Positions 1 through 64,000 of a stretch of DNA of 64,000 bases are shown here, one piece after another. The stretch covers positions 372,001-436,000 of the forward strand of contig NC_045706.1 of the NCBI RefSeq assembly GCF_009834535.1. The letters are read 5' to 3'. Every line of letters begins with the position of its first letter. Position 1 is the first letter of the stretch. This stretch comes from Camelus ferus. Its lineage: Eukaryota. The notes beneath the pieces were generated by a model. That model had not been told where the DNA came from. It ran no database searches and saw only the letters and a program-made list of their open reading frames with translations. The translations under genes and the position numbers were made by a program.

Positions 1-782
1 ACCGAGGGCTGACAGTCACGTTCCCACCACCGCCGCCACCACCTCAGTGACCTTAAACACTCGGCATCTGACGCAGTGACTCTCCTGCACCTGCCAGTGA
101 GCGGCCCGTTTTCTTGTGCTTCCAACTCTGTGTCTCCCTGGACATGGACCTGGAAACCACCCCCAGATTTTCAGACTTTGCAGCAGAGATACAAGCAGCC
201 CCTCAGAATAAATTATGCTATTGCTTCGGTTTTCTCCCCACCAGTAACTTTTATCAGACTAAAGTTTTACAGTCCCTGTTTTTCAGAAGAAAAAGCAAAG
301 CTGGGCCAGGTTAAACAAGGAGCTTTGTCAGCAGGGTGCAGCTGGGATGGGGACCCAGGACCAACCGTCCCCAGGCCAGGAACCGCCGTCCCACGTGGCG
401 GCCGACGGTATATTTGCTGTTAGTATTTCTCCCTATGTTGTGTTTTTCAAGAACCAAAGACAGGACCCTTAGCAGCCCTGACATCATCCCTCAGCCAAGG
501 CTGGTCATTGCTCCCCCAAGAAAAGTCTACATTTGGCCCCTCTGCATCAAGATACTAGGCGTCATCAGACTTAAGGTTTTAAATGTTTTCCTTGGGTACC
601 TCAGGGTTTTTGGTGCATGAGGTGGATGGTGTGAGGTCACTGTCCCTCTGCCCTAGGCTGGGGAGAGCAGACGGTGGGCTCAGGAGGAGCTGGGGCATAG
701 CCTCTGTGCCCTGAGTCACAGATGACCACCCGCTGCCTCCAGCCCAGAGCCCAGAACAAGAGCAGGATGGAGGTGAGATTGC

Positions 783-798
783 GGGGGGGGGGGGGGGG
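783..798 (+). repeat. Poly-G tract (G16)
   Basis: 16 consecutive G; shorter runs at 34922-34933 (G12) and 53738-53747 (G10). Confidence 0.9.
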
Positions 799-1717
799 CA
801 GGGAGCGCCCATCCTCCCACGGCCAGCTAAGCCAGGGCCCTCAGCCTGGTACAGCCCATGGAAGCATCACAGGCACACGCCCAGTGGGCACAGGCTCCCA
901 GAGGGAGAGCCTGCTGGTGGGTCTCCGCTGCAACAGGCCTGGCCCTGAGAGCACTGATTTTATCAGCACACCTGATCCAGCCGCTTCTCTGTGCAGGTCT
1001 GCCTCCATCTGCACCCGCCCCACCACTGCCCTGCCTTTCCCAGCCCTGGCTCCACTGGCGAGCACTCCATTTAGCCAGATACACAAGGAGGAGAGGACCG
1101 CACAACTGGGCCCCTCCCCCAGCCTCTCTCCCAGCGGGCACTCCTCCCCCGGCACCTACAGCCCTGCCGAGGCCTGGGGGAGTCTCCCTGGTCTCACCGT
1201 CTCAGTCAGGTCTGCTCAGTGTGGGTGAGAGGATGGTCCGGGCCACATCACCCCTGCACTCAGGCCCTAAAACGTCATTGGTTTTTCCGAGAAGTGAGTG
1301 CTGAAAACAAAATGCTCACCAGTAACTGCTGCTCACGTGCCCACCGTTAACCAGCACAGAATGACAACATGAGACCGATCGTGAAAAATATTCTCTCTAC
1401 GTGTTTACAAAGGTCGCCCTTGGCTAGGGGGCCGGGGGTAGGCCCTGTGAGGAGCAGGGGTGCTCTCCCCACTCCAGCTGCCTCGTGGGTCGGGCCCCTC
1501 CTGGAATCCGTGGGCCCCTCACAGCTCCCAACACGGCTCCCCGCGTCATTCGGTGGTTCACCGAGGGACCAAGACTCCGAGGACAGCAGGGCCAGGGTCC
1601 TGGGGTGGCCACAGGAAGGCAAGAGGAAAAGCCCACTGGTGACACCACATTCTGCAGAGGGCCAGTCTCCCGCCGAGGATCCACTCGATTTCGTGGCTCT
1701 TCCTCTCAGTCTCAGTG

Positions 1718-4700
1718 TCACTGGTGCTTATTTCTTTTCTTGGTACTTTTAAATCCTCGTGATGCACCTTGACCAAAACAGATGGTAGAAGGTATTCTGA
1801 AATGCAGAAAAAAAAAAATTCTTCGTACTAAACCACATTTTTTGCCAACAAACAACCCAACTCACAGCGCTGTCTGGTGCTCTGGAATCTTATTCTTCCA
1901 GCCTGGAACGTTCAGGGTGTGGGCGGCCCTTCGCCCACGGCTCTCCTGGCCCAGCCAGCCAGCCTGCTTCAGACCGGCTTCCCGGAAGGCGCGGGGGTGT
2001 TCTCCAGCCGCCAAGCACGAGAGGCTCCCCGCCTCCCGCCCCCGGGCTCAGCCTTCCTGTTGCCCTCGGTCCATCCGGACGAAACCCAACCCACCCACTG
2101 GAACCTGGGGCTCATGCTCATGCCAGAGTCTGGGCCACTGCTCGAGGGCAGCTGAGGGATGCCAGTTCACCTTCCTGTTGGTCTGGATTTGGTGGTGATC
2201 TTTTCCATTTCTCCAATGTTTTCCCCCAAATTAGATTTGAAGTCAACTTCAACTCAGGAATAGCATATTTAGCACTAGAAAGACAGACTCGTAGGCTGTA
2301 ACCCGAGCAATCACACCTGGTTCTCCACCCCAGCTCAGGCTGGGCAGGTGCAGGGCACTGCACTCCAGGCTGAACAGCAGGAGAAGCAGGTCATTTGAGG
2401 GGAGTGGGTAGGGTCAGGCTCTCACCTCCTGCCGAAGCCAACACTCCAACCCAGTGGCAGCTCCTCTTGGGGAGAATGCCGGCCCAGCATCAAACCTGGA
2501 ATTTTCCAGGGAAAGCACAGGCTCAGAGCCGGCTTCAGAAAGACGCCTGGGACTGACCTGTGGCCATAGGTCCGCCTCTCTCCGGAAGGTTCTGGGGGCA
2601 GCTCTGTGTGTTCAAAGCAGACTTCCATGGCGTCCCCTTCTGATGGCACCTGGTCACCCCCCAGGGCTTCTGCAGACACCTGCACGGCAGGCCCAGGCGT
2701 GGCTGGGCTGGGGAAGACAAGAAGGCGCGAGCTCCTATAGCCCCCGGGCTTCCCCCAGGAATGAACTCACAAAGCTATTTTATAACTATTTTGCCAAAAG
2801 TAACTTCCTGGCTACCAGAACTAGGAGAAACGTCTGTGTGATATAAGACACGATTTATGGATTTAGGCGTAATGATCGTACTTTGCTTTTCAAAACCAGT
2901 ATTTATATGGTGTCACATGGTAAATGATTACTAAGAGTACTAGACATCTCTCTGTAACAATTAGTGAGAAAGTTACTAAACTCAGCCATAAGATACTGAG
3001 TGTCTTTCCCATAATACTATGTCTCAATCAAACATTGTAGGGTTTTCTCCCTTAAAACGAGTCCTTGAAAAGAAAAGAATTACCTTACCCCCAGGGGCCT
3101 TGGAAAAATCTCTCATATTGTAGTGGATTCTCCTGATTATTTCACTTTAAACAGCGAAGTCTTGTCTGGGGATAATTTAGTCTAAAAAGACTTCAATCAA
3201 CACAATTTTTAGGTGATTGTGAAGTTTCAGCTGAACACATCAGTTAATGAAAAGGCAAACAAATATAACACAAACTTAAAAATTATACCCAGGGGAACCT
3301 CCCCATAGGACATTTTGAGCAGTAGCATGTAGCACTCGGCTTTGTCAAGTTCATCTACCTACAGGACAAATGAAAAACCAGAGGGCCCCACACGAGCGGA
3401 GGGACTCACAGCCCGGGACAGGTTCCCAAAGGCCCTGATCAGCGATGGAGGGGAGGCGACGGGCCGGGTGGAGGTGCAGGCACAGCTGCGAAGCGTGAGT
3501 GTGCAGGGGGTGGGGCTCTTTCTGCAGGCCCTGCAGACCCTGCCACGGTACCCCAGTCATTCCCAGCACAGACCAGGGAAGCCAGGTTCTCCCCTCCTGT
3601 CCTCCTGCAGCAGAGGTGCCACATGTGAAACCAGCCCTATCTGTTTAATTCCTCTGGGTTAATAACTCCCGACCTATCTGGGTTTCCGTTACTGGCAGCT
3701 AAACAGGACGTTAAGTGACAGGGGTACCCTTAAAGTCTCCGTATCAAAGGAGTTCTACGCTTGGGAAGTGGCTTCATACCCTTTGCTCTTCCTTGGTTTA
3801 TCGAAGCGGAAGTCCGCAGGGTAGAGGTGACGTGTCACCAGGTGCTCCTTCCTGTCTCTGCTGGTCCTAAACTTCTCTGTGCAGCCCTCCACCAAGCACT
3901 GGTACTGAAACAGAAACAGTGTCACTGCACCCTGACCCCTGGGCAGCCCCCCGGCTCTGGCACCACAAGGCACGCAATGGGGGAACAAGCCCTCATGATG
4001 TGCCCTCGGCCCTTGGGTGAGACGGTCACCCACCATGTCCTGCCGCTCAGCCAGGATCTGGAACAGGGAGTCGTGCCACTCCAGGATGTGGGTGTCCAGC
4101 AGGTGTCCCGAGGGAAAGGCCCGCTTGCAGAAGGAGCAGACGTTTCTGTGCAGAGTGTGGTAGTGGTGCTCGAAGTCCTCCAGGGCGTCAAACACCTGGC
4201 AGCACCCGGCTACCTGACAGGTGAACTCGGGCACCCTGGCAGAGGAAGTGGCCTGGTGGGGATGCCATTCCACGGAGGACAGAACTCCCTGTTACCACAC
4301 CCCTTTTAGTGGTCTGATAAAGCTTCGGATTTTCTCTTGCAGTCCCAACTCCCATTTTTCTAACAGTTATATTTTCACAGACCAGGCAGACACTGAGGAG
4401 GCCAGTCACACCGACGACGTAGACGGTGGTCCAGACAGAGGGGCGGGCAGGGAGGAAGGAGCGAGGAGGAGACAAAGAGGGGGCCCGCGCTGGGTCACAG
4501 CGCTCACCTGGGCCTCTCGGGATCCCCAGCCACCTGCGTGAGCACATCCTGGAGATAGAGGTGCCGCTGCACATCCCCGTCCTGCAGGAGACAAAGCTGT
4601 CCCAGTTCTGACCTCGCCCCATCTAGCCCCCGTCCAGGGCCCCACACCGACAGGCCCCGCCCCTAGCCTTACTCCCGCCCCACCAGACCCCGTCCAGGGC

Positions 4701-5020
4701 CCCGCCCTGAGCCATAACCCCGCCCCCCACAGGCCCGCCCACCGGCCTCCGGTCCCGACCAGCCAGGCCCCCACCTAGCCTTATTTCCGCCCCGTCCAGC
4801 CCCTGCCCCAGGCACCGCCCCCGGCACCGCCCCGGCCCCCAACTGCCCTCTCCCTCTGCTCACGCACCTCGAAGAACTCGTGCTCCCGTGGGAATCGTAC
4901 CTGGCGCGCCGCAAAGCGGAAGGGCGTGGTCCCGGCCGCGGGGTCCCGCTCCACGGGCAGCGGCTCGGCCTCCCCGGGTGCCCCCGCCAGGCGGGCGTGT
5001 AGTGCAGGCGGCAGCTGCAT
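1718..5020 (-). CDS. ZNF511: Zinc finger protein 511 (C2H2), 6 coding exons, 260 aa
   Basis: Exons (minus): 5020-4868, 4581-4508, 4235-4034, 3904-3780, 2707-2558, 1796-1718. All introns GT-AG; total 783 nt. Starts MQLPPALHARLAG; has CQVAGCCQVF..HHYHTLH, CSFCKRAF..HILEWH and CLVEGCTEKF..HLVTRH fingers; ends IPSTICFGQGASRGFKSTKKRNKHQ*. Matches recalled human ZNF511 with about 8 extra aa at the start of exon 5. Confidence 0.97.
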
Positions 5021-5099
5021 CGCCCTGCGCGCCGGCGCCGCCACAGCCTGTCGGCCACCGTCCGCAAGCCGGCCGGGCCGGAGCCGGATGTGACGTCAC

Positions 5100-5190
5100 G
5101 CACCACGTCCGGCGCGGGCGACACAGGCTGCGCGGCGGGCTTGGCGGGCTTGGCGGGCTTGGCGGGCTGGCCCCGGGCGCGGCGCCTGCG
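5100..5190 (+). other. TUBGCP2: TUBGCP2 non-coding first exon (5' end approximate)
   Basis: Strong donor GCG|GTGAGT at 5190/5191 in the CpG island; next acceptor CGCAG|AG at 6665/6666, 10 nt before the ATG. Confidence 0.75.
5134..5169 (+). repeat. Tandem 9-mer (GGCGGGCTT)x4
   Basis: Three exact units at 5134-5160 plus GGCGGGCTG at 5161-5169. Confidence 0.95.
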
Positions 5191-6675
5191 GTGAGTCGGG
5201 CGGGGGCGGCGGGGCCTGAGTCTGGGAGCACCGGGTCGGGGTTGAGGCCGGCCGGGAGCCGCAGCCGGTGCCCTGCTCTAACCCCGCGCCCCGAGCGGGG
5301 TCCGCGCGCGTGCTGGCGGCGTCCGCGCCGGCTCACGCTCGCTGTTCTGTCCTCCTGTTTGGAGGTGCCCTGCTTCTGGCCAGCGTTTGACGTTTGTGTG
5401 CCGCGACTCTCAGATTTGCACACCGAGACCCTGTTTTCCGTCGCTCGGGGTCAGAGTCTCTGTCTCATGGGAGAGTTAGGGGTCAACACTCGTGCAGCGG
5501 GAGGGGGCTGAGCCTCCCTGGCCTGATGTTTGACGCGGGGCTCGTCTTCAGTGGAGCTGGTGGCACCGTGGTCCTTAACCTTTTTTGGGTCACAGAGCCT
5601 TTGAGAATCTGTTGAAAGACCTCTCAGAAAACTCACAGACAGAAATGATTTTGCTTGTCATTTCCAAGAGTCCTTTTTGTTGGTGGTGAACCAACATTAT
5701 GAACCCTGTGGAGATACACTGAAATGTTTATGTGAAATATGTATAGTTTCCTCGTGTTTATTTTTTGAATCTCTGGCTAATTGCCTGTGCGGTGATAATG
5801 GCTGACTGGACGGGTCATCCAGGGGAAGACAGAAGTCCCTGAGCAGTCCCCCACTGTCTGCTGGGTGGGATTGCAGTTAGCCTTGACCCCAGTGGGCTGT
5901 GCGTCCGATGGGGAGGCCTGTGGACAGGGCAGGTCTGGCTGAAGCACTCAGCTCAAGTGTGCAGGAGATGCTTTGCAATCTTAGCAAAAAACCACGCCTG
6001 GGCCAGAAAAGGCAGCGTCCGAGGCACCGGAGTGCAAACCCAGAACTGGAGGGTGAACGCAGCTGCAGGTGCGGGCGTCACGGCGGGAACCTGGCCAGGG
6101 CAGTGGTTTAGGCCTGTGCGGAGCTACCTGTGTAGACCAGGACCCCTGAGGGCCAGACCCCTGTGTCTGCATGGCTAGAGCGAGAAGGGACGGGAAGGTG
6201 CTGTATGCTGACCAAGGGAGCAGCTGCCTGCTGGCCCAGGGCCATGTGAGGTTGGAGTCACCAGGAGGAAGGGGCCCAGGCCGGTGGGGCCACACTCTCA
6301 CTGGCTGCGCAAGCAGCTCCCTGAGCTGAGGAGCAGGTGTGGAAACTCTGGGCTCCCACAAGGAGCTGCCCACTGAAGGCAGCCTCCAATAAGAAATGAC
6401 AGAACACACCAGTGGGCGCCACCTGGAGGGCAAGGAGGACTCACCCTAGGAACGAGCCCCGCCTGGGGGTGGGCAGGCCCTGTCATGGGGGTGTGTGGTG
6501 TCTGCCTGGGGGACTGGTGGGCCAGGCTGGGCCCTGTGACAGTTTGGCTTCCCAAAGACCTGATACTGGCCAGATTCAGTTACTTGAATGGTTTTTTATT
6601 TATGGGTTTTATTTTTATAAGTGGCTTTCCTCTTACTTTAAGGAGAACACATTGTGATGTCGCAGAGCCAAGACT

Positions 6676-9600
6676 ATGAGTGAGTTTCGGATTCACCATG
6701 ACGTCAACGAGCTGCTCAGCCTGCTGCGGGTCCGCGGGGGTGATGGGGCCGAGGTCTACATCGACCTGCTGCAGAAGAACAGGACCCCGTATGTCACAAC
6801 CACCGTGTCTGCACACAGTGCCAAGGTGAGTGCGCGTCCCGGAGTTTACACTCCTGTTGGGCAGCCTCAGCAGTGCCAGTGCAGGTGGCAGGCAGCACTT
6901 GACAGATGCTTTTCGTGGATATGTGCTCTGCTCAGCACTCCTGCTGACTCCTCAGTGGCCCCATCAGTCAGCCTGTTGTACAGACGAGGCAGTGAGGCTC
7001 AGGTAGGATGCAGGGCTGTCTGCCTGACCTCAGACTCAGTCTCTGAACCACAGCCTCCCTGTACCCCCTGAGGAGAAAGACGCAGATAGTCCTGATTTCC
7101 GCTCACATCTCGACACACAGATATTCCCATGGGTGAAAAGGAGGCTCCTGGCATTAACTACGTTTAAATCCTTTTAAAGTAGATTTTCTTTCTTTATTAA
7201 AATAGTATGTAATTCAGAATTACACCTCAGTAAAAGATGACTTTGAAATCTAGTTTAGAAACCCGTTGTGAGCCTTCGTTTATTTAAATAGTCTGATAAC
7301 AGCACAGGGATAATTCAGAACATTTACTGAGCAGACTAGAGAGTCTAGGACACACAGTGACATTTAGCATATTATAAGTGGGTATTTTAGTTAATGAGAA
7401 AATGTAACTGTGAACCTGTATGTAGTGATGAGTTCCAGAGGAACAGAGTTAAATGTGTAGACAAATGCTGGGAGGTCGCAGCTCAGGCTGGGGAAGCAAA
7501 CGAGGGAGGAACCTCAGAGGAGAGTGCGGAGTTCAACAAGGAATTTCAGTGCATTTGCTCAGTTTTATTTTGGAGATTTAGGACTGTTCCATCTGCCTGA
7601 CGTCACTCTGATTGCTGTTTTGGGTTTAGTTTTCTACAAGATTTTTTGAGATTCCTGATTGTTGTCACTGTGTCCCTCTATCTATACTTTTGAGGTTAAA
7701 ATAGCAGAGTTTTCTCGTACTCCTGAGGACTTCCTGAAGAAATACGATGAACTGAAATCAAAGAACACCAGGAACCTTGACCCCCTGGTGTACCTGCTGT
7801 CAAAGCTCACGGAGGACAGAGAGGTGGGTGCTGGCTCGGCTGGGTTGGAAGGACCTCTCTGTGTCTCAGAAAGACGGATGGATGTGTGTCCTTGTGGGGT
7901 CATGCTAGGCCGTGCAGCTTGTCAGTTGGGGTGACAGCCATGGGGCCACCTGACCTCTACTCTCTGACCCTGGCACCTGTCCTTGAGCTTTCCTGGCCTT
8001 GCACCTGTAGCGCGTTGAGGTCACAGAGGACTCCGTGCACCATAAAGGTGCATCGGAACGGAAGTCACTCGTGTTGGTGACAAACACAAGGTGGTTAACG
8101 CTGCCTCTGGGGCGGAGGGACTTCCGTTTCTGTGGTCCGGGCTGTGTCTTTGTTCTAAAGTGAGCATGTGTTACTTACGATGCTTAGAAGAGTGCAGAGG
8201 TGCCGAGGTGCCTGGGCATTCAGTGCTTCCACTCACTTCATGCGCCTGCGGTCTCGGGGGAGGGTGCGGCTGGGCACAGGGTGGCCACCAGCGCTGGCCA
8301 CTGGTCTCTCGCAGCAAGGGAGGCCAGTCATGGGCTGCTGGGAATGAGTTTGGGATGCTGTCCTCCTGAGATTTGGGGATGTGGCACCTCATGGCAGAAA
8401 GCTCTGGGAGACTGTGCTGCAGCTCAGGGACTGGCAGTGCCCAGTGGAGGGCACAAACACGCCGGTCCGCAGGACTCCAGGTGCTGTGTGCTTTCAGACT
8501 CTGCAGTACCTACAGCAGAATGCCAGGGAGAGGGCAGAGTTCGCAGCAAGCACCGCCACCAGTGGCACCACCAACTTCAATGCCCCAGCCACAGCCTCTA
8601 AGATCTCCATGCAGGAGCTGGAGGAGCTGAGGAAGCAGCTGGGCAGCGTGGCCACGGGCCCCACGTGGCAGCAGGTACCACGTTGCCGCAGCCGGGTGGG
8701 TGCCGGGTCTGACTGTGGAGACACTCCTGTCCGGTCCTGGCTCCTTGGGGTGGCCGTGTGGCTTGTCCCCAGCCCCTCGCACTGTGATGGGCTTGGACAC
8801 GTTTGTCTCACGTCCACTTGTATTTGTTGACCCTCACGTGTGCTTAGGGCCCCACTTTTTACACTGCAGACCTGTTAGTTTTAAGTGTTTGTACTGAAAT
8901 TGTATGTGTCTTTTCTGTTTTTGAAACACATTTTCCCCAGTCTCTGGAACTCACAAGAAAGATGCTTCGAGACAAGCAGAACAGGAAGAATCTGGGCCAG
9001 CACCTCCCAGTCTTCCCGGCCTGGGTGTATGAGAGACCCACGCTTCTCGGGGACTTCCTGGCAGGCGCGGGTGTGAGCACAGATGCAGCTGTGCCTATAG
9101 GTGCGTGAGGCCTGGAGCTCTGGCAGTGGGGACCTGGAGGCACCTCTGTTTGCCTGGGGATGCTGTGGTGGGAGGGCTACAGCCCCCCAGGCCCTTCCTG
9201 CCCTTGGTCATGCTGCAGCTCACGATGCCCACCTTTTGCCATCCTCCACACCCCTGTCCCCAGTCACCAGTGGGTGGTGACTTGCCAGCGTCTGGGCTGG
9301 GTCTTGTCTGGGTTTTAGGAGAGCCTGCGTCCCGGGCTCTGTGCAGACTAGGGGCGACAGGCTGACCAGGGTCCTCCTTCCAAGCAGCGAGGCATGGTTA
9401 CTGCAGATTCTCCCGCAGCGGTGCCAGGCTTGCCATGCTGGCCTTCACGTGTCCAGTCCAGACAGCCGAGGGGCAGCTGGGGATGTGGTATTTGCGCACC
9501 TTGCCTGCACCTCCCACCTGGCGAGCACTTCTTTGGGTGGGAAGCTGTGTCCCACCTCCTGCTCAGGGTGCACGCTTGAGAGGAAACGCGTCATGGTGCG

Positions 9601-12600
9601 TGCTCGAAGAGCGGTGCCCACGGGGAGGTGCCAGCACAGCCTGTGTGGAGGTGAGAGGCGTGGGCACGGGAGCCTGTGCTGCACAGGTTCTCCAAGGGTG
9701 GGGAGCAGGGTGGGCGGGGCAGGCCCCGTGTTGCCGGCCTGGGGAGCCAGCAGGTGAGATGCCACTGGCTCCCCTGCACACCTGGCAGGAGCCAAAGAAG
9801 TTTAAGAGCTGCTGAGGGAGTCTGTTGCTATGGCTGTGGACTTTGCTGACACCATGTTTGTGTGTCTGGATCAGTCAGAGGAGACAAGGTTCCAGGCCTC
9901 GCATGAGGCACCACCTCTTTTGGGGAGGCCCAGCCGGGGAGGGGAACCCAGGCACTGGCTCTTGAGGGCAGGCCATGCTTTGGGTGTCCGACGAGGAAGT
10001 TTTCTACATTTGGGGTTGTGCTACTGAGGCAGATGCTTTCACACACTGGCCACGGGCGTGCCTCGCTGTCGGGGTCCCCAGGCCGGTTGCATGGCAGCGT
10101 TCCCTGGGAGAACTCGAGGTGTTCTAGCCCATGTCACTCCAGCAGCCACGCTATGCGGGTTCCAGAGGTGGGATCAGTGTTGGTCCTCTGGGCCCGTGTC
10201 ACCTTCTTACCCTGTCCCTCCCTGGCCCAGACTGCAGGCCATGACGCAGCACCCTCCACAGCCCTCTGGCCACTGCCCTGTCCACGTTCAGACCCCTGTG
10301 GTTGGCATGGCTGTCCTCAGCCCTTCCTTGGCCTCCCCCTGGCAGAGCTTCACCCCCAGGAGTGGGCAATGCGAGACGTCCCCCCGCTGGCTGAGTGGTG
10401 CCCATCCCACCTCCCTGTGGTCACCTTGCCATCCGATTCCCTTCTTAGAGCTGAGGCAGGTCCCCATCCACGCTGGGCCATCCCTCCACACACAGGTCTC
10501 CAGCTCCATCTGCTTGCCCAGGCCGTCCTGTCAGCAGCCAGATGGCGTAGCAACTGCCGTCCTTACAAGTCCTGCCCTGACCCAGGGCCTTGACATCGAG
10601 GCCACAGGCACAGGCGGCTCCCATGCAGCGGCCTTTGCTGGGTCACTGAGCCCCGTGCTCAGATCTGGTAACACAGCCCGATTTCCCTGAATGTTCGGGC
10701 AGTACTGGGTGGTCTGTGGTCCCCTCCTGGCCTCCATTTTGTTTCTCCCTCTGCCTCATCTTGAGTCCTTGCGCTTTGCTCCTGGGTCTCATGGATTCTC
10801 CCCCTCCCAGGTGACCCATCTGTTTTAAGGAATTGGAAGCTCCCGGTGGGGTCCCAGCTCTCTGTCCCTTACACAGCTCTCCTGAAGTCCTGCCTGTGTG
10901 TGGCCTTCCGTCTGCCAAGAGTGTCCACAATGGGCTCCTGACCTTCCCCAGGCACCCCTCCTCTCCGTGTGGTGACTGGCATCATCTGTATCTGCTTCCC
11001 TTCTGCTGCACTAGCCTGGCCCCAGCCCCCAGCTGTCACCCACCCTCCAGCTGCAGGAGAGGGCCTCTGTCCACTTTCCCCACTCAGGGCTCAGCACCTT
11101 TCACAGAATTTTGCATGGTGAAGGCATGTTGTAGGTCCATTCTGCGGTGCCCCAGCCATCTGTGGCCGGTGGGCAGCGAGTGGCTGGCATGGCAGGGAAA
11201 CGAGTTTTAGTTTCCTTTCATTTGGCCTTGGGAGCCAGCAGCAATGTGTCAGAGTGGAGATCTGAGCCCACCTCCTGCCCACTACAGCCCTCTCTGTCAT
11301 CCCAGTGCGGATCTGAGTCAGGTCTGCCCTGCGAAGCCTCTCTAGTGACCCTGCACCCCGGTGAAATCCTGATGGCTCCGTGTGGCTTCCCATTCCAACT
11401 TCTGTGGGATGTCCCCTCACCCTGGAGCGTCCCGTGTCCCTTTGAGCTCAACTGCAAGCTGGCTGTGTCTCCCACTCGTACAGGCTGTGATGTTCTCCTT
11501 TCCACACAGGGGCGGGGGAGGCTGGGCCAGCATCTGCCCCAGGACCCTGAGTTCCCCACCCTGGGTCTGCACCCTCCCCCACTGCCACGGACTCCTCCCC
11601 GTGAACCTCAGCCGGGCCTTGGCTAGGGCAGTGTGGAGATTGGAGGTGAAATGTGTGAGGTTAGGTTAGTAGCCCTGCGCTAAGGAATGGCAGCCAGTCG
11701 TGCCCACCTCAGGGGGTCACAGAGGCTGGAATCTGAAGGCCACCACAGCTGTAGAGAAAAACAGCCTGGGGTTCAGACAGCAGCTTTGAGCCCCAAGTGA
11801 CCAGTGCCTGGACAGACAGCTGCTGGGCTCCAGCCTGCCCTGCTGCCTCCCTTGCCTGCAGACGTGTGGGGCCAGCAGTGCTTCCGTGAGCCCCATCCGA
11901 GCTGCCAGGCCTTGGTTTTGGGTGCCCTGAGCTGACACAGCACCCACGGGGCTCGGCAGGGAGCCGGGGCTGGGGCGCCTTTCTCCTGTGCTGCCCCTGT
12001 CCTAGTGTGACCATGTGCCCAGCAGGTGTTGGGCAGGACGCTGAGGATCGTTCTGGACCGAGAACCGAGAGGCAGGGGGGTCCAGGCTACGAGGCATTTG
12101 GGGGACGGCCCTGGTCCATGGCCTTGATTGCCCTGAGTCCTTTGGGGTCTCGGAGCCGTTTCAGACTGTGCGTACAATAGAAACCACTCGCGTTTTAGTG
12201 ATCAGAGAAAGCCTTTTTATCCCAGGTTTGTTAGGTTGTAGTGAGCATCGCTAGTACAATACGGTCAGAGGTGCTTTTTAAGCCCCAGCTCTGTCCTCTT
12301 AGATGTCGCACGCTCGTTCGCGTGCGCAGGTGTCTGCCCAGTGCTCCGAGGCTCTGCCTGGCCTGCTGCCGGGTCAGCGCCTTTCCTGGTGTTGGTTTTG
12401 GGGCCTCAGCCTTTGGTGTTCAGAGGTATCAGTTGAGTCGAGTGAAGGACTTGGTGTCTATATTCACGAGCACTAGAAGCAGTTACACGGAGGGCAGCCA
12501 ATGGAAAGACTCTGCTGGGAGTGGGGGTCTGGTGGAAGGTGAGCCCCAGCCATGTCTGCACTCACAGGCACGCTGCCCCTGACCTCCCAGGAGTCAGCCG

Positions 12601-15600
12601 TCGTGGAGGACCTGCTGTACGTGCTGGTGGGCGTGGACGGCAGGTACATCACCGCCCAGCCCCTCACCGGGAGGCAGAGCCGCACCTTCCTTGTGGACCC
12701 CAACCTGGACCTGTCCATCAGGGAGCTGGTGAACAGGATCCTCCCAGTGGCCGCCAGTTACTCCACCGTGACAAGGTTGGTGCCAGGCTCGCCCGAGGTG
12801 CCCGTCAAGGTCACTCAGCCCTCTTCTGAGGAGAGTCTCTACCTCGCTGAGCCACACGAGGGAGACAGGTGTCCACAGTGCCCTGAGGATGTCAAGGGGG
12901 GCTTTGGTCGTCCACCTTCCCACCTGAGACGAGCTCACACCCTCTCAGGGGTGCTCACTATTTCCTTTCCCCACAGATTCATTGAAGAGAAGTCTTCCTT
13001 CGAGTATGGGCAGGTGAACCACGCCTTGGCGGCTGCCATGAGAACACTAGTGAAGGAGTACCTGATCCTGGTCACGCAGCTGGAGCAGCTGCAGAGGCAG
13101 GGCCTCCTTTCCCTGCAGAAGCTCTGGTTCTACGTCCAGCCAGCCATGCGCACCGTGGACATCCTGGCCTCCCTGGGTGAGAGGAGAGCCGGGGCCCTGG
13201 GGCAGTGGGGGCAGCATGGCCAGGGTGCCCATCCTCCGCCCATTGCTCTTGGGAGGCAGAGGCAGTGCGGCTTCGTGTTTGTCCCCAGAAGAAAGCCTGT
13301 CTGTGTGAGGAGGTGGGAGGTGAGCTGAGGGGCTCCTGTCTGCCATGGTGACTGTTGGGCCCTCGGCACTGAGCGCCGCCTCCTCTGAGCAGCCACCTCG
13401 GTGGATAAAGGCGAGTGTGTCGGGGGGTCGACCCTGAGCCTCCTGCATGACCGGAGCTTCAGCTACACAGGCGACAGCCAGGCGCAGGAGCTGTGTCTGT
13501 ACCTCACCAAGGCCGCCAGCGTGCCCTACTTCGAAATCCTGGAGAAGTGGATCTACCGAGGTGTCATCAATGACCCGTACAGGTGGGGCTGGGGGCACCT
13601 GGGCGTGGCCCCTCGTCACCCTGACACGTGTCAGTGCACGAAGAATTCCACGTTGATGTGTGTTTGTCAGAGTATTTAAAAGATGAATTCGTTGACCAGA
13701 AATAGTTTATTAATGGTCGAGCTAGCAAACTCTAGTGTGAGGACCTAGCAAGGAATCCTTTGCACGGTCGTGACGCGGATGGATGGCGTCTGACCCCTGA
13801 CGTGAAGGCTCACGTACCCGACTGGAGTGTCTCGTTGCCTCCATTCGAGACGGAGGGAAACGCGAGGCCCCATGGGAGGGGGTGAGGGTGAGGGGGGCAG
13901 CCCCCCAGCCCTGCAGACCCCAAGTCCTCTCACCTGGACTGGTGGGTGTCTGGCCACAGTGAGGTTGGCAGGAGCACCTCCCCTCGCAGCAGAGAAATCC
14001 CCGCACCGAGGCCGGGCTGGACGGCCGCCTCTGCTGTGCTGCTTGGCCGCGTGCAGCCCCGCAGCCAGCAGGCCCCTGTGCTCTGCAGCGAGTTCATGGT
14101 GGAAGAGCACGAGCTGCAGAAGGAGAAGATCCAGGAGGACTACAACGACAAGTACTGGGACCAGCGGTACACCGTGGTGCAGCGCCAGATCCCCTCCTTC
14201 CTGCAGAAGATGGCGGGCAAGGTCCTCAGCACAGGTGAGCGGGGCGCTCGTGGGCGCGTGCTCCCTGCCCCTGGTTGTCTCACGGTTGCTGTGTCGCTTA
14301 ATTTCTAAAACTGTTACCACTTGAAGGAAAACTTTTCTGCCCCCAACTCCTCTGACCCCAGACATGCGGGTTTTCCACACCAGCAGCCAGCTCTCCAGTT
14401 CCCTGTGGACGCCCAGTTCTGACACTTAACTCCCCAGGTCAGCGCAGGCCCCACAGGTTGAGGGCTCGGTCCCCCGGACTGCCCCCACTGCAGACGCCGG
14501 TCACAAGTATCGGGTCCCAGGCCGCCGGCACTTCTGTCCAGCGTGGGCCCAAGTGGGGTTCCCGGGACCCCTCCGCAGGCCCGGTGTTTGCTGTGACGAC
14601 CCCCAGAACTCAGGGAGGCGCTGTGCTCACCAGACGCCTGCTTTGCCACGACTGGCACTGTAAGGGGCACAGGTGAAGAGCCCACGGAGAGGCCCCCCCG
14701 GTGACACCCGGGGGCCCGAGCCCGGGCGCTTCTGTCCCCGCGGAGCCAGGGCCCAGCCCCACCCAGGGCACAGCGGCACCACTGCCCCCGTCATGGGCTG
14801 GTGCAGTCAGTGCTGTGACCTCCCATGACTCGTTAGAGCTGGGTCTTTCGCATCAAGAGCCCAGCAGTCACTTCAGAAAGCCTCACCAGAGCCAGACTAA
14901 ACCCTCCCAACCCTGTCCCAGCCCAGCCCTCAGAGGCGAGCGAGCATCCCTGGTTGGACTGGGAGGCCACAGCATTGACTGTGTCAGCCCATGACGGGGG
15001 CAGCTGTGCCGCTGTCCCCTGGCGGTGGGGTGGGGGCAGTTCCAGGACCATTCTTGCCCAGTCGGTCCTGGGCCTGTCCCCGGGCCTGCGTTTGGGCTGC
15101 ACTGTCTCAGGTCCAGGCCTGCAACTAGCCGTGAGCGTCAAGAATGTAAACTTGCTTTCCTTTTTCCCTTTCCAGGAAAATACCTAAATGTGGTCAGAGA
15201 GTGTGGTCATGACGTCACCTGCCCGGTGGCCAAGGAGGTCATCTACACACTGAAGGAGCGGGCGTATGTGGAGCAGATCGAGAAGGCCTTCAACTACGCC
15301 AGCAAGGTGCTGCTGGACTTCCTGATGGAGGAGAAGGAGCTCGTAGCTCACCTGAGGTGTGTGTCCCCCTGGGTGCCTGCCCGCGGTCGGGTGCCGACAC
15401 AACAGCTCACTTGTCACTTTAAACAAGGCCGCATGCCAGGCTGAATCCAGCCCGAAGAGGCCTGTGGGCCTCACACCTGCCATCCCAGAGATGTCCTACC
15501 AGAGGCCGGCGAGGGCAGGGTCTGCCCGTGTCACCCTGTCCATGGTGGCACAGCTTCCTGTCTGGAGCCACCAGCCCCCTCCTAGGGCCCCTGCCCTCCT

Positions 15601-18600
15601 GGAGCCCCATCTGCAGCACCCGCACTTTCTGGCAGCACCTCCTCCTGCACAGCCCGGTGCAGTGGTCCTGTGCCTCCACCTAAGAGAGCACTTCACCTCG
15701 GCCCCTGTAAACGTCTCAGCTTGGGCACCGGCGGGTGTGGGCACCGGCACTCCTCCCAGGCCCACCTGGCCCCACCTCGTCACCCCGCATCCCAGTTGCC
15801 GGGAGCCTCTGCGAGTCCAGGCTGTTCTCACATTCAGGGCCCTGCTGGTGCGGCCTTTCACCTTCACCCACTCGCAGGTCCATCAAGCGCTACTTCCTGA
15901 TGGACCAAGGCGACTTCTTCGTGCACTTCATGGACCTGACGGAGGAGGAGTTGAAGAAGCCGGTGGATGACATCACGCCCACCCGCCTGGAGGCGCTGCT
16001 GGAGCTGGCCCTGCGCATGAGCACTGCCAACACCGACCCCTTCAAAGATGACCTCAAGGTGGGCTGCCCACCGCGCTCCAGAAGCACAGTGGGGGCCAGG
16101 CCTCGTGGGGTGTGAGCCTTTCATGTGCTGCGGGACCCGTGTCCGAGGTCTGTGTCTCGCAGGCATGTTGGCCTTAGTCCTTTGTGGGGTCTCTGGCCTC
16201 ATAGGCTGAGCTGAAATGTTCCCTCCTCTTTGGTTTTTTGATGTTTCAGGAGGGTCGGTGTTAATTCTTCCTGCAGTGTTCGGTAGAACTTGCCAGCGAG
16301 GCTTTTCTTGTCGAGAGGGTCTGTGGTTTCCTCTGTCTCCTCCCTGCTCCAGGTCTGCTCCCATTTCTGCTTCTGCTTGAGTCAGTTTTGGTGACTTAAG
16401 TGACTGCAGGAATTTGTGTAGGAATGAGTTCTCGTGAGCTCATCTGTTTCTGTAAGGTTGGCGCTGCCATTTCTGATTTTAGTCATTTGAGTCTTCTTTC
16501 TTGTGCAGACAAATACACCTAAAAACTTGTCAGCTTCGTTGGTTTTGCAGAGACCCAGCCTGATGGCTTCCTCGGTTTTCCGTGTTGTTTCTCTCGTCTC
16601 TGGTTTCTTCCTGCTCTGATTGTTGTTTTTTTCCTTCTGCTTTGGGTCATTTGCTCATTTTTCGGTTTCCTGGATGGTTAAGCTGGGTTGTCGGCTTGAT
16701 GTGGTTTTTTCTGCTGCTGTGAATTTCCCTCTGAGCTTTGATTTACTGCGCCGGGCAGTTTTGGTTACAGCGTTCCCATTTCCGTCTGGCTCAAGGTGTC
16801 CTCCAGTTTCCATTGTGATTTCTTCCTTGACCCATTTGTTTTTAAGGGCATCCACCTTTCACGATTCGTGAATATTCTGTTTTCCCCCGTTACTGATTTC
16901 TGATTTCACCCCACTGTAGTCAGAGGGCACTTCGTGTTTCAGCTTTGTAAACATCACCAAGGCCTTGCTGTGTGGCCCCCTGTGGCCCGTCCTGGAGAGG
17001 GCTCTGTGCACGTGGGGCAGGTCTCGTGGTGCTGGCTCGCCATGTTCGGGTTCTCTCTTCCCTCTTCTGTTGGCTGGCTGTGGTGTGGACAGTGGGGTGT
17101 CAGGCTCAGCTCTCTCAGTTCTGCCAGTCCTTGCTTCCTATGGTGAGGCAAAAGAGTGTTTTCATAGGATAAAGTCCTGGAGGCCAGGTTCTTGGATGGA
17201 TGCGCCTGGCCAGCGCATGGCTGGACTGACGGCACTGGCGCTGGGTCCCGGGCACTCAGGGCTGCCACTGGGTGGGGGCCTGGCGGGAGGGGCACAGCTG
17301 TTTGGTGTCCGTTTCTGTGGCATGTGATGGGAGGGTGTCACCTGCTGATTCTGTTTCCTCTCCCGTCAACTGCCATCCTCCATCCTCTCGCTCTTCATCA
17401 GTTTGTGGGAATCGTCCCGCTGTCTGGTGTGTCAGTGGCCCTCGTGAGTATTTGAATAGAGTGACGTGTGGACAGCGCGCCCTGCCGAGAACAACTGCGC
17501 CGCCCTCACCATGGCCTGGGCCTGTGTGCTGGCGGTGGAAGGTTTCCAGCCATCCCTCGCACCGCACTTTACCGTCAGGGGTGTTTTCAGAGTGATTCCT
17601 CTGTGCTCTGCTTTTTCCACTTTGACGGAAAGTGGTTTAATTTCTTCATTAGGGTTTATCAGTAGATGTTTGGTGTTTTAAACCAGCCTCCAAGATTGAG
17701 AGTCTGCTTTTCTAGTTTGTGATGCAGGGTTGGGTAGGGGTCAGGACCTGATGCTTTTCCATTTCTCTGTCCCCAAGATTGACCTGATGCCTCATGACCT
17801 CATCACCCAACTTCTGCGGGTTCTGGCCATCGAGACCAAGCAGGAGAAGGCCATGGTCCATGCCGACCCCACTGAGCTCTCACTGACTGGCCTGGAGGCC
17901 TTCTCCTTCGACTACGTGGTGAAGTGGCCCCTGTCTCTGATCATCAACAGGTGGGTGGCAGGGTCTCCACGTCTGATTGTGCCCCTCGGGGTTACTGGCC
18001 ACCTAGGGCACGCTCCATACTGTGAGCCTCTCAAACGATGTCTGGCGCCATCGACGACCAGCGGCGTCAGTCAGATGCCGCCGCCTTTTCCCTCCTGGCA
18101 GGAAGGCCCTGACGCGCTATCAGATGCTCTTCAGACACATGTTCTACTGCAAGCACGTGGAGCGGCAGCTCTGCAACGTTTGGGTCAGCAACAAAGCCGC
18201 CAAGCAGTGCTCTCTGCACTCGGCCAAGTGGTGCGTCCTGTCTGCTCCCAGGGTTCCCACCGGGCAGAGCCGCGCCCTCCCCATAGCCTGAAGACAGAGA
18301 TCTGGGGATGCGCGTTCACAGCTTCTAATTTAGGACCTTTCCTGCTGCACAGGATGGCTGGGTGCTTGGCTAGTGGAGTGGCCGAGCCCGTGTGAGCCAC
18401 CGCCGCTCAGTGGTGGGAACTGTTGAGGGGGTGGACCCTGACAACGCATCGCACACTCAGTGGGGGTGGTCCCTGACAACGCATCGCATATTCGGCAGGG
18501 GGGCGGGGGGCAGACCCTCAGGCACAGGAGCTGCAGCCGTGCGTCTGTGACCTGCACCCTCGCGCAGGTTCGCTGGTGCCTTCACGCTGCGGCAGCGGAT

Positions 18601-21600
18601 GCTCAACTTCGTCCAGAACATCCAGTACTACATGATGTTCGAGGTGATGGAGCCGACCTGGCACGTCCTGGAGAAAAACCTGAAATCTGTGAGTGTGGCC
18701 TACTCGTAAAGGCACTTAGTAGTGTCTCCAGACAGGGAGCAGGTCAGGCGCCAGGGAGGGGCTGACCCCACAGCTCCCGAGACGCCACCAGAGCATCGTC
18801 AGGAGAGGTGGCCATGGGGGTTTCCCTCCAGGGTGACCAGGGTTTAGGGCCACCAGGAGTCTGGCTGCCGGAGGAGCACGTGTGTTCCCGTGGGGCCTCA
18901 CAGCTGGGCTGGCGCTCCTGTCCAGGGCTGCCAGCCACAGGGTTCACGCCCCAAGTTCTAGGAGTGGGAAGGGCACAGAGCACTTCTTTCTGTGTTTTCT
19001 CTCTTAAAAAGCTTGGCGCTTTGGGGGGCACATTTGGCGTGTGCTTTTAGCGGTATTTTGAAGTCTTCCCGCAAAGACCCTGGGAAGATTCGTGCACGGG
19101 GCTGTGCCTGGCACAGTCATTCTGAGAAAAGGCCGGTGTCCACTGCCCAGGCCTCCAACATCGACGATGTGCTGGGGCACCACGCGGGCTTCCTGGACAG
19201 CTGTCTGAAGGACTGTATGCTGACCACCCCCGCGCTGCTCAGGGCCTTCTCCAAGCTCATGTCCGTGTGCGTCATGTTCACCAACTGCATGCAGGTGCGC
19301 CCACTGGGCTCGGGGCTTGGGACCTGGGGGCTCCAGCTGGGTGGGCGGTGGCGGGCCATGAGCATGTGACCTGAGTCCTGCAGAGCCTGTCCCGGACGCA
19401 CAGGGACAGCGTTTCCCTTGGAGCTGAGTGGTCATAGTTGGCGCACATTTCTTCCTGACCCCCAAGAGATTCACGCAGAGCATGAAGGTGGACAGTGAGC
19501 TGGGCGGCCTGGCGCTGGAGCGCAGCGCGGTGCCGGGGCCGCCCGTGGAGGAGGCTGAGCACCCAGAGGAGCGCGCCCGCAGGGAGCTTGCCCGCAAGGT
19601 GAGTGGCCTTTCAGTTTGTTTCGGAGACCCTCCTGTTCCTGCTGAGATCTGACACCATTAGGATCGCAGCACTCAGACCTGACCCACTGCCATCCTTCCT
19701 GGCTTCCCGCTGAGTAAAATAAAGACCATCTTAAATTAGGTTCCAAACACAAACCAGAGTATCTCCCCACCGCTTCATGTAAACCTCAGTCCTCTATGCC
19801 CGGAGCGAGGCCACGTTACCAGAGTGGTGCTGTGGGGCTGAGCCAGGGGGCCACCTGCGGAGGCTCGGGGCTGCGGGCCCTGCGGTCACGGTGGCTGGAG
19901 TCTTTCCGTAACCAGGAGGGTCAGGTGGTCAGCAGGGAGTGGGGAGGTCAGCCCAGGCAGGCACTCTGGGTTCCCTGCTCTGTGCTCTGTGCTGAGCGGC
20001 GGCCAGGAGACAACACCATCGGCTTGAGAATCTGAGCTACAGGGAGAAACTTGCCGTCCACAGACGTCCGCGGGCCTGCTGCCCAGACTGTGTCTCTGCA
20101 TCCTGCCGTCTTGAGTTTTCACGGTGCCCTGACCCTCTATCTCTTGTCACCTGAAAACTTCCCGAGATATGTTCTCCTATTTGAAAGAAAAAGAGAAGAG
20201 AAGGGAGGATGAGCAGCAGGAGGGCTTCTGTGTCTTGCAGTGCCTGGCTGAGCACGTTGACACGCCGCAGCTGGCCTCCAGCTTCGAGGCCACCATCAGT
20301 AAGTTTGACCAGAATTTCTCGGCCCATCTGCTGGACCTCCTGGCCCAGCTGAGCCTCTACAGCACCAGCGACTGCGAGCACGGCATGGCCAGCGTCATCT
20401 CCAGGTGGGTGTCGTTGCCTCCAGCCCCGCGGAAAGGGTGCCCTTTCTACCACACACAGTGACCGCAGGGCCCACACCTGCGTCTGCTCCCTGCCCCGCC
20501 ACGTCCTCTCACCATCACGGAGGTGTGACTGAGGCCGTGTCTACTCTGCCAAGGATGCTGTCCTTGGCTTTGTCATGCTGCTGCTGGTCACTTGTCATTC
20601 GCCTGAGAGACGGTCTGTGTGTGTTCACAGGTGTGTCCTGTGTGTGTTGACCAGTACAAGTCAGGCCACCCCGTCAGCACCCCTAGTTTGTGTGTCTCAC
20701 CACAGCCAGGACCCAGGATGCTGACCAGGCCCCTTGGGCCCCAGCCCTGGCCATCACCCTGGCTAGGTGAACAGTGGGAGGTGCTGTCCTCCTGATGTCA
20801 GCTGGTCAGAAGATTGCTGGGAGGGTCAGTAAGGGTCAGGGAAGTGCTCACTCAGCCTTCCATGTTGGGTGTGGGGGTCTGGCCACACCTCTCAGGCCAG
20901 CACCTCAAGGGCCATGATGCTGCAGTCCTGGGGTACACATCTGGGGAGCCCGGGGCAGCCCGTGTGCAGGAGTCAGAGGAATCTGGGAGGAACCCTGGGT
21001 AGGGCTGTGCAGAAGTGGTGAGGATGGGTGCATGGTGATCAGCGGGCTGGTCGGTGCGGCTTATGGTTTTGCGGCTGGCAGGTTTCTGTTGCACCAAGGA
21101 CCCTGGGTGCACAGCTCCTCAGAGCGGAGGTGATGGGCCTGCTCACTGGGTGGAGGTCGGGGGGCGATCGTTCCCTGGGAAGGCTCCTGTTGGGTGGCCT
21201 TAGGTAGAGCCAGACATTGGGACTGCCCTGTTCCACCCACACCCACAGGCGTCCTGATGTCCTGGGCACCAGGGTTCAGGGAGCCCCGATGTCCAGGGGC
21301 TGGAGATGTTTGTCTTGCCTTTAGTTTCCCTAAGTATGTAAGTTCAGTCTCCGTGTTGCAGGTGAAGGCTGTGTGGAGCCTGGGGCCGTGTTTGTGTGCT
21401 GGTGACTGAGTGCCCTCCTGTCCAGGGCGGAGCCAGCCCTTCACCGTGGTGGGGAAAGGAGGGTCACCTGCAGGGCCACTGAGGGAGGAATCTCCACCCC
21501 GACCTGGGGGCGTCTGCAGGGACACAGCCTGCTTTCCCCCACAGGCTCGACTTCAACGGCTTCTACACCGAGCGGCTGGAGCGCCTGTCCGCAGAGAGGA

Positions 21601-21680
21601 GCCAGAAGGCGGCCCCCGCAGCGCCCGTGCCACGGGGGCCCCCAGCTCCAACGCCCAGGATCGCAGTCACCGCACAATGA
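6676..21680 (+). CDS. TUBGCP2: Gamma-tubulin complex component 2 (GCP2), 17 coding exons, 906 aa
   Basis: Coding exons: 6676-6825, 7695-7823, 8498-8674, 8941-9100, 12568-12775, 12977-13176, 13393-13582, 14089-14234, 15176-15356, 15878-16058, 17778-17950, 18102-18230, 18568-18688, 19151-19294, 19467-19598, 20241-20404, 21545-21680. All GT-AG with consistent phases; total 2721 nt. Starts MSEFRIHHDVNELLSLL; GRIP-domain segments SIKRYFLMDQGDFFVHFMD and YVVKWPLSLIINRKALTRYQMLFRH; ends RIAVTAQ*. Confidence 0.98.
6960..7060 (-). mobile_element. MIR SINE fragment
   Basis: gttgtacagacgaggcagtgaggctcagg resembles the antisense MIR core (ttttacagatgaggaaactgaggctcag). Recognised from memory. Confidence 0.5.
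14315..14765. mobile_element. MER21-like LTR remnant in TUBGCP2 intron 9
   Basis: ttctgacact..ccacaggttgagggctcggtcccccggactgcccccactgcagacgcc, cagaactcaggga and gcttctgtccccgcggag follow the recalled MER21 consensus in order. Boundaries approximate. Confidence 0.65.
14765..15020. repeat. 60-bp inverted repeat (arms 14765-14824 and 14961-15020, 136-nt spacer)
   Basis: Arm 1 against the reverse complement of arm 2 gives 52/60 identity by manual alignment. Also visible in the ORF track as QGTAAPLPPSWAGAVSAV (+) and QGTAAQLPPSWADTVNAV (-). Confidence 0.93.
16200..17450 (-). mobile_element. Old L1 (L1M-type) ORF2 fragment, antisense, in TUBGCP2 intron 11
   Basis: Minus ORF 16655-16855 (DALKNKWVKEEITMET..LRGKFTA) echoes L1 ORF2p (NTLLNNQWVKEEIKRE..LRGKFIA); flanks are T-rich, as in antisense L1. 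Ends approximate. Confidence 0.8.
18427..18496 (+). repeat. 35-bp tandem duplication, 2 copies, TUBGCP2 intron 13
   Basis: gggggtggaccctgacaacgcatcgcacactcagt followed by gggggtggtccctgacaacgcatcgcatattcggc. Confidence 0.9.
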
Positions 21681-21899
21681 GGCCGGCCGCAGCATCGCAG
21701 CCCCAGTGGCATGAGCGAATGGGTTTGGAGGTTTTCCCCAGACGTTCCTGGGTCGCATGTGCCCCGGGTTCTGTTTAAACATACAGCGTGCAGTCCCCTG
21801 CGCTCAGCTCCCATCTCTGGGTTCACAATCCCAGACAGAGGTCTGCTCTCCTGCGTGCTCTCCGGAATTGAAGTCATCCTGAAGAGTGTGTTGGTCTCA

Positions 21900-21917
21900 A
21901 ATAAGATAAAGTAAAAA
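21900..21917 (+). terminator. Probable TUBGCP2 poly(A) signal region, non-canonical hexamers only
   Basis: AATAAGATAAAGTAAAAA contains GATAAA (21905-21910) and AGTAAA (21910-21915), followed by CA and a GT/T-rich stretch. No AATAAA here. Confidence 0.55.
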
Positions 21918-23799
21918 CACATGGCTTTTGGGCAACATCAGGACAGTCACCAAGATGCCATGTGGGGGAGGTGTGGGCCTGGTGTCCCCACCTGTTGGTG
22001 TGACCGGGGGATGGGCCCCCAGGGTCAGCCTGGCCCCTCCAGCCGGCTGGCTTGCTCCAGGCAGCAGAGGGCAGCATGGCCCACGCCCTGTAGCGGGAAC
22101 CGCCTGGGTGCATCTCCCAAGTGCCCGCAGAGCAGAGGAAGAGCTACCCTGCTGCGGCTGAGGCCCAGGCCCTCGTCCATTAGGCCCAGCCGTGTCCGGC
22201 CCCCTCGACAGGCAGTAGGGGGAATGGCCAGCCCCAGTGTGACCTGCCTTGAACATCTATGTGCTCTGCTCCCAGCCAAGCTGCCCCTTCCTGCTGAATT
22301 CCATGCATGTTATTTTCAAAATTCACTTCTGACCCCTGCTCTGTCCAGGTGGACCCTGGGCAGATGAGGTGGCATGACGGGGTTCTCCAAGGGAGGGGGG
22401 CACCCCTCCCTGAGTGGCTGGACTCCTGCCACAGACTGCTTCCTCTTTTAAGCTACAGTGTGGACAAGTATGACCTGTGCGTAAACAAGTTTACAACCCA
22501 AGTTGCCACAGTCCTGGCTTGTGCAACACGGGGGCTGACCAGAGCCAGCTGCTGGCCCTCCTGCCCAGCCCCGAGGCCCAGACCCTGGGGTCCCTGTCCT
22601 CAGACACCTCCAGTTGCAGGTGGTGGCGGCAGAGGGGCGCATCCTGGAGGCTGGGTGGGGGGTCCTTGTGATGAGGGAGGTCCTGGCTGCCATCGCTGAG
22701 TCCCTGTTAGTTAGCTGCGCGTTGTGGTCAGTACACAGTCCCAGTGGCTGGTGTTTTTGCCCAAATAGGGACATGCTGCCTTTGAACTTCTGCTATCAGA
22801 TGACGTGCAGTGTATGACCAAGGAAGAGAAGTAAACTTGTCGGGGATTTTGGGTGGCTCGTGTGCCTGGTTGTACGGCTATGTGAGCTGGGGGACAGGTG
22901 CTGCCCGTGCCCTGCTCGCTCTGGCCGCAAGGCCTGTCCCCTGCCCCAGACGCACCATGTGTGCGCGAGCTCCTCCCGCCTTGTTTCTTTCGCCATTCAC
23001 TTCATGGGAGATGACGGTCTGCTGAGCTGGGACCTCTGGTCTGGTACCAGCTGTGGGTGCCACTCCATTTCACCTGACACTTTGACATGCTCCACTGTCC
23101 ATCCCAGGGAACACGTCCAGGATAAGGTTTGGGTGCCACCGGCCGGCTTAGCCGCAGAAGGCCTGGGTCCCAGGTCCCTGGCCAGAGTAGGGCAGCCCCA
23201 TCCACCCAGGGCTGGCAGGAACGAGGGGAGGCACCAGCGGGCAGGCTGCATCCAGTTGCTGTGCCAGGAGCTGCAGGCCTTGACCCGTAGGGACCCAGAG
23301 CTGCCCACTGGGCCCGCGGCCTCCACGCTTGCCCTCTCCACAGGGCTCCCTGTGTGAGGCAGCTGCCCAGCGCCTGGCCTGGAGCCCCACCTGTGTGCTC
23401 CCCCTGCTCAGTCTCCCCAGTGAGGCCTCAGGAGCCTGCGGGCAGGACCCAGGGCCTGGAGGGGCACCCACCCCATAGGGCTGGCCACAGACAGCTGGAG
23501 CTTTCTGTTCCCCGTAAGTCAAGGTGCACCTCCCAAACCTTGCTCCCTGACAGAGGCTCCTCCCCCACAGACAATCTTCCTGTCACTTATGCTCCTCCCC
23601 TCCCCCAGCAGGGCCAGCACCCCAGCCCGTTTCCTCACCTGCATGGGGATGCAGAGTTACAGGAGTGCCCCGGGTTAGTCTGTCCACTTCCCCCTGCGTT
23701 CATTCAGAGCAGATGTATGAAGCTTCCGTGTGCTGGACACTGAATACCTGACACTGTCCAGGAGCCCCCAGAGGACCTGTGGAGGGGTGTGGGCCCCGC

Positions 23800-24027
23800 C
23801 TGCTCATGGCCAGGCCCCGCCCCTCCCGGCTTCTGAGGGGCTGATTGGCTGCGGGCCAGGGTCTAGTTCCTGGGCGGGGCGCGCGGGAATAAATCTAGCT
23901 GAGCACAGGACCAAACTCAGTCTGAACACGGAGCTGTGTCTCCCCACGCACGGTGTCCCCGGAGCCCCGAACTTCCAACCCGGACCCCTGGGCACCCGCT
24001 CGCACTACCCCCACCACCACCCCCATC
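23800..24027 (+). promoter_or_regulatory. ADAM8 proximal promoter
   Basis: Inverted CCAAT (ATTGG 23844-23848), GC box GGGCGGGGC 23872-23880 and TATA-like AATAAAT 23888-23894, upstream of ATG 24028. Confidence 0.7.
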
Positions 24028-27000
24028 ATGCACGGCCTCGGGCTCCTGCTGCTCAGTGTGCTGTGGCTGCAGGGTGAGTGATGCGCATCCCACTCTGGCT
24101 GGTTCTGTCACTTGGCCCTCTGTGTCCCCCACGGGGCTCAGGGCTGATATCTGGGAATCAGGAGGAGCAGAGGTGGTCACTCAGCAGAGAGGCCCTGGGC
24201 AGGGGACACAGAACCTTCAAAAGGGAACTGTTGAGAATCGGCACCTGGCACTTCCTGCGCTGGAGGTGGGGGCTGGGGCAGGGACACAGCAGGGTGGAGG
24301 ACCCTGCCACTTCCCCTCCATCCTGGGGCCCTGGGGAGATAGCCCACCCTCACTGGGATCCCCCAGCTTGGCAGGGAAGAGAGGACTGAGGACCAACGGC
24401 CTGGGGCCGAGGTGTGGGGGCACCCATTGGGACCTACCTCCTTGGGCCTGCCCCACGAGGCCGTCGTTGGCTGTGGGACAGTTTCCAGGTCTGGGCTAGG
24501 TGAGCTGCCTGCAGGCAGGGGTGGGGGGCTGCCAGGTCCCAGCTCAAGGCAGTTCTGTGGTTAGTTGAGAAGTATAAACCACAGGTGCTGGGTGGGCAGA
24601 CCTGCTCCCTCCGGGGCCAGTGCGCATCCTCAGTTCCTGGGCAGGGAGATGTCCGGTCCACCCTCAGCACCGGGGGGCAGCCTGGTGGGCCCCTGGAAGG
24701 GCTGGCGCTGGGCAGGATCCCTGGGCACTGCCAGGCACGAGTCTGCCTGGCTTCACCCAGGGTGGGGGTCCGATGGTCTTTTTAATGCTGAGCCCCCACT
24801 TGGGCTGGGGAGCCCGACCTCAGACCTCAGTCTCCAGGCGATTCCTTGTGGGGAGGGAGCCCCAGGGCCAGAGAGTGCCCGTGCACCTGCTCACACGGGG
24901 TCTCCCACAGTGGTCGCCCCCAGGGCCGCTCTGCCCCACGTGGAGCAGTACGAGGTGGTGCGTCCCCGGCGCCTGCCAGGAACCCGCACCCGCCGAGCCC
25001 TGCCCTCCCACTTGGTAAGTCTCAACAGGAAGCTGGCCTGGGGTTCCCCACCTCGCTCACCCCATCCCTCTGAGCCAGTTTCCCTCTGAGAGTGAGATGA
25101 TAGCCCAGCCCGATGTGGAGGGTGGCCTTTGGTGCTGAGGGCCAGGTGGACTTCTGGATTTGGGGCAAACCATGGAGAGGGCTCAGCCCACTTGGGCGGT
25201 CTCTGTCCAAGCCACCCCCTTCCCCCAGGCCTCACCTTCTGTCCTCAGCCTCACGCACACCCTGCCTGGGGTGGCACCCACTGCAGCCTCCCTGTCTTCC
25301 TTTCAGGAACCATGCTGGTTGGGCCACTCCTCAGTTTCACTCCAGCGATAAGTCAGATTCCTCTTAGATGGGAGAGGGTGGCTCCCCAGGGTGTGTAGCA
25401 TTACACCTTTCTCGGGCATCTGGAGCGGGGATTCCCCGGGGCTGCCCCAGGGCATTCCTGCGTCAAGTGCACATGAGGATGGGTCTGCCTCTGTGAGTGT
25501 GTGTGTGTGTGTGTGTGTCCGTCCGTCCGTCCGTGCACGCGCGTGTGGGTGTGTGTGGTGTGTATATGTGTATGCGTGTGCCCGTGTGTATGTGGTGTGT
25601 GTGTGTGCATGCGTGTGGCGGCGGGGGACAGCCCCATCCTGACCTCGGTGCAGAAGAGCTGCCTGCCACCTGGGCCCTCAGTCCACCCTGTGAGATAGCA
25701 CACAGTGTCCCAAGGGGCCAGCAGCTGGCAGGGGCGCCCCTCAAATTGGGCCCAAGGTCGGAAGCTCACCTGCTATAGGAGGGACGGCCCCGCCCCACAT
25801 CTCCTCTGGTGCCTTGGTTCTAGGGTTGTCTGTCAGAAGCTGTCTCCCACCTCTTTCTTCCTGGAAAAGGGATGTTGTCACTCTCCCTGCATGGACATAT
25901 GGGGGATGTAAGCCCAGAGGCGCCCGGTGTGGTTCTGGGTGGAGCTCCCTGCTGCCCTGACCCTTCCAGTGCAGCCTTGGGCCCTACCTCCTTCCACTGG
26001 CCTGACTCAGCCACCCCCAGCTTTGAAGTGAATGTGGCTGGGGCAGGTCCCTTCATCTTGGACCCCTCCCTTTCCCCTGGCTCAGGGCCTGTACCCAGAG
26101 AGTGTGAGCTATATCCTGGGGGCCCGAGGGCACAACTTCACCCTGCACCTTCGGAAGAACAGGTGAGCAGGGTCTGAGCCTGCCCAGGTCTCGGTCCCCA
26201 GGCTGGTCCCTCTCCTGCCCCCAGCACTCCTGTGTCCCAGGCGTCCTGCTGCCTGTCCCAGCCTCTCCACACCAGAGGTGGCTTCTAGGGGAAATCAAGT
26301 GGGGCCCAGAGTGCCACAGGGGCTCTTTTCCAGGGACCTGGTGGGCTCAGGCTACACGGAGACCTACATGGCTGACAATGGCTCCCAGGTGACCGAGCAG
26401 CTGCAGAGGCAGGTATGGGCCCCAGGGTGGCCCTCTCCAGGCCGGCAGTGGGGGTACTGGGCGTTGGGGCACCAGAGCAGGGTCCTCATGCCCTCCTCCT
26501 GCAGGATCACTGCTTCTACCAGGGCCACGTGGAGGGGTACCAGCACTCCGCCGCCAGCCTCAGCACCTGTGCTGGTCTCAGGTAGGTGCTGCAACCCCGG
26601 GCCAGGCGTGTCAGTGTCAGGGCCCAACGCACTCCTCCGTCTCCAGGGAGGTGAACCGAGGCCCAGAAGAGAGGGTGGACCTGGGGACACCTGCTGCACT
26701 GGGGTGTCGGGGCCCTAGTCAGATGTCATAGGTTCCCGCAGGGCCCTGAATGCACTGTCTTGCTGCATGTCGCTGGCCAGGGCCACCTGTGCCTCCCTGG
26801 AGGGGCAGGCAGGGGACTGACTAACCCCAAGCCACGTGCTCCCTCTGCCAGGGGCTTCTTCCAGGCCGGCTCCGCCTTCCACCTGATTGAGCCCCTGGAA
26901 GTGGGCGGGGAGGAGGAGCAGCACGCGCTGTACCAGGCAAGGCATCTGCGGCAGAAGGCTGGCACCTGTGGGGTCAGCGACAGCAGCCTGGAGAGCGCCT

Positions 27001-30000
27001 TGGGGCCGCGGATCTCGGCAGCCTTCAGGCCCCGGGTGAGGGGGGCCTGACCCACTTCATCCCCATCCACTTGGGCCCCTGCAGCCCCCAGACTCCTGTG
27101 TGCTCAGCGAAGTGGGGGTGCTGCCTGCCGCCCTGTACTGGGGTGGGCCCAGTCCTGGCTTCCCCGAGCACTGTGTGGGGTCAGTGTGTGAAGGCTGACT
27201 AAGGACAGCAGGGCTGTGGATGTGGCTGTGGCTGACCGAGTTCCTGCCACTGCCCCTCAGAACTGGCCACTATCCCGAGAGACCCGCTACGTGGAGCTGT
27301 ATGTGGTCACGGACAGCACAGAGGTATGTGGGGTGGGCACAGGGGGCAGGACCCAGACGGCTGACAGGCTGCAACCTGAGGGTCTGCTGTCCCCCAGTTC
27401 CAGCAGCTGGGGAGCAGAGAAGCTGTGCGCAGGCGGGTGCTGGAGGTGGTGAACCACGTGGACAAGGTAGGGGCCATTTCTGCCAGGGTGGGGTTCTCCT
27501 CTAGGGGCTGCCAGGGGTCCTCCCAGCAGGGGTTTCCAGGACGTCCGGGTCCATTCCAGACCAGGCAGCCCCCAGCCCAACAGAAACCCTGATTGTGGAG
27601 GTTTGACGGCACCTGGAGAGGAGGGGAGGGGCTGGCTGTGATGGGCCTGGCAGCAGGTAGAGCCAGGGGAGGAGGGAGCTGGGACTTGGCCCCGTCCTGG
27701 TGACAAGTCCATCGCATGGACACTGCCTGAGGGGCGCCGGCCCTCTCACTGACCTAACCGTCTTGAACCTGACCCTCGGGACCCTTGTCCTCCCAGCTTT
27801 ATCAAGAACTGAATTTCCGTGTGGTGCTGGTGGGCCTGGAGATCTGGAACAGTGGGGACAAGATTCACATCAGCTCCCAGGCCAACACCACCCTGGAGAA
27901 CTTCCTGGCCTGGCGGGCTCGGGAACTGGCAGGGCGCCGCCCCCATGACAATGCGCAGCTCATCACGTGAGCGGGGGCAGAGGGCCACACATGGGGCTGG
28001 GAGAGGAGCACCAGGGTGGTCCCGGGGTGTCCACATGCAGACACTGCTCTCGTTTCCAGAGGGATTGACTTCACCGGGACCACCGTGGGACTGGCCAAGG
28101 TGTCCGCCATGTGCTTCCAGGACTCTGGGGCTGTGAACCAGGTGTGGAGATCCGGCCTAGGTTTTGCTGGAAAAAGGCTGGAGCTGGCCGCTGGGTGGGG
28201 AGCAGGGCTCAAGAGCTTGAGCTGGGATGTATGAGGGGGACCTCGGGACTCAGGTCCACCTGCTCGTCCCCACGCTGTTCCCTGGACACCGGAGCAGCTT
28301 TCTCTTTTGGAAGAGGCATTGATGCTTTTACGTTTTAAGAAGTGATGTTGGCAGGAAGTGCCACCAAGGCCCTCAGCCTGCTTGGGGCAGCCAGGGCGGG
28401 AGGGTGGACGGGCCATGTGAGCGGCCCCAGCCAGCACGGCCCTGCCTGCAGGACCACAGCCCGAACCCCATTGGCGTGGCGAGCACCATGGCCCACGAGA
28501 TGGGCCACAACCTGGGCATGGACCACGATGAGAATGTGCAGGGCTGCTACTGCCCCGTGCCACGGTCCGACGGCGGCTGCATCATGGCGGCCAGCATCGG
28601 GTGAGGCCCGGCCCCATCCAGCCTGGGGGCACCCTGGGGGCTGGCGGCCTGCCCACCCCCATGACAGGGATGCCCTCCCCTTAGCTCCAAATTCCCCAGA
28701 AAGTTCAGCCAGTGCAGCCAGACCGACCTGGAGACGTTCGTGGAGAAGCCCAGGACGGCCTGCCTGGTGAACCCCCCGGACCTCAGCCGGCTGGTGGGCG
28801 GCCCTGTGTGTGGGAACCGGTTTGTGGAGCACGGAGAACAGTGCGACTGTGGCTCGCCCCAGGTACAGGGCCAAGCACCCCGCCGCCCTCTGCTCTCCAC
28901 CAGCATAGGGGTGCGGGGTCCCCGTCCCCCAGTCAGGGCGTCCACTCCTCACCTCCCGGGTGCCCTGCATGCCCACAGCCGCACCTGCTGCTCCCTGGCA
29001 CTGACCGGACTGGCAGGGGTCACGGGTGGGAGTGAGCGGACCTCCCGGGGGAGGGGCCCTGGGTCGGCTCAGACCGCTGCCCCTGCGCCTGCCTCTAGGA
29101 CTGCCAGAACCACTGCTGCAACGCCACCACCTGCCTGCTGGCCGAGGGGGCCGAGTGTGCCCACGGCGCCTGCTGCCACGAGTGCAGGGTGAGCACGGGC
29201 CCGGGGGCGCTGGTGACACGGCGCAGGGCAGGCATGGGTGCTGGTGTCCCCTGTTCCCATGGTGAGCTTTGCTCTGCTGGACCAGGTGAAGCCAGCTGGA
29301 GAGCCCTGCCGCCCTGAGAAGGACTTATGTGACCTCGGGGAGTACTGTGACGGCCAGCAGCCAGCCTGTCCGGAGGACGCCTTCCAGGAGAATGGCACGC
29401 CCTGCCCTGGGGGCTACTGCTACAACGGGAACTGCCCCACACTGGCCCAGAGGTGCCAGGACCTGTGGGGGCCAGGTGAGGCGGGCAGGAGCCCTGGGTG
29501 TGGGACCTGCAGGCCTGCCAGGTGGCTGCCAGTCCTGAGCTGGAGGACTCACTGCTCCTGGCCCCACAGGCACTCAGGTTGCCGCGGAGATGTGCTACAC
29601 CTACAGCATCTCCCCAGGCTGCAGGAGCAGGATCCCCCTGGGCTCTGACAGGTAATAGTCCATCTGTGACTTGGCTCCCCTGGGCCCAGGGTGTGGGATG
29701 TCCCCATAGGTGGGGCCACCAAGGAGTCTGCAGGCTGAGTCAGGGGACTGTCCCAGGGCCTGCCCTGCCTTCTAGGACCCCCGTGCGTGCTGCCCTTGTG
29801 GGAGGGTGGGTCACTGTGGCTGGGGGTGTGAACACCTGTGAGTGGACCCCAAAGCCCATCCGAGGGTCCTAGGCCTTACCTACAGCTCCTAGTCCCCTCA
29901 GCAGGAGACGCTGTGGAACTGGCTCCTGGCACATCCCTCTGCCCTCAGGGTCAACATGTGTGGCACTCTGCTCTGCGAGGGCGGGCAGAAGCCCCTGGAG

Positions 30001-33000
30001 CGAGGTTCCTGCACCATCTACTCCCGCATGGGCGCCTGCCAGGCTCTGCACCAGGACGACAGCACTGCCTACGAGCTGGTGCCTGAAGGCGCCAGGTGCG
30101 GGGAGGAGAAGGTAGGGCTGGATGCAGCCTGCAGTCAGACTGCCGGGTCCCCAGGATTAGCTTGAGGGGCCCAAAGCCTGGCAGGAGGAGAGCTGTGCAG
30201 CAGCCTCTGTTCTGGGTAGAAACTCGGGAGGCTCTCAGCGTTGGGGGACTAGCCCCTTCTCAGCTGAGGGGTTTGAAGGCTGTCTGTTCTGCAAGTTCCC
30301 CGGGGACGGGTGGGGCACTCCTCTGTGGCCTTGGGGGCCTAGGCTGGGCTGCAGATGGGGCTGTCCTGGGTGTGGGGCCGTGGCACACCCCTCCCTGTCT
30401 GAAGCACAGCTGCAGGTTTCAGGTGGGCTTCAACTGATGGGGGGGCAGTTTTCCAAGCAGGTTCTAGACTGGCTACCTAAGGGTTCCCCACTGCCCCCCA
30501 GGTTTGCTGGAAAGGACTCTGCCGGGACTTTCACGTTTACAGATCCAGAAACTGCTCTGCCCGGTGCAGCAACCACGGGGTACGTGGGCCCAGGGGACGG
30601 CCTGCCACCAACCCTTTGGGCTCAAAGATATGTAGGCTGTGCTCGGGGCAGCCCAGGCAAACAGGACAGAGGCCCACGCCTGGGGACTGTGCCAGGAGCC
30701 CACGGGGGCCTCTCAGGCCTGGAACTGGTGTGGATCTGGGCATCTCAGGGTGCTCACAGTGCTGGAAGACACACAGGCCAGGCTGGTCAGATTGGAGGTG
30801 TTCTGTTCTGAGCTCCTAATAACATGTACTGTGATGTAGGGGAGGTCAGAGCCCCAGGGCAGGGCCCTCTGTGCCCCCGTCTCGGGGAGGACGGCCCACC
30901 ACGAAGCTGCCCTGCCTGCCCTGCGGCATCTTGCTTTGCTCAGAAAGCTGTGTCGTTCGGAGCCCTCCTCCATCGCCCGGGGGAGGCGCTGCTGTGGGTT
31001 GATGGTGGCAGCCCTGGACGCCCAGCCTGTCCTCCATCAGCGGGGCCGGGGCAGAGCCCCTTGCAGGCTGAGGCCGGGCCTGCTGACTCGGGCGTAGATG
31101 GCACCTGGGTGGGCACCAGGCGGTGCAGTGGCGGGGGTCTGGAGGCCCTGATGTCTGGTTGTCCCCCAGGTGTGCAATCACAAGGACCAGTGCCACTGCC
31201 ACCCAGGCTGGGCCCCACCCTACTGCGCAGAGCTGCTGTCCGATGTGCGCACAGGTAGGGCCCGCACCACCTCCAGGGTCTGGCCAGGGTTCTGTCTTTT
31301 CTCAGACCACCGGGGCAGGGCTGAGAAGCAAGCCAGGTGCCTCTAAACTGTGAGCAGCATATTGAAGACGTGGCTTTGCAGCCCCAGGCATTCTGACCCC
31401 TGGGGTCCAGGGCAGGGCCCAGGAGCCTGTGCCCCCACCTCAGCCCTACACGAGACGAGGGGCCGGCCTGGGTGGATCGGAGCAGGAGCAGCACAGGATA
31501 GCGCCAGCTCCTGGCCGGACTGTCGGCCCCAGCCTGGGCCCGGGGACCTCAGGGCCTCCCACCCTCTGAAGTATCTTCCTCCGCAGTGGCCACTGGACAT
31601 GTGGCCATCCATAGCACCACGGCCTCTAGGCCTGGTTGGGCTCTGCCCACATCACTGTGGGCCTGGGGCCATCCACTGCCAAGCCCTCCGACCGGTCGTC
31701 GGAGAGCCCAGAGCACCAGTGCAATGTACTGGGTCTCAAGGCCGAGGGTCCTTAGATGGCCCTGGGATTTAGGGGAGGACCCAGGACTCCGGGTTGTCGG
31801 CATGGCCAAGGAGGGGCGTGAGGAAGGCACCCCCCGGGGCCCCTGCTGCCCTGAGCCAGGTCCGGCCCTGGTGACACCCAGCCTCCTATGCCCCCATAGC
31901 ATCCAGCAGCTTCCAGATGGGCGTGCTGGTGCCTGTGGTGCTCCTGGTGGCTCTGGCACTCACCGTGGCAGGAGTGGTCATCTATCGCAAGGGCTGGAGC
32001 CCAGTCCGGAAGAGGTGAGGGCTTTCTGGCGTTGCAAGGCACCCATGTGTGCAGAGCGTGCCCCCTGTTCGCACTGTTGGTGAAGGGAACCTCTCACGAG
32101 GGACCCCTGCCTCTTGCTGAATAGGTGGCAAGCAGTGGTGACAGGTTGGTGATGTGCAAGCTCAGAGAGGCCCCTTCCTCCCTCACACACTTGACCCCAG
32201 TTGGCACCGGCCACCCGCCCTCCCTGGACACGGCACTCTGAGCCTGCCCTGCACTGGGGGTCCCTGACACCCGCTCTGTGGGGACCTCGAGCCCCAGGCC
32301 AGCCACAGCAGGGCACCCTTGCCCAGTGGCCTCCAAGCACCTCCCTGCCCAGCTCAGCTGGACCCTAGAACCGATGGGGCCCAGGACACATGAGGCTACC
32401 TCCCCCTCCTCGAGTGGCTGTGACCAGCGCACCACATAGGGGCAGCTACAGCTGAAAAGGACCCTGACCAGGCCTGGGGACCCTACATGAGGAGCCCCAA
32501 GTCCTGGACTGAATCTTGAGGCCAGGACGCACTGACTCATCTTATTTCTCACCAGGAATGTGGCGCCCAAGACGGCCATGGGGCTCTCCAACCCTCTCTT
32601 CCACGAGAGGAACAGCTCACCAGTGAAGGGCAGGGTTACGGCTCCCCCCAAGGGGCCCCCAGAGCCGATCCTCACATCCCATCCCTGCCAACCCCCCAGG
32701 CCCACGGCTTCTGTGGTGACCCCTAAACGGCCTCCCCCTGCTGTAAGCATCTGCCATCCCCAGCGGGCTCCCCAGGCCTCCCCCAAATCTCATGCCAGGG
32801 TACGGTCCCCAGGGGCTTAGAGTGGCCACCACTGTCACCTATTTAGAGGAGAAACAAGGCTTCAGGATGAGCGATCTGAGGACCCACGTAAGCTGGTGGC
32901 AGGATTGAATCTGAGGCCCAAGGCCTTTGCGAGGTCCGTCACCCTCACTGCTGCCCAGTTCCTCCGTGCATCCACAGGTCTGGGGGGCAGGCCCGCAGCA

Positions 33001-35163
33001 GACTGATGGAGGACATGGCCCCACGCGCACATGGGGCTTTATTCTCCCTCGGGGGGGTCCTCAGCTGGGTGAAGGGCAGCTCTGAAGCCAGGGGTTCCTG
33101 CTGGTGGCCGCCCTGTGAGACCCCTACTCATGCCCATTCCCTGCAGCCCCCAGCTGCCATGTCCAGCCCACTCTGCCCAGTCCCTGTGTACACCCAGCAG
33201 GCCCCAGACCAGGTGAGCCATATGGGTGCAGCTAAGCTGTGGAGGTGGAGGGTCTGGGGCTGGATTTGGCCAGGGACCCCAGGGTAGTGGCAGCTGCACC
33301 CTCAGGGGGCTGACCACCTGCCCTGTGGCCCAGTGAGGACATGAACTGGACCTAGGGGACCAGGGGGTCCTGACTGCTCTGCTCTCCCACCAGCCCAGAC
33401 CTGCTCCTCCCGCCAAGCCCCTGCCAGCGCTGAAGCCCAAACAGGTAAGGGGACTCGGCCTTTGGGACGAGGGGCTTATGGGGGCTGCATCATCAGGCTT
33501 CCTCTGGTTTGAGGCTTCAGGGGTTCGGGGAAGCTCTCTCCCAAATACGCATCACTGGTGCCCCCCGCCAGCCCTCTGCCACTGGGCTCGCCGGGGATGC
33601 GCCTTGCACTCTCACAAAGTCTGGCCCTGGAGGGTCCCCTCCATGGCTGGGAGCCCCTCGGGTGCCTCTGGACAGACACACTCACCTCCTGGCAGGCAAG
33701 GGGGGCAGACTGTGAGGGCAGGAAGGCCCCCCAGAGGAACAGGTAGGTGCCCCCCTCCTGGGACAGGGCTCTGCCCACCTGGCGCTCTGTGGGGCCCCAT
33801 GTCAGCCTGTCGTCACAGGGGTGTTAAGTCACTGCTTGGTTGCAGTGGTGTCTGTGGGGAATCAAATCTCTGTAAGGCCCGTCTTCCCTTTGTGGTTAGT
33901 GTCTTGGACATACTTAGAGAGACGCCCGGCCTGTCACTCCTTAGACTGACCCACAAAGCCTCCGGCGGGGTCCTGCCCCATTAAAAGACCACACTATGGT
34001 GTTTGCTTAACAGAAATTCTCTACTTCTCTTTCCTTTTTAACTTTTTACTTTGAAGTAATTTTAGACTTACATTAAAGTTACAAAAATAGTCTTTAAGAA
34101 AAGTCTTAGAAGGGGTCTTGACAGGCCAAACAGGGAAGGGGAGTGGGTAGAGATTTCTGGCCGAGAGTGGTGGCAGCCGTGCGCCGGGATTGTGCTGGAG
34201 GAGGGCGTGCACAGGACTTCCCCCAGCTGCTCAGCAGGCCATTATGAGTATGTGCGCCTCCCTCCATTCCCATTCCGGTTCCTGTGGGCCTGGGCTGAGC
34301 TGGGCTCCAGCTTGAGGTCTTCCTCCTGCACCCTGGAGCCCAGAGCCTAGGTGGCTCTGGAAAAGCAGAAGTGCAAACAAATGCGAATTTGAACTCCAAA
34401 GACTCACATTCTGGCAACTTAAGAGCTTTATTGTGTGGGGTGGATAGGGGTTTTGAGGCGAGATGAGGGAAGAGGGCCAGCTGGTGATGGGCTGATGGGC
34501 CCGGGAATGGGAACCCTGCCACATTTGGGTTTCGTTCTGGGATGGGGACAGCCATGGGTGGGGAGGGTGTTGGGGGAGCTTTTCTTTAGCGAGCTTAGCA
34601 AAGAGAAACCTGAAGGCCAGTCCGGAGCAGAGCAGGGAACCAACCCAGGGAACTTTCTAGAAGGTGCTGGGAAGATGGTGCCCTGGCATGTCCAGCCATC
34701 AGCTGTGTCTACCTCCTCCCAGGTCATCAAGCCAACTTGCACGCCCCCATTGCCACCCGTCAAGCCTGGGGCAGGAGAGGCCAAGCTTGGACCCAGTCAG
34801 GTGAGCCCCTTACACACAGGGCAGTGTCCACCTGCGCTGCCCAAGAGGGTTAACTCTGCTGCATTCTGTCAGTGATGCTGGTCCTACTGGCTGTGAACTT
34901 GCCTTTTTGCTCCACTGGAGTGGGGGGGGGGGGAGTCCACCCTTTATAAAGTGTCAGCTGCTAATATCACAGCTATCACAGCTCTCACTGAGTGCACATA
35001 TTGTGGGATGAACTGAGGATCTGAATTTTTTAAAAAGTGAAAGGAAATTCGATTCAGTTGGGCTCTTTGTAGCAAGTGGTTTTTAAAATCAGTTCTTTTT
35101 TCCTCCTCCAAGGGAGCTGTTGGCTCAAAGGTTGCTCTGAAACCTCTCATCCAGAGGAGGTGA
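24028..35163 (+). CDS. ADAM8: ADAM metallopeptidase domain 8, 24 exons, 837 aa
   Basis: Exons: 24028-24073, 24911-25014, 26086-26162, 26334-26412, 26505-26581, 26852-27035, 27261-27323, 27398-27466, 27797-27966, 28060-28141, 28452-28600, 28685-28862, 29099-29188, 29286-29475, 29570-29651, 29949-30111, 30502-30579, 31170-31254, 31900-32014, 32556-32742, 33147-33212, 33394-33444, 34723-34800, 35113-35163. Total 2514 nt. Signal peptide, intact zinc motif [11 protein letters not shown] (28494-28526), Met-turn CIMA, disintegrin loop [15 protein letters not shown] and Pro-rich tail ending ALKPLIQRR*. Confidence 0.97.
25492..25618 (+). repeat. Compound (GT)n/(GTCC)n microsatellite in ADAM8 intron 2
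   Basis: A pure GT run, then GTCC units, then degenerate GT/GC/AT alternation. Confidence 0.95.
34030..34100 (-). mobile_element. L1M 3'-end fragment in ADAM8 intron 22
   Basis: aactttttactttgaagtaattttagacttacattaaagttacaaaaatagt resembles the recalled antisense end of old L1M subfamilies. Confidence 0.5.
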
Positions 35164-35649
35164 TGGGGCCCGAGCTCAAAGCACCCTGGGGGCATCTGTG
35201 CACCAGTCTGGACGTTGCCTGTGGTTCACAGGACCTTGCCACCCGCACAGCAGATGCAGCCCCCTGGCCCCAGGCCCTCTGTGCTCCTGCGTCCACTGTG
35301 AGAAGTCCTAAGAGAAGCGCCATCTCCTCGTGGCCACGGTCACTCTTCGGCATCCCAGGGTCACAGCCAAGGGCCTCTCCCCCTGGCCTCGGGAATGGGT
35401 CATCTATGCTCTTTCCTGGGGCCAGTCCAGTCCCTCCTCACCCACGTGTCTCCAGACAGCCACTGGGGTCTTGTCTGGGTCTTTGAAACCTCAGGTGCAC
35501 ATTCAGCAGGGCTGAAAGCGTTGAGTTTTTTTGTATTTTATGATTAAGTTCTTGATCAAGTTCTAAATGAGGGGAGATTTTTACTAGGTCAGTGGAAAAT
35601 GGTAAGCCGAAACAATGTGGAATTTATAAGATTGAAGGGTCTAACGCTT

Positions 35650-35682
35650 ATTAAAATAAAACGTCTACTGTAAATGAATAAA
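35650..35682 (+). terminator. ADAM8 poly(A) signals
   Basis: ATTAAA 35650-35655 overlapping AATAAA 35655-35660; second AATAAA 35677-35682 followed by a T-rich tract, about 0.5 kb after the stop. Confidence 0.85.
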
Positions 35683-35719
35683 GTCAAACTTTTCCCCTGC
35701 TTTTCTTCTTAACTTGATC

Positions 35720-35905
35720 GTAAGCCCTCGCGCACCCGAAGTAAACAGCCAGGCCCTCCGGCGCGGAGGAGGGCAGCCGGCGCCCCGCCCCCGGTCTCCC
35801 GGCAACGGCCCCGCCCTTCCGGCCCGTCTCCCGGCAACGGCCTGACGAGCGGCCAGGCCGCCGTGCCGGGCGCCGCCAGGCCGGGCCCCGTGGCCCCGTG
35901 GCCCC
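35720..35905 (+). promoter_or_regulatory. CpG-island promoter with forkhead site and two RFX X-box-like motifs
   Basis: GTAAACA 35741-35747; GTCTCC-C-GGCAAC at 35794-35806 and 35826-35838, each with a GC box upstream. Confidence 0.7.
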
Positions 35906-38774
35906 GTGGCCCCGCCGCCGTGGCCGCCCGGCGCCCTCTGCGGCCTCTCCGCCTGGCTGGACGCGCTCCCGCTCAGCCGCCGCAAGCGCCACCTGGCCCG
36001 GGACTTCAGCCGGGCCGGGGGCCGGGGGCCGGGGGCCCGCCGCGGGGGCAGGGCCGCCGCCGGGCCCCGGCGCTCTCCGCTCAGGGGAAGAGCCCGGCCG
36101 CCATCCCTCCCGCCAGCGAGAGCCCCAGCCGAGGGCCGTGCCCCGGGAAGGCTCTCCCCTCCCAGAGCTCCATGCAAAGTTCAGAAGACCCCAGAGCGGG
36201 GGCGTGAGGGGCGCCCTGGAGGGCGGGCAGGACGGGGAAATGAGGTGGGGCAAAGGTGGGGTGCTGCCTTGACGGCCCCCCAGGAGGAGTGCGGCCAAGG
36301 CGAGGGGCCGGTTGTGCGTTCAAACTCGTCACGGGATTCCGGCCTCCTGCAGACTGGGGGCCCCGGCAGCTCCCACAGCCCTCTCCCCAGGACACCCACA
36401 CCCCAGCAGTCGCCGCCAGGACTCCTCTGGTGCTCATTCACCCGTGTGAGGAAGCCAAGGAGCCCTAGCTCCGCAGGCCCCGCTCACTTGCGCCCCTGCC
36501 GGCCCCACCCCAGCGATGCTGGCGTGGATCGTGAAGCTCTTCCGCCACCCACCCCCACCCCCACCCCACCCCTCCCCACCCCGGATCGGCTCGTGGACCC
36601 GCACAGCTACTTCCCCACCTGCAGCGCAGACCAGAAGCTTAGCAGCTGGAGCGTCCTCAACAGGCAGGGCTGGGCCCGGCGGACGGCTGCCCTCGGAGCC
36701 GTGCAGGCTTTGTGCTCCCTGCCTTTTCCGCTGGGGCCCCCACTCCTCGCGCTGAGGGCCCTCCCCTCAAGGCTGGTCTGGGGCAGCCTCCCCCGAGCCC
36801 TTCCCAGCCTCTGGGACAAGTTCTCAGGTTGCTCCTCTGCTGTGGGTTCCCCTGACTCTTCAATCCAGTTCCTGTCCACTGGAACTTCACCGTCAACCTG
36901 GGGCTCCGGGGCCCCCCACCAGGAGCTTGAGACCTGCTCACCAGGGCGCCAGTCCTGCCCTCTGACTGTGCGTCCAGCCCCTGCTGACCACAGCTCCCAC
37001 CCACGCACTCACGCATAGTTCTGGGTGGCAGGCTCTACACAGGCACAGCAGACACGGCCGTAAGTGGGCCCTGGCCTTCATGGAGCTGTGAGTCTAGGGG
37101 GAAGACAAATCCACCAGGAGGTGGACCCAGTGTCAGTTGTGATGCAACATGAAGGACGACGAGGCAGGACCTGTGAGGAAGTGACAGTGAGCACAGCGAG
37201 GTGGGGGTGACCTACAGGGTGGGGAGGGAGACCCTGAGTCCCTGAGGCTGGGCAGGGAGGGGCGCTCAGAGCCACTGAGGGTCCTCAGAGGGCAGTGTCT
37301 GGGGGGACCATGCTTGGCAGGGTCCAGGCCCAGCAGGTTCCGCTGGGACTCGCTTCGGAGAGCTGCCAGGGAAGAGGAGATTGGAGGGGGTGGAGGCAGG
37401 GAAGGCAGCTGCTCTGACCCCCAGAGGCGGGAGGGTGGCAGCTGCAGGCAGACGTGCTGAGGTCAGACCCCTGCACTTTGGAGGTGAATCAGCCGGACTT
37501 CCTCACAGAGTGGAGCCTGACTCAGGCAGGAAGAGAAGTTTTCTACCCAGAGTCCCTGGGACACGCATCAGGGAGGTGGTGGCCCAGGCTGGGACTCGCT
37601 TGGCCTGAGGGTACTGGGCGCCCTTGTTCTGTGATCCCTGGTGGGGTGGCCAGGAACAAGATGGCCACTGGGCCTTGATGGGGACGGGCACAGAGGCCCC
37701 CAGGCCAGCATCTCCCCACAGATGCTCTGAGGGCTGCACCCCCGATTCCTCTGCAGGAAAGTCTTCCACAAGCTACGTTTCTGAGTCTCTGAGGAAGATA
37801 TCCGAAAGGTGGTGGCCAACACGCCTGGGGCCATCGAGCCCATCTTTGTGCCCTGAGGGAGAAGGTGGAGGCCACCCCCAACCACACGGACCTGGCTGGA
37901 CGTGAGAGAGCAGTCGGAAGCCTTGGAACCCGCTGCGTTTGGACGTGGTCTTGTTACCTGCCAATGAGAGAGTAAAACCAGGAAATGAGTGGGGAAGAAG
38001 CCCCTGGGGCCCAGACTGCAGCAAAATCCTTGGCTGTGCCCCTGCGAGCCCAGTTCTGGGTCCCTTCCCAGCCCGACCCATCTGCTCTCCTTTTCAGAAG
38101 TGCTCCCCACTCTGCATCCTCTGCTTACCATCTCCCCAACCTCGTCCATCCCAGGGAGACGTGGGCAGGCATGTTGGCTACAAGCAGGGAGTCAGCCCCC
38201 CTTGGCCGCCTCTTACCGTGCAACTTTTGAAACCTTCGCAGGAGCCAGGACCCTCCAGCGTTGATGCTGATGGGCCCAGGGTGGGACTCACCACCCCTGC
38301 ACACACTGGTAGTATCCTGACCCCTGAAGGGAGGGCAGGCCTCCCATGAGGGCAGGGCCTCGCTCAGAGAGAGCCCTGACTGCCCCCCTGGACAAATGGG
38401 AGCCTGCAGCCCTGTCCACAGGCCCCACTGTGTGCTGTGGCCAGGCCAGGCCCTTCTGGAGCCAGAGGCTCTGAGCTGATGTGTCCATGTGTCTTGCAGG
38501 CCTGCTGAGCCCCTCAGCACCCTCCAGGGCAGAGACCCTTTGGAGTCAGAGGGCTCCGGAGAAGATGGGCCACTGTGCGTGCGGCGGGTGGGTCTCCATC
38601 TCAAACACCCTACCATCCCAGCCCTGCCTCTGCTGGCTTGCTGGCCTGAGGGCCCAGTGTTTGCCTTTCAGTCAGGGCCCAGCTGGTGAGCCCTGGCAGC
38701 ACCTGGACCCTCAGCTGCAGCAGCTCCTGGAGGAAAAGGAGCAGGCACTGGCTGTTCTGCAGGAGATGGTCAAG
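35906..38774 (+). pseudogene. SPEF1L: SPEF1-like (CH-domain plus coiled-coil ciliary protein) gene with disabling lesions
   Basis: Exon remnants: about 35906-36010 (WLDALPLSRRKRHLARDFS vs SPEF1 WVDNIPLSRPKRNLSRDFS), 36514-36663 (MLAWIVKLF..RLVDPHSYFPTCSADQKLSSWSVLNR), 37757-37901 (KVFHKLRF*VSEEDIRKVVANTPGAIEPI/CALREKVE), 38500-38587, 38672-38774 (DPQLQQLLEEKEQALAVLQEMVK). No in-frame ATG, no exon-1 donor, frameshifting insertion in exon 2, TGA at 37782-37784, 1-nt loss near 37845. Location next to Adam8 fits recalled mouse synteny. Confidence 0.85.
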
Positions 38775-41700
38775 GTACAGCCCTGGGCCCCCAGGCAGCT
38801 CGGACCCATGCGCAGCGAGGCAGTGGGTGTGGCAGGCGGCGCCCCTGACCAGGGAGAGCCCACATCTAGTTGTATTGTTTGGAAAGTAATTTAACTGTGG
38901 GGTACCTAGAAGCAGAAACGAGTATAGTGGACCCCAACCCTTACAAACCATCCAACCTCACCAGTTACCAGGCCCTGGGGCCCCATTCCAGGGGCTGCAG
39001 ACTCGCACCTAGATGTGCTGGACACCAGGCCCAGGGGCCGTGGGGCCAGGTCAGGGAGCAGAAGGCCCCTCCCCAAGGTGCACGCCTGGTTCTGGGGGTG
39101 CATGCCTGGTCCTCTGCTCCTTCTCGGGGGTCTCCAGCATTCTTGGGTTCAGGGTGTGCTCAGTTCCCTTCAGTGCCTTTCAGTGACCACCGTGTGCTCT
39201 CCCAGCCCCCACGGGAGCACCGGCTGTGCTGAGGACAGTGGGGGTGGGGGCAGGGGTGCAGGCCACCCCAGTCTGGCCTTGGGGTCAAAGGGCCGCCAGG
39301 AGTTGTGGTGACAGCGAGGTTCCTGAGGGTGCGCGGGTCTTGCGCTGCTTTCCTGCGGAAGCAGGAAAGTGGTGTCATGGTGTGGTTTGCATCTGCCGAG
39401 GGACGGCGGGGAGGAAGCGCTGACGGGCAGCGAGTTGCTGCCTCAGCAGGGTCCCGGCAGCCCCTCACACCCACGGCCGAAGCTCTGGCCCCTGTGCTGA
39501 TAGAGGGAGTCTTGGCCACAGTGACCTGAGCAGCAGGGTTGGGCTGGGCGGGTCCACTGACACTGGGGTCCTCCAGTAACCACGCGCAGCACTGCGCCAT
39601 CTGCAGATGCCGAGGGCCGGCTCTGAAGTTACAGGCGGGCTTTCGGCCTGTTGTGGGGTCGGTGCCTCTGACCTCCCCATCGCCCGCCCCTCGTTGTTCA
39701 GGGGTCAATCTGTGTTTTATTTTATGAAGCTCGGAGAGGAAAACAGCTCATCTGCTGTTTAAAATGGTGACACAGCTGAGTGCCGTTTCCAGGACTGTCA
39801 CTGAAGTAAGATGGCGTGAGGTGAAACAGACTCCCCGGGGGCCTAGGTGTGCAGGGGCCAAGGCCATCTGTGTCAACGGAAAGTCCATCACAGTGGCCAG
39901 CGCCTGCCCAGCGAGCCACCTCAGGGCACCCCTGCCCTCTTCAGCTTGTCGCCGGGAGAGGGCACTGGGGACGGGTGCGGCCTGGCCAAGGGTGGTGTGG
40001 ACGGCCCTGTGAGGTGGTGGCTCGCTGGGTTGAGCAGATCCCCGCCACCCAGGGTTCACGGAGGGGTCATCTGCTGAGACGCTGACCCCTGCCTCGGCCG
40101 GCGGGAGCTGTGTCCTCAGGTGGAGTGCGGCCACCATACAGTTGACTTCACTTTGGACACGGCGTTTGGGAGAGGAGGAGCTTTTTCGAATCTGTTTTCT
40201 TTTCTTACCTGCTGGAGTGTGGCTGGGTCTGTGCCTCCGGTAAGGGAAGGTCGGTGCGCGGCCGTCCTCGAGGGAGGCAGCTCAGGAGGGCCCGGTGGCT
40301 ATGGCACGTCTTGGGCTGACAGGCCCTGTCCGTCCCACCTGACCCTCACTCTTCTCACTTTTTCCTCCTAGAAGGGAGCCCCACACATGGTGTGGGTGTG
40401 GCCAGGATGCCCCAGGTGCTGAGGTGGGCTGGGCAGGGCCAGGGGCGTGTCCTGCTGGCTCCTGTGTCCTGACATCCGGCCTCCCTGCTCCTGCATCCAG
40501 AGTGGGAGGCTGGGGTCCTCCAGAGCCTTGGTCCTACCGCCCCCTCCCCCTGACTCACCACCCAGCCCTGTGTTCCCGGACTCCCTGCAGGCTTTCAGGA
40601 AGCAGCGTCAGGGTTTCAGAGCTGCCTGCAGCTGAGTCAGCCCACGTCCTCCCTGAGTCAGACACGCGGTCGGGGCTCCTGCCCCTGCACCCCCACAGCA
40701 CAGGTCGGGGCTGTAAGACTCAGGGCGGGGTCCGAGCCCTTTTAGAGAGAATTGGGATTGAGGTGCCTTAGAAGCATGACCGAGGCAGAGGATCTGCTCC
40801 CCTGGCCAGGAGACATGTTTCAACTCATTGATCAAGAAGGCTCCAAGCGCCGAGGGGGAAGGGGTGGCGTCCAGGAGGGGAGCGGGTCCCAGGAGAGCCC
40901 TCAGCTGCTTTCCGTGGGCCTGGAAGGGGCTGTCTCTGAGGTCCCTGTGCACGGCCTCCTGGAGGGCAGCGCCATCCCCAGGGATGGGAGGCGGGTATGT
41001 ACCAGCCCCTGGAGCCAGGAGCCGCAGGACCCGCGGTGGGGGTGTCGGGGAGGGGCGTCCAGACTCTGCTAGTTGTGGGAATCTGGGCTACAAGCAGCCC
41101 CAGCTGGCTCCTGGTGTCAGGCATGGGAAGACCCACCCAGAGGTGGGCTCCCACAGCCCAGAGCTCATGGTGTCCCGTAGCTGGGGAAGGGCCTGGCCCA
41201 GAGCCCGAGCCAGGACAGGCCTGGCAGCTTCAGACCCCAGACCTGGCCCTGCCCAGCAGTGCTGCCTGAGCCACCAGGGTGTGGTGGGGCTCTTGTGGCC
41301 TCCCTCTACCTCGGAGGTGCAGCACTGGCACTCCAGGGCCAGACACGCACACGTGTGAGGCTGCTTGGTCCTTTGTTGAAGAAGGAGGTTGCTGTGCGTG
41401 TGTGCACACGTGAGTGTGTGCATGCCTGCCCGCGTGCGTGCTTACCAGTGGAGGTGGCCGTGGGTCTGGCCCCAGAGGCTGGGCATTGGAGTGGAGACAG
41501 AATAGAGCTTGGGAAATGCAGCCAGGGGCAGGTGCCGCCCTGGTAGGGACCTGCTCCCTACAGGGACACGGGAACACGTGCTGAGCCTCAGGTGCCTGGA
41601 GGCAGGGGCCGCTCCCAGGTAATGGGCATCGCACCTGAACACACCCCAGATGCAGACCCCTGCTCGCTGGCCTGCGGACGAGCCCTTGGCCCTACTCCAG

Positions 41701-43225
41701 CTTCGAGGGGCTTCAGCCGGGGGCTGGGGGCAGGGGGCTGACCTGGGGCCAGGGCCCCAAGGCAGGGAGACCTCAGGAGGGGCTGTGACCAACCCCCACC
41801 CCACCCCACCCCTCCCCAGCTGGAAGCTCTGTGCCACCAGCAGGGGCAGGGATGCGCGGGCACATCGGGCCTGGCTCTCCGGAGGGCCTGAGTCAGTGGC
41901 CCTAGATGCGGCCCCCACCCTGCACTGCGGGTCTGGTGGGTTTTGAATCCTGCTGGGCTGTGGGCAGAGCTGACTCAGGCCTGGGACCCTGGGGAGAAGC
42001 AGGAAGCAGGACTGGTGGCCGGCCGTGCCCCTCTGGACGGTGTTGGACCCTGGGATCTGTGGGGGGAGGAGGCTTCTCCCCCCCCATGCCCAGGCTTGCC
42101 CTTGGCCAGCAGGGACCCAAGGCTGGACCTCAAGGAGGGTGCCTTGGGGGCTCCCTCTGCCAGTGACCCTGGAAGCCCATGACATCCCACACGCAGGCTA
42201 CATCCCCTCCGTGGGGCTGGGGGCTGACAGCCAAGCCCAGGTGCTGTCCAGGGCGCCCCCTGTGGGACTCCAGGCCTGTGGGGAGGGGGCGCACACTGGA
42301 GCCTCCCAGGGAGAGCAGGCCACCTGAGCCTGCTCAGGCCCTCCCTTTCCGGGTGTGGCATCTTGGGGTGTCAGGTGGAGGCTGTGGGGGTGCTGGGGGC
42401 AGTGTGTGCCCCGGGCTGCAGAGCTGGGGTGCCCTTGGCGCCTGTACAAACGTGACAAGTGGACCGTGGGGGTGCAGCCATGGGGGTCCCCACCCCGCCC
42501 AGGTTTTCCTGACCTCTTGATCAGGCCAGCACTACCTCAAACCCAAAAGGCTTCTGGATCCTTCTCTAAGGAGGGAGGACCCCCGCACAGTGCAGGCCAC
42601 AGGCTGCTCCCCTGGGGACAGACTCACTGGGGCCTCGGACCCTGTGCTCCAGGCCCTGGGGGTGCTCACTGCCTGCAGGCTTCTTGGCTGGACTAAAGGG
42701 CCCAACAGGCCCCAGCCACATGAGGGCCCCACTATTGAGGGTGAAGACACGTGGCTCCCCTGCACCCCTGGGCAGTGAGCTCGGGCCTGGGTCTCCAACC
42801 CTGCCAGGACAAGGACATTAGGAGACATTCCGTCAGCTGCAGTTCTGAGAAGCCACGCTGACGTGGCCATGACTCTATTGAGGGGGAGACCAGGCCTGGA
42901 GGCTCAGGGGGGACAGATGAGGGGCCAGGCCAGCGCGTCCCATGCCCCAGAACCGGGTGCTCTGCTTCAGTGTCTGCCTTTTCCTAAGGTGGCCGGACAC
43001 AGAGGACACCCAGGCTCAGAGCCCCTGGGAGCCCATCAGACTCCCCAGGCCACCGGCTCTGACATGGGAAGTGCTGAACCACATGAGCAGCCACGAGAGG
43101 GGTCCCTGTGTCCAGAGGTGAAGGCAGAGCAAGGGGCTCCAGGCGGGTCTGAGTGCAGAAGCCCTGATGCAGGAAAAACACGTGGGGCCAGAGGAGGGCT
43201 GTGTCTCAGGGCTGGGCTGGGTCCC

Positions 43226-43689
43226 TGGGACGTGCCCCACCAAGTGTGGGTCCTTGGCTTCACGCAGGAAAGAATTCAAGAGGGAGCCAAAAGCAGATTT
43301 ATTTAGAGGTACGTACTGCACAGAGTGCAGGCTGTTTTAGAAGGGCCACGAGGTGTGGGGGTTGGGTGCTCAGGCTAAACACATGCCAGCAAGTGGGAGG
43401 ACCATTCTGTCTGCCCTGGGGAAGGGGCTGGTTTCCCAGGAATTGGGCCACCGCCCGCTCTTCGACATTTTATGGTCAGCCTCGACGCTGTCATGGCACC
43501 TGTGGGAGTGTCATTTGCCATGTTAATATACTACAATGAGCATGTAATGAAGCTCGAGGTCTCCTGGAAGTCAAACCTCCCGCCATCTCAATCCTCAAGG
43601 CCTACTGGGGGTTGAACCTTCCACCATTTTGGTGTTAACTGCTGTCATTCCTTGAATGGCTGCGCCCTGCCCCCTTCCCTCCGGTCTCA
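43226..43689 (-). mobile_element. ERV1-type solo LTR (older)
   Basis: cttggcttcacgcaggaaagaattcaagag..tttatt..ggaagtcaaacctcccgccatct..cccccttccctccggtctca matches recalled antisense LTR layout. Minus strand starts TGAGA; AATAAA on minus at 43298-43303. Left edge approximate; no TSD found. Confidence 0.6.
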
Positions 43690-45984
43690 CTGAGGGCCCG
43701 GATTCCTTTCTCTTGCGGCTTAAGGCTCTTCCTCAGGAGTCAGCCTCCAGGGGAACCTGAGGCCACCCCGACCCATTCTTGTCACTCGCCACCAGCCCCT
43801 CCCCGTTGCTGGCATCGGGCTCCAATTAGTGTCTGGCTTTCAGTCAGGTCACTCCAGCTTCCTCCTGCTGTAAACCATGCGGCAAAGAAACAGTCCCCTG
43901 TGAATTAACAGGGTTATAGAGGCGTCAGCCTGCCCTCCCCGGTCCAGGAAGCAGACGCGACGCTCGTTTGGGTCTCCAGCCGGGGGTCCGTGTGGCAGAT
44001 CCTCCTGCACATGGTAAATATTTCATAACAATTTAAAAACATTTTTAAGGGGAAAACCTTGGGAGGCACAGAGGTGTAAACATGAGCTGGTGATTAGAAA
44101 CCCACTGGGCCAGCAAGTGAGTGTGTGGGGCTGGCGGGTCCCACACCTCGTCCACCAGCTCCACCCGCTCGCCGGGGGCTGTGATCAGTGGGGAGCCTGG
44201 ACTACTTACTTCCTCCTTAGTAAACGGGAAAGCAAACGTGCCCGCAGGCGGCCGCACCCCGCCACCACCCTCGGAGCCCCACCAGGCTGGCCCAAGGGTG
44301 ACCCCACGTGGCCAGGGCAGAAATCATACCTCCTGATCCTTAAAAATTGGCAACCCGCAGTGATGCAGGCTGATAGCTAACTACCTGGCGTCTGGCAAGG
44401 CCTTCCTTGCGACCTTTCTGCTCCAGAAGGCCTTGAGGGCTTCACGCAAATTCCCACGCCAGCCAGAAACCTTCCAGGCCTCCAGCCACCTGACTGAGGG
44501 CAGGCAGTGCTCTGGCCGTGATGTGAGCCCCAGTGTAGGCAGCAAACACGGAAACACGCGGTCTCCACCCCGTGGGAGTCCTCGGCCCCCCTACCACTGC
44601 CCCCACTGCCACCCCTTCGCCAGCTCGTCTTTGCACGTTGGTTTTCATGAGTGTTGTGTTTTGCGTGAGTGAGAGAGGCTGGGGAGGCACTGACCACGTC
44701 TGGGCCAGGCACAACGCTGCTGTGGACATGCCTCAAAGGGCTCCAGGCTGAGGTGGCCCAGGACTCCCGCATGGCTCCAGCTACAGCAGGAAAGTCCTTT
44801 CCACCCGGCCGTGTGGGGCCAGGCTGACCTGGGGGAAGCACCACCCTCCCTGGCGGCTCCGGTGTCCTGCGCAGCACAGGCCCTCCAGCGGCCAGGAGCT
44901 CAGAGAGCAGGATGAATAGGGGAACCGCGGGGCCGGGGTGGGAGGGCGGTGGCCCACCCGAGAGCCTGACATTTGAGACTGGGGGAAGGCCACCAAGCCT
45001 GACTTTGGAGGGAAGGTGTGAAGAAACGAGGGGCGGGTGGCTCAGACAGAGGAGCAGTCGGTGCAAAGGCTCCAGGCAGAGAGCCAGGGCGAAGGACTCC
45101 CCACCCAGGACTGCGGGTGGGCTAGGGAGCCACCAAGCGGCTCCGCTGGGAGAGAAGGAGGGTGCTGGGCAGGTCGCCGTTGCCCCAGTGCCGAGGGGCC
45201 CGGGCGTCAGGGAGGCCCCCCCACAGCCTTGCAGGACGAGGGCCAGGACAGAGCAGGGCAGATCTGAGAAGTGGGTTCTGGGCACACTGTGAAGGCAGAG
45301 CCAGCGAACAGGCGTCCTGGGCATGGCTGATGAGGCACTTCAGAATTCCAGAAAACAGGGCGGGTGGGTGTCCAACCAGCCGTCAAGCTCCCTGGGCTGT
45401 CAGAGGCTGTTTCTGAGCTGGAAGGGGCACCAAAATGTGTGCTCCTTGGGCAGTCAGCGTATCTTCTTCATGTATTCAATATTTTGTAACACCCAAGACA
45501 CACTTTTCAGGGGGAAACACCCTGGATGCACAGGAGGTGTGAAAAGGGACTGACAAAAGATTAGGAGCTGGTGGCCAGGTGGCCAGACGGCCTGCTTCTG
45601 TAAAACTGACTTGAAGGTTTACGTGGAACAGCCTGTTAGCTCAAAGCTTTGAGTGAGTTGACTGAAATTAGATAAAAGCACTGAGAATGTGCAGGAAAGG
45701 ACACATGAGCACATTTGGACAAGGATTCTCCCTCCAGTGACCGCGCCCTGAGGCGGGCGGGCCCTCGGAGCACCCCTGGGCGGGGGCCCGCTGCCTGCCC
45801 TCCACCACAGGGCGGGAGCTCTCTCGGTCTCAAACCCTGCCTGCCTACCAGCCTCCGGGCTCGTGGAAGGGACGTGGCTCACACGTAGAAAGTAGTAGAA
45901 AGATGCCCGGAAAAGAGGCAGGTAGAAAACAGCTATGTGACCGCCTTTGGGGGCAGAGCCGTCACTCTTGTAGTCGCGCTGTGC

Positions 45985-46045
45985 TGTTCTGTAATTGGGG
46001 AAAATGAGAATAGTGGTTCTAACACGCTTGCCTGTGAGATGCAGT
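45985..46045 (+). mobile_element. MIR fragment
   Basis: ctgtaattggggaaaatgagaatagt..ctgtgagatg resembles the MIR core. Confidence 0.4.
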
Positions 46046-47084
46046 CCTGCTTCTGGTTCCCATGTGTCCTCGAAATCCGTCTCCGTTGTGGACTCTGAAA
46101 AGGACACACTCGTTAAGAGAGACTCCCTCTTGGCCACCAGCTGTGCCTCACCCACCAGGAAAAATGGAACCACCGGCCAGGAGAGGGTTGTGGGGGGTCA
46201 GAGGCCAGAGCAGCCCTGGCCTCACCCCAGGGGAGGCGTGGGGACCCCAGGCCCAGACCCCTCTGTGCACCACCCACTGCATGTTCTGGGGGGGGGGAGT
46301 GTTTGTCCCTGTCCCTCCCTCACAGTGTAACATGCCACACGTGAGATGAAGTAGAACCTGCTCTCTGTGACCCGAATCCATCCCTCAAGTGAGCCGGGAG
46401 GCCAAGGAGGGCAGGCAGGGGAAACGCAGGATGAGGGTAGGCTGTGGCGTGACTGGACAGCCCCACAGTGTCAGTCACCTGGACCCTTGGCCCTGGGGCG
46501 CCCTGGCCCTGTGTGCAGCCGGGCTGGGCCACTGGCCAGTGGGTGCCCAGCCCTCTCTGGGCTCTCAGAGGAAAGCCCACCCTCTCAGGAGAGACCAAGT
46601 GGCCCTCACTGCCCCCTGCCCCCCCCCACCACTGCAAGGCCGCCAACCCCAAACCTGCAGGCCCTCACACACACGCACACGTGCGTGCACACTCAGCCCC
46701 CATGGCTCCCACTTTGCTCCCACTGCCTGTGTCCCTGGCTCCGACCCTCCGGCCTGGGTTATGTCTGTGATCCAAGGCTGCCTGGAGAAGGAGGGTCTCA
46801 GGCCTCCCTCCCACACGGTCCTCCGCCCTGGCAGCCACGACAGGTCAGCCCCAACCCAGCCCGTCCACAGATTCAGGGTCCACTCAGCCTCCCCCGCCCT
46901 CCCCCAGGTCGGGGTAGTGAGTCCCATGGGCTGCTTGTGCCCCCACAGCACCCACCCGCCCAGCCAGGCCATGCGGCTTCTCCGTCAACCAGGAGAGTGG
47001 GAAGGGGTCCCTGGGAGGCACCTGGAGCCGAGAGGGTGTTGGTTCTGGCCCTGGCCGGCCCAGGTCCTTGGGCAGCGAGGCTCT

Positions 47085-47130
47085 CCCTGTAGATCTGGGC
47101 CTTGGTTTCCTCCTCAGCAAAGTGGGGGCT
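47085..47130 (+). mobile_element. MIR fragment
   Basis: ctgggccttggtttcctcctcagcaaagtggggg resembles ctgagcctcagtttcctcatctgtaaaatgggg. Confidence 0.5.
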
Positions 47131-48104
47131 AGGCTGGTGGAGGCAGGACGTGACCTGTGCCCCCCAGCACTCGCAACCCTGGACTGACCCCACCCAGGCC
47201 TCTACTGAGGGTCCTCCAGAAGCTGCGGGGACCCCCAGGGGCCTTGGGTCAGGGACGCTGAGCCGGCCTGAGGAGAGGCATCTCCCCAGGGGTCATCAGG
47301 CTGAGGACGCAGAAGACCATGGGGCTGGGGGCAGCTACCGAGGGGAGAGGCCTGAGAGTGACTGGTCCCTCCCCAAACCCGAGGCCCAGCCCTCACTGGG
47401 GCCTTCAGTGAGAAAGAGATCTCCACCCCAAGTTGTGGGCAGTGGTGACCGTGCTGGGGCCAAGGCCAGGGGCTGGGGACCTGGGCTGAGCCTGGGGTCT
47501 GACCCAGGGGGAGTGGGCACGTGTGTGCACCATTCCCAGCTCTGGGCCAGGTGCTATGCCAGCTCAGCAGTCTGGACAAGGTGGCCACAGTCCTCCCTCG
47601 GGTCGGGGTGCCCTGGAAAGGGCCGTCCGCGCCGTGGCCTTGGAGGGTGGAAGAACGTTCCCTTGGCGTGGGAGGGCCCCGGATACACCCGGAGAGGAGA
47701 AAGAAAATATCATAAGCCAAGATTATCTCCCCGGGTAGGGAGTCACAGAGGCGCAGCCTTGAAACCCTGACGCGGAGGGAAGGTCCCAGGCCCGGCTTAA
47801 CTCCTTGCTGCCCCTCCTGCCTCTCCCGCTGGCCCACCAGACCCTCAGAGCTGCTAACTCCCCGCACGGCCCAGCCTGTGCCCCGTCCTGGGGACCAAGC
47901 ACCCACCCAGCTTCCCACAGGCCCAGGGTTGCAGGGGCCTCTGCCCACGTCACACTGGTCACGAGCCTGCCCGGCTCAGGATCTGGGCTCCGGAAGCCCA
48001 GTGCCCTGAAGTCTCCAGGGGCCGCCTGCCGGGATCTCGGCCCAGACCTGGGTCCTGTCACCTGCCTCTTCAAGCCCACGCCCCCTCCACACACAGGGTG
48101 TAGA

Positions 48105-48175
48105 AACACCAGATTTAGAAATTAAAATTCAGGACACCCAGTTAAAGTCCAGTTTCAGATAAACTGCACAATTTG
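48105..48175 (+). mobile_element. MER53-like hAT transposon fragment
   Basis: ccagatttagaaattaaaattcaggacacccagttaaagtccagtttcagataaac follows the recalled MER53 terminus. Confidence 0.65.
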
Positions 48176-49446
48176 TACCACAGCCGTGTTCCCCTGGCTA
48201 CAGTCTACGTGGCCGACAGGCCACCTGGGTTTTCCCCCACTTCTCTGCATGGGGGCCTTGGAGAGGTTTCCAGTCTATCGGGGCAGTGCTTCCACCCCCT
48301 CGGCCAGACATCTAGAGCTGCCGTGTCGCAGGGCCGCCGCCGCTTTAACCTGACGCCTCCAGAGAGCGCGGCCATTTGCAAGGCTTCCTTTGGCAGGTAG
48401 GGACACTGAGGCCAGGGGTGGACCCACACAGCACAGCTGTGGTGAGCTGCCACCAGGCCTAAGCTGTTCCACTGTCGGGGCCACTGACCCAGCCTGCCTG
48501 CCCCTGGGGTGGAGAGAGTCAGTGGATCATAACCCAGGGAGCTGCGGTGACTTCCGGGGGTGCAGGCAGTGTGGGTGCAGGGCAGAGACAGGGCTTGGTT
48601 CCACAGTCCGCCCTCTCTGGAGTGGGCTGGCAGAACCCACCAAGGGTTAAAGGCAGTCACCTTCTAGGGGCAGCAAGCTGCACCCTGAGCTGAGCGGACA
48701 GCTGCGGCACCCTCAGCCCCGCCAGGCACGGAGTGCAGGGAGGAGGCGCAGTCCCGAAGGACACCCCTTATCACCAGTCAACTCCGCGCCAAGCACGTCC
48801 TCCCGGCCAGCAAGGATACTTTCTGTCTCGTGGGCAAGGGAGGGCCAGGCCCAGTCAGTTTTGTGTTCTGGGGGCCACTCTTGGGGTCTTTGGTGCCCAG
48901 GGTTTGGCTGGACCCCGCAGGGGGCCCTGCCCCAGGTGACAGGGATCAGGACACAGTGCCCGGGCCCGTGTGGACTCCCAAACATTGGCAGGTGGGAAGG
49001 GTTCCCAGGGTGGGGGTCTGACTGGCGGCCCCGGAGTGGTGGTCAGGACTCCACGGGAGCCTGGCCCCTCATCCACCTCTCTGGCATCCAGCCTCTGTCT
49101 GCCCAGTGGGGACCATCTTCACTACCTGGGGAGGTGGCTGCACCCAGCCTGTCCTGTCTAGTCAGCTCCTAGAAAAGTCCACCAGGGTCCCCTGGGCAGC
49201 TGGGCATGGGCATTGCGGCCAGTGAGCAGGGTGGGGCTGCCCTGGGGCCTGAGATCCTGCTTTGGGGTTGGGGTCTGCTCAAAGCGCCGAGGGGCGGTGC
49301 GGCAGCTCGGACAGGGCAGTCACTTGAGGTGCACCTGTCGGGCAGCAAGCAGGCCTCGAGTCCACCGGCTGGGGCCCTCCTAGGGGAGGAAGCTCCTGGT
49401 GGAATCTGGCCCTGAGTTCACATCCGGATCTGCAGTGCAAGCCTCC

Positions 49447-49478
49447 GAGGGGGCTGAGGGGGCTGAGGGGGCTGAGGG
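49447..49478 (+). repeat. (GAGGGGGCT)x3 tandem repeat, G-quadruplex-capable
   Basis: Three exact 9-mers plus GAGGG. Confidence 0.9.
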
Positions 49479-50754
49479 ACTGCAACCCGAGGGTGTGGGC
49501 ACTCCAGGGGCTCTGGCCGGGGGGCTGGCTGGGAGGGAACCTCCACTGAGGGCCCAGCCCCTCAGCCTCCTCCTCCCTGTGACTAGCTCTACCCGGACAC
49601 AGACTCTGCCATGTCAGAGCCTGGCTCCCTGTGGCCTTCAGTCCAGCCCCCTCCCCATAGCCGACCTCCCACACAAGCCCCCAGGCTCAGCGGGCAGGGC
49701 CCCGGCTGCCCGCCCGCCAGGAGCTCTTTGGCCTCCAACACTGGGGAGGAAGCTGGAGGCAGAGAATTCAGGTGGTGGCACGAAGAACACATGGGAGACC
49801 CAGGGGAGGGGCCAGAAAGGCTCAGCTTGCACCCCTGCCTGTCATGGTCTCTCTGTGCCTTTCTGGATTTTAAAAGTGGATTTTAACTAGCAGGCATTGA
49901 TGTAATAATCAGGAAGAGATGGTTAAGAAGGCCAAGCAGAGAACCCAAAGGTCAGAGCCGTCTAGGATGTCCGCATCCATCCCATCTTGGGCTCCCTGTC
50001 TCTGTCCATCTGTTCCTTCCTGCCCGCCACCCACCACCCACTCGAGCGCCCCGGGGTCAAGCGCACAAGTTTGTTTCCCAAAAGCCGAGGGAGGCAGCAT
50101 TGATGGAGATGGAGGCTCAGGATGGGGCCCGGGTTGTGGGAAGCAGGACCCTGAGTGGTTCTTCAGAGACCAGAGGCCCGAGGAGACGGTCCTGGAGTTG
50201 CCACTGGAGTGGGGGGCCTCCCTCACCAGCCTGAGACTCAGCAGGTGGCCCCCCAGGGCCTCTGAGCTCTCCAGGGGCTCCTTCTCCACTGAGGGTCCCA
50301 CTCTGACCTTGCTCAGCTGACTTTGGGGTCTGACAGCCCCTTCAGGGGGCATCCAGCCCAGAGGTTGCTCCAGCCCCTCCTGCTTGTCCAGGAGAGCCCC
50401 GGGAAACTGCCCACCGGGGTCTTCATAGCCCTGCACCCGTCACTGGAGGACGAGCTCCTGGCGGGAGCAGGGGTCTTGGCCATGGTCCGCCCAACCCGGG
50501 GTCTGCAGCTTCTCAGTCATACCCTTGGCCCCAGTGGGCCCAGGCATGGTGGGGGTGTGTCAAGAGGACTGGGCCAGGCCAGCAGGGTCCCTGGTGTGTC
50601 CACGGGACGGGTGGTCTCTCTCATCTCGCTTCCCTCACACGTTCTCCTGTACACTCCCCAGTCTTTGTCCGTCCAGGAGCCCACCCCTCGGTGGGGGTTT
50701 GATACAACAGCCCCCAACCACACACAGGTGGGGTGAGAGCCCGAGGGGCTGCTG

Positions 50755-50830
50755 CACACACCACACACAGACACGCACAGAGACACCCAGACACCCAGAC
50801 ACACGCAGACACAGACACACACACGTGCAC
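50755..50830 (+). repeat. Degenerate (CA)n/(CAGA) simple repeat
   Basis: cacacaccacacacagacacgcacagagacacccagacacccagacacacgcagacacagacacacacacg. Confidence 0.85.
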
Positions 50831-51619
50831 CTCAGAGCCGGCTGCAGGGCAAAGGGAGGGAGGGCCAGTGGACTCTCTGGACTCCCCAGTCAAGAAGGGG
50901 GAGGTGCAGGCCACCCCTGGGGTGGAGGAGGGCAGAGGGCTGTGGGTGCTGCACGGGAGGGCCCCCTGGGACCCAGGGGGCAGGTGGGGGACCTGATGGT
51001 CGATCCATTTCAGACTCAGGCCACCACCTCTACCGTTCCCCACAGGTCAGGAATTTCTGTGAACAGAGTGGTGGGCACGTCCACATGGACCCAGATGTTT
51101 GCTATCCAGCGGGTACTGACTGGGCACCAGTTTCCACACATGGGCAGGGAGCTGAGCTGTCCTGCCTGGGGCCCCTGGGCCTGGGGCACCTGAGTGGGAG
51201 AGTGTCTGTGTGTGTCTCTCTGGGAAGCCCTGGGTCTTTGATCAGCGGTCCCCGCGGCTGTCTCCCCCGCCCGTCCTGCAGTCTTCCCAGCAGGGCCCTG
51301 GGAGCAGAGCTGAGCCCACATCAGGCAGTGTAGGCCCGGAAGGGCTCTCACACCAGATCCTCTGGACTCCTGGGCAGCCCTAGGCCCAGGCAGCCTCCCT
51401 GGGGCAGGGGTCCTGGGGCTCCGTGCCCGGGCCGCAGGCTGAAGGCCCTGCCATCCCCCAGCTGGGAGGCGGACGGGGAGGGGAGAGATGCAGCCCCTGA
51501 TGCTGCTTCTGCCCCCGCGTGTGCCTTCTGGGCCATGACGCAGCAGGAGCGCACTGGGAGATAAGCTTGGAGGAGGCTGTGGCCAGCGCTGGCTTGGTCC
51601 CAGGTCTCGGCCTGCAGCC

Positions 51620-51830
51620 CCCAGGCCCCGGGGGCCTTGCCGTCAGCCTGCCCCAGGGCTGAGGCCCAGCACCCTGCTCACAGCAGCTCTTTGTGCCCCA
51701 ATCTCGCAGGTGCGGGGGTGGCGGGGTCCTTGGCACAGCGTGGCCCTGGACCACATGTGACAGCCGCTGCTCTGTGCGCTGCCCGCCAAGGCCTCTGTGT
51801 GGCATAAATGCGGTGCACGGCCGGCTGCGG
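51620..51830 (+). promoter_or_regulatory. Putative MIR202 host-gene promoter
   Basis: TATA-like CATAAA 51803-51808; three NR5A-like CAAGG sites (51633-51640 rev, 51726-51733 rev, 51786-51793). Confidence 0.5.
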
Positions 51831-51834
51831 CAGA

Positions 51835-52795
51835 GCTCCGGGACCTGGACTCGGACTCTCCTCTGCGCTCCCAGGCTCCACTCGCCCTGCCGGCCCCTGA
51901 GAACCCGGACCCCGAGGCTGACCAGGTAAGGCAGAGGCCAGGCGCCCTCCCTGCCTCTTCCTCAGGCCGGCTCGGCCCGCCCTGCTCACACCCACAGGCC
52001 TCTGTTCCCACAGCCTGTCCCCACGGACCCCGCGGACCCCGCACGGACCCTCCCGGGACCTGCAGCACGCTGCTCGCTGTTCCTTTTTCCTATGCATATA
52101 CTTCTTTGAGGGTCGGGCCTAAAGAGGTGTAGGGCATGGGAAAACGGGGCGGCGAGGTCCTCCCGCCCGCAGAGCCTGCTCCGGCCGCCAACCTGTGTCT
52201 GGACCTGCCTCCACGTCCCTCACGTAGGATCAGGGACCCCGAGGCAAGGGGGTCCTGGCCCTCCTCCTCTGGCCAGGGTTGGGGCAGTGGGTAACCTTTG
52301 CTTCTGTGTGTGCCCTGGAGCAGTGGACGGCGTGGTCCAGCCCCACCCACCAGCTGGTCTGCGCCCCCACATGGTGGGGGGTGCTGTGCAGATCCCAGCT
52401 CTGTGGTGACTCTCGCTGGGGCAGCCCTGAAGAGTTACAGAAGGTGCCGGAACAGGAGCTGGGACAGTCCCCTGGGGCCACCGTGGAGCAGGGGTGGGGT
52501 GGGGGTGGGTCTGAGTCTAGATGTGGAGCCATGAGGGTCTGATGTGCCGAAAAGCTGGGGGAGGAGCGACTGTCAGGGGTTGGGGGGAAGCTGCTTCTGA
52601 CAGCGTCACTGCACTTGTGATGATGAGTCTGAGTGGATTTTCTGATCAGAAATACCAATAAAGCTGATTCCGTGTGAACCGCAGCGGGAAACCTTACAGC
52701 TGGCGCCTCCACCACGTGTGCTGCTGCTCGTCTGGGCTGCTTGGGGGTCACACCGGTGGTCTTGAGGGAACTTAATAAAAAACACGTACACATGA
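51835..52795 (+). ncRNA. MIR202HG: Probable MIR202 host lncRNA (ends approximate)
   Basis: Strong donor CAG|GTAAGG at 51925/51926, about 150 nt upstream of the hairpin; AATAAA at 52657-52662 and 52774-52779; no credible ORF. Confidence 0.5.
52071..52156 (+). ncRNA. MIR202: pre-miR-202 hairpin
   Basis: 5p TTCCTATGCATATACTTCTTTG at 52087-52108 is the conserved miR-202-5p; 3p AGAGGTGTAGGGCATGGGAA at 52123-52142; the arms pair. Confidence 0.97.
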
Positions 52796-55220
52796 GGGAA
52801 TGAAATGACACAACAGCTGGGGGGCCGGTGGGGGGCTTTCTGATGACCTTTCTGATGACCAGGGTCAGGGGGCCAGGACACGCCCAGGGCATGACAGTGC
52901 CCGACACAGCCCGCCCAGCAGCACTGCCTGGGGCCTGGCCTGCTGCTCTGGGTGGGAGCACCTTGGCCCGGAGCCTGTGGGTCCTAACTCCCTGCTGTAG
53001 GAAAAGGGCCAGAGGGAGCCCTGGGAGCCGGGAGCTTGAACAGCAGTTGTCAGGCTCTTCGCCCAGCAAGCGGAGCTTCGACAGGTCCTTTTAGCAGCGG
53101 CAGCCCCAGGCCCGGCTGCGCCTCCTCCAGAGAGCCACAGCTCCTGCGGAAGGTGGCGGAAGGGGGTTGGGCCTGCAGCAGGCAGGGTGGGCAGCCCCCG
53201 AGGCCCTCCCTGCTCAGGCAGCCGCCCACGCCTGCAGTGCCAGAAGGGCGCTGGGGGCTGGCTCTGCTGGTGAGGCTCCCCATGGGACCCCGGAAAGGAC
53301 TGACAAGCAGCAGCTATCACAATACCCTCAGTGTACGAGCAACAGCAGCACTGATCCAGACACTTGTGTTCCCTGTGATGGGGAGACAGGTGGGTTGCAG
53401 GCACGGCTGGATCCAGGGAGCCAATGGATCTGCCTTGCTCTGTACCATTATCCTTCTGTCGGCAGCTGCAGGGCATGGCTCCTGGGCCCAGAGAGGGAAA
53501 CCCCTCAGGGTCACTGCCACCTGGTTGGGGCGTGTCCTCCCTGGGTTCTGGACGTGTCCTCCCTTGTGGGCAGCTCCCAGGCAGGGAGATAGGCCTGGGA
53601 GGTTGGGCAGAGAAGTCCTGTGCGTCCTGTGGCAGCTCTGGCTCAGCTGAGGGGCAGGAAGAGGCAGCCCGGCGCGAGGACTGGGGCTGGGAGGCCCTTG
53701 GAAATGCCAGGTGACACCCCTACAGGCCATCGGTCCTGGGGGGGGGGACCTTTGACCCATTGATGGTGGGGTGGGATCCCAGGGGCTCCAGGTGAACAAG
53801 CCTGTCCCACAAGCCTCACCGTGGCCTCCCTGGGGAGGGGTCTCCCTCCACCTGCCCCTTGCCACTTTCAGTAACTGCCAGACTGGGAGTGGGGGTCTTA
53901 ATGGCCTGGGAGACGGATGAGGCCCAGCCTTCCAGCTTCGGAGGCTTGGGTGGCGGGGCACCTGCGTGCAGCCCCAGCCTCGTGTGCCCTCGTCCTCCCA
54001 GTCCTGGCTCCTGGTTGTGGTCCTGGGGGCGGCAGGCCCTTTGCCACCGGGTGCTGCTGAGCTGGGCTGAGGGTGGAGTGTCACATTTTTATAATCTTGG
54101 GTTGGGGTTGTGGGGCTGGGTCTTTCCCACACCCCTAAGAGAGGCTTGGGGGGGCTGCATCTCTTCAGCAAGTCCACAATTCCCACTCTGCTTGTGGGGC
54201 TGGTGGGGGCGGCCTGGCTGAGAGGGTGGGTCCCTGACCCACACCTTGGGGCTCACAGCCAGGGTGCCAAGGACTGGGTGGCTCACATGCTTGGCCCTGG
54301 GGAGGGGCGGGGCCCGCGTCCCAGCCGTCCCATGCAGCCACTTCGTCTAATGATTTCAGACAGAAAGGTGGGAAGTCCAGCAGGCACCCCGTAAGCCCCC
54401 GGCTGGTTCAGCCGCCTGCATTCTGCGGCGCGTGCTGCACTGTGCTGATCTTGGGCCTTCTGAATGTTTCAGGCACGAGGCCCAGCAGACCGTGGGTCCT
54501 GTTCCCACACAAAGGGAGGCGAGCACCCCAGTGGCACCAGGCAGAACCCTTGGACCTCACCCCCCTGACTGCCCCTCCAAGCCTGCCCACCCCAGGCTTT
54601 GCAGCTATTTTCCCATCAGGTTCCTCTTCAAGGTCCACCAGGGCAGGCCCCAGCCGGCGTCCACGCTAAGTGCCTAGTTCCTGTAAACTGGGATTTAGGC
54701 TTTTGGCAAGATTTTCATAGGTGATTCTGTTCCGCCCTGGCCGTGCTATGAGGTGAAGCTGGCTCTAACGCAACAGTCAGGCTCAGGGGACCCCCATGCC
54801 CCGAGCCTGTCTGGGCAGCAGGAGGGAAGGATGCCCTGGGCTGAGTTTCCCAGAAGTGGGCAGAGGCTGCAGACAAGGGATGCCCAAAGTCCCTGGGGGG
54901 CTGGTTCCCGGGAGTGAGGGTGACCGCACACTCAGAGAATCCCCCTGAACCCCTGGGCAATTTGGAAGTAACGAGACAATCAGACATTTGCTTAAGTTTT
55001 TAGGGGCAGAGAAAATCCAGTTTTGTTTTAAGGTTACAATACATGAAGCCACACAAACCTGAACAGTATGTGTTTAAGCAAATCCTGAGCTCACAAGAAA
55101 TCCTGAATAAATGGCTCAACATGACTGTAGAAGCCCCATCTCTCTCACATAACCCACAGTAGTGATAGGTCAACAACCCCAACACGACGTGCTGGGAACG
55201 TGGCCAAAATTCAAAAGCTT

Positions 55221-55363
55221 TGAGGTGGTGGTGGGGAGAGGTATAGCTCAGTGGTAGGGTGCATGCTTACCATGCATAAGGTCATGGGTTCAATCCCCAG
55301 CACCTCTGTTAAGTAAAAAAAAAACCAGTAAATCTAGTTACTTCCTTCCCCTCCCCTCCCCCC
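55221..55363 (+). mobile_element. tRNA-Ala-derived SINE (Vic-1 type, camelid)
   Basis: GGGGAGAGGTATAGCTCAGTGGTAG head from 55233, A-box 55244-55254, B-box GGTTCAATCCC 55287-55297, A-rich then C-rich tail. Exact 14-bp TSD AAATTCAAAAGCTT at 55207-55220 and 55364-55377. Confidence 0.9.
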
Positions 55364-56258
55364 AAATTCAAAAGCTTCAAACCAGCCCCCGCCCTGCCTC
55401 TGGCTCTGTTCTCAGACACCCAGACTCTGCTCCTGGGATGGAGAATTTCTGCTTAGAACCCTCCCTCCACAGTGGGCGGGAGGGAGCCTTCAGGGTGCCC
55501 CTCCTTCCTGGCAGGCCTCAGGGCACACACCCTCCCTAGCTGTGCCCCAAGTTTTCCTGTCACAGCCCCTTCCCCGACCACCTGCCTCCGTCCTCAACCC
55601 ACCTGCTCTTCCCTGCAAAGCGTGCTTCCTATCTGCACACCTGGGTTCTCTGAACTGGTCCTCCAGCACCCCCCACCCTGCTTGCCAGTCACCCACGTGG
55701 CACAGACGCCCTTGGGATGCCGTGGACGAGGGTGGGCATCTGAACTCGGTGCACACCATCAGAACCCTCCAACAGGTTTGCGCTGGTGGGCTTTCTCCTT
55801 CCGGTGATGACGGCACTGCCTCGGGGAGCCTCAGGGGTCCACTCTCCTGCTCCTGGGCATTTGTGGACTTGATGCCGGAGGCCTCCTGCTCTCTGCTGGG
55901 ACTGCTGCACCGAGGCAGGCACAGAAGCTCTGCCCTGCAGGTGAGGACAGCTCAGGGTGTGAGGGGGGGTCCCGGCTCCCAGAGCCTTTCTTCACCAAGG
56001 GAGGGGGCAAGACAGCATGGACAGGATGCAGTCCCTGGCTCGCATGTGCTCCGGAGGCACGGGGAGGTGACCGTCACCACCGGGGTCTAGTTTCTCAGAG
56101 GCAAACCGATCATCTCTGTCCCTTTCTGGTTTCTAGCTTTGAGGTCATTGTTAACACGGAACTCAAACCCCAAATGCCTTCACTGCTCCCCCCAGTCCTG
56201 TCAGGTTTCATTTTCATACACAAAGCCTATAAGCATATAGCGTAAGACAGACTCCACC

Positions 56259-56264
56259 TTTATT
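56259..56264 (-). terminator. Candidate VENTX poly(A) signal
   Basis: AATAAA on minus, about 355 nt after the stop; lies in an L1-like T-rich patch. Confidence 0.45.
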
Positions 56265-56618
56265 TTTTCCAACTGGAAAGCCAGTTTTCCAGCCCCTTAA
56301 GCTGAGTAAGTTACCCTTTGTTGTGTGGGAGCCCAACGCAGCACAGCGCGCTTGGCTTCCGACTGTTCGCTGACCCACCACTTTCCACGCCAACCCTTCA
56401 GCACTTTTCAGAGGGGAATAGGCTTCAAAATGTCTTCAGCTATAAATCCCCAGTCTTAGGTGGGGCCAGTTCCAGGCCCCACCGCTGGGGCCCACGCCAG
56501 GACATCACAGTGGTGTAAATACAGACCGGGCTGTCTCTCCAGGCAGATGCCAGGTACCGCTGCGCATACCCAGCACGTCTGATACACCGCAGCCCTAGGC
56601 GTCAGCTACCTCCCTTCC

Positions 56619-58665
56619 TCAAAAGGCATCCCCAGTCGCCGGTGGGGCGCACAGGCCCCAGGCTCCCCTGGACAAAGCTGGGCTCAGTGTGTGCACCCAG
56701 CCCCCAGTGTCCGGGAGGCAGCACACCTGGAGGCAGCACACCGGAGGCTGCCTGCTGCATGAGGCCCACGCTGAAGCCAGGGAGGCTGGTTTCACTCCGC
56801 GGGGACCCCAGAAAGAGCCCAGAGGCTGGACCAGAGCTGGGGGCCCAGGCAGGGAGGCCCAAGGGCAAAGCAGCTGCAGGCGGCTGCGCAGGGCGGGGGG
56901 CGGGTGGAGGGGTGCGGAGAAGGGCGGACTCAGCTGGGAGTCCTGCAGCTGGCGCTTGTGCTTCATTCGGCGGTTCTGAAACCAGGTCTTTACCTGTGGG
57001 GAGAGTGAGATCAGAGAGGGGGCGGCCACAGGCCACCACCCTGCCTGCCGGCCACCTCACCTGCACTTCGGAGAGCTGCATCTCCTGGGCCAGCCGCCGG
57101 CGCTCCAGGGGCCCCAGGTAGCGGCGGTGCTGGAAGGAGCTCTCCAGGGCGCTGACCTGCTCCGCCGTGAAGGCCGTGCGCATGCGGGGAGCCCGCGTGC
57201 CGTCTGCCTCCTTGCTCGGCCCTGAGGGGGACGGAAGGGCACCCAATCCATTTGGCTGGAAGTGCTGCCCGGTGGGAGAAGGGGGGATAGGCTTCGTGCC
57301 TGTGGATGGCGGCTGGGACCTCGGGAAGAGCAGCCCCCCCGCCCCCGCCTCTCTCCGGAGAACAGCCCATCCTGCTCTGCCGTCCTGCTGGGTCAAGGAG
57401 AGCCACTCCCCCTCCAGCTCTAGTGTGGAATGAGGCCCAGAAACGTGGACGTTGGCAAGAAGACAACAGAGCGGACAGCAATTCTGACGTCGGCCCCTCA
57501 CCCTCTGCCTGGGGTGCACAGTCCCTTCCAGAAAGCAGTGTGTTTTGCCTGCAGACAAGGAACTTCCACTCACTGGGTGGGGTGGGTGGCCATGGGGGCT
57601 GGTGAAGCCCACCCCAGGCAGAGGCCCGAAATCCTCGGAAAGCCTTCTCACGAGCTCTGCCTCGGGTGTACCCATCCCTGAGACCCAGGCTCTGTCACCA
57701 CCAGCCGTGTGTCTCAGGCAGGCCTGTTCTCTTAATAGCTGTCAGGACATGTGGGGAGCACTAGCGCCCCCCAGGAGGTGACGAAGTCCCCATGGTCATC
57801 ATTTAAACTTTTTCTTAAAATAAAAACTTACAGACAATATCAACCCCACTTTTGGCTACTTGAAACCTAAAAACAGCCATTAACTCACAAGGACTAAAAG
57901 ACAGACGAAGAACGTCTTAGCCAATGACAAAGGGTTCCATCAAGTTTGGAAACCACGGGAAAGCAAGTGGCATCCGGGTCGTAGCTGCCCCTAAGCAAAC
58001 CTGCAGGCCTCCCAGCAGCTGGTGAACAGGCCGAAGTCTAGACGGCAAAGGAAGGCGCCAGCTTCGCAGGAGGGGCCAGAGACCCCTCTGAATGAGCTGG
58101 TGAGACGCACTTCCCCACGGCCCTCTTGCAGAGGTGCGCCCCAAGGACTCATCTCAGAGCCTGAGTCACAGGCACCAAGTGCTAGTGTAGGCGCAGTGGC
58201 TCACTGCGCCGGTGGGCCGGCCCCAGGAGGCCCGGGGGCTGAGCAAGGAAGGCCCTCCGTTGTAGCCTTTGCTTCCCAGGGGAAGCGTTCACTTGCAGGA
58301 GGTGTCAGACTCCACCCTAAGCCTCAGCCTTGGTAAGAATGTCCCTCCGATGACCAGGGTACACGGATGTGGCCGGGGTGTGACCCTCTTCCTGACCCCC
58401 CTCCCGGACTCCCATCCCCACACCTACCAGCTGCAGGCGTCCCCGGTGCAGACACTTCTGAGAGCTTCGCCTCCTCCATGTCTGCAGTCTGGTGGGGCTC
58501 CCCTCTGTAGTACACCTGGGCTGAGGCAGACAGGCTCCCCCAGGAGACTTCGGCAGGCCTGGAGGTGTGCGCCAGCCCTGTGTGGCTGCTCTGGGAGAGC
58601 CAGTCCACTGAGCCAAAGCTGGAGGTCCGCTTGCAGCCACCAGGTAGGGCGGAGGAGGGAGGCAT
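56619..58665 (-). CDS. VENTX: VENT homeobox protein, 3 exons, 257 aa
   Basis: Exons 58665-58428, 57221-57061, 56993-56619; total 774 nt, GT-AG. N-terminal SSFGSVDWLSQSS; homeodomain RMRTAFTAEQVSALESSFQHRRYLGPLERRRLAQEMQLSEVQ/VKTWFQNRRMKHKRQ (T47, Q50); ends TGDAF* as in human VENTX. Confidence 0.96.
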
Positions 58666-58814
58666 GGCTGGGTAGTGCCTCTGGACAGATGGTGGGGGCC
58701 TGGCCGGAATCCTCTGCAAGACAGATGATGGGGGCTGGGAACAGGGTCCGCAGTCTGTCAGGTGGGGCAGGGCCAGGCTGAGCATAGGGTCTGCCTCAGG
58801 TTTGGCAGGGCTGG

Positions 58815-58935
58815 GCTGCACTTATAAGCTCAGGAGGAGGTGGGTGGGTGGAGGCGGGTTTCCGTAGATGGCCCAAATTTCTACCCCGCTAGATAAGTAG
58901 CACCTAATTGCCTTCAATTCAGAAGCACAAAGGAG
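58815..58935 (-). promoter_or_regulatory. VENTX proximal promoter
   Basis: TTATAA at 58822-58827, about 157 nt upstream of the ATG; nearby GATA (agataag), TAAT and SOX-like ACAAAG words. Confidence 0.55.
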
Positions 58936-59449
58936 GCCATTCACACCTCCCCGGCTCCAAGATGTCTGAGGGAAGGGCGGGGCTGTGGTCCACAGTTGGG
59001 GGAGAGGTGGTAACCCGCGACTTGCTACATCCCTTCATCTCCCCCACCCCCACCCGCTGGCCTGCGCTGTGGGAAGGTTAGGATGGCCCCCTCCCACCCA
59101 GCACCCCAGCTGGGGGGCTTGTCCTGTGGGGTGCCGAGCTATCTCCTCTCTCCAGGTTGGCTCGCCACCTTGTCCCTGTGGGTCTGCAGTGACGGATGTG
59201 CACACCTGAGGGAGCTGGAGGTCCCCATGGCCACTCCCAGGACAGCGTGGACTTGGCCAGTGCCCTGTCTGCTGCAACCCGGTGGCCCCGCTGCGTAGGA
59301 ATGTAGGGCTGGCAACAAGCCAGACAGGGTGGGAGGGGCTGGTCAGAGAGGGTCCCTCCGGCTCCGTGGGCCCTTCTCCCTCGCCGCCCCCAGTCTCTCT
59401 GCTGGGTTTCACTCTGGTGCCACAGGAGCTGCAGGGGGTGTCCTGAGGA

Positions 59450-60250
59450 CGGTCACCGGTCCCTGCCCTTGGCGCCGCGGTCGCTTCACTCCTCTTTGGC
59501 CGCGTCCGCGTCCCGGGAGCCCCACTGGCCTCGGGGAAGGGCGCGACTAGGCCTGGGACGCCGGTGCTCCGCGGGGAGGCGGAGGGCTGGGCAGGACCTC
59601 TCCCTCGACCTTGGCCGGACCGCGTGTGTCTCCTCGGTGCTACCCGGCAGACGGACACGTGGTGCGTCCTAGGCGACTGCAGGGCAGTCCGCGAGGACCC
59701 AACCGGCAGAAGCCGCATCCCCCGGAGCGCGGGCTCTGGGTCCGCGCTGAGCCCCCGGCGGCCGGAGTCGGCCCCCAGCCCGCCGCAGGGCTTCCGAGGG
59801 GACGGGTGGAGTCAGCACCGTCGACTCCCGGGGGCGCCGGCGCCAGCCTAGGCGGAGCACCAAGCCGCCTCCGCGCCCGCCCCGCCGCGCGGACATCAAA
59901 GGCCCCGCGGGCTTCGCCTCCGAATTATCACCCCAACGCCGCCTTCGAGCCTGAGGGGCAGGGCGGCGGGGCTGGTGATGCGGGAGCCGGACACAGCAGG
60001 GAACCGGCAGGCCCTGACCGCAGCTCTTCCTCTGGCCCTTGGGCAGGCTCAGTTCTGTCACCGGACCCGGCGGGGTGAGGCCGGGGACTAAAATCACTTG
60101 TGTGTAGCTGGGGTGTCTACTGGGAGGCTGCAGGGTGTCCTGGAAGTCGTACGGCCCCAGGGCTGCTCCAGGGACGCCCGCGCGCATGCTTCCAGCTCCG
60201 CAGCGACAGTGTCCGTTTCAGTATCCGGCGAAAGCGGCTGAGCTGGGAGA
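59450..60250. promoter_or_regulatory. CpG island upstream of VENTX
   Basis: High CpG density; no recognisable coding homology. Confidence 0.7.
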
Positions 60251-60358
60251 GGGTGCTGTGCGGAGGCCCTGACCCCAGTGGAGGCCTAGGGGATAAATAC
60301 CCCCCACGACTGCTCAAGGTGCACACTACTTCATCATGTGCTCAAAAGCACTAATTTA

Positions 60359-60477
60359 CAAGTTAAAAAAAATTGGGGGGGTAACTTAGGTTTTTATTTA
60401 TATTTTTTTAATGGAGGTACTGGGAATTGAACCCAGGACCTGGTGCATCTCTACCACTGAGCTGTACCATCCCGGCT
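60359..60477 (-). mobile_element. Vic-1-type SINE, antisense, internally deleted
   Basis: Minus strand GGGATGGTACAGCTCAGTGGTAGAG..GGGTTCAATTCCCAGTACCTCCATTAAAA..; near-TSD AAAAGCAYTAATTTA at 60344-60358 and 60478-60492 (1 mismatch). Confidence 0.88.
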
Positions 60478-60899
60478 AAAAGCATTAATTTATGAAATGG
60501 CAGGTTTTAACACGGACCATGCCTTTCAAAACCTAGTTTTAGCGTCTCCTCCTTTCTAACCTTTCAGGGCCGGTCCCTTGGCCTCTTGGCCCCACACAGG
60601 AACCATCCTTGGCAGCCATCCCCCAACTCTACTGGGCGGCTCCCTCCCTATTCCGGGACCCTCCTCTAATGGCCCTCCCACCTCCACTTCCCCAGCCCCT
60701 ATCTGAACCTCCCCCTCCAGGGTCCTAAGGTGACCTCCCCTCAGCAGGTCAGATGGCCCCACCCTCTGAGCCCTCCCCTCCAGATGCAGGCGCTGCCTAG
60801 GTTGGCCCCTCTTCCCAGCGGTCATTTCCGCCAGGCTGCGAGGGGCTCAGGCTCGCTCGTGTCCACTGGGGTCCCCCTTCCCTCCCTCTACACCTGGCC

Positions 60900-61720
60900 G
60901 GGTAAAAACTGTGTAACCCACGTTTGGCATCAGCTTCCTTACTTGGCTTCGGAGCAGCCTCCGGAGCTGCTAGGGACCGGCCACCAGGTTTGCTGCCCTT
61001 CTGCTGCCTTCCTAGGACTCCGGGTGATTCGGCGCAGGCGTGGTTTCCCACCGAACCCGCACCTGCGCGCCCGGAGAGTCGCGTCCCGCCTGCAGCGGGC
61101 AGCGGGCTGGGTGGAGGCCAGCGGGAGTGGGAGACCCGCGCTCTCCGGTCCGCCTGCACTGGGTGGCCCTGCAGCCCCGTCCCGACAAGCGACCGAAGCC
61201 AACTCCCTCCTCCTGAACGGGCTCTTCCGGCGGCCCCAGCCCTGCGTCTGGCACTTGGTTCCGGGGGTCCATCTGCTTAAGTCCTGAGACCCGCCGGGTT
61301 CTAGCCATCACGGCCCCCACTCGTCTAGGCCACCTCCACCGACAGCGGGGACGACGGCCAGGGGAGGCCCTGCCCCTCCGAAGACCACTGTCCACGCCCC
61401 TCCCTCAGACATATCGGAGCTGGGGAGGCGTGAATGAGAAGTGAGGCTGATCCCTGGTGGCGGCATCGCTGTCCTCCTGTCCCATCTCTCCAGCCCGCGT
61501 GGCCTCGGGACGCTCTCGCAGAGCAGGCGCCACGGCCGCCCCTTCAGCCCAGCCCCTCGCTCTCAGGGTGGGCTCCTCCCCCGCTGCCACGCCCCCTCAC
61601 GCTCCTCCCCCCGCCCTCCCAGGGAGCCCAGACGGCTTGCTCGTGCTTCTGGCAGAGAGACCGGAGGTGTCAGTGTGGGGGCGTGGTGGGCGCGACCCAC
61701 GCCTGCCGGGCGGTAGTTTG
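60900..61720. promoter_or_regulatory. Second CpG-rich island upstream of VENTX
   Basis: CpG-dense; does not translate to UTF1 or any protein I recognise. Confidence 0.55.
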
Positions 61721-62659
61721 GGAAGAGAGCACACGGTGGGTGGGCGGTGTTGGAGTCCCAGGCCCCAGGTGTGAAGAGGCAGAGAGCCCCACGCCCTCCC
61801 ATAGCCTGGGAAGCGCTGGGTCTGTCTGGGTAGGCCCGGTCCTCACACCCCCTCTTTCCTAGGGGGCCAGGTCTGCTGCTGCCTCGAGGAGCCTCAGCGG
61901 TGGGCCCTCCCGGGTCCACCTCCCTCCGCCCTCAGGGGATGCAGCAGGGCAGGCAGAGTGGGCCAACAGGGGCAGGTGCTCCCCTGGCCCCTCCCACTCC
62001 TCAGCCCTCACTTGGGGTCCTCCTGCCCACGGCCCTGAGGCTGGTGCGGTCCAGAGTGTGTGTGCAGACCAGGCAGCCTGCCTGTGGCCCCCTCTGCTCA
62101 CCAGGCCTCACCTTCCCTGCTCCAGTCAGTGGGCTCTGAGGCTGTCCCGGCTCCGGGTAATTCCCACCGCCTCTGCCCAGCCAAGGGCACATCTCCTTCT
62201 GCAGGCGGGGGCCCTCTATCCTCCAGGCAGAGGAGGGCCTCTGGCTGGCAGGGCTGGGCCACGCTGGGATGCCCTCATGCAGGTAAGTTCGTCAGAAAGA
62301 AAGTGGACCGAGTCACCACCCGTGGCCAGGCCCTGTGGCCTTGCAGCTCTGCCCCTGAGAGACAGGGTGGGAGGGATTCAGGGTCGAGGCTGGTTCAGAT
62401 GGGTTGAAGAGTCACCTGGGTGACCTTTTGGTGCATTTGGTAAGTCCTCAGTGAGACTGAGCAGCTTGGAAAGGGGCTCTCTGGTGACCCTGGACCGGAC
62501 CTCGACTGGAAGGTCTGACTCCAGGTCTTTGACTTTGGTGAAAGGAATGGGATTTTGGGATTGAATTAAACATAAATTTAAAGGTGAGATTCTGAAGATA
62601 GGAAGCTGAAGCCAGTGATACTAAAATAAAACAACTGTATGTGAGGACGTGGAACTCCC

Positions 62660-63240
62660 AGGCATATGTGGTGATTTAAGTTAAGCGAAAAAAATTCAGT
62701 TCTTCAGTCGCACTGGCCACGTTTTAACAGCTCAGTGACCACACGTGGCTGGTGGCTGTCAGACTGTTACGGAAGTGACAGGCCAGCCAAGAAACAAGCA
62801 CCACTCGGAGGGTTGGAGTACTCAGATTTATTACGCCGGTGGGCTCAGAGGGGCTTCTGCTCCGAAGCTTTGAGCACCTCCAAGACATGCACATGAGGTT
62901 TTATAGGGTTAATTACAAGTATGGGGCTATTAGCCAATAAGGCTCAAACAACAAAAAGCAAGGAATCAGTACACTGGAGCTTATCAATTCGGAACAGATC
63001 ACGTTACTGACACTTGTTGAGCTTGGATTTACGAGTTAGCTTGTTAGCCCAGTAAACTGACACTAAACTTCAGATTTACGAGTTAGCCCAGCAGAACTTA
63101 GATCAGTAAACCGACACTTATCACGCTTAGATTTGTGACTTAGCTCGTTAGCCCAGCTGGGCTTTTCTTTCACAAGACTGGACAGTGCCTTCTGGAACAT
63201 TCCCATCATCCCAGAGAGTTCTGCCTGGTGCTGCTCTGGA
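62660..63240. mobile_element. MER3/MER33-like hAT element split by the LTR (parts about 62660-62764 and 63179-63240)
   Basis: aaaattcagttcttcagtcgcactggccac..cacgtggctggtggct resumes after the LTR as tggacagtgc..aacattcccatcatcccagagagttct, colinear with the recalled consensus. Confidence 0.75.
62765..63174 (-). mobile_element. ERV solo LTR, 410 bp, gammaretrovirus-like
   Basis: TG...CA ends; exact 4-bp TSD AGAC (62761-62764 and 63175-63178). On minus: U3 direct repeats, CCAAT box, TATAAAA (62905-62899), AATAAA (62832-62827). Confidence 0.92.
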
Positions 63241-64000
63241 CATACAGATGTGCTGGGTATTATTAGAGACAGCAGTGAACCAGGGCAAGTCAGACAAGCA
63301 CCCTCTTGTAAATACAGTGAGGACCACAACCCCTGGGATCTTTGGGAAGGGACCTCGTTCTGGGAGACTGGTGACAAAGATGACAGGCACTGAGGACAGC
63401 AGCAGCCACAGTGACTCAAGTGATCTGTGATGACATGGAAATGGGACAGGCTGGCCCAAGATCTTCCGTGTGTGGGACCGAGTCACACAGGGCCAGAGAG
63501 TGCAGGTGGGGGCAGGGAGGGCCAGCACCAAGCTTTAGGAGCAGAGGTGTAAGCCTCGGGGCAGAGGGGGGAGGCGGTGTGGCTCGGGGCACAGGCCCTT
63601 CTGCTCTGCTTACAGAGGCAGGTCTTCGGGAGAGGATCGTGTGGGTGATGCTGACAAAGCTGAGTGAAATACCTCGTAGAAGATGTAACCACAGACTTCA
63701 GGCGGGATTCTTCACTGACCAGTCGAAACAGTCGAGACGTACTGTCCATCAGTCAAGGATCTGACCTTTCTCCGAGGCCAGAAGGGCCCTTGAGGGACTA
63801 GATTAGAACCAAGAGTTCAGAGAGCAAAGAAAAGGGTGCCCACGGGGTGTGCTGAAGGTGCTGGACATAGGTTAGGCCCACCCAATAGGCAGAAAAACCT
63901 GCCTAGAAAGGATAGTGGCTCTCACGCGGGTAAATGGTGAGCAGAGGCCAGCCCCAGAGACACCCCACCTACCGGTGATGGAGGGCAGGCGGGGCTGCAT

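What the first reader, a model, noticed from the sequence alone, without database searches (positions are those of the whole stretch)
35906..38774. SPEF1-like ciliary gene appears inactivated by several independent lesions
Seen: five colinear exon remnants with SPEF1 CH-domain and coiled-coil similarity. Lesions: GTG at 35906 where ATG is expected, with an upstream in-frame TGA at 35843 and no ATG between; RDFS followed by (GCCGGGG)n rather than DG|GT; a C-rich insertion of about 38 nt shifting exon 2; GC instead of GT at the exon-2 donor (36664); TGA at 37782-37784; a 1-nt loss near 37845; no last exon found. Known: SPEF1/CLAMP bundles central-pair microtubules in motile cilia and flagella; I recall an intact Spef1l beside Adam8 in mouse. 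Inference: a lineage-specific unitary pseudogene, which may be unreported or annotated as a coding LOC.
Basis: partly seen in the sequence, partly recalled or inferred. Interest (0 to 1): 0.75.

Follow-up and report, generated by a model that had tools for sequence, protein, structure and literature searches.

The report
Dead but transcribed SPEF1-like gene
The copy of SPEF1L (an unstudied sister gene of the cilia and sperm-tail protein SPEF1) that sits next to ADAM8 in this genome is a genuine dead gene with at least seven disabling defects, shared by three closely related species, and it is still copied into spliced RNA; this is a clear but ordinary gene loss.

Summary
The finding holds, with corrections. 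Six of the seven SPEF1L exons lie at 35863-38774, directly downstream of an ADAM8-like gene. Order, strand and exon structure match deer, cattle, cat, bat and manatee.

Confirmed lesions:
- Start codon lost. The orthologous ATG is GTG at 35863-35865, not 35906.
- A 16-nt tandem-repeat insertion shifts the frame.
- The exon-1 donor is overwritten by (GCCGGGG)n.
- A 38-nt insertion lies in exon 2.
- TGA at 37782-37784.
- A 1-nt deletion lies at about 37843.
- About 1 kb is deleted, taking the last, coiled-coil exon.
- Probably also a net -2 nt at the end of exon 3.

Not a lesion: the GC donor at 36664 is an ancestral GC-AG intron, present in all five orthologues compared.

Exons 4-6 are open and in phase.

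Independent DNA contigs from three coded, closely related organisms carry every lesion, so this is not an assembly error. Earlier notes of this scan call these organisms Old World camels; I did not verify that.

A reproductive-tissue RNA library shows GT..AG splices joining exons 4-5-6 to a substitute terminal exon at 39730.

Cattle and buffalo copies show different, independent damage. The literature library holds nothing on mammalian SPEF1L. Verdict: a new member of a known kind (unitary pseudogene), of low to moderate interest.

The parts
35794..35838 (+). Two copies of an X-box-like motif GTCTCCCGGCAAC (35794-35806 and 35826-35838) in the retained promoter.
   Evidence: Two matches against 0.01 expected by chance. 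The same motif occurs 1-4 times, 25-60 nt upstream of the ATG, in deer, cat, bat and manatee. RFX binding is inferred from the known X-box consensus and was not tested.
35863..35865 (+). Orthologous start codon position, now GTG (lesion 1).
   Evidence: It aligns to ATG in deer, cat, bat and manatee and in cattle. No in-frame ATG lies upstream before a stop in either repeat allele. No read differs here in 3 DNA runs and 1 RNA run.
35890..35913 (+). (GTGGCCCC)3 tandem repeat adding 16 nt, which shifts the frame (lesion 2). Its length is polymorphic.
   Evidence: A 16-column gap in all outgroups. X11, X12 and X24 have one 8-nt unit fewer, which is still not a multiple of 3.
35863..36010 (+). Exon 1 remnant (start of the CH domain; ...WLDALPLSRRKRHLARDFS).
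   Evidence: 89% identical to Cervus SPEF1L over 36 aa, E 8e-16. PDB 2ee7 E 0.005. Pfam CH_2.
36011..36037 (+). (GCCGGGG)n microsatellite replacing the last 7 coding nt and the GT donor of exon 1 (lesion 3).
   Evidence: The outgroups have GACGGCG|GTGAGG here. The next GT is about 130 nt downstream. Contigs of X1, X11 and X24 span it unchanged.
36514..36663 (+). Exon 2 remnant, 150 nt instead of 112. A 38-nt C-rich insertion at about 36549-36586 shifts the frame (lesion 4).
   Evidence: A 38-column gap in four orthologues. Exon 2b hits 2ee7 at E 0.007. X11 and X12 contigs span it.
36664..36665 (+). GC donor of intron 2. This is the ancestral state, not a lesion.
   Evidence: CAACAG|GC in deer, bat and manatee gene models, in the cat sequence and in cattle.
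37757..37901 (+). Exon 3 remnant (end of the CH domain). It carries TGA at 37782-37784 (lesion 5), a 1-nt deletion at about 37843/37844 (lesion 6), and a probable net -2 nt in its last 30 nt.
   Evidence: Alignment. tblastn E 3e-12. With the 1-nt loss corrected the length is 146, which is 2 mod 3, whereas the orthologues (148, 169, 151) are 1 mod 3. In organism C the donor G at 37902 is T.
38242..38308 (+). Exon 4, 67 nt, open, with intact AG and GT.
   Evidence: Gap-free alignment to cat and bat exon 4. The RNA joint 38308>38500 uses its donor.
38500..38587 (+). Exon 5, 88 nt, open in the conserved frame.
   Evidence: RNA joints 38308>38500 and 38587>38672.
38672..38774 (+). Exon 6, 103 nt (first half of the coiled coil; ...LLEEKEQALAVLQEMVK), open.
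   Evidence: 85% identical to Dama, E 1.5e-14. Alignment. RNA joints at both ends.
39730..39762 (+). Start of a substitute terminal exon used in RNA. It adds 10 codons and then TAA.
   Evidence: RNA joint 38774>39730, GT..AG. Translation.
40277..40388 (.). Interval holding the scar of a deletion of roughly 1 kb that removed exon 7 (lesion 7).
   Evidence: Bat and cat anchors upstream of their exon 7 end at window 40277 and 40256. The deer anchor downstream of exon 7 starts at 40388. The deer interval is 1259 bp against 268 bp here. The exon-7 profile finds nothing. Contigs of X1, X11 and X12 are continuous across the site.

Best explanation
This is the positional orthologue of SPEF1L ('sperm flagellar protein 1-like'), a seven-exon paralogue of SPEF1 that lies just downstream of ADAM8 in placental mammals. 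Here it has decayed into a unitary pseudogene.

Shown: the start codon is gone. All three exons that encode the microtubule-binding CH domain are broken by two frameshifting insertions, one lost splice donor, one nonsense codon and one or two frameshifting deletions. The last exon, which encodes the second half of the C-terminal coiled coil, is deleted. The damage is the same in three closely related species, so it predates their split. One of them has since gained a further splice-site mutation.

Also shown: RNA from the locus is still made in a reproductive-tissue library. It uses the intact splice sites of exons 4-6 and a substitute 3' exon.

Inferred: the conserved X-box-like promoter motif still drives this transcription. 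The transcript is non-coding, or at most encodes a short peptide with no CH domain. SPEF1L function in this lineage is either dispensable or covered by SPEF1.
For: Homology.

Synteny and colinearity with the deer locus, with an ADAM8-like gene upstream in all five orthologue loci and an ADAM_CR domain in the window.

Gene structure. Lesion-by-lesion alignments. Missing exon 7 and deletion mapping.

All lesions are present in contigs of X1 (organism A), X11 (B) and X12 (C); X11 has the whole 4.8 kb in one contig. Only an 8-nt repeat-length difference, a 1-nt insertion at 39563 and scattered SNPs were found.

Four GT..AG RNA joints. No upstream ATG in either allele.

On the window's branch, 11 nonsynonymous against 2 synonymous changes in the conserved codons; 10 of 85 residues invariant in four intact species are substituted and one more is lost to the 1-nt deletion.
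Against: The substitution counts are small and not significantly different from the deer branch (8 nonsynonymous, 5 synonymous; 11 of 96 against 14 of 95 changes at conserved sites). They do not by themselves prove relaxed constraint or date the loss.

Exons 4-6 remain open with perfect splice sites. This could be chance in about 260 nt or could hint at residual use.

Only one individual per organism was laid, so fixation within each species is not shown.

Whether another intact SPEF1L copy exists elsewhere in the genome could not be tested.

The RNA library may contain DNA or read-through from ADAM8; one RNA contig crosses the ADAM8 3' end into exon 1. The transcription start is therefore not established.
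Confidence: 0.9

Rival explanations
1. Assembly or sequencing artefact in GC-rich, repeat-rich DNA; the real gene is intact.
For: Three of the lesions lie in low-complexity GC-rich repeats (35890-35913, 36011-36037, about 36549-36586). Some Logan contigs break there.
Against: Independent contigs from three organisms and one RNA library agree with the window at every lesion. X11 spans the whole stretch, and X1 and X24 span the exon-1 repeats. The TGA, the 1-nt deletion and the exon-7 deletion lie in ordinary sequence.
Confidence: 0.02
2. The locus still encodes a shortened protein, for example a peptide of about 53 residues starting at the ATG in exon 5 and running through exon 6 into the substitute exon. 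Alternatively the spliced RNA has a function of its own as a long non-coding RNA.
For: Exons 4-6 are open, in phase and correctly spliced in RNA. A new terminal exon is used. The promoter motif is retained.
Against: No CH domain can be made. The conserved last coiled-coil exon is gone. In SPEF1 the C-terminal coiled coil is needed for activity (abstract of 10.1101/2025.07.31.667833). Between the camel-like species, 2 of 15 substitutions fall in exon remnants, which make up about 15% of the stretch, so there is no sign of constraint. Transcribed pseudogenes are common.
Confidence: 0.07
3. This is a polymorphic pseudogene, and functional alleles persist in the population.
For: The (GTGGCCCC)n repeat length is polymorphic.
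Against: Both repeat alleles are out of frame. The other six lesions are identical in samples from three organisms.
Confidence: 0.02

Closest known systems
SPEF1L ('sperm flagellar protein 1-like') of other placental mammals, e.g. Dama dama P0006, Cervus elaphus LOC122708718, Myotis yumanensis P0024, Felis catus P0037, Trichechus manatus P0030, Choloepus didactylus P0014
   Same: Same chromosomal position (downstream of ADAM8, same strand). Same seven-exon layout and exon sizes. Same GC-AG intron 2. Same X-box-like motif upstream of the start. 85-89% amino-acid identity to deer in the best-preserved exons.
   Different: No start codon, exons 1-3 broken, last exon deleted, and a substitute 3' exon used in RNA.
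SPEF1 / CLAMP (human CH domain PDB 2ee7; binds the central-pair microtubule seam and bundles microtubules, PMC11642885, PMC12979858)
   Same: CH_2-type calponin-homology domain followed by a C-terminal coiled coil. About 56% identity (14 of 25 residues) in the aligned exon-1 stretch.
   Different: It is a paralogue at a different locus and much less similar than SPEF1L orthologues. The function of SPEF1L itself is untested in any species; the paper library holds nothing on it.
Other unitary pseudogenes reported by this scan in the same genome (HELZ2, NOX5, CBR2, TYMP, TNFRSF6B)
   Same: A dead gene at its ancestral position, with lesions shared by three closely related species.
   Different: A different gene. 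This one is still spliced and transcribed, and its intact form is uncharacterised.

Membership tests
SPEF1L orthologue | CH_2 (PF06294) calponin-homology domain sequence | tested here: met
   Pieces of exons 1 and 2 hit PF06294 (E 0.009 and 0.002, below the gathering score because each is only 26-34 aa) and SPEF1 2ee7. They are 81-89% identical to deer SPEF1L.
SPEF1L orthologue | Position immediately downstream of ADAM8 on the same strand | tested here: met
   The window is colinear with the Dama locus from the ADAM8-like gene through SPEF1L. The same arrangement is found in cat, bat, manatee and cattle. ADAM_CR domain at window 29346-29582.
SPEF1L orthologue | Seven-exon structure with a GC-AG intron 2 | tested here: met
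   Exons 1-6 are found in order with matching boundaries; the GC donor is conserved. Exon 7 is deleted.
Unitary pseudogene | Disabling mutations in the positional orthologue of a gene that is intact in related lineages | tested here: met
   At least seven lesions, verified in independent contigs. The coding sequence spliced from the genome reproduces the annotated protein exactly in deer, bat, manatee and cat.
Unitary pseudogene | No other functional copy of the same gene in the genome | not testable with these tools
   Only this 64-kb window is available. The exon-1 search found no protein of this lineage, which is weak evidence only.
Unitary pseudogene | Lesions fixed in the lineage | tested here: inconclusive
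   Present in one sample each of three closely related organisms. No population data, and no New World camelids.
RFX/X-box-regulated ciliary gene | X-box in the proximal promoter that is bound by RFX factors | tested here: inconclusive
   A conserved GTCTCCYRGCAAC motif is present. One half-site fits the consensus perfectly and the other is degenerate. Binding was not tested.

The most novel reading that the evidence does not exclude
SPEF1L is a dispensable SPEF1 paralogue that has been lost repeatedly and independently in mammals. Here it was lost by seven or more lesions. In Bovini the damage is different: a 2-nt and a 1-nt deletion in exon 3 in Bos, and a lost ATG in Bubalus. It may also be lost in suids, cetaceans, caprines, canids and anthropoid primates, none of which appear among the annotated orthologues. 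Its cilia-type promoter stays active, so the dead locus persists as a spliced reproductive-tissue RNA. If true, the pattern of loss could be used to find out what this unstudied ciliary or flagellar gene does.
Probability: 0.35. Interest if true: 0.45.

Novelty: new member of a known kind. Interest (0 to 1): 0.3.

Why it matters
On its own this is one more lineage-specific gene loss. Three things give it modest value.

First, it provides a precise, read-verified lesion map, including the point that the GC donor is ancestral. Annotation pipelines appear to stumble on that donor; the cat model, for instance, uses a downstream GT instead.

Second, it shows that a paralogue of the central-pair protein SPEF1 is dispensable in at least one large mammal, and probably in cattle too.

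Third, SPEF1L has no functional literature, so natural knockouts are a cheap guide for anyone who studies the mouse gene.

Tried and rejected
- PDB and Pfam searches with the exon 3, 5 and 6 pieces gave nothing. The pieces are too short, and the coiled coil and linker are not modelled.
- One Pfam call failed because a piece had only 18 residues.
- The look-up of encoding contigs failed for five isoform proteins (Choloepus, Equus, Ursus, Bos X6, Eptesicus) because only the longest product of a gene is on record. No horse or carnivoran-bear locus was obtained.
- A first junction finder failed on most introns and was replaced.
- tblastn, blastn-short and an nhmmer profile for exon 7 found only noise.
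- Branch substitution counts were too small to date the loss or to separate the window from the deer branch. I therefore make no dN/dS claim.
- Paper searches for Spef1l, 'sperm flagellar protein 1-like', SPEF1+camel and SPEF1+pseudogene+paralog found nothing relevant. A search for 6430531B16Rik, a name I recalled from memory and could not confirm as this gene, also gave nothing useful.
- The organism's name is coded by the tools.

Full report
**What is in the sequence**

The window is GC-rich mammalian DNA without N. In 35800-38800 the + strand carries pieces that translate to SPEF1-type sequence.
- The exon-1 piece (35906-36009) and the second half of exon 2 (36587-36664) hit the solved CH domain of human SPEF1, 2ee7 (E 0.005 and 0.007).
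- The same pieces hit Pfam CH_2 PF06294 (E 0.009 and 0.002). Both scores are below the gathering cut-off because the pieces are only 26-34 residues long.

The frame from 35906 to 36664 happens to stay open through intron 1. I used it as a stop-free query restricted to its first 40 residues. That search returned 'sperm flagellar protein 1-like' proteins of deer, cattle, buffalo and sloth at 84-96% identity. A second search from the sloth protein showed that the family is widespread in placentals and marsupials.

**Orthology and gene structure**

I fetched the genomic loci of Dama dama, Felis catus, Myotis yumanensis, Trichechus manatus and Bos javanicus. In each, an ADAM8-like gene (Reprolysin, Disintegrin, ADAM_CR) lies directly upstream on the same strand.

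The window is colinear with the deer locus from that gene through SPEF1L and beyond. It also has an ADAM_CR domain at 29346-29582.

Exact spliced mapping of the annotated proteins gives a canonical seven-exon gene of 139, 112, about 150-170, 67-70, 85-91, 103 (82 in manatee) and 96 nt.

**Lesions, exon by exon** (alignments)

1. The ATG of all orthologues aligns to GTG at 35863-35865.
2. (GTGGCCCC)3 at 35890-35913 adds 16 nt that no orthologue has, so the former start is out of frame with the CH domain.
   - In three of the four runs laid, one 8-nt unit is missing. That allele is also out of frame.
   - Neither allele has an upstream in-frame ATG before a stop.
3. After ...GACTTCAGC (36010) the orthologues have GACGGCG|GTGAGG. 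The window has (GCCGGGG)n instead, with no GT for about 130 nt, so the exon-1 donor is lost.
4. Exon 2 (36514-36663) is 150 nt instead of 112, because of a 38-nt C-rich insertion.
5. TGA at 37782-37784 replaces TGT/TGC (Cys) of bat and manatee.
6. One nucleotide is missing at about 37843/37844 (ATCTT-TGTGC against ATCCTGTGTGC).
7. Exon 7 is absent.
   - A profile built from the four orthologous exon-7 regions recovers each of them at E about 1e-43 but finds nothing in the window (best E 0.39, wrong strand).
   - Flanking anchors put the loss between 40277 and 40388. Deer has 1259 bp where the window has 268 bp.
8. Probably also: with lesion 6 corrected, exon 3 would be 146 nt, which is 2 mod 3. 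Intact orthologues are 148, 169 and 151 nt, all 1 mod 3. The window has 28 nt where deer has 30 between GAGGCC and the donor. Exons 4-6 would therefore still be out of phase with exons 1-3.

**What is not a lesion, and what was missed**

The GC at 36664-36665 is the ancestral donor. CAACAG|GCAGG (or GCAAGG) is present in deer, bat, manatee, cat and cattle, so intron 2 is a conserved GC-AG intron.

Exon 6 is 38672-38774. In the conserved frame these three exons are open, mutually in phase and have intact splice sites.

**Are the lesions real?**

I laid Logan contigs of three DNA runs from three coded organisms (A, B, C) and one RNA run on 35700-40500.
- X11 covers the whole stretch in one contig. 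X12 covers 36038-40500. X1 covers 35700-36536 and 36594-40500.
- None differs from the window at any lesion.
- The only length differences are the 8-nt repeat unit at 35884 and one extra G at 39563.
- Organism C differs at 14 single bases over the 4.46 kb its long contig covers (about 0.3%), plus one in exon 1, so it is a close sister species.
- One of its differences is G>T at 37902, the first base of the exon-3 donor. That is a further, species-specific lesion and fits continuing neutral decay.

Earlier follow-ups of this scan call this genome Camelus and the three organisms the Old World camels. I did not verify the name.

**Transcription**

The RNA run X24 (labelled reproductive system) has contigs across the locus and four GT..AG joints on the + strand:
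- 38308>38500 and 38587>38672, the canonical introns 4 and 5.
- 38774>39730, from the exon-6 donor to a new acceptor. The new exon adds LGEENSSSAV and a stop.
- 37200>37757, from a cryptic donor inside intron 2 to the exon-3 acceptor.

Intron 1 is retained in the contig that covers it, as expected after donor loss. That contig also runs upstream across the ADAM8 3' end. Read-through or DNA in the library cannot be excluded, and the transcription start is unknown.

An X-box-like motif GTCTCCYRGCAAC occurs twice just upstream (35794, 35826; 0.01 expected by chance). It is conserved at the same place in deer, cat, bat and manatee.

**Evolutionary signal**

By parsimony over 107 well-aligned codons, the window's branch has 11 nonsynonymous and 2 synonymous changes. 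Ten of 85 residues invariant in four intact species are substituted, for example E51W, L63P and N65S, and one more is lost to the 1-nt deletion. The deer branch has 8 nonsynonymous and 5 synonymous changes and a similar number of changes at conserved sites. The counts are too small to date the loss.

**Context**

Among cetartiodactyls, only deer and Bovini proteins appear in the two family searches. No camelid, pig, whale, sheep, goat, dog or anthropoid primate entry is among the best 120 hits of either. This is suggestive only.

The Bos javanicus locus has its own damage. A 2-nt deletion and a later 1-nt deletion in exon 3 put about 27 CH-domain codons out of frame. A Bos indicus isoform implies the same 2-nt deletion, and the buffalo model has Val where Met1 should be. 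Loss or decay of SPEF1L is therefore probably recurrent.

The paper library holds nothing on mammalian SPEF1L. For the paralogue SPEF1, the CH domain binds the central-pair microtubule seam and the C-terminal coiled coil is needed for its activity (PMC11642885; 10.1101/2025.07.31.667833; PMC12979858). Those are exactly the two parts destroyed here.

**Verdict**

This is a real, multiply disabled, still-transcribed unitary pseudogene of SPEF1L. It is ordinary in kind, apparently unreported, and of low to moderate interest.

Noticed in passing
L005:4600-4784 (Bos javanicus SPEF1L exon 3): Relative to deer, cattle have a 2-nt deletion (GTCTC--AGGAAG) and a later 1-nt deletion. About 27 codons of the CH domain are out of frame. 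A Bos indicus isoform (P0008) implies the same deletion. The Bubalus model P0002 has V at the Met1 position. This looks like independent decay of SPEF1L in Bovini.
   Followed up: partly
window 35794-35806 and 35826-35838; L001:9942, L002:5963, L003:5965, L004:5804-5975: A conserved X-box-like motif GTCTCCYRGCAAC lies 25-60 nt upstream of the SPEF1L start in all species except the cattle locus. It is duplicated in the window and present four times in manatee.
   Followed up: partly
window 36664-36665 and orthologous sites: Intron 2 of SPEF1L is a conserved GC-AG intron across placentals. The annotated cat model avoids it by using a downstream GT (exon 2 of 192 nt), which suggests a mis-annotation there.
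   Followed up: partly
window 37902: Organism C (run X12) has T instead of G at the first base of the exon-3 donor. This is an extra lesion specific to that species.
   Followed up: no
window 35032-36536: One RNA contig of run X24 runs from the ADAM8 3' end, past its AATAAA at about 35678, into SPEF1L exon 1 and intron 1. It could be read-through transcription from ADAM8 or genomic DNA in the library.
   Followed up: no
window 39715-39812: The substitute terminal exon used in RNA (acceptor at 39730) lies in a block that is 80% identical to the deer locus (L001:13582-13676). It may be an old alternative exon or a conserved element rather than a new one.
   Followed up: no
window 26014-35671: An ADAM8-like gene on the + strand, colinear with the annotated deer gene, has an ADAM_CR domain at 29346-29582. 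It appears conserved, but I did not check that it is intact.
   Followed up: no
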